A program made the translations under genes and the position numbers. A stretch of DNA of 64,000 nt, taken from positions 1 to 64,000 of the IMG/VR virus record IMGVR_UViG_3300032327_000348; one strand, given 5' to 3'. Each line of letters begins with the position of its first letter. Position 1 is the stretch's first letter. The DNA comes from a virus (taxonomy: Duplodnaviria > Caudoviricetes). Positions 1 to 64,000 of the stretch are shown here, piece by piece. Below the pieces are notes generated by a model. The model worked only from the letters and a program-made list of their open reading frames with translations, did not search any database and was not told the DNA's origin.

Positions 1-643
1 ATTCATTACTTGATGTTTTATAGAAAAAAGTTTTTATAGATGGGCTACTTGGTACAACATCAGTTGATGGTTGTATAGCGTTGACTGCATACTCACCAAT
101 ATTACCGATACTATTTAACGGTACACCACCTGGTAAAGATGCACTATCACTAATAACAATGGGAGTTTGCAATATGAATGCACCAGTTGTCTGATTAAAT
201 TCATAAATACCCCAAGATGAATCAGTTGTATCTAACCAATAAGTGTTATTAGCAGGCTCACCTGTTGGGCGACTAGTTTGACCAACTAAACTAGCCAAGT
301 CTATATCGGCTCTTAATACATAACAACGATTAGTAACACCCAATAATGAATATGCAGCTAACAGACCATATTCGTTAAGTTCATAACCTTGAATTGGTGT
401 ACCGTTTGTTGTTGTATAGAAGAACGGTGTACCATATAAGTTTACTAAATCACGCTGACTTGTTACTTGATATAGTTTATTTGCGTTTGCAGCCGTAGTT
501 GCTGCTGCCACACCAGTGCCGGCCGCGTTTGCTTTATTTTGAGCAGTTGCTAACAGAACTAATGGAACTGAGTTTGTTGGTGCCGGAAGATACTGACTTT
601 GATCGTTAATCGTTACTTCTACGCCTGGAGAGGTTAATGCCAT
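1..643 (-). CDS. gp18: Tail sheath protein (gp18-like), 5' part; runs off the window
   Basis: Not in ORF track. ATG at 643 reads MALTSPGVEVTINDQSQY...VTSQRDLVNLYGTPFF...ELNEYGLLAAYSLLG; the SPGVEV start is typical of T4-like sheath proteins. Confidence 0.85.
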   Translation of the reverse strand, partial: MALTSPGVEVTINDQSQYLPAPTNSVPLVLLATAQNKANAAGTGVAAATTAANANKLYQVTSQRDLVNLYGTPFFYTTTNGTPIQGYELNEYGLLAAYSLLGVTNRCYVLRADIDLASLVGQTSRPTGEPANNTYWLDTTDSSWGIYEFNQTTGAFILQTPIVISDSASLPGGVPLNSIGNIGEYAVNAIQPSTDVVPSSPSIKTFFYKTSSNE

Positions 644-768
644 TTTATTTTTCCTTTATGTAAAATTTTGAGGTTTACTACCTTAATTGCATACTATTAT
701 TTAGCAAAAAGATTAAAAAAAGCAAGGTTACGGTACCTTCGAAGGTTAAGTTGTGTATAAATATCTAT

Positions 769-1113
769 ATGAGACCAATATGCAAAGCCTGCAACAAAAA
801 TTATTCTGCAATCAACTACATCCGTAATGGCACTACGCATTACCGAAGTATTTGTGATGAGTGTGGTAGGAAAAAAAATAAACTAAAACCCAGAAAGGCT
901 AACTGGATTAAAAGTGGATATAAGAAAAAAACCACATGTGACTTGTGTGGTTTCAAAAGTTTATTTACAAGTCAAATAACAGTCTTTCACATTGATGGTG
1001 ATTTAAATAATATTGAACTATCCAACTTACGCAGTATATGTCTTAATTGTGTTGAAGTAGTTAAGAAGAAAGAAGTTACTTGGAAGCGCGGAGATTTACA
1101 AGTTGATTATTGA
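769..1113 (+). CDS. Small zinc-binding HNH-like protein
   Basis: Several CxxC pairs plus HIDGDLNNIELSNLRSICLNC; ATG just after TATAAATA late promoter. Confidence 0.65.
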   Translation: MRPICKACNKNYSAINYIRNGTTHYRSICDECGRKKNKLKPRKANWIKSGYKKKTTCDLCGFKSLFTSQITVFHIDGDLNNIELSNLRSICLNCVEVVKKKEVTWKRGDLQVDY

Positions 1114-1728
1114 GTTAATCTGCTTATGTAATTCATCAATTGTACCATTGTTATCAACATAATAATCATACAACAATCCTACACTAGAATACTCACTGGC
1201 GTGGACTGCATAGTTGCCTAATTCTACCATAGCATTTAATCTCTGTTCGCTGCCGTCGGGTTCATTATTATAATCAACTGCTGCACTATACCAAATTGGA
1301 CGTTCACCTCTGCTTACACGCATTGTAATGCCACCTATACCTTTAATAGAATTAACCTCATTAGCAAAACGGCAATCAGTAATTACAATATTGTCTTGTG
1401 TTTGTCGTAATTTATTCTCTACGCTTGCTACCCAAATATCAGTATGGAAGTGATTTCTGAGTACATCAGTTCCCCAGTACTGTAGAATCCATCGAGGTGT
1501 GATTTCTATTTTTAGTCGTTCACTCCACCAAACATCTTTTTGTTCTCGCCATTCTCTGCTAGATTTTGTAGAGCCTTCGAGCAATTCTCTGTCCCAGCCA
1601 AACACTGCTGAAACTGCATCTTTTAGACTAGATGCAAAACTTACACGCTTAAATCCGTGAAAGGTTGTCAAGTAATCAGCAACAGTATCTTTGCCGCTAC
1701 CGATGAAACCACACACACCGACAATCAT
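1096..1728 (-). CDS. Deoxynucleoside monophosphate kinase (T4 gp1-like)
   Basis: GFIGSGKDT P-loop, TPRWILQYWGTD, ITDCRFANE. Confidence 0.9.
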   Translation of the reverse strand: MIVGVCGFIGSGKDTVADYLTTFHGFKRVSFASSLKDAVSAVFGWDRELLEGSTKSSREWREQKDVWWSERLKIEITPRWILQYWGTDVLRNHFHTDIWVASVENKLRQTQDNIVITDCRFANEVNSIKGIGGITMRVSRGERPIWYSAAVDYNNEPDGSEQRLNAMVELGNYAVHASEYSSVGLLYDYYVDNNGTIDELHKQINSIINL

Positions 1729-1818
1729 ATATTTTCCTTTTTATTTTTACATTTATCCCCATGCCATCTAGCATAGTTCATGCTGTCAATTTCTTTGCTA
1801 CAATGATAACATTTTATT

Positions 1819-2649
1819 TTAGGGGATAAAAGTTTTATGGTAGTCTTCGTATAATTGTTCTTTAGTTTTGTGACATTCGGTGCCCTTGCTAGAGTTTTCT
1901 ATTTTTGGAAGTAATCTTAAATTAGTCCAATGACCAATAATTTCGGGTGGAATATCATTTTTGAACCCTTCAGCTATGCTATAGATGTGATCTAAATGAA
2001 GGTCTCTGCTTCTTTGCAGTTTATTTGGATTTATTATATGAAAATGTTCATACCAATTTTTATTAGTTACTAATTTGACATTATTGTAATATTCTTCTGC
2101 CAATGTTCTGTCAGTACCTGAATACCGTTGTATTGCTGATTTAGAAAGTTTTTGTTGGATTGATGGGCATTTAGATGGATTGTCTACGCCATATTTTTCC
2201 ATCCAAGTTTTTCTAGCGGCTGCTAAACTTGATTGATAATCTCTATTGCGTTCTTCCCACGGTTTATGCTTTCCTTCAGCAAAGCCTTTGGAAAATTTAT
2301 CATTCGCTTTTTTGGCTTTATCAGTATCATGTTTACGCCAGTGATTTCCCATCGTTGCCTTGCTGATTATTTTACCTATTACTTTATTTTTAGCTTCAAT
2401 TGATGAAAATTTGCGATATGATTTTTCATTCCATTTTAATGGTTCCCCTGTGATAGGGCATAATTCAACAGAATGACGATCATTCAGTATATGCCAAACT
2501 CGTTGTTTGGGTTTAGCATTGTCGGGTAAAAAAGATGTAGCCTCTACGATTTTAGACCACAATTCAGGATGAGTTTTACGCAACATTTTAGTCGCTGATT
2601 TATTATAGGAAGTATCGTTGTTGATTATATTTTCAAGTATGATTTTCAT
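1819..2649 (-). mobile_element. Free-standing HNH homing-endonuclease-like gene
   Basis: C-terminal HLDHIYS...HWTNLRLLPKIENSSKG, KYGVDNPSK motif; lies between gp13 and dNMP kinase; start inferred after CTAAATAC. Confidence 0.7.
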
Positions 2650-2688
2650 ACTTGTATTTAGTCCTTTATCCATGAATCCAGGTGAGAA

Positions 2689-3489
2689 TCAACCTTGGAC
2701 CCATGTTAGAGGTTGTGAAAAATCAACATATCGTTTCAATTCATCAATAAGGGCTTCTTGTAGTGCTTTGGATTCTGCCTTCATCGCGGTTCCATTCAAC
2801 GTTGTTCCACCACCTGGTCCAGCAATAGTTCCAAACTTCTCACGTGCCTCACCAATGATTCCCTTAAGGACAGCGTAAATATAATCGCCAATCCAAACAC
2901 CTGCGCCCGGGTCTTGCAACAATACTTCTTCGGTGCGCTGTACATCTGCCCAGACTAGAACACGTTCACCTGATGCCTTAGGGTCACGCACAATACGCAA
3001 TACTTTAGTGACAGGGTCGAAAGTGTATACTACATAGCCACCGAACATTCGTGCGGCTAATTCAACATAACCTGCATAGAAATCGTATGTTGCCATACCA
3101 CCTGCATTGTTATAGTTTAATAGGTAAGTGTTTAGAATAGCACTACTGAACGGGTCAAAACTGCTAGAGCCCGGTCCTGTTTCTAGACCAACTGTACGTC
3201 TGTACAAACATCTAACATTAATGAATTCTTGAGGTAATGTATATGTGTCAACGTTTTTGAGTGTAGTCATCAAAACATATGCTTCTGCGGTAGAGTTCTG
3301 TGCTCTCTGACGATATGTTTTTATTGAATAGTTATATGCCGCTTCATAATGTTGCGGATCTAATTCTAAGTCAATAATACCGTCACCCAAACGATATCGA
3401 ATATTTTCGAATAGAGCTTGCTTTAACTCCGCTAACGTCATGCCGTTAGGGGTAGAAAGAATATTTGGCGTTATATTTGGAATAGTCAT
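2689..3489 (-). CDS. gp13: Neck / head-tail adaptor (gp13-like)
   Basis: RLGDGIIDLELD..., GEAREKFGTIAGPGGGTTLNG motif. Confidence 0.85.
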   Translation of the reverse strand: MTIPNITPNILSTPNGMTLAELKQALFENIRYRLGDGIIDLELDPQHYEAAYNYSIKTYRQRAQNSTAEAYVLMTTLKNVDTYTLPQEFINVRCLYRRTVGLETGPGSSSFDPFSSAILNTYLLNYNNAGGMATYDFYAGYVELAARMFGGYVVYTFDPVTKVLRIVRDPKASGERVLVWADVQRTEEVLLQDPGAGVWIGDYIYAVLKGIIGEAREKFGTIAGPGGGTTLNGTAMKAESKALQEALIDELKRYVDFSQPLTWVQG

Positions 3490-3530
3490 ATTGGTTACCT
3501 GATACTGTATTTATCAAGTAACCATATGTA

Positions 3531-3950
3531 TTAGATATCTCCAGCTTTACGATTCTCTGAATAATGAGCATCAAAAGTGCCACCAGGGTAGCGACTTTCT
3601 AGTTTACGCACATTCTCATCGATAACGTCATTTGGATCAAGATTCAATGCACGACAAGCATTAATCCAGTACCACATAACATCACCTAGCTCTCGCTTCA
3701 AGTGAAAGACTTCTGCATCTGTCAGTGGTTTACCTTGAAAAAACATTTTCTTGGGCACTTCGATAAATTCACCACCTTCAGCCGCTAGTCCAAGACAAGA
3801 TGTAAGTAGTAGTGGGACGTTGATATCAGGTCCTCCGTCGTTGCCGTCAAGTTCATCACAACGGTTCATAAATGTAGTCAAGTCATTGCTTGCTTTGCTG
3901 GTTACAGCCTCTACAAAATCTTTATATTTGTTCAAATCAATATTGTTCAT
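3531..3950 (-). CDS. mazG: MazG-like NTP pyrophosphohydrolase
   Basis: GLAAEGGEFIE, KRELGDVMWY, NVRKLESRYP. Confidence 0.85.
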   Translation of the reverse strand: MNNIDLNKYKDFVEAVTSKASNDLTTFMNRCDELDGNDGGPDINVPLLLTSCLGLAAEGGEFIEVPKKMFFQGKPLTDAEVFHLKRELGDVMWYWINACRALNLDPNDVIDENVRKLESRYPGGTFDAHYSENRKAGDI

Positions 3951-5116
3951 TAAAATGCTTTCAAAATAATCAGTTGATCATTAAACCTACCATTGGGTGT
4001 AGTTGCAACAGCCTTGATATCGTTAAAGAATTTACGTGCCGCGGGCTTGCTTCCCATAATTTCTTTAATCTGTTCACCGGGTTTACGCAATGTTTTAATC
4101 TCAGACTTTGCTGTATCAAATCCAAGTAGTGTATTACCTTTAACAGTAAATGCTTTACTGTAGTCATCTGCAATGTAATGGTGCAATTTACGCTTTGCGG
4201 TATCGTATACCCAAGCTTCACTTGCACCTTGAAGTTTTACTGGACTAATACTAATCAAGTCCAGTTTGCTTGCAGTATCCTTGAATGTCTTCAAGTACTT
4301 TAATTTTGATACGATTTTCTCGACTGGTACAGCTTTACGGGCACGAGGTGCTTTACTGGCTTTCTTAACACTAATGTAACTGTTCAAGTCATTAAGCACT
4401 TGTTCAATAAATTTGATTACATTTTTAATTTGTGTTTTATTAAGATAAACATAGCCCTCAACCAATTGTTTGTCTTCAGCCTTAAGCAATTCTTCAAACT
4501 CATTTTGTTTCTTTTTCCACACTTCAGTCAACAAACTGATATGCTGTGGCATCACATTCTTTTTAGCCACTTCATCCATTGGCTTTAGTGAATGTTTAGT
4601 GGGTGCTCCCGATGTGATGAATTCATCAAACAGTCCTTCAAGTTCACCCGCGGCATCACGTGCTTTTTCTTTTAGGATGTCCTGAATATTAGGTCTTGTT
4701 GACACCTCAGTTTCTACTTTAACTTCTTCAGGCTTGTGAACAATCTTTAATAGTCGAGTAATCTCATTTTCAAGTGTTAATTCCTCATGCTCAGTCAATG
4801 ATAACCCGCGTAACTGCATACGGGCTAGCCAACACAATGTCAATAGAAATTCATTCTCATGTACTTTACGCAAAGTTTTTGCATCAGCAATCCTATTATT
4901 TAAGTCTAGGTATTGACTCAATAGTTCTTTGGCATCTTTTTTACCGTAAAAACGATTATACCAAGTAAAACTACGCATCAATGTAACCCTGCGCTTATCC
5001 TCATCGGGTTGTAGTACAAACAACGGTTCTTCACCGTAATATTGTACATCTACATCCCTTGGATTCAATGCTTTAACTTGACTATGGTCTTCTGAATTGC
5101 GTTTGCGTGTAGCCAT
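3950..5116 (-). CDS. Conserved hypothetical phage protein (early)
   Basis: 388-aa ORF with RBS AAGGAG and consensus sigma70 promoter. Confidence 0.7.
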   Translation of the reverse strand: MATRKRNSEDHSQVKALNPRDVDVQYYGEEPLFVLQPDEDKRRVTLMRSFTWYNRFYGKKDAKELLSQYLDLNNRIADAKTLRKVHENEFLLTLCWLARMQLRGLSLTEHEELTLENEITRLLKIVHKPEEVKVETEVSTRPNIQDILKEKARDAAGELEGLFDEFITSGAPTKHSLKPMDEVAKKNVMPQHISLLTEVWKKKQNEFEELLKAEDKQLVEGYVYLNKTQIKNVIKFIEQVLNDLNSYISVKKASKAPRARKAVPVEKIVSKLKYLKTFKDTASKLDLISISPVKLQGASEAWVYDTAKRKLHHYIADDYSKAFTVKGNTLLGFDTAKSEIKTLRKPGEQIKEIMGSKPAARKFFNDIKAVATTPNGRFNDQLIILKAF

Positions 5117-5144
5117 GTGTAGACTCCTTTACTATAATTTCACT

Positions 5145-5173
5145 ATTATAGCACAGCCCATATTTATTGTCAA
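5145..5173 (-). promoter_or_regulatory. Early sigma70-type promoter
   Basis: TTGACA-ATAAATATGGGCTGTGC(17)-TATAAT. Confidence 0.85.
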
Positions 5174-5213
5174 CCTAAGGATTTAACCAAAATGCATTGC
5201 GATAAATACTATT

Positions 5214-6923
5214 ATGCCAAAACTGTCACTATACCGCCCAAATAAACAGAATGATTATCGTTTCTTTGATAGAACAATATCCGAAGAATTGCGTGTTGGC
5301 GGCACGGATTTATACATTCACAAATATCTAGGGCCAACCGATCAGGGTGTTAGTATTGATTATACTCAACCACAATATGAAACATTAAGTCCTACCAATA
5401 TTCAGGATTTATTATTCTTAGAAAATAGAGATAGAACATATGATCCAAATATTTATAGATTACGTGGTCATTATAATGTACAGAATTTAGATTTTGATTT
5501 AAGTCAATTTGGTTTATTCTTAAACAATGATATTGTATTCATTACTGTTCATTATAACGATATGATTGATATTGTCGGTCGGAAACTAATGGTAGGTGAT
5601 GTATTAGAATTACCCCACTTATTAGATTATAATCCATTAAAAGAAACTATACCAGTTGCATTAAAACGATTTATGCAAATTACTGATGCTAATTATGCGA
5701 GTGAAGGTTTCAGTCAAACTTGGTTCCCGCATTTATGGCGTATTAAATGTGAACCACTAGTTGATAGTGAGGAATTTAGTCAGATATTGCAAGAGCCTAT
5801 TAATCAAGATAATTATCTAGGCGTATGGGATATAACTAAACCATACCCGGAAGGATATATTATTAGTTACGGTGATAAGAATTATATTTCCATCACTGAT
5901 GTTCCTGCAGGTACTAATCCACCAAATAATGATTATTGGAGATTAACTGAAGAACAGAATCTTAAAGATATTCTTTCTACATATAATCAGAATATTGCAA
6001 TTAATAATGCTAACCTTGAAGAGGCAAAACGATTACTACCTAAGTCCGGATATGATACTAGTAATTTATATATTGTACCTACATACGGTGTATATAGTGA
6101 AAATGGTGTACCTTCAAATGAGTATAATCAGCCTGCGCCGCCAGTTAATGTTATATCTAGTACAGGTTCTCCGATGCCAGTGGTTGAAATTTTCAATAGC
6201 ACTGAATATGTAAATGATAGTCCATATATAAGAATTCCATCTGCTACCGTAGGTATGATTTGGACTCAAATATTAGATGCAGGATTCCCCGGAATACCGT
6301 CATCACCTAGTATCAAACCTGCAATGGTATTATCAGCAATGCAGTTTGCACCTTCTAGGACAGAAAGTGGTTCAGGTCCAGTAGAGCGTGAGGTCGTATT
6401 AACAATTGATAGTATGATGACTATAACCGGTCCATATGGTACGGCTGATAATACATATGCAACAGCAGATCAAAATCCAGAGGCACCGGGCTTTACTGAT
6501 GAAATTACTCCTGTTATGGACTTCAGAGCAGACTGTGATCCTAGATTCCAATTCATTGCTCGCAGTAGCCCAAGAAGCTTTGGTTATGCCGCTGGGTATT
6601 TAACCGGTGACGGACAAGCTCCCAATGGATATCCAACTGGGGCGGGAATAGCCTTTCCGCAAAATCCCCAAGTTGGAGATTACTTCTTACGAATTGATTA
6701 CTTGCCACAACTTCTATATCGATGGGACGGCCAGATGTGGATTAGAATTAGTAAAAATGTCCGAACAGAGACAGCATTTACTAGTGATGATAAATCACAG
6801 ACAGCAAGTTTCATAAATAACAGTAATGTAACAGTTACAACATCGGGTGTAGTAATCCCACAGAAACAAGCATTGTCTACTATGTTATCTATTGCACCAG
6901 ATCCACTACCACCTAGACCTTAA
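5214..6923 (+). CDS. gp14: Neck / head closure protein (gp14-like) with C-terminal extension
   Basis: IQDLLFLENRDRTYD, FDLSQFGLFL, GDVLELP; directly upstream of gp15; GATAAATAC late promoter. Confidence 0.7.
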   Translation: MPKLSLYRPNKQNDYRFFDRTISEELRVGGTDLYIHKYLGPTDQGVSIDYTQPQYETLSPTNIQDLLFLENRDRTYDPNIYRLRGHYNVQNLDFDLSQFGLFLNNDIVFITVHYNDMIDIVGRKLMVGDVLELPHLLDYNPLKETIPVALKRFMQITDANYASEGFSQTWFPHLWRIKCEPLVDSEEFSQILQEPINQDNYLGVWDITKPYPEGYIISYGDKNYISITDVPAGTNPPNNDYWRLTEEQNLKDILSTYNQNIAINNANLEEAKRLLPKSGYDTSNLYIVPTYGVYSENGVPSNEYNQPAPPVNVISSTGSPMPVVEIFNSTEYVNDSPYIRIPSATVGMIWTQILDAGFPGIPSSPSIKPAMVLSAMQFAPSRTESGSGPVEREVVLTIDSMMTITGPYGTADNTYATADQNPEAPGFTDEITPVMDFRADCDPRFQFIARSSPRSFGYAAGYLTGDGQAPNGYPTGAGIAFPQNPQVGDYFLRIDYLPQLLYRWDGQMWIRISKNVRTETAFTSDDKSQTASFINNSNVTVTTSGVVIPQKQALSTMLSIAPDPLPPRP

Positions 6924-6933
6924 AGAATAATAT

Positions 6934-8307
6934 ATGGCCGCTTTCTTCTATGATAATCAAATACGCAGATTTATAATTCAATTTGCAAAAATATTCAGTT
7001 CTTGGTATGTTACCAAAGGTAAAGACCCCAGTGGCAATGAAATACTGGTTCGTGTTCCTATCATGTATGGTGATTCAAGTAGACAGGCTAGTACAATCAT
7101 TGCTAACAACAGTGCTAGCAATTTACCAAGTGCGCCACTAATTACATATTATATCAGTGGGTTAGAATATGATCAAAGACGCACACAAGACCCAACATAT
7201 GTTGATAGAATTAATGTTCGCCAAAGAACATTGAATGTTGAAACAGGACAATATGAACAAACGCAAGGACAAGCATTTACAGTTGAAAGATTGATGCCCG
7301 TACCTTATACTCTACGAGTAACTGTAGATTTTTGGACTACCAACTATCAGCAAAAACTTGAATTGATTGAGCAATTAGGTACGCTTTTTAATCCTTCAAT
7401 GGAAATTCAAAGCACTGACAATTTCATTGATTGGACTAGTTTAAGTGTTGTATACCAAGATGGCTTAACTTTTAGTAGCCGTACTATCCCACAAGGAACT
7501 GCTAATCCAATTGATGTTATGTCATGGAAATTCTATATGCCTATATGGTTAAGCAACGCCGCTAAACTTAAAAAGCTTGGTGTTGTTGAAAAAATTATTG
7601 CAAGTATCTTTAAAGGAAAAGCACTACAGGATATACAAGATGATGATCTCTTATTGGGAACTCGTCCAAAAATAACACCGTACGGGTATAAAGTATTATT
7701 GATGGGGAACAGACTTCAATTATTACCAGTTGAAACTAGTGGATATGTCAGTAACATTAACTTAAATTATCCCAATCCACCTGACACTGGTTTATATTGG
7801 ACAAGTTTATTAAATGTCTACGGCACAGTAAGACCAGGAATTAGTCAAATATGGTTACAGAATCCATATATGGATACTGAAATTGTGGGAACAATTGTAC
7901 CAGATCCAACTGATGATCGACTGTTAATATATGAGATCGACACTGATACCTTGCCACAAAATACTTTAAATCCAGTTACTAGTGTCATCAATCCATTAAT
8001 GTCAGGACCTAATGCAGGATTACCAGGACCTGTTAATGGTACAAGGTATCTTCTTGTAGAATCTATAGGTAGCGAGAATAATACAACAGTGGCCTGGGGC
8101 GATTTAATTGCAAATGCAAATGATATCGTAGAATATGACGCAGATTCTGGAACGTGGTATGTAAGTTTTGACAGTCAGGCTTCCACTACAGTTGAGTATG
8201 TAACCAACTTAACCACAAGTATTCAATATCGTTATACACCCGACGGAGTATGGATGAAGTCATTTGAAGGCTGGTACGATCAAGGAAATTATTCTATTGT
8301 AATCTAA
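6934..8307 (+). CDS. gp15: Tail sheath terminator / tail completion protein (gp15-like)
   Basis: FFYDNQIRR, RVPIMYG, MPVPYTL, QKLELIEQL. Confidence 0.8.
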   Translation: MAAFFYDNQIRRFIIQFAKIFSSWYVTKGKDPSGNEILVRVPIMYGDSSRQASTIIANNSASNLPSAPLITYYISGLEYDQRRTQDPTYVDRINVRQRTLNVETGQYEQTQGQAFTVERLMPVPYTLRVTVDFWTTNYQQKLELIEQLGTLFNPSMEIQSTDNFIDWTSLSVVYQDGLTFSSRTIPQGTANPIDVMSWKFYMPIWLSNAAKLKKLGVVEKIIASIFKGKALQDIQDDDLLLGTRPKITPYGYKVLLMGNRLQLLPVETSGYVSNINLNYPNPPDTGLYWTSLLNVYGTVRPGISQIWLQNPYMDTEIVGTIVPDPTDDRLLIYEIDTDTLPQNTLNPVTSVINPLMSGPNAGLPGPVNGTRYLLVESIGSENNTTVAWGDLIANANDIVEYDADSGTWYVSFDSQASTTVEYVTNLTTSIQYRYTPDGVWMKSFEGWYDQGNYSIVI

Positions 8308-8326
8308 TACTGTGATAAATCATAGT

Positions 8327-8743
8327 ATGAGCAATATTTCTGCAGGAGTTTTTTTCTATTCTGAAACCACCGATCGTTTTCTATACCTATTGAGGAATGA
8401 TTCTAAAAATTTAGGTAATTGGGGTATACCGGGCGGGAAAATAGAAATAGAAGAAACCCTTATAGAAGGCATAGAACGTGAGTGCATGGAAGAAGTAAAC
8501 TATTTTCCAAAAAATGCCAAACTTATACCTATACAGAAATTTGTTAATAACTCATTTACCTATCACACCTTTTTTTGCAAAATAAAAGATGAATTTGTGC
8601 CTATATTAAATGATGAACATTGTGGTTATGCTTGGGTGGGTGATAATCAATATCCCAAACCATTGCATCCGGGACTATTTAATACAGTAAATTTTGATGT
8701 TGTTCAAAAGAAATTAAACACACTTACAAAAAAAGCGACCTAA
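8327..8743 (+). CDS. Nudix hydrolase
   Basis: Nudix box GGKIEIEETLIEGIERECMEEV. Confidence 0.85.
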   Translation: MSNISAGVFFYSETTDRFLYLLRNDSKNLGNWGIPGGKIEIEETLIEGIERECMEEVNYFPKNAKLIPIQKFVNNSFTYHTFFCKIKDEFVPILNDEHCGYAWVGDNQYPKPLHPGLFNTVNFDVVQKKLNTLTKKAT

Positions 8744-8755
8744 GTCGCTTTTTTT
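8728..8755. terminator. Bidirectional intrinsic terminator
   Basis: A7-GCGAC-CTAA-GTCGC-T7 between convergent genes. Confidence 0.85.
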
Positions 8756-9071
8756 ATTTTAGCAATTTTGCTATCGTATCAAACCCCAATGATCCTATTA
8801 CAACTCCTGCACCCATCAACATCCATCTCCACTTTTCTAATGCGGTGATTTTGTCAGACATGGCTTGATGTGCATTTGTGCTAGCATCTTTCATAGCCTT
8901 CAACATTACCTTAGTATCATCATTGTTCTTAACCATTTCAGCATGAATATCCTTGATATCAGATTTTATTTCGCTGATATCATCTGTGATATTTTGTACC
9001 TGAACTTGAAGAACTGCGACTTCAGTTTCTGTTTTTGGCATTTTAATTGTTCTAGTTGTTGAAGTCGCCAT
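8754..9071 (-). CDS. Coiled-coil protein with C-terminal TM helix
   Basis: Heptads followed by LEKWRWMLMGAGVVIGSLG. Confidence 0.6.
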   Translation of the reverse strand: MATSTTRTIKMPKTETEVAVLQVQVQNITDDISEIKSDIKDIHAEMVKNNDDTKVMLKAMKDASTNAHQAMSDKITALEKWRWMLMGAGVVIGSLGFDTIAKLLK

Positions 9072-9073
9072 GA

Positions 9074-10456
9074 TTAAGCACCAGCAATAGTCACGATTGG
9101 GTTAGGCTGTCCACCGTATGTATTAGCGGCGTACGCTGTGTTGAATGTAGCGATAACATCAGGGTTAACACTGTTAACAACAGCAGTACCTGTGCCAGAA
9201 CCAGCACCAGTAGCAACGAATGAAACACCTGTCATGTTAGATGCTGCACCAACTGCTGCCCAGTTTGTATTACCTGAACTATAGATTGTGTATGTTGTAC
9301 CTGCAACTAATGAACCAGCTGCAACTTGTGTTGGGAAGATTTCAGAGTTGTAGCTATTAATACTAGCAACATACGCTGTACCAGAGGCTGCATCAGTAGA
9401 CAAGATATTGAATGTGTTTGGTGTCAATGCTGTGTTAGCGACATTAGCTGTATAGGCTGCACCTAGAGTACCAGTGACTGTACCTTGTACCAAGTACTTT
9501 GTCTTACCTTTTTGACGCACAATATAACCTGCTTCTGGTAGTGCTTGAATGAATGGATCACCTTGGCTAGTAACACCGGTTGCTCCATTTGCTGCATTAC
9601 CAGTCAACACAACTTGTTGTTGTGTTGCATTAGGAGTACCTGTTGCGTTAGTTAATGTAACTGCTGTACCGCCCGGGGTAGTCGCAACAGTAAATGCAGA
9701 TGCGTTAGCAACAGCCTTAACCCAATATGTTGTACCTGTGAATAAACCACCAATGTTAGCACTGAATGCTACAGGACCATCAACAACTAGAGTTTGTGCA
9801 TTACCACTTGTGCGAACAAAGTTACCCGTTGCTTGAGTGTTTGCAACAGCAACAGTTGTATTGCCACCTGTAGCCGATGTAGTACCAACTAATGTAACTG
9901 GTCCATTACCACCATCATATACTGCAAACAAGATTGTACCTGCGGCTACGTTTGCAAAATCAGTTCCTACACCAACTACTACGTTACTTGATGTATTTGC
10001 AATAATAGTACCTGTACCATTAGAACCAAATGCTACATTGCATAGAACTTGATTACCAATGATTGCTGTATTGCCACCAACTACACCATATGTATTGGCG
10101 TTTGTCGATGGGAAACCTGCACCAGATTCTGGATTGTTGAAGTATGCATCAACTACACCTACTGATGCAGAAACTGAACCACCGGTAGTATCAGATAATG
10201 CAACTGGTGTGCGTGTTGTGTTTGCACTTAAATCAGTAGCAGAAGCTGTGAAATTATTTGCATCAACGACTGTTAAAACCCAGTATGTTGTGTTAGATGT
10301 TAGACCACCAACTGATGTGGCTACCACGAATGGCATACCAGCGATAACGCCTAATGTTGTTAAGTTTTGTGATACGGTAACATAATCTGTTGCCGCTGTT
10401 GTATCAGTGATTGTTAAGACTGCTTGAGCCTTTGCGATTTTTAGAGGACGTCCCAT
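9074..10456 (-). CDS. Virion structural protein (A/G/T/N-rich)
   Basis: Late promoter, strong RBS, YIVRQKGKTKYLV motif, composition. Confidence 0.65.
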   Translation of the reverse strand: MGRPLKIAKAQAVLTITDTTAATDYVTVSQNLTTLGVIAGMPFVVATSVGGLTSNTTYWVLTVVDANNFTASATDLSANTTRTPVALSDTTGGSVSASVGVVDAYFNNPESGAGFPSTNANTYGVVGGNTAIIGNQVLCNVAFGSNGTGTIIANTSSNVVVGVGTDFANVAAGTILFAVYDGGNGPVTLVGTTSATGGNTTVAVANTQATGNFVRTSGNAQTLVVDGPVAFSANIGGLFTGTTYWVKAVANASAFTVATTPGGTAVTLTNATGTPNATQQQVVLTGNAANGATGVTSQGDPFIQALPEAGYIVRQKGKTKYLVQGTVTGTLGAAYTANVANTALTPNTFNILSTDAASGTAYVASINSYNSEIFPTQVAAGSLVAGTTYTIYSSGNTNWAAVGAASNMTGVSFVATGAGSGTGTAVVNSVNPDVIATFNTAYAANTYGGQPNPIVTIAGA

Positions 10457-10560
10457 TTGATTTTCCTTTGATAAAATTAGTGAGTTCTAGTCACTACGCA
10501 GTGGGGTACTGCATAAACTCTCCGAATGAGAGCGTATGAATTATTTATCAAAAATACGTA

Positions 10561-10848
10561 TTATTCTGTCCCAGTCGCAGGGTGATTCATGCCCAATGTA
10601 CTAACACTGAATGCTCCGGCTGTGCCTGCTACGTTAATATATGCTATGTAATTTCCTTGTCCAACTAAAAAGTTGTTGTCTACTGTGTTTGCAGGAATAA
10701 TCTCACTTGTTGTCAGATTGGCAGTAACACTAGCGTTACCTACTGCTATAGCGATTGCTGATGTTGTTGTGGCAATACGTACTTTGTCAGTAGTTGCTAC
10801 TGCTGTTAACTGGCTTGTACCGTTTGCTATATAAATTGCTGATGTCAT
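10561..10848 (-). CDS. Small virion structural protein
   Basis: Beta-rich A/T composition, in late operon. Confidence 0.55.
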   Translation of the reverse strand: MTSAIYIANGTSQLTAVATTDKVRIATTTSAIAIAVGNASVTANLTTSEIIPANTVDNNFLVGQGNYIAYINVAGTAGAFSVSTLGMNHPATGTE

Positions 10849-10861
10849 TTTGTTTTCCTAA

Positions 10862-13030
10862 TTATAATCTTCCGACAGCGATCTCAATTACGCCCTCGAT
10901 TCCGTCAAAGTTTTCTAATGCTTTGCCGATAACTGTTCCCATTTGAGGTGAACTACTTGGTCTAGCGAATCCATTCCCGCCTGAGACCATCATGTCGCCC
11001 TTACGAATCATACCACAAACTTTAGTTGGTACACGTCCTTGAAGGGCAAGTGCAACTGCAATTCCTTGACAGTTTGCGTTCATCGCATAAGCAGGGTCAG
11101 TAGAAACTACACCTGCAACTCTAGTTGTTCCATCTTCTGCAATAGTAACTTCTTTTTCGCCACCAAATTCTAAAACGGTGCCCGGCTCATACTCAGTATC
11201 TGCTTCATAATATTCAGCCAAGTCAGCATATGTAGCAGTTAATCGTGAACCGGTTGTCAATGTCCAATTACCAGTGATATTACCTGTTGTGGTATTTGCG
11301 CCAGTTGTCAATGTTGTTGCGCCAATTGTACCATTGTATGTTGGTAAATAATTAGCTACATTGCTGTTAGAATAAGATCCTGAGAAACTAATTGATACTC
11401 CATTGGCATAGTAATAGTTGTCTGTTTTAATACCTAATACACTAGCATTACCACTAGCAGAAACTACACCACCGGTAATTAAATTGCCACCTGTGACATT
11501 ACCGGTTGCAGTAATCAATCCACCTGTGCCTAAATTACCAACGTTAGCATTACCTGTAGTACTTAACTCACCGGCTGTTATTAAATTGCCACCTGTGATA
11601 TTACCAGTTGCAGTGATTAAGCCAGTAGTAGTTAAGTTGCCACCTGTGATATTACCGGTTGCAGTAATCAATCCACCTGTGCCTAAATTACCAACATTAG
11701 CATTACCTGTAGTACTTAACTCGCCGGATGTTGTTAAGTTGCCACCTGTGATATTACCAGTTGCAGTAATCAATCCAACCGTACCTAAATTACCAACATT
11801 AGCATTACCTGATACCGACAAGCTGGTTAGTATACCAACACTTGTAATATTAGGTTGTGCATTAGTTACAACGGTACCTGATGTTGTAGCATTTCCAGAA
11901 ACATTACCTATAATATTAGCAACAACCGTTCCTGAAATAATAACTGAAGTTGCATTAGCACTTATAGTTTGATCACCAATGTATATTGTACTACCAGCCA
12001 AATATAAATCATTGAATCGATTTGTATTATTACCTAAATTATATGTTATATTTGCGTTAGGTGTTACATTTCCACCAACTACCAAACCGGTCAATGTTCC
12101 TACTGTTGTAATATTAGGTTGTGAATGTGTTGTTAGTGTTCCGGTAATAAAATTAGCGTTTACTAAATTTCCACCATTAACATTACTTGCATTAAAGTTG
12201 CCTTCTAAGGTAACAAGATTACCACCGGTTATAGTGAAATTAGCAGAACCATTAAGAACACCTGAATTATTAAATTGAATAGTATTTACTGATCCGCCTG
12301 CATTGGATACTCCGCTGCCACTTATTAGTGCAGTGGCGATTCCTGAATTGGTAGTATATGTTCCTAAATTTGTACCCACTACTGCATTTCCAGGATTCAA
12401 ATCTGATGTTGTGTATAATTCTACATTTCCGGTTGTAGAAAAATCAGTTGTTACTTTTACATAAAGAGTTTGTCCATTGACAATACTATCAGCATTAGCA
12501 GCATTTGCACCACTAATAGTAACTGCTAAGCCGTTAGTATATGGAGTAGTATTTGCTACGGTCATGATTACCGGGGTCGCATTAGATAATGCTGTTATAA
12601 CAGTTCTTAGTGTGCCTTTACTAGTCCAAGCAACATTACCGGCACCGTCTGTTTCCAATACATAACCAGTTGCACCACCGGTCATTTTAATATTGCCAAC
12701 ATCACCTAAATCAAGTTTGAAGTTAGCGTTAGCGGTAAGAATATCAGTACTAGGCCAATTTTCCCATGTGTTTGTAGTAGAAACATAGGTTAATAATTGA
12801 CCATTTGTAGCATTGCTGATGTTGAAATTTCCACCATCACTTCCATCAATTTGACTGAAGCTGATATTAGAGTATGAAGTTAATACTTCAATATTCTCGT
12901 TGGGGGTAGTCTTACCAATAAACAATCGTTTGGCGTCGGTTGCCCAACCAAATTGTGCTTCGTCAAGCTGTGGCAAATCGACCAGATTACCTGATCGTTG
13001 CTGTATTTTTGAGATTTGAATGATTGCCAT
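10862..13030 (-). CDS. Tail fibre-like protein with 15-aa repeats and C-terminal intramolecular-chaperone-type domain
   Basis: N-term QISKIQQRSG..LPQL..FGWATD; C-term YADLAEYY...GVVSTDPAYAMN...GRVP..KGD. Confidence 0.75.
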   Translation of the reverse strand: MAIIQISKIQQRSGNLVDLPQLDEAQFGWATDAKRLFIGKTTPNENIEVLTSYSNISFSQIDGSDGGNFNISNATNGQLLTYVSTTNTWENWPSTDILTANANFKLDLGDVGNIKMTGGATGYVLETDGAGNVAWTSKGTLRTVITALSNATPVIMTVANTTPYTNGLAVTISGANAANADSIVNGQTLYVKVTTDFSTTGNVELYTTSDLNPGNAVVGTNLGTYTTNSGIATALISGSGVSNAGGSVNTIQFNNSGVLNGSANFTITGGNLVTLEGNFNASNVNGGNLVNANFITGTLTTHSQPNITTVGTLTGLVVGGNVTPNANITYNLGNNTNRFNDLYLAGSTIYIGDQTISANATSVIISGTVVANIIGNVSGNATTSGTVVTNAQPNITSVGILTSLSVSGNANVGNLGTVGLITATGNITGGNLTTSGELSTTGNANVGNLGTGGLITATGNITGGNLTTTGLITATGNITGGNLITAGELSTTGNANVGNLGTGGLITATGNVTGGNLITGGVVSASGNASVLGIKTDNYYYANGVSISFSGSYSNSNVANYLPTYNGTIGATTLTTGANTTTGNITGNWTLTTGSRLTATYADLAEYYEADTEYEPGTVLEFGGEKEVTIAEDGTTRVAGVVSTDPAYAMNANCQGIAVALALQGRVPTKVCGMIRKGDMMVSGGNGFARPSSSPQMGTVIGKALENFDGIEGVIEIAVGRL
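11430..11815 (-). repeat. Degenerate 45-bp (15-aa) tandem coding repeats GN(I/V)TGGNL / GNANVGNLG
   Basis: CCACCTGTGATATTACC and CCTAAATTACCAAC recur several times. Confidence 0.8.
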
Positions 13031-13073
13031 AAGTGTAATTCTTTGAAGATTTACATTTATTTATCAATTTTTG

Positions 13074-13760
13074 TTACAGGAACTGCATGTAGTATTGTTC
13101 AACTCGTTTGAACCAAACATCAGTGTATTTGTCAAACTCAGATCCTTCTAGGATAAATTCCTGATATACATTATCAGCAGAACACATAAAAATAACACCT
13201 TTACGTATCTTTGTCCCGTGTACTTCGTTGTGAGCATTAGCATAGGCTGCTAATTGAACAAAGTAATCATCAATCCATTCACGCTTTTTGGGCTTGTTAG
13301 TTTGTTTGTGATCCATGATAGCATCATCGCCGTCATGCACCCCTACTAAGTCTGTCGTCCCTGCATAAATTTTTGGATAATAGAGAGGAACTTCTGTACC
13401 CCAATATTCATTGCAGTTAACAAGACCTTGACTAATGATTGATTGGGCCATTTTATGGCTTTGCAAGCTATATGGATTGCTTCCGGGCTCATTGAGTACT
13501 CCTGTCTTAATGTAATCTTCAAGCCACTTGTGCATTCGTGTGCCACGGCCGGCGGCCTCAGTTGTTATTTCTTTTGCTTTTTGATGTCCTACACGATTGC
13601 GCCAGTTTTGTAATGCTTGCTTAGATTCTTCGCTTTTAGTTGCGTCTAGTATTGTAGTAACTGATGGTAATTTTTCCCCATCAGGCGTAGCATATTTGCG
13701 TTTGCCGTCTATCTCTACACGGCTCATAGGAACATAATTGAATTTAGTGGGATTGTACAT
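13074..13760 (-). CDS. PD-(D/E)XK exonuclease
   Basis: LPSVTTIL, RGTRMH, YAGTTDLV, IMDHKQ, QLAAYA. Confidence 0.85.
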   Translation of the reverse strand: MYNPTKFNYVPMSRVEIDGKRKYATPDGEKLPSVTTILDATKSEESKQALQNWRNRVGHQKAKEITTEAAGRGTRMHKWLEDYIKTGVLNEPGSNPYSLQSHKMAQSIISQGLVNCNEYWGTEVPLYYPKIYAGTTDLVGVHDGDDAIMDHKQTNKPKKREWIDDYFVQLAAYANAHNEVHGTKIRKGVIFMCSADNVYQEFILEGSEFDKYTDVWFKRVEQYYMQFL

Positions 13761-13768
13761 TATTGTCA

Positions 13769-13797
13769 ATTGTAGTTGATTATAGTACGATTGTCAA
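13769..13797 (-). promoter_or_regulatory. Early sigma70-type promoter
   Basis: TTGACA-17-TACAAT. Confidence 0.65.
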
Positions 13798-14118
13798 CTA
13801 TATTCGGAAACTCTTGCCGCACCCACAACGGTCACGCTCATTTGGGTTGTTAAATTCAAAGCCTTCGTTTAATCCATTACGGACAAAATCAATTTCTAAT
13901 CCTTGAACATATGCGCTACTTTTTGGATCTACAAATAATGCACATCCTTCACATTCAACTTTGATATCGCTTTCGATGGCATTATCAACAAATTCTAATA
14001 CATAGGCTAAACCTGAGCAACCCGTAGTTTTTACACCAATACGAATTCCCAGGCCTTTGCCACGTTTTTGAATTTGTTGTCTTACTTTATTACTTGCTTT
14101 TTCTGTTAACGTTATCAT
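13798..14118 (-). CDS. iscA: A-type Fe-S cluster carrier (IscA/HesB)
   Basis: TTGCSGLAY and CGCGKSF motifs. Confidence 0.92.
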   Translation of the reverse strand: MITLTEKASNKVRQQIQKRGKGLGIRIGVKTTGCSGLAYVLEFVDNAIESDIKVECEGCALFVDPKSSAYVQGLEIDFVRNGLNEGFEFNNPNERDRCGCGKSFRI

Positions 14119-14435
14119 TTTAATGTGTTTTTAGCCATTTGCTGTACAATCTTTTTATTTTCATCAGGTGCTTGTTCGCCGGCTTCTGATTGACCTTTAA
14201 ACACTACATTATCAGATTGAATGTTGGTAATGTATTTGTTTAATGGAGGATTTTTAATCATGTTGTACAAATCTGACTTATCAATAATGATGCCATTATC
14301 TCTATAGTATTGTAAGAGTTCCGGAACAGTCCAATCTGGTTTGACTTTACCAGAATCAATTTCGCCAACTAGTTGGCTGGTTGTTGCCACTAGACCAACT
14401 AATAGTGGACTAGAATCAAACTCAAAAAGTCTCAT
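14115..14435 (-). CDS. Hypothetical late protein (MRLFEF start)
   Basis: ATG just after upstream stop codon. Confidence 0.6.
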   Translation of the reverse strand: MRLFEFDSSPLLVGLVATTSQLVGEIDSGKVKPDWTVPELLQYYRDNGIIIDKSDLYNMIKNPPLNKYITNIQSDNVVFKGQSEAGEQAPDENKKIVQQMAKNTLK

Positions 14436-14436
14436 A

Positions 14437-15162
14437 TTATCTTTTGGCGCGGCCGACTGAACCCAAATCTTCAGGTTCTTCTTCAGCACCCATATTCAAG
14501 TCAACTTCTTCTTCGCCACCGTCTGGTAATTCTTCAGTAGCATCCATACTAAAATCTTCTTCACCGCCCAAATCGCCACCGATGTCAGCACTCATATCAG
14601 CGCCTGCATCAAAAGCGGCTGCGCCACCTTGACCAGTGATGCCATTTACAGCTTCCTTCATAGTTGCTTGACTTTGTGTCAATGCAGCTTGCAATGAAGT
14701 CAATGCTTCTGTAGACTGTTGTTGGAATGCTGAACTCTCGTTAACACCAATCTCAGATTGAACTGAATCAACTAGTGCAGGTAGTTCTTTGACAATCATA
14801 TCGCTAACTTGCTCAACCATCTTTTGGATAGAGTCAACCATATCTTGTGCGGCTAGAATAGTCTGTGACTTTTCTACTTCTTCGTTTTCAACAACGATGC
14901 GAGGACGTTGTGTGCTTAAGTAAGCAAACTGCTTGCTCAATGCTTGTTCCATAAAAACTAGTTTCATGTATGAACTGTTTCCAGTACTTTCATAGAACTG
15001 GTTTGATGCTTTTGATTCACTCATCAAACCGCGAACTTTATTAAGCATTTTACTTACTTGTGCGTAAGACATTCTGCTAACATCAATGGATGTACCATAA
15101 TGTTCTTTCAATGCTCTTTGAGCACTGTATACTGGTTGTTTTTCAAAATCTGTTAATTTCAT
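14437..15162 (-). CDS. Putative head core/scaffold-like protein with acidic tail
   Basis: Late promoter; helical N-part, D/E/G-rich C-terminus. Confidence 0.5.
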   Translation of the reverse strand: MKLTDFEKQPVYSAQRALKEHYGTSIDVSRMSYAQVSKMLNKVRGLMSESKASNQFYESTGNSSYMKLVFMEQALSKQFAYLSTQRPRIVVENEEVEKSQTILAAQDMVDSIQKMVEQVSDMIVKELPALVDSVQSEIGVNESSAFQQQSTEALTSLQAALTQSQATMKEAVNGITGQGGAAAFDAGADMSADIGGDLGGEEDFSMDATEELPDGGEEEVDLNMGAEEEPEDLGSVGRAKR

Positions 15163-15208
15163 AGTTGTGGTTCCAAATACTAATGTTAAGTATTTATCAT
15201 TTTTGGAT

Positions 15209-15694
15209 TTATTGTTCGGTTTTTAATTTAAACTTTTGCTTTTGCCAATAATCAGATTGCCATATATAACTTGCTAATTCCTGGCACATCAAACTGCGTC
15301 TAAACTTATCTTCATTTAATTTTGCCAAAAATATCAATTTATCATCTGTTTTTGTTGATTTTTTAAGCAACCTTTTATGTATGTTTATTTGCACTTCTTC
15401 ATTTGATATACCCTGATCTAATGTTATTATTCGTTTAGCTGATACATATTTACCACTTTTATCAAAAATACACCAACAGATTGCATTTCTAGTACTAGAA
15501 AAAGAATGTACCAAATCTCCATTGGTTAAAAAAACATCAACATCAGTTTTAGATTTTTTTACAATATGGTATTTTTTAAACACAATATAATTATCAGAAG
15601 ATGTTTCAAGTATAGATATATCCTGCAATGCATTTATTTCTTTTTTAGAAATTATCCTGTTAAACTTATTTTCAAGCTCAATATCATTCATCAT
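15209..15694 (-). CDS. Hypothetical protein
   Basis: ORF in operon. Confidence 0.55.
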   Translation of the reverse strand: MMNDIELENKFNRIISKKEINALQDISILETSSDNYIVFKKYHIVKKSKTDVDVFLTNGDLVHSFSSTRNAICWCIFDKSGKYVSAKRIITLDQGISNEEVQINIHKRLLKKSTKTDDKLIFLAKLNEDKFRRSLMCQELASYIWQSDYWQKQKFKLKTEQ

Positions 15695-16139
15695 TTTCTT
15701 TTACCTCAAAATAAATATTTCGTAATTCATCAGAACTATCTAAAAATCCTGGCAATTTGTTCCATGAAGTGTGTGTATTAATCATAGGAACTCGGTCACA
15801 ATCCATATACAATGCACCCAATTCGGTTATACCATTATTAAAAACGCTAGGATGTTGAATAGTAAAATCAAAAGTCCAGCAGTTTATTTCAGTATCGTTT
15901 TCAAATAAGAATCCAAAATTATCAAACTCATTTAGTTTAATTTTAGTAACAGTAGGGGTGGTAATATCTTCTGGTTGACTACGTAATGATACTGCCTGAA
16001 CAATTGTATCAAAATTACATTGAGTATTTCTTTTATGTAGCCATACCTCAGTATCGTCATCTAAGCCAGGACGGCTTCTATTTACGATTCCGGTTTGGGT
16101 AATATCAAACAACGTATAGCAACTTACTTTAAAACTCAT
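15684..16139 (-). CDS. Hypothetical protein
   Basis: ORF after CTAAATAC motif. Confidence 0.55.
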   Translation of the reverse strand: MSFKVSCYTLFDITQTGIVNRSRPGLDDDTEVWLHKRNTQCNFDTIVQAVSLRSQPEDITTPTVTKIKLNEFDNFGFLFENDTEINCWTFDFTIQHPSVFNNGITELGALYMDCDRVPMINTHTSWNKLPGFLDSSDELRNIYFEVKENDE

Positions 16140-16155
16140 ACTTGTATTTAGAGGC

Positions 16156-16185
16156 AAAAAAAATCCGAGAATAAATCTCGGATTT
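16156..16185 (-). terminator. Intrinsic terminator
   Basis: AAATCCGAGA/TCTCGGATTT stem followed by U-tract. Confidence 0.75.
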
Positions 16186-16205
16186 CTTTGAAGTTAAACT
16201 TCTGA

Positions 16206-16628
16206 TTAGCTTGCGCTTGTAGCTGTAGAAGCTAAACGGAAACCAACGTTAGTTACTGTAGCACCAGAAAGGTCATAACCATTAACTGTACCTAAAGCAC
16301 GAACTTGTGCTTGTAGTGTAGCTGCTGTATATGCGCCAACTGGATAAACTGCAACAGACATGTTTGTAACGTTTGCTGTAGCTGCAACAGAGTACATCAT
16401 AACTGTAGATAATTGTTCGATAGAAACTAAAACTTGTGCAACCATCTCGTCAACACCTAATTGTGTTGTAGGAGCAGCGCCTAAGTCAAAACCGAAGAAG
16501 TCCATTGCTGGACCGATAAAGTTAGTAGTTGTACCGTCTGCTGCTGTTGTAGAAGCTACTGGACCATTTTGTGTGTCAATTGCAAATACCGGTTGTGCAT
16601 CACCGTGTGTTCTTGTAAATCCTGCCAT
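16206..16628 (-). CDS. Small, probably abundant virion protein
   Basis: Own late promoter, strong RBS and terminator; A/T/G/V-rich. Confidence 0.6.
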   Translation of the reverse strand: MAGFTRTHGDAQPVFAIDTQNGPVASTTAADGTTTNFIGPAMDFFGFDLGAAPTTQLGVDEMVAQVLVSIEQLSTVMMYSVAATANVTNMSVAVYPVGAYTAATLQAQVRALGTVNGYDLSGATVTNVGFRLASTATSAS

Positions 16629-16713
16629 GATAATTTTCCTTTAAATTTTTGAGTCTCATATAGATACTCATGCATTTATTTATGCTTGATAGAAAAAAAT
16701 CCAGGATTTGGGC

Positions 16714-17859
16714 TTATCTTCCGGCTAAATTTTGACGGCTAAAACCCATTCTATCTATAAATTTAAGTCCATTACTGACAAAACCTTCTTGAGTTTGTGT
16801 ACCATTATCTAGGTAACCCTTGACAGGGCTTGATTCTGCGGCTTTATTTAGTTGGTCTACTATAGCCATTTTTAGTTGATATAAGCTGACCCATATAGTA
16901 AATGCACCAATTAGTCCTTCTTTGTTCGCTTCTAAATGTTGTGTCAACTTAGTTCGCATAACATCTGTCATTGGACGACTATTAAAGTATTCCATAAATC
17001 CATCTACTAGATTATTCAAATCACCTGCAACAATCTTTTTATTGATGTAAGTTGTAAATAGTCCTCTAAAAGTAGTAGCTGCCTGCGGTGCAGTAGTCAA
17101 TAATTTATCCACTGCAGGACCATACTTATTAATATTGGATTGTGCCTGATTGACTAGTTTACTGCTTATCTTTAATTTGGGAGTAATAGGCATCTTAGCA
17201 GGAACAATAGCTACATTGCTATTGTTTTTTAAAGAACCAATACCACCGTCTAATGGTGTAGCTTCATCTGTTGTAGCGGCGTTTGGAGGAATAAATTGAT
17301 GCACTACAATAGCAGCTTGTTTACCTTTAAACAATTGCCCCACTTCACTGTTGGCTTCAACTGTATATGCAATGCCATTAGGGTTAGCTTTGAATTTGTA
17401 CATACCGTTTTGATCTTGCAGTGGCTGACTGAACAGTAGATCACCCCAGTAGTAACCTTTTCCATTATCTGCTTTTTCTAACCCTGGCCAAATTTCAGCA
17501 ATTAACTGATGTAAACCTGAACGGTCAACCCCGCGGGCTTGGTCGTATTGAACAAATTGCTCGGGACTGAATACTTGGCGACCAGATAAGTCTTTCTTAT
17601 TGAACATGTGCTTGTCCATAATACTGAACTTACCGTTTGTTCCACGACCAAAAATTAATGCAGGATATCCATCCCATTTGATTGTAACTGTTGCTGGATT
17701 TTTAACTGTATCCACTGACGCTTGTACAGCACGATTTGCTCCTTGTGCACCGTCTAAAAATATCAAATCTTCAGGATGGTCTAAATGCCCTTTAGCTTCT
17801 GTAATGGATAATTTATCAATTTTAGACTTTAATATTGCTAGGGATTCAGATAGGCTCAT
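16714..17859 (-). CDS. Conserved phage protein with ligase-like nucleotidyltransferase motifs
   Basis: TIKWDG (KxDG), GDLLF, EGFV...LKF. Confidence 0.55.
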   Translation of the reverse strand: MSLSESLAILKSKIDKLSITEAKGHLDHPEDLIFLDGAQGANRAVQASVDTVKNPATVTIKWDGYPALIFGRGTNGKFSIMDKHMFNKKDLSGRQVFSPEQFVQYDQARGVDRSGLHQLIAEIWPGLEKADNGKGYYWGDLLFSQPLQDQNGMYKFKANPNGIAYTVEANSEVGQLFKGKQAAIVVHQFIPPNAATTDEATPLDGGIGSLKNNSNVAIVPAKMPITPKLKISSKLVNQAQSNINKYGPAVDKLLTTAPQAATTFRGLFTTYINKKIVAGDLNNLVDGFMEYFNSRPMTDVMRTKLTQHLEANKEGLIGAFTIWVSLYQLKMAIVDQLNKAAESSPVKGYLDNGTQTQEGFVSNGLKFIDRMGFSRQNLAGR

Positions 17860-18100
17860 TTTTACTGTTCTTTTTTAGTGACTTGGCAAATCTACTCTGA
17901 TCCTTACTTTTGATAGCACTTAATAGTTTGCGCTCTAGAATCTCAGCCTGCGCAGGGGTATAATGTTTGTTAATCATTTCTAGTAAATTAATAGCACTGG
18001 TAATGATATTATGGCCACGGCTTTCAATAATGTGAGTGGTATCACGATTATTACCAATGGATTCTAGTTCTTCCAAAAGGCTGCGAGTTTGTTTTTGCAT
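17846..18100 (-). CDS. Hypothetical protein
   Basis: ORF after ATAAATAC. Confidence 0.6.
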   Translation of the reverse strand: MQKQTRSLLEELESIGNNRDTTHIIESRGHNIITSAINLLEMINKHYTPAQAEILERKLLSAIKSKDQSRFAKSLKKNSKNEPI

Positions 18101-18116
18101 GATATAGTATTTATTC

Positions 18117-19577
18117 TTATTTCTTCAAACCGTTGAGTAAACTTCTTAGTTTTGATCCTTGCACATCCACTACAACTTTCTTGTTCAGTGGTTCTAACAC
18201 CTCCCCAGTAGCTTGGTCAATGATAGGTTCTGTAGAAACTAGTGTAGATTGTGCTTTTACTTGATTCATAATATCCGTTGGACTAGGGGCAGGCCTATAT
18301 TTTGCTTGCTGATCTGCATATCCATCAGGATCACTGTCACTAATACGCATTGTTTCAATGTCGTAGTCTAAGTCAATCTTCATGCCTACGCCAGTAGAAC
18401 TACGTGACTTCATACACTGAATCTGATACTTACCGCGCTCACGCATACTACGACTTGTAAAGATACCAAACACGTTATCTGCTGTGTTAATTTTACTAAT
18501 ACCACCTGCAATGTGACTATGATCGAATTCGATTTCATCAACTGCACTACGATTTAATTGCGAAGCAGTTACCAACAATATACCCATCTCTTTTGCTAAG
18601 TTACGTAATTCTTCTGCTACATATTTGTCTTTAATGAACTGGTCATTAGGATTAACTTTTACAGAAACAGGCATAACCAAATCTAAGTAGTCAACCATTA
18701 CAAAGTCAATTTTAATACCTGTTTGAATTTGCACTTCTTTCAAGTAAGCACGAATATCATTTACATTTGATTGTGCAGGCAATCCCTTAACACGATACTT
18801 ACCTGAACGTTTTCCCACCATCTTAACCTTAAGATCGGTTGTATCGATGTCTTTACGAATTGACTTTGTACCCATTTGTGTCAACATAGCATCAGTACGC
18901 AATGATGTAAGTTCCTCACTCAGTTCTAGTGTGATATAGACACCGCTCATGCCGGCTTGCAACCAGTTTAGTGCAATGTTCATCATAACAAGAGATTTAC
19001 CAGAACCAGAACCACCTGCAAAGATGTTGAGTTCACCTCGACTCATACCACCATACAAGATACGATCCATCTGTGGCCAGCCTGTACTAACTTGTCCGCC
19101 TGCATTGAAGTATTTGTTGATACGTGCTTTAGGGTCAAAGAAGTAATCTGTACCCATGTCTCGTTGCAAACTAATCTGTACTGCATCTTTGATTAGTTTC
19201 TCAACAGGGCTAAAGTCACCTTTCTCTAAAAGATCGGCAGCTTTAAGAATAGCACGTTCTAATTCTTGCCGTTTTGTGAATGCTTCAAATGCGTCAAAGA
19301 ACCATTCATTGTGCCCTTCATTTAAGTCAGGGATAGGTTCAATCTCTACCCCTGTCATTGCTTTAATCTGAGTTACATCAGGCAAAACTTTATATCTGTC
19401 AGTGTGTTCTTTGAACATATCTGCGACCGGCCGCAAACTCTTATCAAAATTTTCACTGTTCATAATGTTCATAACCCGAGTATATAACTCAGCGTTAGTC
19501 ATCATCATTCTTAAAAAAAGCTTTTGTACATCTGGATTGTAATCAATTTGCTTTTTAGAATCCGTTTTGTTTACCAA
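18117..19577 (-). CDS. gp41: DnaB-like replicative helicase (gp41)
   Basis: GGSGSGKS, VDYLDL, TASQLNR, KSR. Confidence 0.92.
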   Translation of the reverse strand: MVNKTDSKKQIDYNPDVQKLFLRMMMTNAELYTRVMNIMNSENFDKSLRPVADMFKEHTDRYKVLPDVTQIKAMTGVEIEPIPDLNEGHNEWFFDAFEAFTKRQELERAILKAADLLEKGDFSPVEKLIKDAVQISLQRDMGTDYFFDPKARINKYFNAGGQVSTGWPQMDRILYGGMSRGELNIFAGGSGSGKSLVMMNIALNWLQAGMSGVYITLELSEELTSLRTDAMLTQMGTKSIRKDIDTTDLKVKMVGKRSGKYRVKGLPAQSNVNDIRAYLKEVQIQTGIKIDFVMVDYLDLVMPVSVKVNPNDQFIKDKYVAEELRNLAKEMGILLVTASQLNRSAVDEIEFDHSHIAGGISKINTADNVFGIFTSRSMRERGKYQIQCMKSRSSTGVGMKIDLDYDIETMRISDSDPDGYADQQAKYRPAPSPTDIMNQVKAQSTLVSTEPIIDQATGEVLEPLNKKVVVDVQGSKLRSLLNGLKK

Positions 19578-20535
19578 TTTTTTTCCTTCGCATTTCTATT
19601 TTAATTTTACTCATTGTAGCAGATTGTAATATACTAAGTAAAGTAGCCAATCTACCATATTTGACAATAGCATCGTTGACATCTTTTACATCACTGTCCC
19701 AATATGGTATGCTTACACTATATCCTAATTGAATTGCCCTCTCGCAGGAATCAAATCCTGTTTTATCACGATCTGGAACAAAAATGATTTGTCTGTTAAG
19801 TTGTGATAATAGTTCTGCTTGGTCATCATTAATCGTATTATGAGTTAAAGCACAAGCACCTAGACTCAATGCATCAAAGATGCCTTCAACTAGTATGCAA
19901 ACACTTTGATTAGGTTGTTGAAAATCATAACCAAATACATAACCGGGCTGTTGTTCGTTGATATATTTCGGAATCTTGTTATCTAAGAACCTACTAGTAT
20001 GACCAACAATCTTATTTTTGTATGTATAGGGTATGATGATGCGATTTCCCATGCGACCTGATTCGTTGGGAGTGACCATGAAGGGATATTCACTACTACT
20101 TATACCCCTCGCCTCTAGATAGTCTACATATACTTTGTGTAGGGGGTTATTTTTATCAAGTAGTTCTGCATCTTCAGGTAATTTGTGTTCATCAAACTTG
20201 ATCTTAAGTTTTTTCTTAGGCTGAGTGAAGTCTAATATATCTTTTTGTTGTAAACTTTCTAAACTCCACCTGCTAACTTGAGTATCGTCAACCCCACACC
20301 AAGTTAATAATTGCCTTGCATTCTTTGTTAAACTTTTACCTAAACTGAAACCACACTTGAACCCACAATTAAAACAATGGTATGACCAATTTGTTTGCCC
20401 GTCAAATTTTATACCGCCTCTACTTCTAGTATCGGTTTTATGACCACGATGGCTACAACATACAGCATTAAAACTGTGCCATTGACCTTGAGTGAGTTTT
20501 TTCTTACCGGGAATTATTGACAGGATATCAAACAT
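19555..20535 (-). CDS. gp61: DNA primase (gp61-like)
   Basis: Zn finger HCFNCG; TOPRIM VEGIFDA, PDRDKTG, KDVND. Confidence 0.9.
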   Translation of the reverse strand: MFDILSIIPGKKKLTQGQWHSFNAVCCSHRGHKTDTRSRGGIKFDGQTNWSYHCFNCGFKCGFSLGKSLTKNARQLLTWCGVDDTQVSRWSLESLQQKDILDFTQPKKKLKIKFDEHKLPEDAELLDKNNPLHKVYVDYLEARGISSSEYPFMVTPNESGRMGNRIIIPYTYKNKIVGHTSRFLDNKIPKYINEQQPGYVFGYDFQQPNQSVCILVEGIFDALSLGACALTHNTINDDQAELLSQLNRQIIFVPDRDKTGFDSCERAIQLGYSVSIPYWDSDVKDVNDAIVKYGRLATLLSILQSATMSKIKIEMRRKKIGKQNGF

Positions 20536-20573
20536 TTAGATAGTATAACACAAATGTGTCACACAATCAATAC

Positions 20574-21362
20574 TTATCTTGCTAATATATTGGTTACTGC
20601 GCCCGCATTGCTTACAAAGCCAACACGAATAAATGGGTGGAATCCATTTATATTATAATAGAATGTATCTGTTGTTTCAGTATAATTATATATTGTACTA
20701 ATCGGATACCAATCGGTATTACCAATGGTAGAACCTTCAATCAATACATTACCATAGAAGTCGGTATATGTGGCTTGTAGTGTTAAGGTAGGATTATCAC
20801 TTGTGGTATACACACTAGTGTAATAAGCTACCGAGTTAGAATCGGGAACATATTCGCCGTCAGGTGAATACCAATTTGGATTAGGATATGCTTGACCGGT
20901 AGGAATAGTTATTTCATTACTAGGAACAAAACTAGGTAATATGCTATTAACAATATTCATATCGCCCCGTCCACCTGCATTTTGATCTACAAATACAGGA
21001 TAATCAAATGATCCTACGGGAATTTCTAATGTATAGTAACATTTTTGTGCTTGAATTTCTTCTAATTCTCCGGGATCTAACATTAATGCAGCAATACCCG
21101 TCGCACCTAATTGAATAGTAAGTGCTTTTCTAATAAGGACCGTAGTTCCCGTAGCATTTAATATTCTACAAGAAATTTCTTTACCTGTGATATTAACAGG
21201 TTTTTGTTCCTGATTTAAGAATTGAAATTGAATTTGATTGTCTACACCTTTGTGTAGTGTAAGTGGCTTGGCATACTGGGGCATATAACTCCTAGGGGAA
21301 TTTCCTGATAAAAGAATAACGATTTGACGTTGGGTATAAACGAATACTTGAGTTGAATACAT
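20574..21362 (-). CDS. Hypothetical late/structural protein
   Basis: Late promoter; beta-rich. Confidence 0.55.
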   Translation of the reverse strand: MYSTQVFVYTQRQIVILLSGNSPRSYMPQYAKPLTLHKGVDNQIQFQFLNQEQKPVNITGKEISCRILNATGTTVLIRKALTIQLGATGIAALMLDPGELEEIQAQKCYYTLEIPVGSFDYPVFVDQNAGGRGDMNIVNSILPSFVPSNEITIPTGQAYPNPNWYSPDGEYVPDSNSVAYYTSVYTTSDNPTLTLQATYTDFYGNVLIEGSTIGNTDWYPISTIYNYTETTDTFYYNINGFHPFIRVGFVSNAGAVTNILAR

Positions 21363-21428
21363 AACGATATTTATCAAAATATATTACCAACTCACCCGAT
21401 GATAAATATTTCGGTCACAAGAATAATA

Positions 21429-21809
21429 ATGATACATAACGATTTTTTCAAAAAATTAACCGAGAATCATCCTTTTATTACTGTTTGTTCCTATGCTAAT
21501 CAAGATTATGTAGGTATTGTTCAGAATAGAGATGATGTTGTCACCACTATATACGATTATGGAGCTATAATTGATCCTGTAATTAAAGAAAAATTTCTAG
21601 AATTGGGTGATATTTGGTGGTGGGAATCTAACAGAATGATTCCTATTAATTTATTTCTGAAAGAGGAATGGATATTATTTAAGCCCTTTATAAGGACTTT
21701 TTATAACAAAAACCTAACTATCGTGCACGGTCCTGCATGTAGTATCAGTGAGTTACACAAACGCAGAACAAAACGCCGTAGTATTACACTTGTGAAGAGG
21801 ATACCGTAA
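21429..21809 (+). CDS. Conserved hypothetical protein
   Basis: WWWESNRMIPINLFL; divergent late promoter. Confidence 0.6.
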   Translation: MIHNDFFKKLTENHPFITVCSYANQDYVGIVQNRDDVVTTIYDYGAIIDPVIKEKFLELGDIWWWESNRMIPINLFLKEEWILFKPFIRTFYNKNLTIVHGPACSISELHKRRTKRRSITLVKRIP

Positions 21810-22365
21810 GTAAATTCATATGCACTACAACTAATTGGGCATAACCTATTGCATGAGCTTTCTTGAATGCATACCCATCATCTCCCTTGTCCCAAATAGT
21901 TTTACTCACCTCACTCCAACTCTTACCTATTAGATGCTTCTTAGCAGGGCGAATCAATGCTAAAAACATTGCTAGTCTAGGAATACTATTAATAGGCTCC
22001 GGCATCTTTTGAATACTCTGATAATGATTTGACAAGTGAATTAATTTCTCAACAAACACTCTATCATTTAATTTACTCCAATCTGGTTCACCCATTAATT
22101 CAATCAAATGTTTTTCATCACGTACTTGATTGTACACATGGACATTCAGTAAGTCTAGCTTAAAGTATCCACGCTTCTCTGCATTTTCATAATGCAATGC
22201 CGACATATTATTGACTGGATCATATGGAATATCAGTCACATAAACACCTGTATTATGCCTACGTATAGGTGTGATATTACGCATTGCCGCTGGCACATGC
22301 TGAATGAACTTTAATAAATCATCACGATTACTAAAGTCAATGTCTACGTCTGAATCAATTCTCAT
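21784..22365 (-). CDS. Miniature DNA polymerase III alpha (DnaE)-like catalytic core
   Basis: DVDIDF, HNTGVYV, GYFKLDLL, LALIRPA, GYAFKKAHAIGYA. Confidence 0.75.
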   Translation of the reverse strand: MRIDSDVDIDFSNRDDLLKFIQHVPAAMRNITPIRRHNTGVYVTDIPYDPVNNMSALHYENAEKRGYFKLDLLNVHVYNQVRDEKHLIELMGEPDWSKLNDRVFVEKLIHLSNHYQSIQKMPEPINSIPRLAMFLALIRPAKKHLIGKSWSEVSKTIWDKGDDGYAFKKAHAIGYAQLVVVHMNLLTVSSSQV

Positions 22366-22913
22366 CGTGGGGGTGCTACCAATCCTGCTTTAATTAACTT
22401 AGTATAAGCTTTTTGCACAACAATAGCTTGTCTTTCGGCATCTTCTACCGCTTTGTGACTTGTAACATGTCCGCCATCTTTGAGACTAACTCCCGAAATA
22501 TCGAACAATGTTCGTGTATCTCTGATATCCCAAAAGTTCCATGGTGTATTCTTACCAAACTGTCGCCATGCATGATCCATTACTACCACGTCAAACGATG
22601 CACCATTACTCCATGCACACTTGCCACGATTCCAACAAAACTTGTACAATTGATTCATTGCTTCTTCAAATGATACACGATCTTTATCGCCCATAGCTTC
22701 TTCAATTGCTTCAGGTGATTGCTTACCCCACCACTCCATAGTTGCATCGTTTATACTACGATTATAAATCTCTGTTTGGTCTTCAATTGTAGGTCTAATT
22801 TCAATCTTGTCAATAATACCTTGACCTTTAGGGTCAAACAATACTGCACCTATAGTAAGAATCACACAATCAGGGGAGGTGTCAAGTGATTCAATGTCAA
22901 TCATTATATCCAT
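22362..22913 (-). CDS. DEDD-family 3'-5' exonuclease (T4 DexA-like)
   Basis: MIDIESL, WSNGASFD, RDTRT, HKAVEDA. Confidence 0.85.
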   Translation of the reverse strand: MDIMIDIESLDTSPDCVILTIGAVLFDPKGQGIIDKIEIRPTIEDQTEIYNRSINDATMEWWGKQSPEAIEEAMGDKDRVSFEEAMNQLYKFCWNRGKCAWSNGASFDVVVMDHAWRQFGKNTPWNFWDIRDTRTLFDISGVSLKDGGHVTSHKAVEDAERQAIVVQKAYTKLIKAGLVAPPR

Positions 22914-22914
22914 A

Positions 22915-23262
22915 TTATGCCTGTAATGTTTTCCAAATATATTTCTTCTCTAAGTAGTCTTGCAACATTAATGCCTCTGATTCGCTATGGAATGCTACCC
23001 CTCTAATCTCATACATGTCTTCTAGGTATCTAGCGTAATTACCATTGATATCTCGGTTCCAAGTAGTCCTATTAATCCACATAATATCAACTTCATCATT
23101 AAAGAGTAATATACTAATACCGACTTCATTACTACCTATGTCTTTAAATAAAACATCAAGTAATTTTTTCTTTGTATCAAACTGGTTAATGTTCTTCCAC
23201 TTAGGCCATGATAACATAAATTTATTATCTTGTAAAGATGTTATAGAAAATAATTGGTTCAT
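22915..23262 (-). CDS. Hypothetical protein
   Basis: Translationally coupled ORF. Confidence 0.55.
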   Translation of the reverse strand: MNQLFSITSLQDNKFMLSWPKWKNINQFDTKKKLLDVLFKDIGSNEVGISILLFNDEVDIMWINRTTWNRDINGNYARYLEDMYEIRGVAFHSESEALMLQDYLEKKYIWKTLQA

Positions 23263-23531
23263 TGGAATTTTAATAAAAATATTAGGTACTTCTTTTCGTC
23301 TACTATCTTATAACCATCTGTTATGTTGCCACCAACAATGTTCATCTTTACACCGTACTGTCCTTCAAGGTAATCTTCAAAATCATATGCATCGAATTCG
23401 GTGTACTTGTTTTGTTCTTGGTATTCTCTACGCACAAGTTTTAATGCCGCCCAATAGTCCCGGCGTTTTTTACGATGTTCTATATTAGGATCATCGTCAT
23501 CGTAATCTTGTATGTGCGGTATAGTTGCCAT
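23259..23531 (-). CDS. Small protein, C-terminal FxL(K/R) family
   Basis: Ends YLIFLLKFQ. Confidence 0.55.
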   Translation of the reverse strand: MATIPHIQDYDDDDPNIEHRKKRRDYWAALKLVRREYQEQNKYTEFDAYDFEDYLEGQYGVKMNIVGGNITDGYKIVDEKKYLIFLLKFQ

Positions 23532-23544
23532 TATTTCATATTCA

Positions 23545-23781
23545 TTAAAAACTTAACTTACACAATATTACATCACGCTCATACCTGAATTTAAGTTGTA
23601 TGAGTCCTCTACTGATACGCCATCTAGCATGACGCTCACAGTTGTCTATTCTATTATACAGCCATTCCAATATATTATCGTATTTTTCGGTCATGTTCAT
23701 ACTAACATGTATTTCATGTTCGTGCCAACCCGGATCAGTTTCTTCCCAACCACGATCAGTGTCAAAGTTTTGAACTCTCAT
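23545..23781 (-). CDS. Small protein, C-terminal FxL(K/R) family
   Basis: Ends KFRYERDVILCKLSF. Confidence 0.55.
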   Translation of the reverse strand: MRVQNFDTDRGWEETDPGWHEHEIHVSMNMTEKYDNILEWLYNRIDNCERHARWRISRGLIQLKFRYERDVILCKLSF

Positions 23782-23987
23782 CCCCACCTCAACATAAAAT
23801 AACTTGCATTGCTATCATTATAAAAAGTGAAAACTGTTTGTTTTGGGATTTCCCCAATCATTTCATCCCATTTACTTTGGTGGTATTCAAAATCAAAATC
23901 TTTGCCCAACACCCATCCTTTTTGTTTAAGTTCGGTTACTATATCTAGTGTAGTGACAACACTAATGTATAATATTACTTTAGCCAC
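23778..23987 (-). CDS. Small protein, C-terminal FxL(K/R)W family
   Basis: Ends FTFYNDSNASYFMLRWG. Confidence 0.55.
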   Translation of the reverse strand: MAKVILYISVVTTLDIVTELKQKGWVLGKDFDFEYHQSKWDEMIGEIPKQTVFTFYNDSNASYFMLRWG

Positions 23988-24177
23988 ACTTCAACTCAAA
24001 CAAAATGGCATCACGCTCATTGTCAAAATAAAAGTCCATATAGTCCTAGGTCGCATGTGTGGTAAATTTATCACCCGGCAATCCGTATTGTTCCATTGCC
24101 CAGACACAGGTCTCATTCCAATTATTAATTGTATCACCCTTTTGCCAAGGTATACGAACTCTAGTACCCGCCAGCAT
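23980..24177 (-). pseudogene. Small FxL(K/R)-family gene with internal TAG
   Basis: MLAGTRVRIPW...GLPGDKFTTHAT*DYMDFYFDNERDAILFELKCG; TAG at 24046-24048; both ends overlap neighbouring genes. Confidence 0.65.
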
Positions 24178-24880
24178 TTAATAATTCCTTAACTTGTTTT
24201 ACATTCTCCGGCTCACGATGAAACTTCAATGCCCATTTCTCAGGATCAATATAATCAAACACCATCTTAACATGACCTGGCTCTAATGATTCTACAAATT
24301 TGACACCGCTCTCACTCTGAAACAACATCCATGGACTGATTCTGCCCCTTGTAATTTCTAAACAGATTCTATTAATATTTCCATATCGTAAGTAATCGTT
24401 GCTTTGAACCTTTTCAATTTCTGCTAATAATATTGTTGTTTCAATACTACGATGAATAGCATCTAACGGATCTTCTGTACGAACATATTCAAGCAGATAA
24501 TTTGTATAGTTCGAGTCAGTACACCAATTGTCAATTCTGATTTGATTCTTTACTAGCCAATCAGCATACCTGCTAACATTCAATGCATTAATCTCTACAC
24601 AGTGATTGCCAAACTTTACAAACGCTGTATAGTAGGGACTCTTAATGAATTCTTCGTTAGTCTTTGCTTTCTTACTTGCGCTATTTTTTTTATAAAACTG
24701 TACAAAGGCTTGGTAAGCAATACGATTACCTTGTAAGTCTTTGTTCAACCATCTACGTTTAGATTCGCACATGTGGGTGAGCAATGTAGATTCACGCAAA
24801 TATTCACCTGCACAAAACTCACATTTAAATTTAGGCTTATTGATTGCCTCTATCTCTTTCGTATTGCTCAATTTCTTCAT
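24161..24880 (-). CDS. Conserved protein with N-terminal zinc finger
   Basis: FKCEFC...HMCE; GRISPWML. Confidence 0.6.
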   Translation of the reverse strand: MKKLSNTKEIEAINKPKFKCEFCAGEYLRESTLLTHMCESKRRWLNKDLQGNRIAYQAFVQFYKKNSASKKAKTNEEFIKSPYYTAFVKFGNHCVEINALNVSRYADWLVKNQIRIDNWCTDSNYTNYLLEYVRTEDPLDAIHRSIETTILLAEIEKVQSNDYLRYGNINRICLEITRGRISPWMLFQSESGVKFVESLEPGHVKMVFDYIDPEKWALKFHREPENVKQVKELLNAGGY

Positions 24881-25433
24881 CAGTTACCATTTGACTTAAT
24901 AATTCGATATCTGCAATTTTCATTGACGGATATAACTCTGCAAGATATGTTTTCTTATGTTGTTCTTTTACAAACTCTTTTGATATTTCAGTAATAGATT
25001 CAGTGTCTGCCTTTGGATATACTTTTGTATAGTAATCTTTAATATCTTTGAGAACAGCTTTTTCTTTAAGGCTACTAACCTTCTCTTTAATCTGAGGCAT
25101 CCAAGGATGAAATTGTTTTCCTAGACCAGGACTACTAGCACATAGCATTAACCATTGTAGTTTAGGATTCTTCATCACGTTCTCATTGAAGAAATATTTG
25201 TTAGCATAATAATCTGTACTACGCAAATAGTATCCTGCAATCTCACCAGAGCCTTTGATATAGCTCATATACTTAATAAGCATGAAGGGGACAAACTTCT
25301 TTTGTTGTACTTCTGAAAGTCTATCATAGTAACCATAATCTTTTTTGTCTAATGCTAATAGTGCATCAAACAAAGGAAAATCTTGGTTCTCTAATTTTTC
25401 ATCTGCGGGTATTGCAGCTTTTTTAGTTGCCAT
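24837..25433 (-). CDS. Probable clamp loader small subunit (gp62-like)
   Basis: FVPFMLIKYMS...QWLML...FHPW pattern; replication context. Confidence 0.5.
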   Translation of the reverse strand: MATKKAAIPADEKLENQDFPLFDALLALDKKDYGYYDRLSEVQQKKFVPFMLIKYMSYIKGSGEIAGYYLRSTDYYANKYFFNENVMKNPKLQWLMLCASSPGLGKQFHPWMPQIKEKVSSLKEKAVLKDIKDYYTKVYPKADTESITEISKEFVKEQHKKTYLAELYPSMKIADIELLSQMVTDEEIEQYERDRGNQ

Positions 25434-25828
25434 TATTTTGTTACCTGTGACAATCTTTTATATTCTGTGTTTGTAGGGTGTACGCCGTCTTTAGATACTT
25501 TTTTAATGTGAATTACTTTATCTTCAAACTTATCTGCTACAATTTCAACCATTTCTTGTATTTCAGGTTTTACTGCAGGAACTATCCAATAAACTTTTTT
25601 TGCATTAACAACACTGCGAATAGCAAACAATTCTTTTAGTGTTTTTACATTTTTATAATCATTACTACCTAGACTGATAATCACTGTATCGGCTGATAAT
25701 TCTTTTGTGATATTTTTATTAACCCAGTTTTTGCTATTGATTCCAACTTGAGCATATACAACACATTCAGGACGTTGTTGTGCTATACCAATTGCAATAC
25801 TATCACCTAAAATTAAACATTCTAACAT
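25433..25828 (-). CDS. SGNH/GDSL hydrolase
   Basis: ILGDSI, LGSND, DGVHP. Confidence 0.8.
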   Translation of the reverse strand: MLECLILGDSIAIGIAQQRPECVVYAQVGINSKNWVNKNITKELSADTVIISLGSNDYKNVKTLKELFAIRSVVNAKKVYWIVPAVKPEIQEMVEIVADKFEDKVIHIKKVSKDGVHPTNTEYKRLSQVTK

Positions 25829-25829
25829 A

Positions 25830-26330
25830 TTAAAAAGCCTGACTATAATCTACAATCTCACAATTACGACTAATTTCTTTTACAAAATATACGCATTGGG
25901 GTTTTGAACCATCTTCGATGGGCACACATAAGAACTGCCCGTTCTTCAATCGTGGTGCATACCATGTTACATCATGGTATATATCTACAATTTCAATAGG
26001 CAAAAAGCTAGGACTAAAACTGGTTAGTGGATTAAATTGGAATGCATTAAATCCCCTATCATTGATACTTGTTAGGGGTAGTGTTTCTAAATCACCATGC
26101 TCTTTTTCTCCAATAAGTATTTGCCAATCAATGGGCATTTTAATAGTATTATTTCCTATTTTTAATACAAGTGCAGGGCTATTAAATGATTCTAAAAATA
26201 TCAATGGAATATAATGATAGTCTACGTTACTCGGGTTTGAATTGTCAAGTATTGCAAACCTAACATCATCTACTTCTTCGGGAAGATTTTCTAAATTATA
26301 TTTTGTGTTATCTAGTAATAGTATGTTCAT
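25830..26330 (-). CDS. Conserved hypothetical protein (possible degenerate Hint fold)
   Basis: Beta-rich ORF downstream of uvsW with its own promoter. Confidence 0.55.
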   Translation of the reverse strand: MNILLLDNTKYNLENLPEEVDDVRFAILDNSNPSNVDYHYIPLIFLESFNSPALVLKIGNNTIKMPIDWQILIGEKEHGDLETLPLTSINDRGFNAFQFNPLTSFSPSFLPIEIVDIYHDVTWYAPRLKNGQFLCVPIEDGSKPQCVYFVKEISRNCEIVDYSQAF

Positions 26331-26377
26331 GGTTATATTTTATCATATTTTATTTGGTTAGTCAACATATTATGGTT

Positions 26378-27856
26378 TTATTTATAATACAATTTTTCAA
26401 TTGAAAAAGGATAATTGGCTTCTTTATAGAATGTTTTTCGTTGAGTTAAGTGTCGTTTGGCAAACTTACAATTGCTTGTAATGTCCCAAATCTGAACAAA
26501 GTCTTTATCTTCTGCTTTACGAATTCCACGCCCAATACTTTGAATAACTCTTACGAAACTTTTACCCGGTTCCAATAGCATCACATTAAAGATACGAGGA
26601 ATGTTAATACCAACTGCCGCTACACCATATGTTGCGATAATGATTTTGTTAGTAGCAGTAGCAATGTCATCATAATGTTCGGTTCTAGTTGTACCTTTAG
26701 TACCACCTGAAACAAACACTACATTCTCTTCCGGCACACCTAGTTCTTCAAGTTTCAAATGCAGTAGTTGTCCGGCCTCAATTCTATCAACTAGAATTAA
26801 TGTATTGCCACTGTTCTTAACTGTACTAGATAACTCGGCAATCTTTTGCATTCGTTTTTCATCACTGGTCAAGAATTTAAGTTCGCTTTGATAGTTTGTA
26901 AATTCCATACCATCTTGTAATTGAACGATGTTCACATGACATTGTGATAGTACACCCATGTCTTGTAGTGTGCTGGCAGACAATTGATTAATGACAGGCC
27001 CTAAACTCACAGTCAATGACATTGACTCATGTTTAGCTTTAGGGATTGTTCCAGTCAATCCCCAACGCAATGGGATACGACTCATCACACCAGACAATAA
27101 TGACTTAAGCACATCAGCCTTTGCTTGGTGTACCTCGTCAACAATCACACACACTACGCCTTCAATAAAGTCTTGAAATGGTACTTCTGCGTCACCTGCT
27201 TTAGTATTCTTCAACATGTTACCAAGACTTTGCCATGTGCATATGGTATGTGTCTTGTCATATTCTTTGCGGCCACCATAGTATACACCTACATCTAAAC
27301 CCAAATTGATGTAATCTTTTTCTGTTTGTGTGACCAGACTAGTGTTAGGCACAATAACAATACTACGACCATATTGTTCTACACAACTTGATAGTGCGGC
27401 AGTGATTAATGTCTTACCTGCGCCTGTAGCAATTTCTTGCAATGACTGTGGGTTCTTCAAATAGTTATTGATAATCTCAATTTGATAGTCACGCAATATA
27501 ATAGGTTGTCCTACCATTGGATGACCTACTGGCCAATTCTTGTGCTTGAATGTATCCTCGGACACTTCAGTAAATGTGAATGTTGTTTGATAATCTCTAG
27601 TATCATCTAGTTCAATATCATACCCGGCTTGATCCAGCAATGGTAATATCTCCGGTAACAAGTTGATGTATGTACTGCCACCTAGTGCAAAGAAACTGCT
27701 CTTACCATTCCATCTACCTAACCTTACTGCAGGAAGATATCTTGCACCGGGAACTTCAAACTCAAACATTTTCATCAGTGTTTTGCGATCACCTAATTCT
27801 AGGCCCTCAAGTTTGCAATTTACTTCATCTCTAATTATTAATTTACATTCTTTCAT
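26378..27856 (-). CDS. uvsW: SF2 helicase UvsW
   Basis: LRDYQ, ATGAGKT, DEVH, GLTGT, QSIGRGIR. Confidence 0.9.
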   Translation of the reverse strand: MKECKLIIRDEVNCKLEGLELGDRKTLMKMFEFEVPGARYLPAVRLGRWNGKSSFFALGGSTYINLLPEILPLLDQAGYDIELDDTRDYQTTFTFTEVSEDTFKHKNWPVGHPMVGQPIILRDYQIEIINNYLKNPQSLQEIATGAGKTLITAALSSCVEQYGRSIVIVPNTSLVTQTEKDYINLGLDVGVYYGGRKEYDKTHTICTWQSLGNMLKNTKAGDAEVPFQDFIEGVVCVIVDEVHQAKADVLKSLLSGVMSRIPLRWGLTGTIPKAKHESMSLTVSLGPVINQLSASTLQDMGVLSQCHVNIVQLQDGMEFTNYQSELKFLTSDEKRMQKIAELSSTVKNSGNTLILVDRIEAGQLLHLKLEELGVPEENVVFVSGGTKGTTRTEHYDDIATATNKIIIATYGVAAVGINIPRIFNVMLLEPGKSFVRVIQSIGRGIRKAEDKDFVQIWDITSNCKFAKRHLTQRKTFYKEANYPFSIEKLYYK

Positions 27857-28854
27857 TTAGGTCCTAAATCTATTGGTTCTGAGTTTACAAACTTAATTAC
27901 TTTAAACAATTTCATAGGTCGATGTGCATTCCATGAAAAACTGTGATGATATACTACAACAGGATTATTGTAATCTTTAAAGTCTTTAAAATTGCATATG
28001 TTAATATTTGTATTAAGAGTTTCAAGCAAATTATTAGGTAAAAATGTTTTGACTTCGCTAATAGCATCGCATCCAAATTCTTCTAACCATTTTATTGCCA
28101 ATTTAGTATCACTCAATTCTATCTCTGTTTGAAAACTTGTAGCAAGTTTTACTTTAATGGCATTTTCTGTTTTTAAAAAATGATCAGTAACTGATTGATC
28201 TATTGCAATACCATATTTAACTAATGTTGCTATTGTTCTTAAATCATCTGTTAATGGAATATCTTTAATTGCCTCATATAAAGGTTCATTCAATGCGGCA
28301 ATGTAATATTGATTATTATAAACTAAAGTAGGAACCCAGTATTTAATATTCTCATATGCACTAAGACTATCGACAATTTGCTTTACCGTGTCACAGTAAT
28401 TTAGTATTGAATAATGATCTGCTGTTAAGTACATCAATTCTTTTAAATTAGTATGGCTATACTCTGCTTCATACTGTCTTTTGTCTTTAACCCATTCTAA
28501 TGAATATATTGGTTTCTTTTTAAGTGCAGTTAAAAAGTTTTTATTAAAAGGTGATCGTAGTATAAGTTTTTCATTTTCTATTTTAATAAAAGCTCCGGTA
28601 TATTCGGGTACACTTTCTACAATATCTACACTCCATGGTCGATTTAATACTTCTTCTACTTCCATTTTTAATTGTGAGAATTGTCTTTTATATTTGCGTG
28701 TTACCTTTTTAAATAAAAGGTCCTGATTACTGGTAATCCTATTGTGTTGTATAATATAAAAGGTAAGATTATTTACAAACTGGTCATCATATCTGCTCAA
28801 TCTAATATTAGTGAGCATCCATGTTGCAAGTTCATTAAGTGTTTTAAAATCCAT
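27853..28854 (-). CDS. Hypothetical protein
   Basis: 333-aa ORF coupled to uvsW; TTGCTT-17-TATACT upstream. Confidence 0.6.
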   Translation of the reverse strand: MDFKTLNELATWMLTNIRLSRYDDQFVNNLTFYIIQHNRITSNQDLLFKKVTRKYKRQFSQLKMEVEEVLNRPWSVDIVESVPEYTGAFIKIENEKLILRSPFNKNFLTALKKKPIYSLEWVKDKRQYEAEYSHTNLKELMYLTADHYSILNYCDTVKQIVDSLSAYENIKYWVPTLVYNNQYYIAALNEPLYEAIKDIPLTDDLRTIATLVKYGIAIDQSVTDHFLKTENAIKVKLATSFQTEIELSDTKLAIKWLEEFGCDAISEVKTFLPNNLLETLNTNINICNFKDFKDYNNPVVVYHHSFSWNAHRPMKLFKVIKFVNSEPIDLGPK

Positions 28855-28899
28855 CTACTAAGTATAACAGGACACTGCACAAAAAGCAAAGTAATAGGC

Positions 28900-28922
28900 A
28901 AAAAAAGGGGACCTGAGTCCCC
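28900..28922 (-). terminator. Intrinsic terminator
   Basis: GGGGAC-TCAG-GTCCCC-T7. Confidence 0.8.
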
Positions 28923-28994
28923 AAAGAAATGAAACTTATCGAAGAGGACTTATTGACATTGCCTCTACGCACACTGCAGGGGTTAACCTTTTAT

Positions 28995-29105
28995 TTAAGA
29001 TTCATCTTCGCACGGTGCTGTCCAACCACATAGTTGGCAATGACGGGCACCCAGAGATCCAAGATACACACCGCAATCTTCATTTTGACAATACAGATAA
29101 CTCAT
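28995..29105 (-). CDS. 36-aa zinc-ribbon microprotein (early)
   Basis: MSYLYCQNEDCGVYLGSLGARHCQLCGWTAPCEDES; AGGTG RBS; perfect promoter upstream; not in ORF track. Confidence 0.6.
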   Translation of the reverse strand: MSYLYCQNEDCGVYLGSLGARHCQLCGWTAPCEDES

Positions 29106-29135
29106 TACGACACCTATTAGTGATTCAATACAAGT

Positions 29136-29164
29136 ATTATAGCACTATATCCATTTAATGTCAA
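29136..29164 (-). promoter_or_regulatory. Early sigma70-type promoter
   Basis: TTGACA-17-TATAAT followed by ACTTGTATTGA. Confidence 0.85.
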
Positions 29165-29172
29165 GTTTTGGC

Positions 29173-29261
29173 ATAAATAAAAGTGAGGGTCACGATGCGT
29201 CAACATCTACCCTCTCTAATGCTAAAGTATTACATTTAGGAGCACCAGCATGAATATTTAT
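29173..29261 (+). promoter_or_regulatory. Late promoter plus structured leader of GIY-YIG gene (copy 1)
   Basis: ATAAATAAAAGT-GAGGGT..GATG/CATC..ACCCTC-TCTAATGCT..AGGAGCACCAGC-ATGAATATTTAT; second copy at 40282-40359. Confidence 0.75.
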
Positions 29262-29885
29262 ACTAGAAAGAATCCTCCTACAGGGTTCTATGTTTACGCA
29301 TACTTGCGACAAGACAACACCCCTTATTACATCGGAAAAGGTCACTGCATCCGAGCATGGAATCAGCACGATAAAGGTATACACCCACCCAAAGATCAGA
29401 CAAAGATTGTCATACTTGAATCTAACTTAACTGACATAGGGGCATTAGCACTTGAAAGAAGAATGATTCGTTGGTATGGTCGCAGAGATACGAATACCGG
29501 AATTCTCAGAAACTTAACCGATGGCGGTGACGGTTCTGCTGGATATGTTCCGACAGAGGAAACAAGAATTAAAATAAGTATAGCAGGTAAAGGTAGAAAA
29601 TTAAAACCTAGAACTAAAGAGCACAGTGAAGCATTGAGCAAATCATTGACCGGCAGAAAGTTAAGCGAAGATCATATTGCTAAAATTAAAGGGAGACCTG
29701 CTTGGAATAAAGGACTAATTGGGCACTTCACACAATCTGAGGAATCAAACAACAAGAGGTCTGAGACACTCGCAGGAAGAGTTCCGTGGAATAAAGGAAA
29801 GTCTACGAATAAAGAGACCTTAGAGAAACAACAATTAGCAAGAGTAGGTAAGAAACGAGGTCCTTACAAAAAGAAAGGGGCATAA
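29250..29885 (+). mobile_element. Free-standing GIY-YIG homing endonuclease with NUMOD3/PWNKG tail
   Basis: FYVYAYLR..PYYIGKG..RAW, ERRMI, LRNLTDGGDG; inverted relative to neighbours. Confidence 0.85.
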
Positions 29886-29894
29886 GCCCCTATC

Positions 29895-30899
29895 TTATCC
29901 ACGCATACAAGTCGCCTGTGCAAGTGACCGCCAGTTAGCACTAATCTTAACCAAGTCTGCAACTTTCAAACACATACGCAAAGACACTTCACGCAATTTG
30001 TTGTGATTGTCCCAGATGAACGACATAATTTCATCTGTTTGTTCTTGTGTGAAATCATAGTCTTTGAACAGACCACCATCAGCATCACGGTGAACTTGCT
30101 TGATACGCAACATTTTGTCACGTTCAGTGTCAACAGTCAGGTCCAAAAAGTGACAACGACTTTGCAATGCATCCAAGTGCGGTTGCATCTTACCGGCTTT
30201 TTTAGCATCAAACGATTTGTTTGTGATGAAGATAATCGAGCCGTTGAAGTTGAAACTATTTGGGATACCTTCTTCACGCAAAATACGTGAATCTTTGTTC
30301 CAAGAGATACGGCGTGTCTTGCCTGAATCCAATGCACCTTTCAATACGTTGATAGCGTCTTGATCTTCCCAGATATCACAGTCATCAAAAACGAGAACAT
30401 TTTTAGCATCAGAAAATTTGTACAATTTAGCGAACAAACCAATGCCTGACATAGCACCTTTGACAACTTCAAAGCGAACTTTTTTGCCTGCAAGTTGATC
30501 AAACATGCTTGCTTTTTCCATTTGCAAGTTTACACCATGACTCTTACCGATACCTGCTGGGCCTGTCACAATCATAGCACGAATGTCACCACTGATGCAT
30601 GCCTTAGACATTTCATCAAGTACTCCGAAACGAGTAGCAATACGGTCCATTGCTTCTTCGTCTGTTTCTTTGGGTGTTACAACTTTCACTGTATCACGCC
30701 CTGAGACAAATTCAATCATCGATTGATTTTCAATATTAATCCGAATTTGATCGGGACGACCGGGAAACTGACCTTCATTTTTTACTGTCACAAAACCACC
30801 TTTACTTCCAAGTTGATAACCTTTTACTAATGTGAACACTTCACCTTTGATAGGTTCGTTGCGATAAAAACCACTAGTGATACGAACGATGCTTGACAT
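29895..30899 (-). CDS. P-loop / AAA-type ATPase (early)
   Basis: GPAGIGKS Walker A, LVFDDCD Walker B, ALQSR. Confidence 0.75.
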   Translation of the reverse strand: MSSIVRITSGFYRNEPIKGEVFTLVKGYQLGSKGGFVTVKNEGQFPGRPDQIRINIENQSMIEFVSGRDTVKVVTPKETDEEAMDRIATRFGVLDEMSKACISGDIRAMIVTGPAGIGKSHGVNLQMEKASMFDQLAGKKVRFEVVKGAMSGIGLFAKLYKFSDAKNVLVFDDCDIWEDQDAINVLKGALDSGKTRRISWNKDSRILREEGIPNSFNFNGSIIFITNKSFDAKKAGKMQPHLDALQSRCHFLDLTVDTERDKMLRIKQVHRDADGGLFKDYDFTQEQTDEIMSFIWDNHNKLREVSLRMCLKVADLVKISANWRSLAQATCMRG

Positions 30900-30930
30900 T
30901 TGTTTCCTTTACTTGACTGTCTAAGATTCT

Positions 30931-30959
30931 ATTATATACCCAAACCCATTTATTGTCAA
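30931..30959 (-). promoter_or_regulatory. Early promoter
   Basis: TTGACAATAAAT...TATAAT, 17-bp spacer. Confidence 0.85.
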
Positions 30960-30963
30960 CCTT

Positions 30964-31128
30964 TTAAAGGCTAGCAATATCGGCGTTCAATTCCTCAATC
31001 ATTTCATCAATTTGGGAGGCAGACATTTGGTAAGCATCGGTATTACCAAGCGCCTCTTTGATCTGGTACTTTGCGTATTCCAGAGTGTTGATAGCCTGTT
31101 CCAATTTGAGTACTTTTTGATTACGCAT
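30964..31128 (-). CDS. 54-aa coiled-coil early protein
   Basis: MRNQKVLKLEQAINTLEYAK...IASL; GGAG RBS; own promoter; not in ORF track. Confidence 0.65.
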   Translation of the reverse strand: MRNQKVLKLEQAINTLEYAKYQIKEALGNTDAYQMSASQIDEMIEELNADIASL

Positions 31129-31160
31129 TCTTTAACTCCGTTTCTTGATTCAATACAAGT

Positions 31161-31189
31161 ATTGTATCACCTAACCTATTTATTGTCAA
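31161..31189 (-). promoter_or_regulatory. Early promoter
   Basis: TTGACAATAAAT...TACAAT-ACTTGTATTGA. Confidence 0.85.
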
Positions 31190-31398
31190 ATTTTGGCAAT
31201 CAATTGAGCATGAATTTGATTCATTTCATCCTGCTCTACATAGAAATCGGACCTAGGATCATAGTATTGACCCTCTTTGTTGTCATAATACAACACTCGG
31301 CCGGAGAAATTGAACGGGCCTTCTAGGCCTTGACGAGGACCATACTTGGTACGCATATCATCCATCTGATACTTGTCTGCAACAATTTTGTAACTCAT
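31186..31398 (-). CDS. Small early protein
   Basis: GLEGPF..GRVLYYD.KEGQYYDP; its stop codon lies inside the next -35 box. Confidence 0.65.
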   Translation of the reverse strand: MSYKIVADKYQMDDMRTKYGPRQGLEGPFNFSGRVLYYDNKEGQYYDPRSDFYVEQDEMNQIHAQLIAKI

Positions 31399-31425
31399 AA
31401 AGCCCTTTCAACTGAATAAGACTCT

Positions 31426-31454
31426 ATTGTATAGCCAAAATGATTTATTGTCAA
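31426..31454 (-). promoter_or_regulatory. Early promoter
   Basis: TTGACAATAAAT...TACAAT. Confidence 0.85.
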
Positions 31455-31466
31455 ATTTACGGTAGA

Positions 31467-32267
31467 TCAAATAAATGAGAACTTATTATCTAGTTTTAGA
31501 AACTCTAAACCGTCACGAGAATTTTTTCTAAAAGTACCTTTAATAGTAATATCATTTTTATTAACTGTCATATCCATTAATGATAATAATGGATTACTAG
31601 TATCTATATTAATATTAACGAGATTATTATATCTATCACTAAACCAATATTCTTTGCGTTTATATTTTTTTGTATTAACTGAAAGTTGTTTTACAAACTT
31701 TAATTGCCTTTGGTCGACTTTAAAAGGCTCATGTTGTTTTACTTCTTTATTATATTCAAATGACATTTTTTCAAATTGAACATCATATTCATAAAACTCA
31801 GGAAGACGATATGCCAATGGCATCATATTCTCTTTAAATGTTTTACCATCACTATGAATAAATGTATTTAAATCCTCACGGAAATGAGTAAATCCTACAT
31901 TCTTCAATTTTAATACCATGATTTTCTTGCTGTAATAATCACGGATAATATTAGCCTGTGCACTATCCTCTAGTGTTACTAATCGAAATAATTCGCTATC
32001 TAATAGTTTAGTGATAATAGGTTTGGTTGTATCACTATTATTGCGATATCGTGCCCAACATATGCTTAATGCCAATAAGTCTACACCAATTTCATATACT
32101 TCATATCTTTTAACATCTGGATTATAAGAAAAATCATCAAAGTTAAGAATACTATTATAACCCGTAGCTGAACCTGCACTGGTGATTGAAATTGTGTTTT
32201 GACTTGAGGCCAACATTTGACTACCGCTAATTTGTACAGGTTGATTTTTATTTGAATACTTTGACAT
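31467..32267 (-). CDS. Hypothetical protein
   Basis: ORF following uvsY. Confidence 0.55.
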   Translation of the reverse strand: MSKYSNKNQPVQISGSQMLASSQNTISITSAGSATGYNSILNFDDFSYNPDVKRYEVYEIGVDLLALSICWARYRNNSDTTKPIITKLLDSELFRLVTLEDSAQANIIRDYYSKKIMVLKLKNVGFTHFREDLNTFIHSDGKTFKENMMPLAYRLPEFYEYDVQFEKMSFEYNKEVKQHEPFKVDQRQLKFVKQLSVNTKKYKRKEYWFSDRYNNLVNINIDTSNPLLSLMDMTVNKNDITIKGTFRKNSRDGLEFLKLDNKFSFI

Positions 32268-32269
32268 TT

Positions 32270-32728
32270 TTATCCAATTGTAATATCTTCCATGCCGGCT
32301 GCTCTTAGACGAACAATATGACCTAACATGAAATTTTTTGATTCTAACGATTTCATTATACCGAGCCAGCGATTACGCAATAGTGCTACTTCGTTAATCA
32401 ACACTTCCATGTCAATTACTTCATCTTCACCTTCTGCATACTTTTCAGCATCACGACTTGTCAATGCTCTATTATACGCTTCTAAATATTTTTGAAAATG
32501 TTTTTGGCGAATTTTCCTTAATTGAATATTGAGATAGTTTAATACTGCTTCTATTTCTTGCAATTGGTTAAAACGATGTTCCGTGATACCGGGTAAAGCG
32601 GCAATGTTTTTTTCAACATTGCCGTATACCTTTACTTCTTGTTTAGCCGAAATTAATTCGGCTTCATAGTGAGTTATGAAATCAGGTATCACACCAAGAT
32701 TTTGGGTGATGCGTGTATACCAATTCAT
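32270..32728 (-). CDS. uvsY: Recombination mediator UvsY
   Basis: Helical, LTSRDAEKY..GE..V pattern; downstream of uvsX. Confidence 0.75.
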   Translation of the reverse strand: MNWYTRITQNLGVIPDFITHYEAELISAKQEVKVYGNVEKNIAALPGITEHRFNQLQEIEAVLNYLNIQLRKIRQKHFQKYLEAYNRALTSRDAEKYAEGEDEVIDMEVLINEVALLRNRWLGIMKSLESKNFMLGHIVRLRAAGMEDITIG

Positions 32729-32980
32729 TTAATCCCATTCTTCGTCAGAGTCATCTTCTTCATAATCTTCATATTCATCCTCAACATCATGTTGTGACAT
32801 ATACTCTTTGAGAGCAATAAGCACTTCTTTGTCGCCAGTAAAGGCATCTTTGATATCTTCGGCTTCATAATTATTATCAATCAGTAGATTGACTAGTGAA
32901 TCTGCCGCTTCACTACGATCATTAAAATCAATATGGGAACGCAATGCATCCCATATCTCAACTGTGAAATCTAAACTCAT
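32729..32980 (-). CDS. Small acidic protein
   Basis: Coupled ORF, D/E-rich tail. Confidence 0.6.
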   Translation of the reverse strand: MSLDFTVEIWDALRSHIDFNDRSEAADSLVNLLIDNNYEAEDIKDAFTGDKEVLIALKEYMSQHDVEDEYEDYEEDDSDEEWD

Positions 32981-34044
32981 ACTGTATCATCCTCCTCCGA
33001 TGTTACAGTACTTATCTTTGTCGTTGCCTTTTGTCCATACTCGCTCATTACTTTATCTAAGCAACCATCAGTGTTAGCTTCCCATGCTTTGCGAAACTTC
33101 TTAATGATTTCACCATCAAGTGTTGTATAGACTAATGAGTTACCTTCTTTCTTAACAAGTTCAGCCTTCTCAATCATATCTAATAGACCTGAGTAGGGGC
33201 TCATACCTGTTTCATAAGGAATCTTAACTTGTACTGATTCGAATGGTTTGGCATAACGAGTTTTCATAATCTTACATGCGGCACGAATACCTTTAACATC
33301 ACTAATCTTGTTACCGTCTTCGTCTTCTTTGAGTTTCAACTTCTTCATAGCAACTAGAATACTAGATGCGTAGACAAAACCTTGACCACCTGATACTTTG
33401 TCATCTGGATCAAACATATCTTGACTTGCATATGTGTGATTAGTTGCAACCATACCGATGCCCAAGTTACCAAACATGTTAACACAGTTACGAACAAGTG
33501 CGGCAAGTGCCTTAGGCTTACGACCCATGTCACCCTTCATATCACCTGCTTCAAATTGATTAACGTCAGTGGGAGTCAACAACATACCCAATGAGTCAAT
33601 TACAAATAGTACTTTTGGTCTATCTGTTTCAGGCAATGATTTGTAATCTTTAACAAACATAGAAATAGTTTTACCCACTTCGTCAATCATAGCCATGTTA
33701 AGTTTAAGCAACTTACTTTCGTCAGTGCTTACACCCAATGCATGTAACCATGCTTCATCAAGTGCGTTTTCTGAATCAATCAGAACAACAAATATTCCTT
33801 GTTCTTGTGCGTGTCGGATGAGGTTTCCGGAGCAGATGAAGCTTTTTCCCGCGCCTGACTCTCCGGCAAAGACAGTAACTTTACCAAGAGGTACGCCTTT
33901 ATTAAAATCACCACTAATGAGGTAGTTGAGAGCATAATTTCCTGTCGAGATCCAATCAGTTGGGTCATGAAAACCAATAGATAGACCATCAATACTTTTT
34001 GTAATATCTTTTCTAAATTTACTTACATCAAACGGTTTTGCCAT
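32977..34044 (-). CDS. uvsX: RecA-like recombinase UvsX
   Basis: GESGAGKS, DSENA, IDSLG, SGGQG. Confidence 0.92.
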   Translation of the reverse strand: MAKPFDVSKFRKDITKSIDGLSIGFHDPTDWISTGNYALNYLISGDFNKGVPLGKVTVFAGESGAGKSFICSGNLIRHAQEQGIFVVLIDSENALDEAWLHALGVSTDESKLLKLNMAMIDEVGKTISMFVKDYKSLPETDRPKVLFVIDSLGMLLTPTDVNQFEAGDMKGDMGRKPKALAALVRNCVNMFGNLGIGMVATNHTYASQDMFDPDDKVSGGQGFVYASSILVAMKKLKLKEDEDGNKISDVKGIRAACKIMKTRYAKPFESVQVKIPYETGMSPYSGLLDMIEKAELVKKEGNSLVYTTLDGEIIKKFRKAWEANTDGCLDKVMSEYGQKATTKISTVTSEEDDTV

Positions 34045-34236
34045 TTAGTTGTCCATTTCCATTGATAGTGTTTCTTTGATTACTGCAAAAAGTTCTTCGT
34101 CAGTATTACAAAGAATTTTATAAGTCTTCCAATCGTTTTCACTATCACGACCGCCAACTTCAATCATATAACCATTGTCATAACGGTTAACAGTAAATGA
34201 CTCATTTACTTTGTTTAGTTTTTTTAGGTATTTCAT
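34045..34236 (-). CDS. Hypothetical protein
   Basis: RBS AAGGA; YDNGYMIEVGGR. Confidence 0.6.
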   Translation of the reverse strand: MKYLKKLNKVNESFTVNRYDNGYMIEVGGRDSENDWKTYKILCNTDEELFAVIKETLSMEMDN

Positions 34237-34245
34237 AATATTCCT

Positions 34246-34476
34246 TTATTGTTTGTGCATACTAGTATACACATTAAATGGCTGTTTGTTGAGTAAATCG
34301 GGACATTTTTCAGCCATCGATTCTAGTTCGTAATCATTAGGATAGTGCCGTAATGCACCTCTTGCACGGTCACGAACAATCCCTGGCACTCTAGGTGTAC
34401 GTCCGGGGTCGCATAGTTCTTCCAATAATTTCTTACCCTGTTTTAGGGCACGATATCGTTCATCTGGGAGTGTCAT
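34246..34476 (-). CDS. Hypothetical protein
   Basis: MTLPDERYRA...TPRVP...LRHYP. Confidence 0.6.
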   Translation of the reverse strand: MTLPDERYRALKQGKKLLEELCDPGRTPRVPGIVRDRARGALRHYPNDYELESMAEKCPDLLNKQPFNVYTSMHKQ

Positions 34477-34523
34477 AATAATTCCTTAGGTAGGGAGAAA
34501 TAATTCTCCCCACGTGTTAAGTT

Positions 34524-35519
34524 TTACTTATTTTGTCTAGCACGAATCATCGCTAGGATGTCTTGTGCTTTGTCGCTTGATGTTCCAGTAGACTTAGGAA
34601 CTTCAATTGGTGCAGTTGCGGTTGATGCTTCATCTTCCCATGGAGCAGACTCTGCTACAGGTGCTGTTACGGGAGCGCTGGTTCCAGCAGACGCAGTAGG
34701 TTGTACCGAACTAGATCCAGATGGTGCCTCTAATCCATATGGACGATAGTAATTTCCCCATCGTTCGTTGTCATATGGTTGACCTTCAACTGATGCCTCA
34801 AACATTTCTTTGATAATACGCAATTCTGCTTCTGACGGCTTCTTAGGTAAGAAGGATTTTAAATCAAACAAACCATGTGCTTCAATAGCAGTTTGTTCTG
34901 CTTCTGTGAGTGGAGATTCTTTACGAGCCCAGTTACTTGTTGAGTAATCCGCATAACCACCCTTGCTTGTTTTCTTAATGTTGAAATCAAGACCACGCAA
35001 GAAGTCTGTTGGCAATTCTTCAATCTCTGGATCCATCAAACCTGCTTTAACGATTGGAATGATTTGTGGGCTGATGATGAATCTACGAATAGGGTTCGCA
35101 GGAGTCTTGTCATCGCCTAGTGGATTCTGACGAACAAAACCTTGGAATAGATAACTGCGCTTCTTCCAATACTTGTTAGCCATTTCTTTCAACGATTCGT
35201 CTTTATACCAAGGACGAACTTCTGCTAAGATAGGGCAGTTATCACCATACATTTCTACGCATGGTACTTGTACTTCAATTCGTTTAGAGTTAGGATCGCC
35301 CTTAACACCATTGAATGGAAGTTTGATAATTTGTTTTTCAACCCAGAAGAAATCATTCTTTGAATCGCCATCAGGCAAGAAACGAATTGAAGCAGTTGTG
35401 CCTTCATCCATGTTCCAATGTGCGTAGACTGAGTTATCTGATTGGGTGTTAGAACCCTTGTTTTGTGACTTGTTTTCTTGAGCGGCAATTCGCGCTCTGA
35501 TTTCTGCTAATGATGCCAT
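34524..35519 (-). CDS. gp32: Single-stranded DNA-binding protein gp32
   Basis: IRFLPDG, GLDFNIKKT.KGGYADYSTS; next to uvsX. Confidence 0.88.
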   Translation of the reverse strand: MASLAEIRARIAAQENKSQNKGSNTQSDNSVYAHWNMDEGTTASIRFLPDGDSKNDFFWVEKQIIKLPFNGVKGDPNSKRIEVQVPCVEMYGDNCPILAEVRPWYKDESLKEMANKYWKKRSYLFQGFVRQNPLGDDKTPANPIRRFIISPQIIPIVKAGLMDPEIEELPTDFLRGLDFNIKKTSKGGYADYSTSNWARKESPLTEAEQTAIEAHGLFDLKSFLPKKPSEAELRIIKEMFEASVEGQPYDNERWGNYYRPYGLEAPSGSSSVQPTASAGTSAPVTAPVAESAPWEDEASTATAPIEVPKSTGTSSDKAQDILAMIRARQNK

Positions 35520-35597
35520 GATTAATTTTCCTTAATAAAATTGAGATGGTCTCTGTTTAATATTCGCCACTCACCACGAGTGACTAACACAAGAGTA

Positions 35598-35626
35598 AGT
35601 ATAGCAGTACTTTACTCTCCTGTCAA
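35598..35626 (-). promoter_or_regulatory. Early promoter of gp32
   Basis: TTGACA-17-TATACT. Confidence 0.8.
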
Positions 35627-35648
35627 TAGTATTTATGCCAGATGTGGT

Positions 35649-35672
35649 AAACCGCACAAAAAAGTGCGGTTT
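35649..35672. terminator. Hairpin / probable terminator
   Basis: AAACCGCAC/GTGCGGTTT. Confidence 0.6.
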
Positions 35673-35682
35673 ATTTACCCTT

Positions 35683-36573
35683 TTATACTGTTGCTGGTTT
35701 AGATGCTGTTGTAGTTTTTCGGGTCGCTAGTGTTTTGTCCGCAGCATTTTTTACTGCTACTACGGCCGGCGTTTGCATTTTTGGTAACTGCGCCTGTATC
35801 ATTTTAATCATTCTAGCATCTTCTGGATTATTAGGATTCAATTTCTGTCCACCAATTTTAACTGGTTCAGACTGCATAGATTGTTTAGTTTGTGCCACCG
35901 GTGCCGGTTTTGTCTGTGTAGTAGGTTGAGTTTTTGCAATCGTAGATGATACGGGCGCAGTTGGGGCGCCCTTAATTGTAGTAGTTGTTTTTCCGTATCC
36001 AGTTGGGCCGGTTGCAAAATTAGCAGCTTTAGCCACTGCTGGCTTTGCATATTTTTCCATACCGGGCATCTTCATTACATTAGTAGCATTAAAACCCTGT
36101 GGTGTAACAGTATTACTAGTTGGTTGTGCTGGCTGAGGTTGTTGGGCTGTTGCTTGTTGTTTTCGCTGTACTGCAGGAATATTAACATTTTGTCCCGTAG
36201 CCCACCATGGCTTAGCCGGCGTGTTACTAACTGGTGCAGTAGTTTGGGTAGGTTCTTGTTGAACAGGTTCTTGTTGAACAGGTGCCTTTATCTTTCTACC
36301 CATTATATCTAAACCCTTACCTTGACCGGCAGGTCTTGCAAATTGTTTACTAAGAGGATTATTATACGATTTAGTTTGTACTGTGCCGGGCGTGAACATA
36401 CCACTTTGAGGGTCAGTACCAGATTTTGCACCAGATACAGTACCTCGACCAGGTATTTCCCTATTTGCCTTTCGCTGTGCTCTAACTGCTTTGGCTGCTT
36501 CATCTCTATCAAGTTGTGATTTGAAATCACCACCTAATGGATTCTGTACACGAACAACTTCATCAATACGCAT
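35683..36573 (-). CDS. Low-complexity Q/P/T/A/K-rich late protein
   Basis: MRIDEV start; disordered composition. Confidence 0.55.
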   Translation of the reverse strand: MRIDEVVRVQNPLGGDFKSQLDRDEAAKAVRAQRKANREIPGRGTVSGAKSGTDPQSGMFTPGTVQTKSYNNPLSKQFARPAGQGKGLDIMGRKIKAPVQQEPVQQEPTQTTAPVSNTPAKPWWATGQNVNIPAVQRKQQATAQQPQPAQPTSNTVTPQGFNATNVMKMPGMEKYAKPAVAKAANFATGPTGYGKTTTTIKGAPTAPVSSTIAKTQPTTQTKPAPVAQTKQSMQSEPVKIGGQKLNPNNPEDARMIKMIQAQLPKMQTPAVVAVKNAADKTLATRKTTTASKPATV

Positions 36574-38543
36574 TATTTTCTCAACAATCTTTTGATTGTA
36601 TCGAGGTCTTCTTGTCCTTCACTGAACTTGAATTTCTTAATTTGGTCAGTACTATGTCCGGTTTTTGCGCCTGGTCGTTCTTTATGTTTCTCTTCCGGAC
36701 TATCAGGATGGGTAGAATCATCATAACCACCATATGATTTTGGACCTGATTGATGTTTTGTTACTCCATCCTTATGTGTAACTTTGCCACCTTTGTGAGT
36801 AGTTGATTCACCGTCACTCTCACCAACTAAGTCACCAATCGTTGCTGGCTTGTTTGCTTTGGGACCTTTGTTACGCCATTGTCCTGCTTCACCTGTAGCA
36901 TAGTCACCTGCGAACTCATCTTCTGTTACAGGTTCTTCTTTCTTGCTATACTTGGCACGAATGTTTTGCATTGTTTTCTCGCTAGCATCGTCACGACCTG
37001 CATCACGCAATGCGTCCATACCATCTTTACCGTATTTCTTGTCACCTAAATATGCTTGTAGTGCGCTTTCGTCAATTTCTTCGCCGGCTCTAAATCTTTT
37101 AACCATTGCTTTAAGTGCTTCAAGTTTGTCATCAGGTACATCCATATAATGATCGTGTCCCATTTTCTTCGATGCTTTACTTAATGCAGTGAAGTGATCC
37201 ATCTTATCATTGTTTTGCTTTTTATCACTTCTCAATGAACTGTCGGCTTGACCCATATCAACTTCATCGGTGCGCTTCTCAACATCACTATATGCCATGC
37301 TTGGCTTACCATTTTGTGGATTACGAACACCTGCTTTGTCTTTCAAGTCTTTTAATAAATCTTCGTCACTTCCATGTCCTAATTTATCTAGTACCTTGCC
37401 GCCAACTTTCTTAACCATATCCATCATGCCTTCAGGAACACCCTGTGGGTTATTACTTGTTAGACTTTCTTCTTCTGTTAAATCTGAATCTGCGTTGTCT
37501 ATTGCATCATCTGCTTCGTTATCTGCAATATCTAAATCACCTTCGATTAACTTGTCAGCCCATTCACTTAATTCGTTAACCTCTGACATTTCACTAATTT
37601 TCTTCTGTAGTTTAGATAAGATAGGCATTACTGACTCAATGCGTGGATCAACTGTTTCTTGTACAAACAATTCGTTGATGTTGCTCATGTCACTATCATC
37701 TTCCATTAATGGAGGAGTCCAACTTTCAAAGTAACTATTGTAACCACGGTGGCCGGCCAGTTTACCTAGACTTTCACGCAATGATTGATAATGATTGATG
37801 CCTTCAGCAATCAATTTCTGTGTTGATTCGTTGAATTGACCACTGCGAGTAGCACGAACAAATCCTGCCATCTTTTGATATTCTTCGCATAAGCTACCAA
37901 TGTGATTCCAACGATCATCATGTGGCTTACCACCTTCAGCAATATGTCTAGCATATACACGTGCAATACCAGGCTTTGTTGTAGGAGCCAAGAATCTTTC
38001 ACCGTGTTCATTCTCAAGGAAGATGCGTTCAACATTACGATATCGTTGTTCGCCTTCTTCGATATGGCGACTGTGTTGTAACACAATTTTTACACTAGGT
38101 ACAGCATCACTGTAACTTGCTTTTTTGCCCATTGGGTAGTAACCTTCTGCAATTGATTCTTTTTTCTTCATATATTCCCTCTTTGCCATGTCGTGCTTTA
38201 AGTTGTTTACATTCTTCAATTCGAAACTCAATTGATATTTTTGTGAAAATTTCTTCAATTGGTTTAGTAATTTATACCAAGATACGTCATCTGATTCTGA
38301 TTCTTCTTTTTCACTATTAGCAACATCATCACTAAAGTAAACAGTTAATTTATGTAAACCGTCAATAGAAATAGTGACTGTTCCATAATCTTCTCCATCT
38401 TTAACAAAGTTAAATTGAAAAACTTCTGCTTCTTCTGGTGTAGGAATTTCCTTACCTGAAGTACTTAACATAGTAGGATCTAGGCCCTTGCTATGCAATA
38501 GTTCAAATAGTGTGCGGTTTAATGATTCTGTGTTTTTTGGCAT
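36573..38543 (-). CDS. Large late protein, putative internal head protein
   Basis: Late promoter; modular C-half punctuated by (I/L/V)xE motifs. Confidence 0.55.
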   Translation of the reverse strand: MPKNTESLNRTLFELLHSKGLDPTMLSTSGKEIPTPEEAEVFQFNFVKDGEDYGTVTISIDGLHKLTVYFSDDVANSEKEESESDDVSWYKLLNQLKKFSQKYQLSFELKNVNNLKHDMAKREYMKKKESIAEGYYPMGKKASYSDAVPSVKIVLQHSRHIEEGEQRYRNVERIFLENEHGERFLAPTTKPGIARVYARHIAEGGKPHDDRWNHIGSLCEEYQKMAGFVRATRSGQFNESTQKLIAEGINHYQSLRESLGKLAGHRGYNSYFESWTPPLMEDDSDMSNINELFVQETVDPRIESVMPILSKLQKKISEMSEVNELSEWADKLIEGDLDIADNEADDAIDNADSDLTEEESLTSNNPQGVPEGMMDMVKKVGGKVLDKLGHGSDEDLLKDLKDKAGVRNPQNGKPSMAYSDVEKRTDEVDMGQADSSLRSDKKQNNDKMDHFTALSKASKKMGHDHYMDVPDDKLEALKAMVKRFRAGEEIDESALQAYLGDKKYGKDGMDALRDAGRDDASEKTMQNIRAKYSKKEEPVTEDEFAGDYATGEAGQWRNKGPKANKPATIGDLVGESDGESTTHKGGKVTHKDGVTKHQSGPKSYGGYDDSTHPDSPEEKHKERPGAKTGHSTDQIKKFKFSEGQEDLDTIKRLLRK

Positions 38544-38582
38544 CTTGGTAGTTTATCTTATTATATATTTATCAAATTTGTG

Positions 38583-39641
38583 TTAACTCATGACCGCAAA
38601 AAACGGCAATGGAGCGACAAATTCATCGTGGTCACGAATCTGATTCTCTAAATCAAAGTGATAATCACTTAATTGCTGTAACATTCGTGTTACTAATAAA
38701 CTAGCCATGATCAAATCATCTGTATCACCAATCTTAGCCGCATAACTACCACCATGTGCCACAAATGCTTTTAATTCACTGATAAGACTACGACTATTTA
38801 TGGTCATTTTCTTACTTTCAACTAGAGTCTTAAACTTAGCGCAACTTGCTAGTTTACTCTTATTAGTTGTGTTGAATCCTCTACGACCTTTACCGGTTTC
38901 ACTGATAAAGATACCCGGAATACCTGATTCTCCGTATTCATTTAATGATACGATAGCGGCTTCACCAATACCATTACATTCAATACTGTAATAGATATTG
39001 TTAGGTTCTCCTGTACATTCTGCTATGTACTTGTTAATCTGAGACAATAATTTGATTTGGCTTGGAATGTCAGTTTTATTATGTTTCCATTCACCAATCT
39101 GTTTAGTAGTATTTGCTTCAAATATCTGAATAGCGGCTGGGTCACCACCTGTACCAAGACTTGGATCTAAACCTACACAATATAGATTACCCTTCTTAGG
39201 TGTGTCATACCAACGAACTTGTCCTATACGACTGACAGGTTCTATACCTTCCAGTGCAATTAATGTATTTGGATTGATAAGTGTTTCATCGGCAATAATA
39301 AATTCGCAATTGGAGCATAAAATTCCATTAGCATAAAATCTTTTATTATTTCCAACATTCACTAGATCATATACGGTTTCAATAGCATTTTCTTTTATTG
39401 ATATTACCTTCTGTACTCCGGCGGTTGTCCTAATTAATGCTCCGGCTGTAAGTTGTTCTACTCTTACCTTCTCGTATGACTCTGTAAATATTTCATGATC
39501 CGGAGTCAGTATTATTTGAGAATTCTCTAAAGTTAGAATAACAGTATGCATAACGCCTTTATTAACTAGGCCATCAAATGTCTGCCATCCTGAATCTGTT
39601 AAAACTTCCAAACCTAATTTATTTTTTAGTAACTCTACCAT
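38583..39641 (-). CDS. terL: Terminase large subunit C-terminal (nuclease) half fused behind split-intein IntC
   Basis: aa1-111 intein (TPDH block B; VYDL..RFYANGILCSN), then CEFIIAD...GLDPSLGTGGD...IECNGIG...DDLIMA. Confidence 0.9.
   Translation of the reverse strand: MVELLKNKLGLEVLTDSGWQTFDGLVNKGVMHTVILTLENSQIILTPDHEIFTESYEKVRVEQLTAGALIRTTAGVQKVISIKENAIETVYDLVNVGNNKRFYANGILCSNCEFIIADETLINPNTLIALEGIEPVSRIGQVRWYDTPKKGNLYCVGLDPSLGTGGDPAAIQIFEANTTKQIGEWKHNKTDIPSQIKLLSQINKYIAECTGEPNNIYYSIECNGIGEAAIVSLNEYGESGIPGIFISETGKGRRGFNTTNKSKLASCAKFKTLVESKKMTINSRSLISELKAFVAHGGSYAAKIGDTDDLIMASLLVTRMLQQLSDYHFDLENQIRDHDEFVAPLPFFAVMS
39309..39641 (-). other. Split intein, C-terminal fragment (111 aa)
   Basis: Blocks B, F, G; terminal Ser-Asn followed by Cys+1 (39306-39308). 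Confidence 0.88.
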
Positions 39642-40293
39642 TTACAAACCCTTCGTGTTGCATTCCTTCTCTGAATTGTCTATTTTCTTTTCCATTATTA
39701 AACCATCTTAATCCTTTTTTGGATTGATTAGTTATTAATCGGCCTGCATTAAATCCTGCAGGTATAATGTCCCCGTAATATTCAGTTGTACCATCATTAA
39801 ACCATTTTTTACTTAAACTTGTACCTATTCTTCCTTTTTGTGCAATGCTTATATTTTTACACCTGACAGGATCTTTTAAATAATCATAATGATTTGGTTT
39901 AGACCTTGATTTGCGCTGAGATTCTCTTTCATCATCTGACCATAATGTTCCTTTATTGCGGCCGCCGTGTCCGGGTAATGTCAGACCCTTATTCCAGGGA
40001 ACACTATTTGTAGTTCCTTCGCCTCCGTCAGTTCTATTTCTCAAAATGCCGGTGCCTAAATCTTTTCTACCGTACCATTGAATCATCCGTCTTTCTAATG
40101 CAATAGCCCCTATTTCAGTAAGTTCTTGTTCTAAAATAGTAATATTATTATATGATGGGCGTTTAATATTTTCGTGTAATTGCCAAGCTCGTTTATTTTT
40201 ACCCTTACCAATATAATACGGTGTTCCGTCTGGCCTAAGATATGCATACACATAATATCCTGCAGGAATACGGTGAGGTGAATAAATAGTCAT
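39619..40293 (-). mobile_element. GIY-YIG homing endonuclease between the two terL halves
   Basis: YYVYAYLRPDGTPYYIGKG..RAW, LRNRTDGGEG, WFNDG/WFNNG repeats; start inferred from RBS GGGAG. Confidence 0.85.
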
Positions 40294-40359
40294 GCTGATG
40301 CTCCCTAAAGCGTTAGAGTAGTTGGGAACGCCAATTCCGCGAACTACACTTTTATTTAT
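40282..40359 (-). promoter_or_regulatory. Late promoter plus structured leader of GIY-YIG gene (copy 2)
   Basis: ATAAATAAAAGT-GTAGTT..GGAA/TTCC..AACTAC-TCTAACGCT..GGGAGCATCAGC-ATGACTATTTAT. Confidence 0.75.
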
Positions 40360-41275
40360 CATCATTTAACATTTTCTCTAACTCTGCCATAGTAGCAGTA
40401 ATAACATTACCCGACGGATCTCTTAGAGTCATTTTAGTACTACCGTCGAAGCAACCAATCTCTCGATTGAAACGATCCTCACCAAGTTGAGCCTTCATCT
40501 CTTTAGCCCATTGGTCGTCACGGCCAGGTTGTTCATTCCAGTATGCTCTATAAGAACGGAATCCATTAACACCTAGTTCAGTTGTATTACCAAACTCATC
40601 TTCTGTCTTATTAGCACCTTTCCAGATCAATGCGAACTGATCCTCATCACTGTTTGGTGTGCTTGTGATAATAGCTTTACCACCAGTTGACAATGTAGGA
40701 GTAATAGCTGTCCAGAATTCTTTAGCGATACTTGGCCTAACGAACGCAAACTCGTCCAGATACAATAGTGTAATAGACATACCACGACCTGTGTTTTCAG
40801 TAGTTGTCGCACTAACAATACGACTACCGTTTTCAAAGTCTAGTGAACCTTTGTTATATGTCGTAACACCTGCTTTAATATAATCGGGACAGTTTTCATA
40901 TGCATATCGTATTCGTTGCATAATCTCCTGAGCACCTGTATACTTGTGTGCCGCAACTAAGATAGTACTGTCTGGTACAAACATGGCGTACCATAGCAAG
41001 TATCCGGCGGCTGACGTTGACTTACCTGATTGTCGAGGCATCAAACTAATAGAGAAACGATAATTGTGATATGTTTCAATCAATCGTTGTTGATAGGGCC
41101 AAGGATGATAAACCATACTACCCTTTGTAGGATGTTGTATCATAAAGAAGTTATCCATAAAGTATAGATAACCTGTATCCGGGTCACAGCATTTGATAAA
41201 ATCCTGTAGTTCTTTATCAGTTTTGAAAACTGTTTTAGTATAGGGATTTTTTACTAGTGATGGTGCATTACTCAT
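40352..41275 (-). CDS. terL: Terminase large subunit N-terminal (ATPase) half ending in split-intein IntN
   Basis: PRQSGKS Walker A, YLDEFAF Walker B, ITSTPN; ...RFNREIG|CFDGSTKM... Confidence 0.92.
   Translation of the reverse strand: MSNAPSLVKNPYTKTVFKTDKELQDFIKCCDPDTGYLYFMDNFFMIQHPTKGSMVYHPWPYQQRLIETYHNYRFSISLMPRQSGKSTSAAGYLLWYAMFVPDSTILVAAHKYTGAQEIMQRIRYAYENCPDYIKAGVTTYNKGSLDFENGSRIVSATTTENTGRGMSITLLYLDEFAFVRPSIAKEFWTAITPTLSTGGKAIITSTPNSDEDQFALIWKGANKTEDEFGNTTELGVNGFRSYRAYWNEQPGRDDQWAKEMKAQLGEDRFNREIGCFDGSTKMTLRDPSGNVITATMAELEKMLNDDK
40355..40453 (-). other. Split intein, N-terminal fragment (33 aa)
   Basis: Block A CFDGSTKMTLRD, then TMAELEK and stop. Confidence 0.85.
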
Positions 41276-41314
41276 AGTGAGTATTTAGTTTGGGTGGTGT
41301 TCCCAAACTAATAT

Positions 41315-42631
41315 TTATGCGCTATAATATACACCAAATTCAGTGGCTTTAACTGTAACATAGGAATTGCCGGCAGATGGAGCAGTAGTAACCTCAACAT
41401 AAATGCGGCTGGTTCCTGGATACCGTCCAGCAGTGTAACTACCTGGTGCAATTGAGTTGGTTGTAAGACTTTGACCAGTCACTACTAAATTTGGTTGATT
41501 GGCTATATTACTATCTTTAGTAACCAACAATTTAGTTATTTCAGTATAGGTATCATTGTTACCATCGTATTGAATAATTACTGTTAAATCAGTGGCAATA
41601 ACACTGTCATCAGTAGTCAAATAAATTATTTTCGGCGAATTTGCTTCTGCAATAATTTGTCCTGTTCCAGGAACAATATCTAATACGACACCGTCAATAC
41701 TTGTTCGTATTTGAGAGCCCGGGAAAGTTACTGCACCGGTGTTATCAAATACTAAATGTTTATAGTCAGCCGGGTCATTGGCACTAAAATTAGTTGTTAG
41801 AGTAAGTTGAGTATCTCCTATAATTTCACTTGAGGCAGCATGAATAATAACACTATTCCCACTATCACTCTTAAAGTTGAAATAATCAGTCCAGGCCGCA
41901 TAATCAGTAAGAGCACCGTTTGAAAATCTTGAAACAATGGCAGGATCATATCCTCCCTGTATAAATGTTATAGGATCACCTACCGGATAATAAGTGTGAT
42001 TGTTAGGGTCATTTGGGAACGTTAGAGTACCATCATCGCCAAAAGTCCAAACATTAGCATTGCCGGCTACACTCAGATTAATATTGCCATTTTCAGCAAG
42101 CGTTAGAGTAGTATTACCGGATATCAAGTTTGCTTGTAATCCTGTAGCACCGTTGACTTCTAAAATTCCGTCATTAACTGTAATTTCAGCAGTATTAGCA
42201 GTATTAGCACTGTCAGTAATATAGATAGTACCAGGACCTAACCACAAGTTCGCCCAACGATGCGTTTCGTCACCTAAAAAGTATGTGTTATCTGCTACAG
42301 GTATTACATTGGCAGTTGTAAATGTGTTATTAGCAAATGACAGATTTGCTGAAGCACCAAATAGATTACCACCAGCATTAAGTTGAATTGCACCAACTGC
42401 ACCAGCAGGTTCACTATTTCCAGAACCTCCTCCGGTATTGATTAGTTGTAGATTTCCGTTAGTATCACCGATATAGATATCGTTGTTATTAAGATTAACT
42501 ACTATTTCACCAGGACGAGCATTACCATCGTAGTTACTGATAGTCTCTTCCTGATTGTCTTTCATTATTGTTCTGGTAATACCAGTAATGTTTGCGTACG
42601 GTGGAGGTGGATTAGCCATAAAAATACTCAC
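41315..42631 (-). CDS. Virion fibre / structural protein
   Basis: GAIQLNAGG, YFLGDETHRWANLW, WTFGDDGTLTFP motifs of fibre proteins. Confidence 0.6.
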   Translation of the reverse strand: MSIFMANPPPPYANITGITRTIMKDNQEETISNYDGNARPGEIVVNLNNNDIYIGDTNGNLQLINTGGGSGNSEPAGAVGAIQLNAGGNLFGASANLSFANNTFTTANVIPVADNTYFLGDETHRWANLWLGPGTIYITDSANTANTAEITVNDGILEVNGATGLQANLISGNTTLTLAENGNINLSVAGNANVWTFGDDGTLTFPNDPNNHTYYPVGDPITFIQGGYDPAIVSRFSNGALTDYAAWTDYFNFKSDSGNSVIIHAASSEIIGDTQLTLTTNFSANDPADYKHLVFDNTGAVTFPGSQIRTSIDGVVLDIVPGTGQIIAEANSPKIIYLTTDDSVIATDLTVIIQYDGNNDTYTEITKLLVTKDSNIANQPNLVVTGQSLTTNSIAPGSYTAGRYPGTSRIYVEVTTAPSAGNSYVTVKATEFGVYYSA

Positions 42632-42663
42632 TTGTTAGTGAGTATTTATCAAAGTTTTTAAAT

Positions 42664-43356
42664 TTATTTAATGTCTAACGGACGCTGTTTTGTAGCCAGT
42701 ATACAATAGTACTTTTCACTTGTTGTTACCATTTCATTATCTGTACCACTTGGGGTTTGAATATTAAACTCTAATACATTAAAGTAATTGATATCAAAGC
42801 CACATCGTGTCAACAATGCAGCCAACTGTTGTTCACCTAATATACTATAGTGATTCAAATTCCATTCATGCTTGCGGTCGCAGTTTGGAGCAGGAACTTC
42901 AATATAAATTTTGGCATTTTGTTTCAATACACGATTATATTCCATTAAACTAAAGATAGGATATGGACTATGTTCTAGTGCATGACGCAAGAAAATAAAA
43001 TCAATACTTTCGTCAAAGTAACCATCTTTTTGTGGTAGAAAACTTAAATCATACTTTGCAATTTTATGACCCTTTTCTTCACAAATCTTGATATCGCCTG
43101 GGCTTAATGTAACACCAGTAACATCTGTATACTCACGGGTTTTCATCTGGTCCAAGAAATATCCTGGACCACATCCTAAATCTAATATTTTACTATTTTT
43201 GGGTAGTTCAAGTGGGTCTATGTACTTTTCAACAACTTCTTTGGTGAGAGATTCATGCATTGGGCTGTTGCCCTCTTCATATATATGCTCAGTGTATAAC
43301 CATTCGTTGTAGAATTTTAATTTAATTAAGTCTAGGGTGTTGTTAATATCAATCAT
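42664..43356 (-). CDS. Class I SAM-dependent methyltransferase
   Basis: ILDLGCGPG, RHALEH, RVLK...IEVP. Confidence 0.88.
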   Translation of the reverse strand: MIDINNTLDLIKLKFYNEWLYTEHIYEEGNSPMHESLTKEVVEKYIDPLELPKNSKILDLGCGPGYFLDQMKTREYTDVTGVTLSPGDIKICEEKGHKIAKYDLSFLPQKDGYFDESIDFIFLRHALEHSPYPIFSLMEYNRVLKQNAKIYIEVPAPNCDRKHEWNLNHYSILGEQQLAALLTRCGFDINYFNVLEFNIQTPSGTDNEMVTTSEKYYCILATKQRPLDIK

Positions 43357-43408
43357 TGAGATTCCTGTAATTTGATATAATTACTTATTCTCAAAACTGA
43401 CAGTGAAA

Positions 43409-43783
43409 TTATTTTCTCTTGTAACCTTTAAAGGGTTTTACTGTGCTTTGGGTGTTTACACCATCTACTTCTTTACTTTTTAGGTCACCGTGATTTAAGT
43501 CATGCATTTCACTACCTACAGCCTTGTATGCTTGTTTAAGCATTTTGGCTTCTATCTCGGTATAAGGATGAGCAGTATTGTAGCGACCACTATATGTTTC
43601 AGCATCTAGTTCAATTGGATTAACGCCGTCGGCACATGCAGTAGCCATCATAATACGATTAAGTTCATATGTGCGATCATAACCCCCTGGGTCACGGAAT
43701 TTGTGTAGTCCAACTGTTGCATTATTTTGACGTTGTGTTGGATTTGCTATTCTGCGCTCAGTTAAGAATTCATGTGCTCTCAT
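43409..43783 (-). CDS. Late protein, paralog A (MRAHEFLTE)
   Basis: Ends FKGYKRK like its neighbour. Confidence 0.6.
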   Translation of the reverse strand: MRAHEFLTERRIANPTQRQNNATVGLHKFRDPGGYDRTYELNRIMMATACADGVNPIELDAETYSGRYNTAHPYTEIEAKMLKQAYKAVGSEMHDLNHGDLKSKEVDGVNTQSTVKPFKGYKRK

Positions 43784-44175
43784 TTTCTCTTATATCCTTT
43801 AAATCCCTTTAAAGGACTAGTCTTATCTACATCAAGACTTTCTTCACTACTCGGAGTACTAATGAGTGTTTTCCCAACAACCCCTACTTCTCTCATAGCA
43901 TAGTCAATGTCTTTTTCTATATCGCCGTCCATATATGAAGATACGATCATGTTCTCTCCCCACGGAGTCTCTTTATCAAACTTATAAGCCGGTATACCAT
44001 CATTAGTACGTTCAACATGTCCACGTGCACCAGCCATAGCTACACCAAAACGATATTGTTTATAGAAATCATTATTAGGTAATCCTTGAATAGCATAGGT
44101 ACCCGGTATCGCTCGTGATACTTCTTGGCTTAATGCAATTCTTTGAGATTCATTAATAAATTCTTTCGCTCTCAT
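43780..44175 (-). CDS. Late protein, paralog B (MRAKEFINE)
   Basis: Ends FKGYKRK. Confidence 0.6.
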   Translation of the reverse strand: MRAKEFINESQRIALSQEVSRAIPGTYAIQGLPNNDFYKQYRFGVAMAGARGHVERTNDGIPAYKFDKETPWGENMIVSSYMDGDIEKDIDYAMREVGVVGKTLISTPSSEESLDVDKTSPLKGFKGYKRK

Positions 44176-44176
44176 A

Positions 44177-44890
44177 TTATGCGGCTTCAGTTGTAAGGTC
44201 TAGATTATCTTGAGTAGTCATTAGTGAATCATCATATCCATCTAGTTGTATATCCATACCACCTACAGTATCACCTAAGTATGTTATTTGCGCTGAAATA
44301 AAATGTAATAATACTTCATCAACAATTGGATTAACTAATAATCTAACATTCCCATCCAACACATTCATGTCATACCGTGTTAAAGCATTACCAAAAAAGG
44401 TAGTGCCGTATCCAGTAAACTTTACATTATTACTGTCATTTGATAGTTGTGCGGTTATTGTAATTTCTTGGCTATCAGGAGTACCGGTGTCACTGGATCT
44501 AATTTGAAAACTTGCTTGAGTGAATGTATTTGCAGGTGTTTCAAAAATAACTTGCTCAGGTGTATTACCTATTGAATATACTGTGTATGTAGTTGTACCA
44601 ACATAAAATAAATTGCTAAAGTTATTATTAATCTTTTCAAACGCAACTCGTAATGGATCACCTTGTCCATCGTTGGGTGTAGCACCTACATTGATGTATT
44701 CTTGGTTATTATAGGGACCGAGTGGCTGCTCAAAGGTTAACATTTTTGCAGTAGGGTCGGTCAATTCAACGTTTGTAGCGGGGACTATCGCAACCGAGTT
44801 TGCAAAATTGTTAGTAAACAATGATTGTTGTAACGGATCAATAGAACTGTTACTGGGTACTAAACCCGTATCAATAACTTCTTGTGTCAT
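44177..44890 (-). CDS. Baseplate/fibre-associated structural protein
   Basis: INVGATPNDGQGDPLRVAFEKINNNF, T4 gp9/gp10 N-terminal-like motif. Confidence 0.65.
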   Translation of the reverse strand: MTQEVIDTGLVPSNSSIDPLQQSLFTNNFANSVAIVPATNVELTDPTAKMLTFEQPLGPYNNQEYINVGATPNDGQGDPLRVAFEKINNNFSNLFYVGTTTYTVYSIGNTPEQVIFETPANTFTQASFQIRSSDTGTPDSQEITITAQLSNDSNNVKFTGYGTTFFGNALTRYDMNVLDGNVRLLVNPIVDEVLLHFISAQITYLGDTVGGMDIQLDGYDDSLMTTQDNLDLTTEAA

Positions 44891-44917
44891 TATAATTCCT
44901 AGACTATAATGTATTTA

Positions 44918-45178
44918 TCAGAAGCCTAGCCAATTCTTCTTTGGTGGTTCAATGATGATGGGATTTTTACTACGTTGTATCTCTTGTAATGCTCTTATTG
45001 CTTCTAATTTAATTTGATTATCTGAACTTTTTGTCATTTCAACTAATATTGAAATACGTGCGGCTTCACTTACAGTAGCATCTCTACTTATTGATTTTTG
45101 TGCGTCTAGGTACAACTCAAAATCTTTGTTGGTAGCGCAACCAACTAATAACATACTCAATAATATTAAATATTTCAT
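44918..45178 (-). CDS. Lipoprotein
   Basis: Lipobox LVGC. Confidence 0.7.
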   Translation of the reverse strand: MKYLILLSMLLVGCATNKDFELYLDAQKSISRDATVSEAARISILVEMTKSSDNQIKLEAIRALQEIQRSKNPIIIEPPKKNWLGF

Positions 45179-45187
45179 AATATACTA

Positions 45188-45448
45188 TTATTTTACACTA
45201 TCAAATATCTTTTTCTGTTCATTATACCAATCTTGCCATCCATCTACCTTAGTAGAACATTCGTGGTATAGTGAATAATTATAAACAATGACCTTGAGCA
45301 TATCGGTTATAGCCACTTTATCACCTTCAATCTTTTTAAGACTTTCGCAACTTTTCATTAGTTCCGGAGTTGCATTAGGAAATTTTTGAGTTACTGGTAC
45401 TGTCGTACTGCATCCTGCTAGTAATAAAGCAATTAATACATATTTCAT
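45188..45448 (-). CDS. Outer-membrane spanin (Rz1-like lipoprotein)
   Basis: Lipobox LAGC, P..LMKSC...NY..YHEC; overlaps i-spanin. Confidence 0.7.
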   Translation of the reverse strand: MKYVLIALLLAGCSTTVPVTQKFPNATPELMKSCESLKKIEGDKVAITDMLKVIVYNYSLYHECSTKVDGWQDWYNEQKKIFDSVK

Positions 45449-45903
45449 TTTGTTGCCGCCTTATTTAATTCAGTAGCCTGATTGTGCAAATCTATAATTT
45501 CTTTAGGCACTGGACAGTTTTCGATATATTTGACAATTTCTTGATTCTTAATTACTTCTCTATCAACATATTGTATAATGTTTTTGCTCTTTTCACGTAT
45601 AACTTTGGTCTTTTCAACAATTTTTTCTTGTATTTCTACATTTTTATTAGCCGATTTTGCTTCAGCTTGTGCTACCTTAGCTTCCATCTCTTTGACTCTA
45701 AGTTCCCACTCTTTGTAGTCTGCCAAACCTCCCTCAAGATATACACCTAAGACTAAAACTAACAGGCTTATGACCTGAATAGATAGTTTATAAGTTTTAA
45801 CAAAAGGAATGAATCCTAGGACGAATCCTGCGATTGTGCCCAAAATACCTAATCCAAAGATTATATGTATTGCGGCGTCGGGTAGTATTGATAGAATAAA
45901 CAT
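45445..45903 (-). CDS. Inner-membrane spanin (Rz-like)
   Basis: N-terminal TM helices, coiled coil, C-terminal CPVP. Confidence 0.7.
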   Translation of the reverse strand: MFILSILPDAAIHIIFGLGILGTIAGFVLGFIPFVKTYKLSIQVISLLVLVLGVYLEGGLADYKEWELRVKEMEAKVAQAEAKSANKNVEIQEKIVEKTKVIREKSKNIIQYVDREVIKNQEIVKYIENCPVPKEIIDLHNQATELNKAATK

Positions 45904-45922
45904 AATACCCTTATTTATGCTT

Positions 45923-46996
45923 TTAATAGAATGATTTTACTTTATCTGCTATATATTGAACTTCGTTATCCGTCAATTCTGGATATATGGGAAGACTTAT
46001 TACACCCCTAGAAAGCATTACACTAGTGCTCAACATGTCAGGCTTTGATAAATTGTTAGTTGTAGGTAGATCACCTAATACATACTCATAATGAATCTTA
46101 CTGTCAATTCCGTCTGACAATAAATGTGTGTGCAAAGAATTTCTGTCAGGTAAATACATCACAAACTTTTGATGTGCGTGAGGGTCTGTTGTATCACTTA
46201 AACAAGTTAACGGTAGTTCTCTAAATTTGTCACACCAATACTTTGCTATCTCACCTCTACGCTTTTGCCATTCATCTATATACTTTGCTCTAACAAGAAT
46301 CTGAGCACAATCCTGCTCACTCATCTTACTATTAGTTCCTACGTCATGGAATGCAGGCTTGTTGTTATCTTTGTATGTTGCGGCGTATAGATATAGTTGT
46401 TCGTCGTTTGTGACAATGGCACCGCCGTTACCTGAACTAGGTAGATTCTTTGTAGGGTCAAAACTGATTGACATTCCACTACCTACCTCACCGTCACAAA
46501 CTAACCAGTGTTGTGCTCCATCTACGATTATTGCAGTTGCACTAGCATATCCTGCAATAGGCCAGGGTTTGCGACCACCATATCCCATAACACAAGTATA
46601 TCCTTTAAGGCTATTCTCTACGTCAATAATACCGTTCTTATCTGTATCAACTAAATCTACATCCCATCCTGCAGTCAGTAATGAGTTTAATGTTGCTGGA
46701 TAAGTTAAGTTAGGAATACAAATCTTAGGATTATTTTTAAATGTCTCTAAGTGTTTCTTTTTCTTGTATCTTGCAATAATCTCAAGTGCTTGTGTACCAC
46801 TATGAACTGTTACAGCATATTGTGTTTTAGTACGATGCTTTAGCCATTCTTCAAACGAGCGGGTATAATGTCCACCCACAAGCTGACCATCTTTAAGGGC
46901 ACGGTGAGTTGCGTCTAGTAACTCTTCACCAATGTTCTTATACTGTCTTGCTAATCCAAAATGGGGAACTTGACAACCAGGCATAATATCTTTCAA
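45923..46996 (-). CDS. DegT/DnrJ/EryC1/StrS sugar aminotransferase
   Basis: SGTQAL, DGAQ, SFDPTKNL (PLP Lys), SLPIYP. Confidence 0.9.
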   Translation of the reverse strand: MKDIMPGCQVPHFGLARQYKNIGEELLDATHRALKDGQLVGGHYTRSFEEWLKHRTKTQYAVTVHSGTQALEIIARYKKKKHLETFKNNPKICIPNLTYPATLNSLLTAGWDVDLVDTDKNGIIDVENSLKGYTCVMGYGGRKPWPIAGYASATAIIVDGAQHWLVCDGEVGSGMSISFDPTKNLPSSGNGGAIVTNDEQLYLYAATYKDNNKPAFHDVGTNSKMSEQDCAQILVRAKYIDEWQKRRGEIAKYWCDKFRELPLTCLSDTTDPHAHQKFVMYLPDRNSLHTHLLSDGIDSKIHYEYVLGDLPTTNNLSKPDMLSTSVMLSRGVISLPIYPELTDNEVQYIADKVKSFY

Positions 46997-47906
46997 ATCC
47001 TTCTTCTACGTCTACTTTAGGATCATACCCAAAATCTCTACGTGCGGCATCAATGTTCAATGCGCCTCGACTAGGAAAGTCTATATCTTTATCTTTAACT
47101 TCAATGGAACCTTTACCTGCAATCTTAACTGCTAGATTTGCAGCGTCTAACAAACTACGACTATGGCTCTTTGTAATATTATATGTCTTGTTGATTGTAT
47201 TAGGACTTAATCCGGCAGCAACAATACCATCTGCAGTATCCTGTACGTATGTGAAGTCTAGTGTTTCACTAGCACCATTAACATTTAATGTTCCTCCGCG
47301 CATTGCTGTAAGCATAAACTTAGCAATAACTCTATCTTCTATATCAAGTGGACCATATACTGCACTAGGGCGGATAATAGTGTAACTAAAACAATTACGA
47401 CGGCTGTAGTCTTTGACAAGGTGTTCTCCTGCTAATTTCATAATTCCATATTGACCCAGTGGCTTACAATCATAATCTTCTGTTACATTATCAGTGAAGT
47501 CACCATATACCATTGAACTGCTAATATATAAAAACTTAGATACATTATGTTTCTTTGCAGACTCACATAGATTCAGTAGTCCCTCCATCATTGTTCTTGC
47601 ACCGATTGCAGGGTTAGCATTAACAACTTTTTGACGAGGGAAACTAGCCATATGAATAATAATTGCGGGCTGATGTTTTTGTATCAACCAATCAATACTA
47701 TCACTACTGCTTATGTCAATGTTGTATATTTGTTCTGTTTTAATTTTCTTAAGACGTTCGGTCATTAGATAATCAATTTCATCTTGTGGAATAATTCCAT
47801 AATTAGTGCGAGTATCAGTAATGACAACATCGTGTCCCAATGATTCTAATTTACTAACTACATGATGTCCAATAAGCCCAAGTCCACCGGTTATTAAAAT
47901 TTTCAT
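46938..47906 (-). CDS. NAD-dependent sugar epimerase/dehydratase
   Basis: TGGLGLIG, SSSMVYG, YGIMK, DFTYV. Confidence 0.9.
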   Translation of the reverse strand: MKILITGGLGLIGHHVVSKLESLGHDVVITDTRTNYGIIPQDEIDYLMTERLKKIKTEQIYNIDISSSDSIDWLIQKHQPAIIIHMASFPRQKVVNANPAIGARTMMEGLLNLCESAKKHNVSKFLYISSSMVYGDFTDNVTEDYDCKPLGQYGIMKLAGEHLVKDYSRRNCFSYTIIRPSAVYGPLDIEDRVIAKFMLTAMRGGTLNVNGASETLDFTYVQDTADGIVAAGLSPNTINKTYNITKSHSRSLLDAANLAVKIAGKGSIEVKDKDIDFPSRGALNIDAARRDFGYDPKVDVEEGFERYYAWLSSSPFWISKTV

Positions 47907-48235
47907 TCGTATTTTAACTTCCAAAATGTTAATTGCTTATGTGTTAGATATGCTCTAATCTGATAAGTGTATCCATAATTGTACATATCATGATTACGAT
48001 GCCAACTAGGAGCAGGTAGAGAATTTTCCATTATCCACTTACCCGCTTCTGTTTGTTGCCACTCATATATAGGGTGTGCTACAAACAAGTCAGGATCTTC
48101 ACAATCACTAATTTTAATAGTGTGAACTACATGAGTAATAGATACCATTTCTTCCCCACTATCAGACAGTCGTATCTGATACTTAGGTCTAGTGAATTCA
48201 TCGTTAGACTGCCATTGTTGCTTTAATAGGGCCAT
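47903..48235 (-). CDS. Hypothetical protein
   Basis: EDPDL...WQQTEAGKWIME...FWKLKYE. Confidence 0.55.
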   Translation of the reverse strand: MALLKQQWQSNDEFTRPKYQIRLSDSGEEMVSITHVVHTIKISDCEDPDLFVAHPIYEWQQTEAGKWIMENSLPAPSWHRNHDMYNYGYTYQIRAYLTHKQLTFWKLKYE

Positions 48236-49109
48236 GACTTTGATAGTTTTCTAAATGAATATCTTGCATTGTCATTTCAAAGATGTTATTCTTTTGTATG
48301 TTTAACATCAATGTAGGCAATGGATATGTTTCACGTGTTAGTTGTTCTTTTACCTGTTCAATATGAGTTTTATAGATGTGAGTATCTCCTGTACTGATTA
48401 CAAGTTCTCCTACTTTCAAATCACAGTGATGTGCCAATAGATGTGTAAGTAATGCGTAACTAGCAATATTGAAGGGGAGGCCTAAAAAAACATCCACTGA
48501 TCTTTGATACATATGGCAAGATAGTTCACGATTTTTGTTGACATAGAATTGACTCATAACGTGACAAGGGGGCAAGGCCATTTCGTCTAACTCGCTCACG
48601 TTCCAGGCACTTAGAATGTGTCTGCGCCCATTAGGATCTTCAATTAATCCTTTAATGAGATTTGCCAATTGGTCGACTTCCGTCCTATCCACTGCGAGGC
48701 GTGTGCCGCCTTTGTGTGCCGGGCCCATGTCTTTTTCAACTGTGTCTTTGTTCCAATGACGCCACTGTACGCCGTAGATACGGCCAAGATCACCTTCGAA
48801 TTTTGCTTTGTGCTTCCAATACGGTGCTTCCGCATTTGGTGTCCAGATAGTAGTCTTTCCTTCCGTATTACCCTCACCGTGGGTAAGTTCTGCCAGTCTA
48901 CGGTCATCACTAGAGCCTTCAATAAACCAAAGAAGCTCACCGACGCAAGATTTCCATGCAAGTTTTTTAGTAGTGACTGCGGGAAAGCCCCTACGCAAAT
49001 CAAAGCGAATATGACGTCCAAAAACACTAATGGTGCCCACACCAGTTCTGTCATCTTTAATTTCCCCGTTATCTAGTATATCTTGTAATAATTCTTTGTA
49101 TTGTTTCAT
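48204..49109 (-). CDS. thyA: Thymidylate synthase
   Basis: DRTGVGT, ALPPCH, YQRSVDVFLGLPFN, GDTHIY. Confidence 0.95.
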   Translation of the reverse strand: MKQYKELLQDILDNGEIKDDRTGVGTISVFGRHIRFDLRRGFPAVTTKKLAWKSCVGELLWFIEGSSDDRRLAELTHGEGNTEGKTTIWTPNAEAPYWKHKAKFEGDLGRIYGVQWRHWNKDTVEKDMGPAHKGGTRLAVDRTEVDQLANLIKGLIEDPNGRRHILSAWNVSELDEMALPPCHVMSQFYVNKNRELSCHMYQRSVDVFLGLPFNIASYALLTHLLAHHCDLKVGELVISTGDTHIYKTHIEQVKEQLTRETYPLPTLMLNIQKNNIFEMTMQDIHLENYQSHGPIKATMAV

Positions 49110-49130
49110 AATATATTATAGCATATTAAT

Positions 49131-49157
49131 AAAAAAAGCCCTGATTAATCAGGGCTT
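49131..49157 (-). terminator. Intrinsic terminator
   Basis: AAGCCCTGAT/ATCAGGGCTT palindrome plus U-tract. Confidence 0.7.
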
Positions 49158-49167
49158 ATTGATAAGA

Positions 49168-49464
49168 TTAAAGTTTGCCCAATAGTCTATCGGTTTCAGG
49201 TTGCACTGCATCTGCAATACTTTGCACATTAAGAACAAATTCAACACTTACTATCATGTCATCCAATTCATCTAATTTACGACTGACGGCATCTTCTATT
49301 TGGTCAGGATCTAGTCCTTGTTGTAGGAATTTTTGAATGTTGATAGTCTGTTGTTTTTTACCTTGAAGTTTAATAATCAACTTCTTAATAAACTCTATAG
49401 GTATCTTATTCTTTTCAACATCTTCAAGGATGTGTTCCCATTTTGAAATAAATTCTGGTGACAT
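49168..49464 (-). CDS. Hypothetical protein
   Basis: Coupled ORF. Confidence 0.6.
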   Translation of the reverse strand: MSPEFISKWEHILEDVEKNKIPIEFIKKLIIKLQGKKQQTINIQKFLQQGLDPDQIEDAVSRKLDELDDMIVSVEFVLNVQSIADAVQPETDRLLGKL

Positions 49465-50126
49465 TAGACAATAACTTTTGCTCTTGTTTTTCTTGCTTTA
49501 GTTGGTTTTGTTTCAATAGCAGGTTCAGGTATCACCGATGGATCGAGACTTTTAGCCTCATCCATCAAGCGTTGTGCTTCTGCTAGTAAACCTTTTGCTT
49601 CACGTTCCATTTTCTGTGCTTGTTCTAAACGTTGTGATGCTAGTGCCGCATCACCTAACAAGTCACCTGTTGGTGTTACTGGGTTCTGATTGCCGCGCAT
49701 ACGACGGACAACATCAGCCGGATCTTGTAATCCGCGACTGTTATCTAGTTCTTGCAAACGCTTGACTGCACTTTCACCTTGTTGCATTTCATCTAGAATT
49801 GTATTCAATTCATCTAAACGAATAGTTTGATTTGGTGAAGGTGTCATCAAAATTTGAGTTGTTTGAACTTTTTTTAGTTGGCCCTCAGCGTGTAACACTT
49901 GTAAAATGATTCTACCGTCTTTGGTATGAGTACGATTTAATGCATCTGCTAAATGCTCGCTGTTTTGACCAATATCACTTTCAATACATTTGATTAGTGG
50001 GTCATGTATGTGTTGGTTAAGAAGTTCTGTATAAGTAACCAAACACATATGTGGCTCTCCCGGTACTTCTCGGAATACGACTGCAACCTTACGATCACCC
50101 TGTTTCCCTACATGTCGTGTAAACAT
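49464..50126 (-). CDS. Conserved hypothetical protein
   Basis: RBS AGGAG; coiled-coil C-terminus. Confidence 0.6.
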   Translation of the reverse strand: MFTRHVGKQGDRKVAVVFREVPGEPHMCLVTYTELLNQHIHDPLIKCIESDIGQNSEHLADALNRTHTKDGRIILQVLHAEGQLKKVQTTQILMTPSPNQTIRLDELNTILDEMQQGESAVKRLQELDNSRGLQDPADVVRRMRGNQNPVTPTGDLLGDAALASQRLEQAQKMEREAKGLLAEAQRLMDEAKSLDPSVIPEPAIETKPTKARKTRAKVIV

Positions 50127-50252
50127 ATTAATCTCCTATCGTATATGTTAAAGATATTTAACTGATGTCAGTCAATCAAATATTTTTATTTGACTGTATA
50201 AGGTTCGTACAGGGAGAATTTAGTGTTTTTTGGGCATTTACATTTTAGTAAA

Positions 50253-50501
50253 TTATGACCATTTTAATTCAAAAAGCATGGCTTCTTTGGGATCTTCAAA
50301 ACTAATAGTTCCCATTGACCCATTGGTGATTAATAAAAAATCATATGCTTCTATAATAGAAAATCTACCACGTAATTTATTCAATACCCATTGTTTTGAT
50401 TCTTCTGTTAAAGGCGTAGTAGATGTGACAAAATGAACCGGAGGATAGTCTAATTGTCGTTCGGCAAACCATACTATGGGATCAACTTTATATTCTATCA
50501 T
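50253..50501 (-). CDS. Small protein, C-terminal FxLKW family
   Basis: Ends FEDPKEAMLFELKWS. Confidence 0.6.
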   Translation of the reverse strand: MIEYKVDPIVWFAERQLDYPPVHFVTSTTPLTEESKQWVLNKLRGRFSIIEAYDFLLITNGSMGTISFEDPKEAMLFELKWS

Positions 50502-50908
50502 TTAGTCAACATGTCTAACATTTTATATTTTTCATATGCATCCACTACTGCCAAATTTGTATTTTGATTAGTGGGCACAACTTGCATCCACAATCCATCT
50601 AATCTTGCAGGATGACGATACGAATAGTCAGTATCTGCATATACTCTGGGTTGGTGAATTTTTCCACTATGCCACAATCTTTCAGCAAGTTTAACTACTT
50701 CTTCTAAAGGATAACTATCCAATTCATATTGTTCAGGATCACGAGAATGGGGATTGCCCTGAGCATGGTACGCCTCTACCACTTTAATATAATCTTCAAA
50801 GGTAGGACAATTTGTTCGTGTTACAATGAACATAACATTATCTTCGGACACTTCGTCTGTCATAAGGCTACGTAAACAACCACCAAGGCTTGTACCAATA
50901 TACATCAT
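50498..50908 (-). CDS. Hypothetical protein
   Basis: IGTSLGGCL...GKIHQPR. Confidence 0.6.
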   Translation of the reverse strand: MMYIGTSLGGCLRSLMTDEVSEDNVMFIVTRTNCPTFEDYIKVVEAYHAQGNPHSRDPEQYELDSYPLEEVVKLAERLWHSGKIHQPRVYADTDYSYRHPARLDGLWMQVVPTNQNTNLAVVDAYEKYKMLDMLTK

Positions 50909-51279
50909 ACAATCATCTTTCTATCTTGCTTAACGTAGTCACTATAGACTTTTTTACCATTAGTTCTAATCCATTCAACAACGGGTTGAGGATTATCATT
51001 GAATGCTTCTTTTAGTTCATTATAATCCATTGTACTATTGAATTCATAAATTTCATAGGCACGTTGACTGTTGAATTTTGCACGAAGGATCAACTGTTGT
51101 AATGGAATTGCAGGAGGATTATCTGGAAGTTTTTCTTCTTTAAGAATAGCAACAACTTTTAATTTGTCCCATTCATTATACCTGTTCATATACAAGTCAA
51201 CATCATACAAACACTCAAGTCCGTTGCAATCCCACATTGCTAGATAGTGTTTAGTTTTTTTCTTTCTTGACGAGGGCAT
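50905..51279 (-). CDS. Hypothetical protein
   Basis: WDCNGLE...LRAKFNSQR.YEIY. Confidence 0.6.
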   Translation of the reverse strand: MPSSRKKKTKHYLAMWDCNGLECLYDVDLYMNRYNEWDKLKVVAILKEEKLPDNPPAIPLQQLILRAKFNSQRAYEIYEFNSTMDYNELKEAFNDNPQPVVEWIRTNGKKVYSDYVKQDRKMIV

Positions 51280-51493
51280 ATATTATCTCTGCTTTGTTAA
51301 TAGCGTCTGCTAATGAAGGTTCTGTTTCTGCTAGTTTAAGAATTTCTTTCCACTCATACCACTTAGTGATATAATGTTTGCCTGGATCTTCTTTGACCAT
51401 GGATCTATCAGACGATCCACTCTTTCGTGAGTAGACCGTCTTGCCTCCATCTGAACTTTCGTAAATGATTATTTCCTCACTTGATTTAATCAT
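51251..51493 (-). CDS. Hypothetical protein
   Basis: IYESSDGGKTVYSR. Confidence 0.6.
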   Translation of the reverse strand: MIKSSEEIIIYESSDGGKTVYSRKSGSSDRSMVKEDPGKHYITKWYEWKEILKLAETEPSLADAINKAEIIYALVKKEKN

Positions 51494-51608
51494 TGTTATT
51501 ACTCAACGCCTCTAGTGCTGTTGCAAGTAATTTAATAAAAACACCCAACACTATACCCAGTACTACTACAATGAAACCATATCCCAAAATATTAAGTACT
51601 AGATCCAT
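51486..51608 (-). CDS. 40-aa single-pass membrane protein
   Basis: MDLVLNILGYGFIVVVLGIVLGVFIKLLATALEALSNNND fills the gap exactly; not in ORF track. Confidence 0.55.
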   Translation of the reverse strand: MDLVLNILGYGFIVVVLGIVLGVFIKLLATALEALSNNND

Positions 51609-51610
51609 GA

Positions 51611-52888
51611 TTACTTACCATCATACAGTGCATATGTACCAAATGGGGGATTTGGATTAGGGTCACCATGAATGATCCAAGTTGTATCGCAGTAATCTGG
51701 ATCACCCCAACTACCACAAGGGTAACCATCAGTGAACACAATCAAACGATTAGGCACATTGCCAACTTTTTTCAAGTAATCAAAGATAGCATCAAAATCT
51801 GTGCCACCACCGCCAACTGGCTCATATGTGTCAATTGAATCAAGATTTTCACTTGTAAAGTCTTGAGGGTTATATGTATCGGTATCAAAACAGAATACAT
51901 GAACCTTGTAACCATCGAATGAGTCCATCATGCCACCGATCTCGCCCAAGAATGCTTGTGCTTGACTGTTACTGATAGAACCTGACATATCGATAGCAAC
52001 GACCACATCAATTTCTTCGCCGGGAGTCATACCAGGCATGATAGCATCCATATGCCAGCCCCTGCGTGAAGGACGCATCCAAGAATAGTCTGTGCGAATA
52101 GCACTTGTCAAATTTGTTTGAATCAGTTCACGCCAGGGCATGATTGGATCAGTAGCCTGCTTAATCAATCGTTCTACACCTAGGGGCAATTGACCTGCTT
52201 CTGCACTTTGTGCGGCGTTGATAATAGCCTGCTTGACTTCCTGACGCATACGTTCACGTTCCTCAGGAGACATTTTAGGGCGCCTGCCTTTGCCTTCTTG
52301 ATCTCCGTCGCCGTCACCTTCACCGTCTTCACCATCCATGTGATCATCAATCATTTGGTCGAGTAGACTGTTGATGTCAATTTTTTGAACATTCTTCATC
52401 AAGTCATCATATACTTCCTCAGCCGCTTTGCCATCATACTTTTGTTCATATAAGCAAGGCACAGTGGTAATGAATTGACCAATCTTATGACGTTTCAAGT
52501 CAGCATTAACGCAATAGTCATCGGCAATGTTCCAGATTTGAGGGTCACGGTCACCTCTGCGACCCATGTGATCGTAAACCACATGTAATACCTCGTGTCC
52601 CACAAGAAACTCAACCTCTTTAGGCTTGAGCATCATAATGAAGCGGCTGTTGTAATAGAATTTCAGACCGTCAGTTGCCGCAGTACTGCACCATTCATCA
52701 GCATTAACCAGTTGCAATCGTGTTGCAAGATTACCAAAAAATGATTGTCGCAACAACAAACCAATACGTGCTGTTACCAATCGTTCACGTGCTAGTGCAT
52801 CAATCTTGGGATCTATAGGTCCTACAAGATTTTCAAATTTAGTACTATGCTTTTTCTTGGCTTTTGATTTTGTGATTACTTCACTCAT
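51611..52888 (-). CDS. Metallopeptidase-like (HExxH) plus vWA domain protein
   Basis: TAATDG, HEVLH, MIDAS DMSGS, GGGGTDF, FTDG. Confidence 0.85.
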   Translation of the reverse strand: MSEVITKSKAKKKHSTKFENLVGPIDPKIDALARERLVTARIGLLLRQSFFGNLATRLQLVNADEWCSTAATDGLKFYYNSRFIMMLKPKEVEFLVGHEVLHVVYDHMGRRGDRDPQIWNIADDYCVNADLKRHKIGQFITTVPCLYEQKYDGKAAEEVYDDLMKNVQKIDINSLLDQMIDDHMDGEDGEGDGDGDQEGKGRRPKMSPEERERMRQEVKQAIINAAQSAEAGQLPLGVERLIKQATDPIMPWRELIQTNLTSAIRTDYSWMRPSRRGWHMDAIMPGMTPGEEIDVVVAIDMSGSISNSQAQAFLGEIGGMMDSFDGYKVHVFCFDTDTYNPQDFTSENLDSIDTYEPVGGGGTDFDAIFDYLKKVGNVPNRLIVFTDGYPCGSWGDPDYCDTTWIIHGDPNPNPPFGTYALYDGK

Positions 52889-52913
52889 AACAAGTCCTTT
52901 CTGAATATGTTAT

Positions 52914-52942
52914 ATTATAACATATTACTAATTTATTGTCAA
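52914..52942 (-). promoter_or_regulatory. Early promoter
   Basis: TTGACAATAAAT...TATAAT. Confidence 0.85.
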
Positions 52943-52943
52943 A

Positions 52944-53189
52944 TTAATGCAGATTACGAGGTGTAAACATTTCGTTTACAATTTTTTCAATCTCTAGCGG
53001 GTCAGTGTCATCAATAAGGTCACCGATATTTTCATAAAGAGGAGGCAAGGATTGATTAAAAATTTCGCCGGCATCTACCATTTCTTTAATCTGTTGAATC
53101 AATTCATCAAGTTCTTCTTGTGTACCCTCAAAGTTATCAAAGCACCCGGGAGTAAACAAAATTTCAATTTTCTTTTTATCTTCACTCAT
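52944..53189 (-). CDS. Small acidic protein
   Basis: PGCFDNFEGTQEELD. Confidence 0.6.
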   Translation of the reverse strand: MSEDKKKIEILFTPGCFDNFEGTQEELDELIQQIKEMVDAGEIFNQSLPPLYENIGDLIDDTDPLEIEKIVNEMFTPRNLH

Positions 53190-53338
53190 AGTGAAAGTCC
53201 TCGATAACCTGCATCAAATGCAATACGTGCATAATTCTGTGCTGAATTAATGACATACAATACCAGGCCCTGGTCCTTTGTTAAACCTTTTGCTCGGGCA
53301 CGTTGTCCCAATGCATAGAAATACTTTTTACCACTCAT
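53186..53338 (-). CDS. Small hypothetical protein
   Basis: MSGKKYFY.. with AAGGA RBS. Confidence 0.55.
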   Translation of the reverse strand: MSGKKYFYALGQRARAKGLTKDQGLVLYVINSAQNYARIAFDAGYRGLSL

Positions 53339-53348
53339 AATAATCCTT

Positions 53349-53383
53349 AAAAAAAAGGGTGAGCATATTGCTACACTCACCCT
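53349..53383 (-). terminator. Probable terminator
   Basis: AGGGTGAG/CTCACCCT stem plus U-tract. Confidence 0.6.
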
Positions 53384-53398
53384 AAAGGCTAGTAACTA

Positions 53399-54502
53399 TC
53401 AGTTACCAGCTTCCACAATGTACTTGCCGTACTTTTTGTGAAATTCATCAAAATTCTTCAATTGACTTGGTTCAATTGGAAGCTTGTATGTCTTCAATGC
53501 AATCTTTGCACCCATTACAACCAATTCAGTTTCAAAGTTAGCCATAATGTAGTTGAAGAAATTGTCAGCCATTTCATGGAACTTTTTACTATCCACTTTT
53601 TTGTTTTCAAGTACATCACGCAATTCATAGCACATTGAAATGGTCAATGAATACATTGCCGAAATTTCTTTAACTGCAAGGTCCTTAACTTTGCCTGACA
53701 AAATGTCTGCAGGCTCGGGCATCTTACCTGCAATCTTACGGTGTGCCGCAAACTTAACAGCAAGACCTTCACCAACTGAACCTGCAACCAAGTTGAACAA
53801 GGTATCAGTATCGATATTTTCTTCGTCTTGCAACAGATCGGAAACGAAACACCATGAGCGAGGTGTAGCAAACGCACGTGATGCAGACTTACTATCAAAG
53901 TCGTACAAGTCTTGTTTTGCAAAACTCAAATAACCAACAACGTCTTTATGAATGCCTTTGTTCACAGCCCAGTTCTGCCATGATGTAAAGTCAGGGCGCA
54001 TTTCCAAGTGCAAGAAACGATTAGCAAGGGGCATCGGCATACGATATGTAACACCTTTGTCACTGTCACGATTACCTGCCGCAACAATCACGACATTATC
54101 AGGCAGTACATACTTACCGATACGACGGTTCAGAATAAGTTGATAACCGGCGGCTTGTACTGCTGGGGGCGCACTGTTCATTTCATCAAGGAACAGCACA
54201 ACGATAGGGTATTGTGCCGCAAGTTCCTCGCTAGGCAAATCGATAGGGGGCGCAAACTCCATAACGTTTTTGTCTTTATTATAGAAAGGAATACCACGAA
54301 TGTCAGTGGGTTCCATTTGTGCCATACGCAAGTCAATCATATGACCTTTAAGTTCCTGGGCCACCTCTGCAACAACATCAGACTTGCCGATACCGGGAGG
54401 ACCCCAGATAAAGAGTGGTCGTTTTGCTTTGAATGCTTGAAGCATTGCTTTACGTGCTTGAACAGAGGTGATTGTCAGATTGTCAGAGATTTGCGATGCC
54501 AT
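53399..54502 (-). CDS. MoxR-type AAA+ ATPase
   Basis: WGPPGIGKS, FLDEMN, AAGNR, LANRF, TPRSW. Confidence 0.88.
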   Translation of the reverse strand: MASQISDNLTITSVQARKAMLQAFKAKRPLFIWGPPGIGKSDVVAEVAQELKGHMIDLRMAQMEPTDIRGIPFYNKDKNVMEFAPPIDLPSEELAAQYPIVVLFLDEMNSAPPAVQAAGYQLILNRRIGKYVLPDNVVIVAAGNRDSDKGVTYRMPMPLANRFLHLEMRPDFTSWQNWAVNKGIHKDVVGYLSFAKQDLYDFDSKSASRAFATPRSWCFVSDLLQDEENIDTDTLFNLVAGSVGEGLAVKFAAHRKIAGKMPEPADILSGKVKDLAVKEISAMYSLTISMCYELRDVLENKKVDSKKFHEMADNFFNYIMANFETELVVMGAKIALKTYKLPIEPSQLKNFDEFHKKYGKYIVEAGN

Positions 54503-54543
54503 TTGATGCTCCTAAAAGATAGAGTTAAATTGAAAGAAATTGT

Positions 54544-54572
54544 AGTGTAACAGAGATTTGATTTATCGTCAA
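54544..54572 (-). promoter_or_regulatory. Early promoter
   Basis: TTGACGATAAAT...TACACT. Confidence 0.75.
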
Positions 54573-54579
54573 ATTATTT

Positions 54580-54879
54580 TTAAATGATTTGGGCAAGAAT
54601 GCGATTGTACACATCAGCCTTGCTCATGTAATAGTCGTAGTCACGTTCGCCGGGACGAAAGTTTTTCCACTGATTCTGACCTGCGTAGGACAGAATGTCA
54701 CGTTTCAATGTTTCGCCGGTATAACTAGCAATGAAGCCATAAAGGTTGTAGTGAGCAATGAAGCCAGAGCACAAATACAAATACTTGTAACCAGTATTAT
54801 TCAGGTTATCAATGTTCTTACATGCTTTCACAACGTTGGAAACAATCAATGTTTTTTGGCGTTCTGTCAGTGGAGTCAT
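54580..54879 (-). CDS. Early hypothetical protein
   Basis: CSGFIAHYNLYGF; own promoter. Confidence 0.65.
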   Translation of the reverse strand: MTPLTERQKTLIVSNVVKACKNIDNLNNTGYKYLYLCSGFIAHYNLYGFIASYTGETLKRDILSYAGQNQWKNFRPGERDYDYYMSKADVYNRILAQII

Positions 54880-54911
54880 TTGAGTTCCTATGTTTCAGTG
54901 TCAATACAAGT

Positions 54912-54940
54912 ATTGTATCACAGAGTCCATTTATTGTCAA
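54912..54940 (-). promoter_or_regulatory. Early promoter
   Basis: TTGACAATAAAT...TACAAT-ACTTGTATTGA. Confidence 0.85.
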
Positions 54941-54941
54941 A

Positions 54942-55196
54942 TTATTTCATCAATTGTGCCATAAGAATGAGTTTTTCTAGATGGTCAATAGCGTTGTTAA
55001 TTTGCAACACTCTTTCATCTAAAACTGAATACTTTTGTGTGCGCCTCAAAGTTACTTCTAACTTACTAAGTTCTGTTACCATTTTTTCAATATTTTGGTA
55101 CATTTTTTGAAGATCGGGATTGTAACCAATCGCCCCCAATCGTGTTCGTAAGTCAATACTAACTTTATTCCAATCTAATGCACGATGTATTTTCAT
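54942..55196 (-). CDS. Early helical hypothetical protein
   Basis: ATG close behind TTGACA-17-TATACT (55203-55231), near-leaderless. Confidence 0.6.
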   Translation of the reverse strand: MKIHRALDWNKVSIDLRTRLGAIGYNPDLQKMYQNIEKMVTELSKLEVTLRRTQKYSVLDERVLQINNAIDHLEKLILMAQLMK

Positions 55197-55234
55197 TTGT
55201 TCAGTATAACACACATCGTGTATTTTGTCAAATT

Positions 55235-55261
55235 AAAAAAATAAGGACCGAAGTCCTTATT
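55235..55261 (-). terminator. Intrinsic terminator of tmRNA
   Basis: AATAAGGAC-TTCG-GTCCTTATT plus U-tract. Confidence 0.88.
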
Positions 55262-55583
55262 GCTATTTTTGGTTACAAGGTATAACTACCTCGCTATTAG
55301 GCGTTTGCTGCCAATAGGAATTGTGAATCGTTTGCGATTACTTTGTTGTGCTTCTGCGACCGGGTCACCCCAATCCTAACGGCTTCTACATTGCCGGACT
55401 GTCCATTTCCGTACTCTTGACCCAATCGATCCTGTGTCAGGCCCATTAGAAAGTACACTAGCACCAGCAACCGGATCAGTGGCGGGGAATCGAACCCACG
55501 TTGATAGTGTACTTACTGGTGGACCCGGCGGGCACTGCCCCCGCGTCTTGAATCCTTTTCTATCTACTTCATACAGTCTTAAC
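55262..55583 (-). ncRNA. ssrA: Circularly permuted (two-piece) tmRNA
   Basis: Acceptor piece ends GCGGG-GGCAGTG-CCCGC-CGGGTCCACCA (55517); coding piece starts GGGCCTGACACAGGATCGA (55444); G3.U70 pair; tag ANDSQFLLAANA* at 55335-55297. Confidence 0.9.
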
Positions 55584-58500
55584 TCAATTGTATTTATTAC
55601 TAAAATACTCTTTTAGCCAAGGCCAATCATAACTTAGTCGTAGTTTGTCTAAATCACCATTGAATGATTCATAGTATTCTACAGCATCTGTGGCACCATC
55701 GATACTATATTGGGCAAAGTCACCTATACCTACAGTTGACCATGTTTTCAATCTGTCTCTACTTACCGGGCTATCATCTAACTTTAGCTTAATTGCTTCA
55801 CGGAAGCTAGTACGCCACGTACTAAATTCGTCAGTGTTGTATCTTGCAACACCGCTATTCAATTCAACAACTTCGTGTTCATTGTCCAACGTAAAGTCAA
55901 GACCTTTACCTATGTTACCCAATGTAATCTGTTTATTGTATGCAATCATAGCTTGGTGACCATACACTAATCCATTGACAGGGTTACTTGCATAAAAAAT
56001 ATAATGCTTTGGTACTTGTAATCTATCTGGTTGCCAACTGAAATCAAACCTACTGTTGACTCGTAACTTAGCAAATACAGTAAACATCCAAGGTGTGTTA
56101 CTTGCTTCTGCAGCCGCGTGATAGGCTTGTACACGACCATTTACACCATCAACTCTAACAACTCTATTAGATAACCCCTTAGTCACGCTCAGTAAGTGTT
56201 CATAGTTCTCGTCAGCGCCGGTTTCACCGTTGCTTAGGAAGACTATATCCAGTGGCCGGGATGTTGCTAGTTTGTTAGATTTAGCAATGTATGGGTAATC
56301 ATACAATTCATTGTTGACATATTCTTTGGCTTCTTTAGGTACAACAATACATGTTCCACCCGTACTAGTAATTAGTATGTTCTTAGATTCTTTTGACCAT
56401 AAACTAATTGGTTCATTGTCAACAACTTTTATTTCTTTGTTGTCTGATGTAATGAATGTAGCATAAGGCCAATCAAAATCAGTATTAGTAACAGAGACAT
56501 GTGTATCACTTTCAGTTATAAAGCTAGGAGCAGGTAAACGTTTTACTTGTTGATGTTGATTGAAGTTAATCTTATCGATATTTTCTAATGTATCTAAATC
56601 TTCAACCAATGTACGCAAACGGTTTACATTGATAAAGAATGTATCGCCGTATTTTTGTTTATCACTAGGGAATACATGCAGTTGTTCCAATGAGAACGGG
56701 TCACATATATAAGTGAAGTCAAAGTTAGTGTAGTCGCAGATAGAACTACACACCCAGATATAGTGATCTTTTTTAATACCCAACTCATACAGCATGTTCT
56801 TCAACGTAGACAAATAATCACCGTCATATTCAATGGTGTAAACATTCTTCTTTGTTTTGTTTTCAAGCAATGATATGATATTATCTATGTTATCATTGCC
56901 ATAGTCAATCAAGTACACATCATATATACAATTGCTTGCGAGTGCTCGTTTTGTTTTAACAAAATTGAGATTATTCAAATGTTCTATGATTTTTACATAC
57001 TTTGTGTCTTCGGGGAACGATTCTTTATTAACTAAGAAAGTTGTACCCCAATGACTCCATTGAGTACCAAACACATGTACCATTTTTTGTTGCCATGGAC
57101 TAGGGTAATAATCAAATGTAAAATCAGTATAATCTAGTTCACTGTTCAATATCCAACACAATTCTGTTTCAGATTTATTGATACAACGATTAATAGTATC
57201 AACCCAACTGTTTAAATACCTTGTCTTTTGAATCTTGGGATAACGTTTTTGTAATTCTTCAAAACGATATTTGCTTTCTATGTTGCTCTTATCAACAAAG
57301 AACATACTCAAGTTACTATCAACTTCAACTTTCTGATCCTCAACATAGTTAAACTCTCTATGACCCATCATGTATAGTGGTGCGTTAACATAGTAAGTTT
57401 GTGTGTTCTTACTATAGTCGTTGCCGAATACGTTAATGTGTCTAAAGTTTTCTTCGTTTGGTTTCCAATTAAAATCAAATTTATCATAATTCAAGTCAGG
57501 GTTGATAGCCCAGAATACTTCATCTTGATGTTGTAATATCAAATCTTCAAGTGTCGTTTTAATCTTGTAACGATTAACTACTGCCTTGCGGGTTTCTTCT
57601 GTTCGTTCCATGAACACAACTTCTGTTGCTCCGGGCACTGTGTATCTAGGACCGTTGTCAGCCCATTGATATATCTGAGGTGGACTGTGTGGGTTAGGTC
57701 TCCAACTAAAGTCAAATGTTTTTAAATCATCGTTGTTGTTTACTGTCCACAATGACATATCAATCTTAGGTATAGCAAGAGGATAGTCCATGTATTTTTT
57801 AATAGTGGCTCCGGGTACAATGTACTCTACTGTTGGTTCAGTCGCACTATCATTCCATTTGTTACCAAAGACATATATCATAGGTGGTTCATATAGATTA
57901 GGGTCAGGCCTCCATCTAAAATCAAAACTATTCATATCAATAGGAATAACTATATTCCATCTGTCCCATTCAGGTGCCAAGTCAACAATATCCATATACT
58001 TGTACTCAGTTGCACCCGGTACATGATATTCAATAGTGGGTTTTTGTTCTGCTGGATAAAATTTGTTACCCCATACATATATGTAGGGTGGACTTGTTGG
58101 GTCGGGTCTCCATGTAAAATCAAACTTAGTTCTATCCACTGGTTGAATTTCTCGCCATCTATCTAATTCAGGTAATACTTCAACCAATTCACTCATATAC
58201 TTGTACTCAGTTGCACCCGGTACATGATATTCAATTGTAGATTGTAATTCTCCGGCAACATGTTTGTTACCCCATACATATATGTAGGGTGGCTCGTGTA
58301 AGTTAGGATCCGGTCTCCATGTAAAATCAAACTTATTTCTATCCACTGGTTGAATCTCTTGCCATCTATCCCATTCTGGTTCTAAATCAACAATACCCAT
58401 GTATTTTTTATCAGTGGCGCCCGGTACTGTATATTCTAATGTAGGTTTAACTTCAGCAGGGTCATATTTGTTACCCCATACATATATGTAGGGTGGACTT

Positions 58501-59489
58501 GTTGGGTCGGGTCTCCATGTAAAATCAAACTTATTTTTATCTATATCGCAATAAACAGTCCAATTATCAGATGGCTTGAGAGCAACATCTTGTGACATAT
58601 GCTTGATGTTAGTCGCACCCGGAACGATATATTCTACTGTGGGTTTTAAATCACTACCATAATGTTTATTACCCCATTGATAGATATAATCAGGTTCTTT
58701 TGGATCGGGAATCCAACAATAGTCAAAATCAATAACATCTTCATGTGTAACCCAATGTTCTGTAGTGGGCAATAATGTTAATAAGTTTGACATGTACTTA
58801 CGTTCAGTAGCGCCCGGTACGTGATACTCTAATGTTGCTTGTGTCTCACCTGGAACATATTTGTTCCCCCACACATAGATATACGCAGGCTCACGTGGAT
58901 CAGGTCTCCATGACATATCAAATTTGTTTTTATCAACTTTATAAAATTCGACCCAACATTCACTATTAGGTAACAATTCTACAACATGATTCATATACTT
59001 GATTTGCGTTGCATTAGGAGTATGATACTCTAAGCAAGTTTTTAATTGTACGGGTGCAAATTTACTACCCCACTTATAGATATAAGGTGGATCAGTTGGG
59101 TCAGGATGCCAACTAAAATCAAATTTAGCACTATCAATTAAATCTAATTCTACCCAATGTTCTGTTTTAATATCTTTTCGTTTAACAATATCAACATCTG
59201 CACGATAGATAGTCAGTGGGTCATCGTTATCTGTGTTACACAACCAAGTGCCACTATCTTTTTGATGTTGACTTGGCCATACATTGTTATGTTCTTGTGC
59301 CCATACATCTTCGTCAGGCAAGAAATCAAAATCAAAATCCCAATCAAAATTTCGATAATCACATAATTCGTTAATTATCCAAAAATGTTCTGTAGTAGAT
59401 TGACTTCTAGCATCAGTTAAATCAATTGCGTGTCGTTCTCTTGGGTGGACATTCGGTTTTTTACCGTAATAAAATACATCTCTTAACAT
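55584..59489 (-). CDS. 1301-aa protein with ~67-aa W/Y/P-rich tandem repeats and C-terminal glycosyltransferase-like modules
   Basis: Repeat FDFxWRPDP..PPYIYVWGNK...EYHVPGAT..KYM; C-term DIVFLSNGE..ADENYE..RVDGVNG. Confidence 0.7.
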   Translation of the reverse strand: MLRDVFYYGKKPNVHPRERHAIDLTDARSQSTTEHFWIINELCDYRNFDWDFDFDFLPDEDVWAQEHNNVWPSQHQKDSGTWLCNTDNDDPLTIYRADVDIVKRKDIKTEHWVELDLIDSAKFDFSWHPDPTDPPYIYKWGSKFAPVQLKTCLEYHTPNATQIKYMNHVVELLPNSECWVEFYKVDKNKFDMSWRPDPREPAYIYVWGNKYVPGETQATLEYHVPGATERKYMSNLLTLLPTTEHWVTHEDVIDFDYCWIPDPKEPDYIYQWGNKHYGSDLKPTVEYIVPGATNIKHMSQDVALKPSDNWTVYCDIDKNKFDFTWRPDPTSPPYIYVWGNKYDPAEVKPTLEYTVPGATDKKYMGIVDLEPEWDRWQEIQPVDRNKFDFTWRPDPNLHEPPYIYVWGNKHVAGELQSTIEYHVPGATEYKYMSELVEVLPELDRWREIQPVDRTKFDFTWRPDPTSPPYIYVWGNKFYPAEQKPTIEYHVPGATEYKYMDIVDLAPEWDRWNIVIPIDMNSFDFRWRPDPNLYEPPMIYVFGNKWNDSATEPTVEYIVPGATIKKYMDYPLAIPKIDMSLWTVNNNDDLKTFDFSWRPNPHSPPQIYQWADNGPRYTVPGATEVVFMERTEETRKAVVNRYKIKTTLEDLILQHQDEVFWAINPDLNYDKFDFNWKPNEENFRHINVFGNDYSKNTQTYYVNAPLYMMGHREFNYVEDQKVEVDSNLSMFFVDKSNIESKYRFEELQKRYPKIQKTRYLNSWVDTINRCINKSETELCWILNSELDYTDFTFDYYPSPWQQKMVHVFGTQWSHWGTTFLVNKESFPEDTKYVKIIEHLNNLNFVKTKRALASNCIYDVYLIDYGNDNIDNIISLLENKTKKNVYTIEYDGDYLSTLKNMLYELGIKKDHYIWVCSSICDYTNFDFTYICDPFSLEQLHVFPSDKQKYGDTFFINVNRLRTLVEDLDTLENIDKINFNQHQQVKRLPAPSFITESDTHVSVTNTDFDWPYATFITSDNKEIKVVDNEPISLWSKESKNILITSTGGTCIVVPKEAKEYVNNELYDYPYIAKSNKLATSRPLDIVFLSNGETGADENYEHLLSVTKGLSNRVVRVDGVNGRVQAYHAAAEASNTPWMFTVFAKLRVNSRFDFSWQPDRLQVPKHYIFYASNPVNGLVYGHQAMIAYNKQITLGNIGKGLDFTLDNEHEVVELNSGVARYNTDEFSTWRTSFREAIKLKLDDSPVSRDRLKTWSTVGIGDFAQYSIDGATDAVEYYESFNGDLDKLRLSYDWPWLKEYFSNKYN
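57600..59130 (-). repeat. About eight coding repeats of ~200 bp
   Basis: 42-bp identity 57993/58194; 68-bp identity 58061/58466. Confidence 0.85.
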
Positions 59490-59499
59490 AGATACTTAC

Positions 59500-61005
59500 T
59501 TATGATATAACTTTAACATTATACATTAATTCAAAGCGATCGGCATCTTTTCGGTTATTTACCATTGGCTCACCGCGGATGTTTAGGCTAGTGTTCAATA
59601 ACATTGGACATCCTGTCATGATATACCATTTTTCAAGGAGTTCTCGTATTCCACTTCCATCTGACGGCACTGTCTGGACACGACTAGTCCCGTCGTGATG
59701 AACAATAGCAGGAAATAAGTCAGGTACCCTACAACGGGCGATTGACTGCATATACCTGCTGTTACTGAAACCATGAGGCATATCAAAATACATATCAGCA
59801 TACTCCTCCAGAATGACTGGCGCAAATGGTCTAAATTTTTGTCTTCGTTTAATTTCATTTACTTTGTCCTTGATTTCTGTTCCTCTAGGGTCTGCAAGTA
59901 GGCTTCTATTTCCCAAGGCTCTTGGTCCAAACTCGGCTCGGCCATTGGCTACACCCACTATTTTATCGGATATTAATATATCAAGTAAATTGTTTACGGG
60001 ATATTTACCATCTATGTTATATCCTAGGTATGCATTACTCCATTCTACTTTATACCCATATCCTAAACAGGCTGCTCCAAGACTAGAACCAGCATCGCCG
60101 GGATTAGGCATGATCCATATATTATCAAAATAATTACCTAATAATCTATTCGCTAAACAATTTAACGCAACACCGCCACCGTATACTAAGTTCTTACTAC
60201 TACCTAACATTCGTGCTTTGCTAATAACATTTTTAATAAGTTCTTCAGCAATCAGTTGTGCGCTACAGGCAATGTCCATATTATCAGCACCCTCAATGAA
60301 ATCATCAGGTACTCCTATGTGTAAATTGTTTCTAAAAGTAATATCTTTATATGATTTTACTAATGTGTCAGACATTTCTTTTAATTCTTTTGATAGATTA
60401 GATTTGCCGTATGCTGCCATACCCATCAGTATGTATTCTTCATCCAACGGTTTTAGTCCCACTCTTTGTGTCATAGCACTATAAAATAAACCAATGCTAT
60501 GTGGATATGTTTGTCCCCACAATTTTTTATATTGTGCCAAGCCGTTCTTATCGTACCACGCATCATAAATGCTAATGGTATCAAATTCACCAATAGCATC
60601 AATAACAACCACCGTGGCATCATCATGAGGACTTGTTTGAAACCCTGCTGCCGCGTGACTTAAGTGATGGTTGTGTGTATGAACTTTGCCACCACGACCA
60701 TCTTGAAGATGATGTAATAATCTAGTACCAATTAATTCTTTAACAGACAAATTAGATAATTTAGGCTTTTCACCTGAACGCACTTGTCGTAAAAATTTCA
60801 TCCACGGGCGTTCATAGTAATGTATTTCTACGTCACGTGATGTGAGGTATGATATAGCATCTTCTATTAAACCATAGCATAGGTATTTGTTATGTTTGCT
60901 TTTACTGTACCGTTCGCTATGACCAGCAAATAATATATTACCATTGTCATCGAGTACGCTCAATGCGGCATCATGGAAGCCGCATGATATTCCAATATAG
61001 TTCAT
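59500..61005 (-). CDS. Carbamoyltransferase (NodU/CmcH/TobZ family)
   Basis: HDAA, HHLSHAA, GGVALNC, EFGPRALGNRS, FRPFAP, LLNTSLN. Confidence 0.93.
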   Translation of the reverse strand: MNYIGISCGFHDAALSVLDDNGNILFAGHSERYSKSKHNKYLCYGLIEDAISYLTSRDVEIHYYERPWMKFLRQVRSGEKPKLSNLSVKELIGTRLLHHLQDGRGGKVHTHNHHLSHAAAGFQTSPHDDATVVVIDAIGEFDTISIYDAWYDKNGLAQYKKLWGQTYPHSIGLFYSAMTQRVGLKPLDEEYILMGMAAYGKSNLSKELKEMSDTLVKSYKDITFRNNLHIGVPDDFIEGADNMDIACSAQLIAEELIKNVISKARMLGSSKNLVYGGGVALNCLANRLLGNYFDNIWIMPNPGDAGSSLGAACLGYGYKVEWSNAYLGYNIDGKYPVNNLLDILISDKIVGVANGRAEFGPRALGNRSLLADPRGTEIKDKVNEIKRRQKFRPFAPVILEEYADMYFDMPHGFSNSRYMQSIARCRVPDLFPAIVHHDGTSRVQTVPSDGSGIRELLEKWYIMTGCPMLLNTSLNIRGEPMVNNRKDADRFELMYNVKVIS

Positions 61006-61007
61006 GC

Positions 61008-61109
61008 TTACTTGTAGATAAACGGATCTCGTTTTTTAAGTTCTTTAAGACGCTTGCGATAATAAATTTCCATTCGAATTTTATTTATTAAATTTTTAAT
61101 CCATTTCAT
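61008..61109 (-). CDS. 33-aa basic microprotein ending DPFIYK
   Basis: MKWIKNLINKIRMEIYYRKRLKELKKRDPFIYK with AAGGAG RBS; not in ORF track. Confidence 0.7.
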   Translation of the reverse strand: MKWIKNLINKIRMEIYYRKRLKELKKRDPFIYK

Positions 61110-61118
61110 ACTAACTCC

Positions 61119-62459
61119 TTATTGTGTTTTACATTCATCGTAGAATTTTGCTAGTTCAGGAAACGTATTAACAAAATTCAAATTTCGCTTGCTATCAAAG
61201 TCATCAAACCATGTAGCAAATCTTTGTTTAAGCATAGTATTGTCATTCTTATTGAATCTAATGCCATCACGTAGTTTAATTAAAAAATCAGTATAACCGG
61301 GCCATGTGCCAAATTTGTCACTAACATCTGGCATATCTACTGATATACTTTGCATCCAATCAATTGCAGGATCTAAGTAGTCAGCAAATTCAAAAGGAAG
61401 TATGAACGGTGATTGAACGTCGGGATGTGTCACTATATTTTGTTTAAGCATAACTGCTTTGTTATGTGTCTTAGATAAATCATAGACCCACTTGAGAAAC
61501 TTAGGGAATCTTGGTATGGCCAACGCAGTGACGCTTGGTAAGAATGCCAATTCAATATCAGCCTTACTAGCAAATAATTTATTTACATTACTTTCAAAAC
61601 GATTCCACTCTAATCCATTGCGAATATATTCAGCTTGGTCATTCAATGCTTCCATACTAATGTGAACTTCTAATATGAACTTTTCTGACAGTTTAGGAAT
61701 GTATTCTAAAAACTTGTTATAGTAATTGTTTGTGGCATTTAGATTAGTAACCACCCAGATTCTAGTTTTAGGAACTTCTTTGTCAGCGTATACTTCTAAC
61801 AACTTGTCTAGAAAATCATAGAACTCAGGTGTAATTAGTGGTTCGCCCCCAATTATACCTATTCTGTCTAATGAATGTTTTGCCTTAGTATTGACCCATT
61901 CCCAAAATAAATTAATGAATCTTTCATTGGGATTTGATTGTACTTGCTTGTATATTTCTATATTGATAGAGTTGTTCTTCAAACTTTCAGCAGCCCATTG
62001 ACTACTGTATACGTGATTGCAATACATACACTTCATGTCACAAGTGTTGCCTAGACTTACTTCAAGCATGAATGGATTGTTGCTTTCTAGTATTTTACTG
62101 TCTATCGTTACTTGATTAGCAATCTCTATAAGTGTAGGAGGGGTGAATTCCTGAAACATCTGATGTTTGTTGGCATAATCTATAAACCCATATGGATTGT
62201 TACCCCTTAAACTCTTTGCTCCTGCTTGTTCAAGGCTCCAACAGCTTTTACAATCAGAATGTTGTACGCCTTGAAGCATTTCCATTCTTCGTTTCTTCTG
62301 ATAATCAGTATTTAGAAAAATGTCTGTTCCATACTCATCCATCATTCCATCATTGATAGTTTGAAAGGGTGTCTTACAACAAGTGCGAATTTCATTTCGA
62401 GACAGGCTAAAGTTAGGGTACCCCCAACGCAGGTGACATACGGTATCTTCATTATTCAT
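61119..62459 (-). CDS. Radical SAM protein with N-terminal Cys-rich (twitch/SPASM-like) domain
   Basis: CDMKCMYC, GGEPL, N-terminal CC...CKSCW. Confidence 0.88.
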   Translation of the reverse strand: MNNEDTVCHLRWGYPNFSLSRNEIRTCCKTPFQTINDGMMDEYGTDIFLNTDYQKKRRMEMLQGVQHSDCKSCWSLEQAGAKSLRGNNPYGFIDYANKHQMFQEFTPPTLIEIANQVTIDSKILESNNPFMLEVSLGNTCDMKCMYCNHVYSSQWAAESLKNNSINIEIYKQVQSNPNERFINLFWEWVNTKAKHSLDRIGIIGGEPLITPEFYDFLDKLLEVYADKEVPKTRIWVVTNLNATNNYYNKFLEYIPKLSEKFILEVHISMEALNDQAEYIRNGLEWNRFESNVNKLFASKADIELAFLPSVTALAIPRFPKFLKWVYDLSKTHNKAVMLKQNIVTHPDVQSPFILPFEFADYLDPAIDWMQSISVDMPDVSDKFGTWPGYTDFLIKLRDGIRFNKNDNTMLKQRFATWFDDFDSKRNLNFVNTFPELAKFYDECKTQ

Positions 62460-62545
62460 AATTGTATTTAGTAACATGTTTTTGTAAAATTTATTAATTT
62501 ATGACTGAAAACAGCCCCTGATAAATACCATATAAAGGATTTGTG

Positions 62546-63589
62546 ATGGAGATAACACCTGGAAAACCCATAAGAACATATGGCGTGAACGGATCATGGA
62601 GAGATTGGTCAACTGACGAACTAGTTGGAGCAAAATTAAACTACTTAACTGATTGGAAGTGTGGGGCCGGCGTCGATAGTTTATTCATCGATATGGATGG
62701 TGGTGTTTGGACTGCCAGTTGCAGAGTGGGAGGTAAGTTGGGTAGTGTTTGGGATGATTTTAGTGTACCTGAAGATTGGATTAATTGTACTAAAAATGTC
62801 TGTAGTTGCGGTGCTGACTTGTTCATCCCAAAAACAAGTACACTAGAATACAAACCCTTATTGCGTAAGGGTCAAGATTTACCTACCCAGCACGAATTAC
62901 GAAATGATGAATTAACAGAATTTGTTGGTATGGAGCGCACTCATGCTAGTACACAAAAACAAGTGTACTGGGAAATAGGTCGTAGATGTAATTACGATTG
63001 TAGTTATTGCTGGCCCTGGATTCATAATAATACCGACCCACACAAGCCACTAGAAGATTTAATGAGGGCTACTCATTTGATTGAAACTAAATTCACCAAA
63101 GGTGAGAGTGTTAATTTCATTATTAGTGGTGGAGAACCAACCGTCAATAAAGATTTCTTAGATTGGTTACGATACTTAAATGCATGTGGACACCATGTGA
63201 GTTTACATAGCAACGGCTCACGATTACCTGACTATTACAAAGAGATTATTCATTATGGTGATTTGAACCTTAGTGTTCACTACGAGTTTTATGACCGTGC
63301 TAAATTTGTCAAGGTCGTTGAAGCAATTGCTAAAGAAAAATCTGAACACGGTGATTGTGGTCACTTAGAAGTTAAGTTCATGATGGCTCCGCATAATCGT
63401 GAGGAAACATTAAGTTTGGAAGCAGAATTAAAAGAATTGCCATTTTTCAAAGAATACTGTACATGGGCTATTGTTCCTATTCGCGGTGATTTGAATAACA
63501 AGACTAGTGCCCCTAATACAGGGTCGGGAAGTGAAGTCATGATTGGTTACACTAAAGAAGATTATATTTTGTTTGGGGATAGAAAATAA
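62546..63589 (+). CDS. Radical SAM protein with N-terminal Cys-rich domain
   Basis: CNYDCSYC, SGGEPT, SNG; N-terminal C..SC..C...CSCGAD. Confidence 0.88.
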   Translation: MEITPGKPIRTYGVNGSWRDWSTDELVGAKLNYLTDWKCGAGVDSLFIDMDGGVWTASCRVGGKLGSVWDDFSVPEDWINCTKNVCSCGADLFIPKTSTLEYKPLLRKGQDLPTQHELRNDELTEFVGMERTHASTQKQVYWEIGRRCNYDCSYCWPWIHNNTDPHKPLEDLMRATHLIETKFTKGESVNFIISGGEPTVNKDFLDWLRYLNACGHHVSLHSNGSRLPDYYKEIIHYGDLNLSVHYEFYDRAKFVKVVEAIAKEKSEHGDCGHLEVKFMMAPHNREETLSLEAELKELPFFKEYCTWAIVPIRGDLNNKTSAPNTGSGSEVMIGYTKEDYILFGDRK

Positions 63590-64000
63590 ATGGCAATGGA
63601 TAAAGACACCTGGATTGCAGAAAATCTAATTCCAAAAAATACTGAAGCAAACACGACCAGACGACCTAGAAATAATGTAAAATCTGTTGGAGTTAAAATT
63701 GGTCATCGAAAAACAAAGATGACATTATGTGTATTAGGTAGTTGGGCTATTTATATGCCTCCTTATAATTTAGCTAGACTAACTGGATTAATGCGTGAAG
63801 CCGGATACACTACTACAGTATATGATTTTAATGTGGAATCACACTATGCACTTAAAGAGGCTAATCCAGATTTAGATGATGCTTGGAACGGAGCAAACTA
63901 TTGGTGGTGGCAGGGTGACGAATATTATAAGCGAATTCATCCTACATATGAACCTATTCTTAAAGAATACTTAGAAATCTTATTAGATGACAATCCAGAT
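63590..64000 (+). CDS. Probable B12-binding radical SAM protein, 5' part
   Basis: PPYNLARLTGLMREAGYTTTVYDFN resembles the cobalamin-binding N-domain; truncated by window. Confidence 0.6.
   Translation, partial: MAMDKDTWIAENLIPKNTEANTTRRPRNNVKSVGVKIGHRKTKMTLCVLGSWAIYMPPYNLARLTGLMREAGYTTTVYDFNVESHYALKEANPDLDDAWNGANYWWWQGDEYYKRIHPTYEPILKEYLEILLDDNPD

Follow-up and report, generated by a model that had tools for sequence, protein, structure and literature searches.

What is the conserved element that precedes two putative homing endonuclease genes, 11 kb apart and on opposite strands, in the 64,000-nucleotide stretch of viral DNA analysed here (the window), and on which strand does it act? Homing endonucleases need enough expression to spread and little enough to spare the phage, and the control known for them, promoter timing combined with mRNA hairpins, comes from a few T-even phages. 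A sequence-only reading of the window had described the element as a structured mRNA leader that travels with one GIY-YIG nuclease family and that might be a translational switch, an autorepression site or a small ribozyme. The window comprises the first 64 kb of a 112-kb IMG/VR virus record with a completeness of ∼32% (CheckV). The large terminase of the phage is T4-type, with PA5oct-like and other jumbo phages as closest relatives (57% identity), and almost all window genes lie on the - strand.

All parts named in that reading were found in the sequence of both copies. Copy 1 (29173-29261, + strand) opens with ATAAATAAAAGT (29173-29184), followed by the arms of stem P1 (GAGGGT, 29185-29190; ACCCTC, 29209-29214), between which lie the CAC of a 'CRC bulge' (29191-29193), stem P2 (GATG, 29194-29197; CATC, 29204-29207) with its loop (29198-29203), and a lone pyrimidine (T, 29208). 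This hairpin is followed by TCTAATGCT (29215-29223), a spacer (29224-29238), GGAGCACCAGC (29239-29249) and ATGAATATTTAT (29250-29261). The elements of copy 2 run in the same order from 40359 down to 40282 on the - strand. The architecture common to both copies is not due to chance: a gapped pattern search of the 112-kb record returned the two window sites only, the reversed control gave 0 matches, and a covariance model scored the copies at 93.7 and 80 bits (E = 2e-21 and 8e-18), the higher score belonging to copy 2 (40279-40362, +). No third copy was found in the 112-kb record using the covariance model.

Copy 1 fronts an ORF of 211 aa (29250..29885, +) with a GIY-YIG-like N-terminal domain and NUMOD3 (PHROG 314, Pfam NUMOD3); copy 2 fronts an ORF of 224 aa (39619..40293, -; PHROG 314). 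Both proteins are 59% identical over residues 1-101. Their designation as GIY-YIG genes is tentative. It is based on a YVYAY...YYIGKG motif, a weak match to GIY-YIG chains in the PDB (E = 0.03) and PHROG 314 ('homing endonuclease'), whereas Pfam made no GIY-YIG call on either window ORF and recognized only NUMOD3 in copy 1. The motif and residues R35, E69 and N88 were invariant in an alignment of 11 class-1 endonucleases (A4). The copy 1 ORF runs antisense to both neighbour genes. The copy 2 ORF separates the two halves of the terminase gene (Pfam Terminase_6N and Terminase_6C) and has the same orientation as both. TerL-N ends in CFDGSTKMTL...DDK*, a Cys-initial short intein N-fragment, and the first 110 aa of TerL-C match VidaL (6vgv, E = 5e-7) and CatC (6dsl, E = 3e-5), the intein fragment closing with ...ANGILCSN/CEF before the +1 Cys. 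Judged from sequence, copy 2 is surrounded by an atypically split intein of the VidaL / AceL-TerL kind, defined by a Cys-initial short N-fragment that ends the N-extein ORF, a ∼105-aa C-fragment before the +1 Cys, and similarity to known ones.

The element was found at more than 200 IMG/VR phage loci. The pattern ATAAATAAAAGT-N24-36-TCTAAYGCT retrieved at least 118 IMG/VR stretches, and a second pattern, constrained only on the Shine-Dalgarno side, gave at least 120 matches, mostly at new loci; the covariance model added copies that fit neither pattern. For a sample blind to the leader, relatives were fetched by protein similarity using A4 as query. Among the best 80 of at least 582 homologues chosen in this way, the covariance model placed the cassette directly at the ORF start in 67. 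As anticipated, the element belongs to no known family in Rfam 15: nothing was found at either copy at the gathering score (window) or at E ≤ 10 (both loci), and the permissive scan yielded only two chance snoRNA matches, elsewhere than the copies. Neither copy 1 with its flanks nor a consensus-like cassette had a blastn match among 50,697 GenBank phages, and the cassette is so far confined to uncultured phages. When 596 Gb of bacterial genomes were searched with the Shine-Dalgarno-side pattern, one of the 120 matches listed was a true cassette, the others being chance matches. It lies on a 2.2-kb contig binned with a Bacteroidetes MAG, and the matches listed gave no clue to the host.

Proteins downstream of the cassettes were clustered on their first 100 residues; full-length clusters merge families via shared C-terminal DNA-binding modules. 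The 161 downstream ORFs fell into five large groups and several singletons. Pfam analysis of the cluster representatives identified NUMOD3-bearing GIY-YIG-like proteins, SegE-type and canonical GIY-YIG proteins, HNH, HNH_3, a TnsA-like PD-(D/E)xK nuclease and DUF7487, and the cassette fronts at least three unrelated nuclease folds (GIY-YIG, HNH and TnsA-like). Leaders L032 and L036 share an identical stretch of 77 nt that begins at ATAAATA and takes in the start of the ORF; they diverge after TATTTAT, where the former continues into an HNH_3 protein and the latter into a GIY-YIG-like protein. With identical leaders before different nucleases, the cassette is therefore a module exchanged among unrelated endonuclease genes, not the feature of a single family. 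The proposal that it travels with this nuclease family was correct as to its portability with endonuclease genes and wrong as to the single family. Since unrelated proteins have the cassette in common, it is unlikely that the endonuclease itself acts as an autorepressor. A small ribozyme was also considered and was discarded; nothing points there, and conserved features resembling a catalytic core were not seen.

The compensatory change that had been noted between the two copies is genuine and extends across homologues. Leaders were aligned on the mRNA strand using MAFFT (n = 87). In this set, 10 of the 11 hairpin pairs showed compensatory change, and 94.8% of cells were paired, compared with 74% in shuffled and at most 48% in slid controls. 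A second set consisted of 66 distinct leaders collected via protein homology only; here 18 of 20 pairs were compensatory and 98.4% of cells were paired (shuffles, 75.6%; slid partners, at most 44%). These cell counts overstate the number of independent events, since the sequences are related.

The 20 pairs belong to two helices. SL2 corresponds to the P1/P2 hairpin (97.3% of cells paired, 12 of 12 pairs compensatory in the 66 leaders). The 'CRC bulge' and the 'one pyrimidine', which had been taken as unpaired, contribute to it: the middle base of the bulge pairs with the lone pyrimidine (G-C in 65, A-U in 8, or A.C, in the mRNA reading), making a covarying R-Y pair. SL1 (100% paired, 6 of 8 pairs compensatory) is formed by the two conserved segments TCTAAYGCT and GGAGCAYCAGC, which are the arms of a second helix and not linkers as had been assumed. 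On the antisense strand, the complements of AGCAYCAG and CTAAYGCT pair with each other, giving the consensus CUGRU(U)GCU / AGCRUUAG with the anti-Shine-Dalgarno CCUU in the loop. Divergent copies outside the exact patterns carry up to four simultaneous compensatory swaps, e.g., GCUGUGAUU/AAUCAUAG and CUGU-GAUU/AAUC-AUAG.

Both helices fold on the strand antisense to the endonuclease mRNA. Non-standard cells in the mRNA-strand MAFFT alignment were A.C or C.A in 40 cases versus G.U in 2; among 19 distinct stem haplotypes read on this strand, 11 contained A.C and none G.U. Read on the antisense strand, the 66 leaders contained 161 G.U versus 12 A.C, all 12 at two apical pairs. One G.U of SL1 is invariant (66 of 66) on the antisense strand; on the mRNA, the same position is a mismatched A.C. 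The asymmetry had initially emerged from the alignment made on the mRNA strand, which is separate from alignments A3 and A5; for these two, the fitting used an antisense-strand model. The Y positions of TCTAAYGCT and AGCAYCAGC are purines opposite U on the antisense strand, and variation there is therefore neutral (A-U or G.U); on the mRNA it makes A.C mismatches, and no covariation between the two Y positions was detected on that strand. Two bulged G of SL2 are conserved on the antisense strand amid variable stem sequence.

Folding energies gave the same orientation. When 65 distinct hairpins were folded on both strands, the antisense fold was the more stable in 49. From GCUG to the end of SL2, the mean was -17.9 kcal/mol on the antisense strand versus -12.5 kcal/mol for the complement (difference 5.3), the antisense fold being better in 63 of 66 leaders (Wilcoxon P = 2e-12). 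Minimum-energy antisense folds of both window copies consist of two hairpins and a free U tail. In copy 1 (- strand), these are SL1 (29216..29248; arms CUGGUGCU, 29248-29241, and AGCAUUAG, 29223-29216, with the anti-Shine-Dalgarno in the loop), SL2 (29185..29214; 6 bp, bulged G, R-Y pair, bulged G, 4-5 bp) and the U-rich tail ACUUUUAUUUAU directly after SL2 (29173..29184). Copy 2 (+ strand) has SL1 at 40295..40316 (arms CUGAUGCU, 40295-40302, and AGCGUUAG, 40309-40316; loop CCCUAA), SL2 at 40318..40347, where the fold and the covariance model agree, and the tail ACUUUUAUUUAU at 40348..40359. The structure thus very probably belongs to the antisense strand, and the structured mRNA leader of the earlier description had the strand reversed.

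The ATAAATA at the outer end is a late-promoter motif of the phage and does not belong to an RNA fold. On the - strand of the window it occurs at 23 sites, 13 of which lie within 60 nt and 16 within 120 nt upstream of an ORF (ATG-started, at least 80 aa); the distance to the ORF is 12-55 nt for 13 - strand ORFs. The + strand has 9 sites versus ∼17 expected per strand, i.e., the motif is scarce on the non-coding strand; 3 of the 9 precede + strand ORFs and 2 belong to the cassette copies. Because of this placement before ORFs, ATAAATA (loosely NTAAATA) was treated as the T4-type late promoter of this phage, and it is used in a promoter-like way in this genome. It agrees with the late-promoter motifs TATAAATA of T4 and NATAAATA of cyanomyoviruses (PMC2984593); for late promoters of the PA5oct type, nothing usable was found in the literature. 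The sense motif of copy 1 (29173..29179, +) has its predicted start near G29185, the first base of the hairpin, and that of copy 2 (40353..40359, -) holds the stop codon of the TerL-N/IntN ORF (GAT AAA TAA). Further late genes of the window also have a hairpin right after ATAAATA (41285-41311 and near 42649).

A second, inverted ATAAATA lies within the coding sequence. ORFs beginning with M-x-I-Y carry TATTTAT at codons 2-4, which is ATAAATA on the antisense strand (copy 1, 29255..29261, -; copy 2, 40282..40288, +), proposed as an antisense late promoter. Other downstream ORFs carry TATTTA in different frames (M-I-F-I, M-Y-L, M-L-F). The motif follows CAGC by 5 nt in all three reading frames, and its distance to the ATG is not fixed. 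Among the 115 M-x-I-Y ORFs, codon 2 ends in T in all 115 while the amino acid varies, Ile is ATT in 111 versus 38% of Ile codons elsewhere in these ORFs (P = 2e-41), and Tyr is TAT in 103 versus 69% (P = 2e-7). The TATTTAT is constrained at the nucleotide level. In both motifs, 5 nt are followed by a conserved G, which opens the hairpin (sense) or precedes SL1 (antisense); in copy 1 this is G29249 on the - strand, and in copy 2 the predicted antisense RNA start lies near G40294. Inner and sense motifs also show the same variants, with A, C or G ahead of TAAATA, and NTAAATA is present 3-6 nt before the hairpin in nearly all copies, including leaders found without requiring the motif.

Some observations speak against an antisense promoter. 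Genuine late promoters prefer G at the base preceding ATAAATA, a preference not seen at the inner motif, and a few cassettes keep both helices with a degraded inner motif, e.g., ATTAATA or ATATAGA. Since ATAAATA and TATTTAT are complementary, the pair of motifs might also reflect a closing helix in the RNA or an inverted repeat that has simply been retained; a closing helix would join the sense promoter's first base to the final base of TATTTAT, and these two positions showed no covariation. The tail after SL2 is T-rich also in leaders found without requiring it. A consensus terminator scan of the window did not call SL2, as its stem is interrupted and its tail mixes U and A.

On balance, the most likely product of the ∼85-bp module is a small antisense RNA that has a late promoter and a terminator of its own. 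The module would constitute a portable cassette controlling the expression of free-standing homing endonuclease genes in T4-like and jumbo phages, bounded by two inverted, facing copies of NTAAATA ∼80 bp apart. The outer promoter would give the endonuclease mRNA, with a 5′ UTR starting at the first base of the hairpin, and the inner promoter, overlapping codons 2-4 on the opposite strand, the predicted antisense RNA. This RNA would read, in order, 5′-G, SL1 with the anti-Shine-Dalgarno loop, SL2 (6+1+5 bp, two bulged G) and ACUUUUAUUUAU. That the convergent late promoters produce both the mRNA and a cis-antisense RNA of ∼65-70 nt carrying the anti-Shine-Dalgarno and a terminator has, in our estimate, an even chance of being right, and the existence of a separate small RNA that regulates the endonuclease is equally balanced. 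We infer the firing of the inner ATAAATA, termination at SL2 and its tail, and the direction of the regulatory effect. By construction, the predicted RNA is complementary to the whole 5′ UTR of the endonuclease, ribosome-binding site included. By analogy with Sok and RNA-OUT, pairing with this 5′ UTR could lower, or otherwise tune, translation and stability of the nuclease message. The A.C mismatches on the mRNA would prevent the complement of SL1 from forming, leaving the Shine-Dalgarno sequence free, and the predicted antisense terminator would, in addition, prevent antisense transcripts from running into the adjacent host gene. One stretch would then serve as sense promoter and antisense U-rich tail, and another as antisense promoter and codons 2-4. 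More tentatively, with the balance slightly against it, the exchanged cassette may be an antisense RNA brake of the RNA-OUT or type-I-antitoxin kind, in which the fast-covarying SL2 stem provides copy-specific specificity. The opposite outcome may also apply: duplex formation could protect the nuclease message from RNase E, as has been reported in phage-infected Prochlorococcus (PMC3113571). A point against the antisense-RNA reading is that both promoters are 'late', which leaves a simple temporal switch unexplained.

The surroundings of the cassettes bear on other readings. Copy 1 lies in the following order on the - strand: host gene, bidirectional terminator (29876-29891), reversed endonuclease gene, SL1, SL2, U tract, a perfect TTGACA-17-TATAAT promoter 8 nt past the U tract (29136..29164, -), a 36-aa CxxC...CxxC ORF downstream of this promoter (29105-28995, -) and a terminator (28922-28907, -). 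With such a layout, the hairpin may also, or only, insulate host transcription. Of 91 other loci, 28 have TTGACN-16/18-TANNNT on the host-gene strand shortly after the U tract, at a distance of 8-17 nt in most, and many of the rest carry an ATAAATA late promoter in that place. Cassette endonucleases are antisense to the upstream neighbour in 87 cases versus 51, and to the downstream neighbour in 88 versus 38.

If the hairpins were only a terminator or insulator on the host strand, they would form the 3′ end of host transcripts reading through the reversed endonuclease gene, with no small RNA and no regulation of the nuclease, and a new sigma-70 or late promoter would often be supplied after the terminator, sparing host operons. 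The prevailing antisense orientation and the promoters after the U tract, exactly as laid out in copy 1, agree with this, and the strand asymmetry fits equally well. It is the main rival reading, but we consider it unlikely, as it leaves SL1, the conservation of TATTTAT at synonymous sites and the fixed 5-nt spacing to SL1 unaccounted for. Moreover, host transcripts at copy 1 are already stopped by the bidirectional terminator before they reach the endonuclease gene, and copy 2 and leaders L024, L092 and L094 are co-oriented with terL, lack an antisense host gene, and yet keep the structure with compensatory change. The strand asymmetry would likewise be expected if a protein read the hairpins as single-stranded DNA structures, formed in one of the strands while the DNA replicates or recombines. 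In DNA, too, G.T is better tolerated than A.C, and integron attC sites are recognized as a folded single strand with extrahelical bases, of which the two bulged bases, invariant on one arm (G on the antisense strand) within a variable stem, are reminiscent. This attC-like arrangement is barely plausible: the cassette has no associated recombinase, none is required for homing, and an RNA would make sense of the promoter motif at its flank, the anti-Shine-Dalgarno loop and the U tail.

Readings that place the function on the endonuclease mRNA have to contend with the strand pattern itself. A structured 5′ leader, whose hairpin would stabilize the late transcript or modulate translation and in which A.C would be tolerated, gains from the sense late promoter, which makes the hairpin's first base the predicted start, from the majority of hairpins that contain Watson-Crick pairs only and can therefore form on both strands, and from the hairpins just after ATAAATA in the other late genes (41285-41311 and near 42649). 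It is quite unlikely given the excess of A.C over G.U on the mRNA strand (40:2, and 161:12 in the antisense reading), the loss of 5.3 kcal/mol there and a second helix that is mismatched in most copies, by the invariant A.C plus one or two others; the hairpin also leaves the Shine-Dalgarno sequence untouched. We regard as very unlikely a temporal occlusion in the style of T4, where pairing of AUAAAUA with UAUUUAU in read-through transcripts would close a domain around the start codon and late transcripts, devoid of the 5′ arm, would be translated. This logic is documented for I-TevI, segB and Aeh1 mobE (PMC2988022), including the late promoter within the 5′ arm; the 7-bp closing helix appears in the minimum-energy folds of both copies, and Dassa et al. 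2009 (PMC2677866) described hairpins including TATAAATA before endonucleases in fractured genes. The closing helix is, however, all A-U, is missing from the centroid fold of copy 2 and from the consensus fold of the alignment, and its outer pair does not covary (e.g., CTAAATA with TATTTAT, ATAAATA with TATTTAG). The Shine-Dalgarno sequence is unpaired, and the wobble pattern of the antisense strand is left unexplained. Such occlusion could coexist with an antisense RNA.

If the antisense-RNA reading is true, an exchangeable, sequence-conserved antisense-RNA module would represent a new general layer of control for selfish nuclease genes, used by hundreds of endonuclease genes of different folds. 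Its design would be very compact, with promoter and terminator tail sharing one stretch, and promoter and codons another. The cassette is a well-supported candidate for a new RNA family. It offers a convenient way of recognizing free-standing endonuclease genes, and of placing their 5′ boundaries, in phage contigs from metagenomes, and possibly a small natural part for tuning the expression of toxic genes in phage engineering.

Cis-encoded antisense RNAs over genes of mobile elements are familiar from IS10 RNA-OUT, directed against the transposase, and from Sok of hok/sok, directed against the toxin. As in these systems, the predicted RNA is short (∼65-70 nt) and made of stem-loops, its proposed promoter is on the opposite strand in or near the 5′ end of the target, complementarity to the 5′ UTR of the target is full and includes the ribosome-binding site, and the carrier is a selfish element. 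Unlike in RNA-OUT and Sok, the predicted cassette promoters are of the T4 late type and converge from ∼80 bp apart, the proposed terminator tail is the complement of the sense motif, and a homing endonuclease is targeted; the cassette shows no relationship to them in sequence or in Rfam, and transcript and effect are predictions in the case of the cassette. The PeSL promoter-stem-loop cassettes of T4-type phages, reportedly described by Arbiol and colleagues in 2010, are said to be early-promoter modules not tied to endonuclease starts. By description, they resemble the present cassette as short mobile modules of stem-loop and promoter repeated in plastic genome regions, and many cassettes, read on the host strand, give hairpin, U tract and TTGACA-17-TATAAT; they would differ in that the cassette is tied to endonuclease starts.

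A further antisense RNA, and a precedent for such transcripts over endonuclease genes in T4-like phages, is CfrI of the T4-like cyanophage S-PM2, ∼225 nt long, which bridges psbA and an endonuclease gene (Millard et al. 2010, as summarized in PMC2984593). According to that summary, it shares with the cassette the antisense overlap of a free-standing homing endonuclease gene in a T4-like phage with NATAAATA late promoters; it is ∼3 times longer, comes from one phage and is not described there as portable across nuclease families. No sequence relation to CfrI was detected, the cassette having no match in the 50,697 GenBank phages.

T4-type control combines a late promoter with a hairpin that sequesters the ribosome-binding site in I-TevI, I-TevII, I-TevIII, segB and Aeh1 mobE (PMC2988022). 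A late promoter directly upstream of the endonuclease ORF was found in nearly all cassette copies. The element is distinct from the classic hairpin, as the sequence-only reading had suspected: the covarying hairpin ends 13-27 nt before GGAG, so that the Shine-Dalgarno sequence is not sequestered, and the only mRNA helix near the start codon is the weak all-A-U helix of 7 bp, downstream of AUG and without covariation. A hairpin upstream of a Shine-Dalgarno sequence that it does not sequester is also found in seg43(25) of Aeromonas phage 25. Unlike in T4-type control, the covarying helices of the cassette fold on the opposite strand, there is a second helix, the promoter motif recurs inverted at the inner end, and the sequence is conserved across unrelated nucleases.

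A further possible counterpart is found in the metagenomic fractured genes of Dassa et al. 2009 (PMC2677866). For these 16 loci, the study reports conserved hairpins, TATAAATA and two mutually complementary motifs before free-standing endonucleases, read as an mRNA hairpin that occludes the ribosome-binding site. As described there, the loci resemble copy 2, which splits terL between split-intein halves with the same ORF overlap; the description there includes neither covariation statistics nor an analysis by strand, and names no second helix and no antisense promoter. Compared by description only, the element may be the same as the cassette or a sister to it. Set beside these systems, the cassette appears, with the arguments for and against in balance, to control a mobile-element nuclease through a cis-antisense RNA, in the form of a module that can be exchanged.

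Leaders of the cassette, the control module of ~85 bp that fronts homing-endonuclease genes, were compared between contigs. At L032:8313-8406 and L036:616-709 they were identical over 77 nt, while the endonucleases behind them were unrelated (HNH_3 vs GIY-YIG-like) and divergence set in immediately 3′ of TATTTAT. This pair is a direct footprint of cassette exchange. Contig L060 carried cassettes at 1781-1833 and 3622-3674, and at least two cassettes within a few kb were likewise found on L011, L113, L179, L229, L231, and L304. Tandem endonuclease genes on such contigs sometimes had identical hairpins. Among the 120 sampled pattern matches listed from bacterial and archaeal genome assemblies, the only true cassette was on L335 (CAIYAG010000327.1, 2214 nt). 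This very small contig had been binned into an uncultured Bacteroidetes MAG and is probably a phage fragment placed there in error.

Hairpins adjoining the late-promoter motif ATAAATA were also found at the phage's own late genes, at 41285-41318 and about 42610-42649 (both −). At terL (41285-41318, −), a 10-bp stem follows directly after the late promoter; read on the + strand, this hairpin is terminator-like, with TATTTAT at its end. At the 42649 site, the promoter's final bases form part of the stem, and UUUUU comes next on that strand. This phage may overlap promoter and hairpin as a general rule. An Rfam 'freshwater-2' match (10454-10533, −; 64.6 bits) is located upstream of a 461-aa ORF. 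Because this match begins ~9 nt after an ATAAATA at 10542-10548, a late transcript covering that ORF would seem to carry the orphan motif as its 5′ leader. The window further contains a permuted tmRNA gene (55297-55578, −), scoring 85.8 bits with Rfam tmRNA_permuted and 52 bits with alpha_tmRNA.

Copy 1 of the cassette is adjoined by a compact early-type unit (28907-29164, −). It comprises a perfect extended promoter (TTGACA-17-TG-TATAAT), a 36-aa zinc-ribbon-like ORF with CxxC...CxxC (29105-28995, −; MSYLYCQNEDCGVYLGSLGARHCQLCGWTAPCEDES) and a strong terminator, GGGGACTCAGGTCCCC-TTTTTTT, which closes the unit.

Around copy 2, the large terminase gene is 'fractured' (38583-41275, −), in the order TerL-N, copy 2 endonuclease, TerL-C. 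The last 33 aa of TerL-N (41275-40352, −), CFDGSTKMTL...DDK*, are an intein N-fragment. At the start of TerL-C (39641-38583, −) lies an intein C-fragment of ~107 aa, ending ...ANGILCSN/CEF, for which VidaL (6vgv), an atypically split intein, was a match at E 5e-7. The stop of the copy 2 endonuclease and the start of TerL-C overlap by ~20 nt, an arrangement of the kind reported for fractured genes.

Finally, relic copies (L006, L033, L072:421-498, L097, and L040:10987-11066) retained an intact sense promoter, the hairpin SL2, and TCTAATGCT, having lost the Shine-Dalgarno/SL1 5′ arm together with the endonuclease; their covariance-model scores were low (43-47 bits). These copies recall the endonuclease-less locus, with its hairpin kept, that Dassa et al. 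(PMC2677866) reported.

Follow-up and report, generated by a model that had tools for sequence, protein, structure and literature searches.

A predicted phage-borne, circularly permuted tmRNA gene with an Asn-Ala tag end in a genome fragment of a T4-like jumbo phage

Whether an uncultured phage supplies its own RNA for trans-translation, and to what end, is the question raised by a short minus-strand region of the 64,000-nucleotide stretch of viral DNA analysed here (termed the window). An earlier note on this DNA had proposed the region to hold a phage-encoded, permuted two-piece tmRNA. When Rfam covariance models were applied, the permuted tmRNA model (tmRNA_permuted, RF04321) was matched along its full length (model positions 1-213) with a score of 85.8 bits (cut-off, 47; E = 4.9e-15 for the 64-kb window); with the same general model, bacterial permuted tmRNAs (n = 3) scored 143-172 bits. 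ARAGORN called no tmRNA in the 64-kb window at default settings but, at the relaxed threshold (-ps), reported a permuted tmRNA bearing the 'p' flag and the same tag as had been read in the earlier note, ANDSQFLLAANA, followed by two stops. The Rfam alignment and the ARAGORN -ps call both placed the 3' tRNA-like half first, followed by a spacer and then by the 5' half with the tag frame. On this sequence evidence, the minus strand of the window carries a phage-encoded, circularly permuted tmRNA gene, with the match lying far beyond chance. The proposal of the earlier note was thus supported, and each sequence detail listed there was found on the minus strand where it had been placed. Neither blastn nor megablast against 50,697 GenBank phages returned a match, and the exact 31-mer covering the T-arm and acceptor was absent from IMG/VR, a collection that may omit the window's own record.

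The acceptor piece (55517-55578; all positions refer to the minus strand) was delimited by the Rfam alignment and covariation helices 1-4, with its 5' end being predicted. It contains the P2 5' strands GACTG (55578-55574) and GATTCAA (55554-55548), as well as the directly read T-arm GCGGG-GGCAGTG-CCCGC (55544-55528), acceptor 3' strand CGGGTCC (55527-55521) and ACCA (55520-55517). An intervening segment of 72 nt (55445-55516), defined by folding and covariation helices 5-6, precedes the coding piece (55234-55444), for which Rfam, ARAGORN and covariation all served as evidence. The first bases of the coding piece are the acceptor 5' strand GGGCCTG (55444-55438). The piece further comprises a D-like region, ACACAGGATCGATT, the P2 3' strands (55425-55419 and 55401-55397), a PK1 core 22-mer, CGGCAATGTAGAAGCCGTTAGG (55375-55396), and the tag frame (55294-55335), seen both by direct reading and by ARAGORN, in which the codons GCA AAC GAT TCA CAA TTC CTA TTG GCA GCA AAC GCC are followed by TAA TAG. 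Beyond the tag lie a directly read 3' pseudoknot, PK2 (55262-55292; S1 GAGGT/ACCTT, S2 GTTAT/ATAGC, loop GTAACCAAAA), and an intrinsic terminator (55234-55261), read as a 9-bp stem, AATAAGGAC-TTCG-GTCCTTATT, with a T run and covarying among relatives (helices 14-15). The acceptor stem is of the alanine type, having 7 bp, G3.U70, discriminator A, CCA and an adjoining T-arm.

The source record, at 112 kb, covers part of the genome of a jumbo phage of ~350 kb. At least 119 IMG/VR contigs contain exact copies of the PK1 22-mer, some of them complete genomes (331-353 kb), and a T4-type Gp23 capsid gene was found in complete relatives. Among cultured phages, PA5oct, Phosso and jumbo phages of the GAP32 type are the closest. 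Across 50 family members, the acceptor stem was 100% paired, with G1-C, G2-C and G3.U being invariant, while pairing reached 99.6% in the T stem and 88.8 and 97.1% in P2. The T and P2 stems covary across these members, double changes occurred at 50 of 65 pairs, and none of 500 shuffles matched the observed covariation. Compensatory variants of the 3' pseudoknot in relatives included GAGGC/GCCTT, GAGGG/CCCTT and AACTAT/ATAGT. Among the outcomes that the earlier note had named as speaking against its reading were a lack of covariance-model matches and loss of the tag frame in related phages; a match was obtained to RF04321, and the frame is kept in relatives. The family to which the window tmRNA belongs is large and phage-borne, and selection maintains both its structure and its tag peptide. 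As judged from the sequence, the gene is very likely a functional ssrA of an uncultured, T4-like jumbo phage with a genome of ~350 kb. A decaying, functionless relic might be suspected from the unusual end of the tag, the 'p' flag given by ARAGORN and the low scores with the sub-type models. This reading is barely credible, since no helix is broken, the helices covary strongly, the tag frame has been preserved and many phages carry the family in complete genomes.

The tag typical of the family ends in ..ALAA, with a subgroup of 25 instances ending in ..NA. The -AANA end of the window tag, to which the earlier note had drawn attention, is accordingly no one-off but rather part of a conserved class. 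These 25 instances comprise seven peptides encoded by 11 nucleotide versions. Synonymous codon changes occur among them, with Leu7 being encoded by CTA, CTT, CTC or TTG and further such changes appearing at N2, D3 and A12; either TAA or TGA serves as the stop, with its position unchanged. The window tag looks like the family-standard ..LAA end lengthened by Asn-Ala. ClpX recognizes a terminal Ala-Ala-COO-, with KM rising when either of these two Ala residues is mutated (PMC7652416). Because the Asn-Ala end replaces the penultimate Ala read by ClpX, products so tagged would probably be poorer ClpXP substrates or be sent to another protease, with ribosome release being kept; this extrapolates from E. 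coli ClpXP and assumes a fit to the SmpB and ClpX of the host. It is possible, if somewhat doubtful, that the Asn-Ala end is an adaptive phage variant that would keep ribosome release while placing tagged, mostly phage, proteins beyond ClpXP or passing them to a different protease. Were this so, the near-identical -ALAA and -AANA tmRNAs of sister phages would offer a natural experiment separating the need for rescue from the need for tagging, and escape of the -NA tag from ClpXP would argue that the phage needs ribosome release and not proteolysis. A conserved tag class that would mask the Ala-Ala degron also bears on the purpose of phage tmRNA, for which the candidate reasons, still debated, are the freeing of ribosomes after host shut-off, the countering of RNA-cutting defences and protein recycling.

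No smpB was found in the record containing the window, nor in three relative genomes that are 95-100% complete; of the two halves of the rescue system, the phage thus provides the RNA alone. With more than 100 copies of a phage tmRNA lacking a phage smpB, the family provides comparative material on why phages carry tmRNA. Since the phage RNA must compete for host SmpB, it could be argued to act not as a rescuer but as a decoy that inhibits host trans-translation by titrating SmpB, as with the TLD-only RNA of mycobacteriophage DS6A, which inhibits tmRNA (PMC4131195); the non-canonical tag end could likewise suit a lost degradation function. However, purifying selection acts on the resume context, reading frame, stop position and tag peptide, and both conservation and covariation are seen in PK1, PK2 and P2. 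Such a role is highly improbable, as all of these features would be dispensable in a decoy.

The segment between the two pieces was considered in terms of folding. A closing stem begins directly after CCA, with G55516-C55450 followed by one U.U mismatch and a further 10 bp; four nucleotides (UAAU) separate the end of this stem from G1 of the coding piece. Of 60 distinct spacers in the family, 55-56 share this stem-closed layout (median stem, 11.5 bp) and 57 have UGAU or UAAU as their last 4 nt. The window spacer contains a T-arm-like hairpin, GTGGG-TTCGATTC-CCCGC (55482-55499; direct reading and folding), that matches ACGYGGGTTCGAYTCCC of the family at about 9 SD over shuffles. The possibility that this hairpin is the fossil of a replaced standard T-arm was rejected, as it sits within the closing stem and not before an acceptor strand. 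Homologues of the entire spacer element, with two compensatory changes, also stand alone as hairpins in the tRNA arrays of two other phage contigs (L308 and L309), which likewise told against a fossil. This homology could also mean that the main product of the locus is the RNA cargo of the spacer, small and tRNA-like and freed by tRNA-processing enzymes, with the tmRNA serving chiefly as a scaffold for its expression and processing. T-arm-like hairpins do appear in seven of the 60 distinct spacers, as compared to 0.3 expected, and the spacer slot holds ORFs in other family members. Yet spacer content varies across the family, unlike the conserved mature parts of the tmRNA, just three copies of the window element were found, and its T-loop is of 8 nt, not 7, making this an improbable account of the locus. 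ARAGORN detected no tRNA in the spacers at the default or 90% threshold, with calls being made only at 80%. An intact tRNA-Ala gene in the spacer of one permuted tmRNA has been described and termed unique (tmRNA database paper, PMC11915505). Like that case, the window has a tRNA-type structure in the excised segment; unlike it, only a T-arm-like hairpin in a stem-closed element is present, and no tRNA. A stem-closed spacer with exchangeable cargo bears on how two-piece tmRNAs are processed.

Upstream of the acceptor piece, in the last codons of a 1301-aa ORF (stop at 55586-55584), the promoter-type motif ATAAATA was read directly (55591-55597), with 12 nt between it and the first conserved tmRNA helix; the extended late-type motif is ATAAATAC (55597-55590). 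AATAAATA matches the T4-type late promoter TATAAATA at 7 of 8 positions, and its placement before genes is non-random. The 112-kb record contains 44 copies of ATAAATA, 25 of which (57%) are intergenic, although intergenic DNA makes up only 8% of the sequence (92% being coding), and 21 copies lie sense-upstream of ORFs as compared to 5 in antisense orientation. In light of this enrichment and orientation, the motif highlighted in the earlier note is a genuine promoter-type signal in the record. At the corresponding place, relatives have TAAATA or TTGACA-17-TATAAT, and this switching between sigma-70-type and late-type promoters across the family offers material for addressing the question of phage tmRNA. 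A Pfam search for gp45 gave no match anywhere, controls included, and is uninformative.

The following route to a functional RNA is proposed. Transcription would start at the ATAAATA promoter-type motif or read through from the upstream structural-type gene, and would stop at the UUCG terminator. In the precursor, the 7-bp acceptor stem would be joined to the spacer stem of ~12 bp by a 4x4 loop in which ACCA faces UAAU. Cleavage by host RNase P would leave G1 as the 5' end of the coding piece, and 3' processing by the host would trim the acceptor piece to CCA, freeing the 72-nt spacer and yielding two RNAs of ~62-68 and ~205-211 nt joined by the acceptor stem and P2. Given G3.U70 and discriminator A, host AlaRS would charge the molecule, host SmpB and EF-Tu would deliver it to stalled ribosomes, and translation would resume at GCA, adding the tag.

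It was next considered whether the tmRNA identifies the host. The earlier note had described alphaproteobacterial hallmarks, and in part these were supported: PK1, the D-region and the T-loop resemble the alpha form, and the alpha_tmRNA model (RF01849) was matched at 52.1 bits, just passing the cut-off of 50. By contrast, beta_tmRNA (RF01850) scored higher on the same stretch, at 56.2 bits, itself below the cut-off of 84; cyano_tmRNA (RF01851) gave no match at E <= 10. The AACCAAA loop and UUCG end hairpin also fit the beta model, the 5' hairpin of the alpha model is deleted in the window alignment, and three P2 pairs are non-canonical. The non-standard window T-loop, GGCAGUG, as compared to GGCRGUA in the alpha form, occurs in 49 of 89 family members, with the others having TTCGACT, TGCGAAT, TTCGAAT and more, each with a matching D-region. 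As GGCAGTG has been exchanged for standard TTCGACT-type loops inside one phage family, it is doubtful as a marker of lineage or host, and an 'alpha' T-loop alone should not be relied on for host prediction; the swapped tRNA-like domains offer comparative material.

This evidence bears on the view that the tmRNA was recently captured from an alphaproteobacterial host, is merely the tmRNA of that host carried along and so marks it. The T-loop GGCAGTG, D-region AGGATCGA and PK1 CCGG..CCGTT do resemble the alpha consensus, and Sinorhizobium phage Phosso has an alpha-type permuted tmRNA. Recent capture is nonetheless unlikely, in view of the higher beta score, the swapping of T-loops, the age and phage-borne nature of the family, and family tags of the ANDSQF/ANDEQF..ALAA type, near the ANDERFALAA of Thauera and not of the alpha ANDN type. 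Moreover, across 185,579 species genomes, a single tmRNA contains the PK1 19-mer; it lies on a 183-kb contig of a Haliscomenobacter MAG whose own tmRNA, of standard form, is encoded elsewhere. Of the 38 genome loci with the 19-mer, 37 are bare 20-21-nt matches, mostly in Microcoleus, with no tmRNA.

Two-piece tmRNA was reportedly described in alphaproteobacteria, including Caulobacter, by Keiler, Shapiro and Williams in 2000. With the alpha form, the window shares the order of acceptor piece, spacer and coding piece, a GGCRGU-type T-loop, the D-region AGGAUCGA, PK1 CCGG..CCGUU and a single 3' pseudoknot; it differs in lacking the upstream hairpin, in its partly non-canonical P2 and low score, in its tag, which is not of the ANDN type, and in having a 3' UUCG terminator hairpin. 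The betaproteobacterial two-piece form, said to have been reported by Sharkady and Williams in 2004, is resembled in the 3' pseudoknot loop UUACCAAA and terminal UUCG hairpin (Thauera locus L279) and in the family tag ANDEQFALAA, but not in the T-loop and D-region, which are not of standard beta form.

In phages, two-piece tmRNAs are present in Methylophilales phage Melnitz and pelagimyophages, with 53 distinct examples having been counted in phage genomes (Buchholz et al., 2022, PMC9004378), such that this kind of gene is already known. Less usual here are the -NA tag class, the stem-closed spacer with a T-arm hairpin and the swapping of T-loops. Melnitz, like the phage considered here, is an aquatic T4-like phage with a complete circularly permuted ssrA, alpha-like features and no reported smpB. 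It differs in genome size (141 kb as compared to ~350 kb) and in having its ssrA behind an early promoter and beside a glutamine riboswitch, where the window has the late-type ATAAATA and no riboswitch detected by Rfam; the -NA tag end also sets the window apart. Huge phages carry tmRNAs as well, with phage SmpB also being reported in the same survey (Al-Shayeb et al., 2020, PMC7162821); the window likewise belongs to a jumbo phage with a translation-rescue RNA, yet to a clade without smpB. Finally, the permuted tmRNA of Phosso, unannotated in its record, was found here at 349596-350198 of PV764938.1. Phosso represents the nearest cultured lineage (capsid 72% identical) and shares with the window the permuted form, a UGAU-type leader before G1 and the UUCG terminator. 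Unlike that of the window, its tmRNA is clearly alpha-type, with T-loop GGCGGTA, tag ANDNVSTKVALAA and a spacer of 410 nt.

Every element of the circularly permuted, two-piece tmRNA that the earlier note had listed was read out from the minus strand at the positions it gave, namely, the ATAAATAC motif (55597-55590), the T-arm GCGGG-GGCAGTG-CCCGC, the CGGGTCC-ACCA that succeeds it and has its last base at 55517, a spacer of 72 nt and, from 55444, the GGGCCTG with which the 5' half begins. The acceptor stem comprises 7 bp, including G3.U70, the tag frame encodes ANDSQFLLAANA, with TAA TAG as tandem stops, both pseudoknot arm pairs were found, and the UUCG terminator was also called by a pattern scan. 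When the Rfam general permuted-tmRNA model was applied, an end-to-end match of 85.8 bits was obtained (cut-off 47; E = 4.9e-15). ARAGORN reported no tmRNA in the window at default settings; at a relaxed threshold, a single permuted tmRNA, bearing the same tag, was returned from the entire 112-kb record.

A 22-mer of the first pseudoknot (PK1) recurs without mismatch in at least 119 IMG/VR contigs, which share this tmRNA family. Scoring of the window's structure on an alignment of 50 distinct family members revealed the acceptor stem to be paired in 100% of cells, with G1-C, G2-C and G3.U being invariant and the four other pairs changing on both sides. The T stem (99.6%), the two P2 helices (88.8% and 97.1%), the small hairpin following PK1 (100%) and the terminator (about 90%) were likewise paired, with double changes in 50 of 65 pairs overall. 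None of 500 shuffles reached any observed pairing measure, and pairing fell to 35-49% when partners were slid by 1-3 columns. The window tmRNA is a selected RNA rather than a relic.

Across the family, the sequence of the spacer is not conserved; its layout is. In 60 distinct spacers, a stem (median 11.5 bp) begins at the first base 3' of CCA in 56 and ends exactly 4 nt 5' of G1, the first base of the coding piece, in 55, and the 3'-terminal tetranucleotide is UGAU or UAAU in 57. The stem measures at least 8 bp in 58 of these, as against 11% of shuffled spacers, and covaries in the 50-member alignment. The window spacer agrees with this layout, its stem enclosing two hairpins, one T-arm-like and one small. 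Seven of the 60 spacers contain such a T-arm-like hairpin, as against an expectation of about 0.3; among them, L166 is a mis-parsed spacer that holds the gene's real T-arm. Over its whole length, the window spacer shares about 85% identity with hairpins that stand free in two further phage contigs, L308 (~10565-10654, minus strand) and L309 (7941-8030, plus strand), where an 18-bp stem surrounds the same T-arm-like hairpin inside a tRNA gene array. The stem of these homologues presents two compensatory changes, the L308 copy begins at the CCA of tRNA-Trp, and no tmRNA was found at either locus. In our interpretation, the spacer is a slot closed by a stem, and its cargo is putatively exchangeable. 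Phage-encoded two-piece tmRNAs (PMC9004378) and huge-phage tmRNAs (PMC7162821) have already been published, and a tRNA inside a spacer was called unique in the tmRNA database paper (PMC11915505); no description of the window's particular spacer element was found in the literature. Downstream of the L309 hairpin, at a distance of about 55 nt, is a weak tRNA/YrlA-like match. In another member of the tmRNA family (L271; IMGVR_UViG_3300032323_001214, 250 kb), the spacer is about 375 nt long and contains a 119-codon ORF (L271 6267-6623) with faint, sub-threshold resemblance to Tpt1/KptA RNA 2'-phosphotransferase (E = 0.064).

The alphaproteobacterial signatures claimed for the gene were upheld in part. 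Resemblance to the alpha consensus is seen in the T-loop, the D-like region and PK1, and the alpha model was narrowly passed (52.1; cut-off 50). The loop of the 3' pseudoknot and the UUCG hairpin at the end are similar to the beta consensus and to Thauera; the beta model gave 56.2, under its cut-off of 84. The cyanobacterial tmRNA model gave no match, and three bacterial permuted tmRNAs scored 143-172 bits on the general model, compared with 85.8 for the window. In this phage family, a GGCAGTG T-loop is invariably accompanied by ACACAGGATCGATT; other members carry TTCGACT with CCATGGTTTCGACA, or several further matched pairs, in its place, the remaining RNA being nearly identical. Members sharing the window's tag present differing tRNA-like domains and spacers; the tmRNA modules recombine. 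On its own, the T-loop is no host marker, and the alpha-like look probably reflects ancestry inside this phage lineage. No description of tRNA-like domain swapping within one phage family was found in the literature.

In a set of genomes comprising one for each of 185,579 species, the family was detected on no contig other than one of 183 kb assigned to a Haliscomenobacter MAG; this MAG also contains a standard tmRNA of its own and a further phage-type copy. In this MAG ('Haliscomenobacter sp.' EUL_031, Bacteroidota), contigs C1 and C90 (L262/L283, L282) carry phage-type permuted tmRNAs with the tags ANDSQYLVAANA and ANDEQFALAA, both adjoined by tRNA genes. These contigs could be mis-binned jumbo-phage DNA or point to a host; as a host indication, the match is at most a weak hint. 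The cultured relative Phosso, a phage of Sinorhizobium, encodes an unannotated and clearly alpha-type permuted tmRNA (PV764938.1, 349596-350198, minus strand; RF04321, 113 bits), which ARAGORN missed; its tag is ANDNVSTKVALAA and its spacer measures 410 nt.

In the family as a whole, ANDSQFALAA, ANDEQFALAA and ANDSKFALAA are the most frequent tags; in the window's subgroup, the tags have two additional residues and terminate in Asn-Ala. This -NA class comprises 25 instances, with seven peptides (ANDSQFLLAANA, ANDDTFLLAANA, ANDSQYLVAANA, ANDSQYLLAANA, ANDDTFLLASNA, ANDDTYLLTANA and ANDSQFLQAVNA) in 11 nucleotide versions, and no description of it as a conserved class was found in the literature. 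Four codons, representing both families of leucine codons, specify Leu7, synonymous variation is seen at N2, D3 and A12, and the stop is TAA or TGA at a constant position, the constancy of the final codons being partly by design, as the search pattern was fixed as AAC-GCN-stop. In alignment with the ..ALAA members, the Asn codon occupies their stop-codon position, for which a stop-loss extension would be the simplest history. Recognition by E. coli ClpXP depends mainly on the terminal Ala-Ala-carboxylate, and KM rises when the penultimate Ala is changed (PMC7652416); by analogy with this work, the -NA end may weaken or redirect proteolysis. Tags of 28-29 residues, such as ANANTGEVTVSGKNVKFSARTAQRQTLAV and AKASTSGSFKFSGKGVKLASARREAVLA, conserved with variation and ending in LAV or LA, were seen in members L130, L140, L146, L155, L168, L190, L205, L218, L219 and L224.

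ATAAATA occurs 44 times in the record, 25 copies falling within the 8% that is intergenic; copies at most 60 nt upstream of an ORF number 21 on the same strand versus 5 on the opposite strand. The copy 5' of the tmRNA lies inside the last codons of the upstream ORF, with no -35 box, and no terminator was found between that ORF and the tmRNA. At the same position, relatives carry either TAAATA, seen in 15 distinct upstream sequences, or a TTGACA-17-TATAAT promoter close to consensus. Given the placement of ATAAATA and the TAAATA of relatives, the proposed late-type promoter is plausible. Near-consensus sigma-70-type promoters with TG also lie on the minus strand at 55203-55231 (TTGACA-17-TATACT), directly after the tmRNA terminator and before a 90-aa ORF, and at 54912-54940 (TTGACA-17-TACAAT), and the arrangement after the tmRNA is the same in many relatives.

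The record (111,934 bp, 36% G+C, the window being its first 64 kb) contains no tRNA genes and is estimated to be 32% complete, such that the full genome would span about 350 kb. Among the contigs carrying this tmRNA family are three genomes that are complete or almost so (331-353 kb; terminal repeats in one); each encodes homologues of the 1301-aa ORF whose end lies immediately upstream of the tmRNA. These relatives encode a T4-type Gp23 capsid protein, and the nearest cultured relatives are distant T4-like jumbo phages, namely, Sinorhizobium phage Phosso, Pseudomonas phage PA5oct, Vibrio phage 2.275.O and Cronobacter phage GAP32 (64-72% capsid identity). An SmpB gene was absent from the record and from the complete relatives. 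No Pfam or PHROG match was obtained for the 1301-aa ORF (55584-59489, minus strand). Several paralogues in related jumbo phages share its C-terminal ~170 residues, suggestive of a fibre or receptor-binding protein. Finally, an Rfam freshwater-2 RNA motif (10454-10533, minus strand; 64.6 bits, cut-off 49.9), immediately 5' of an ATG, hints at a phage of freshwater origin.
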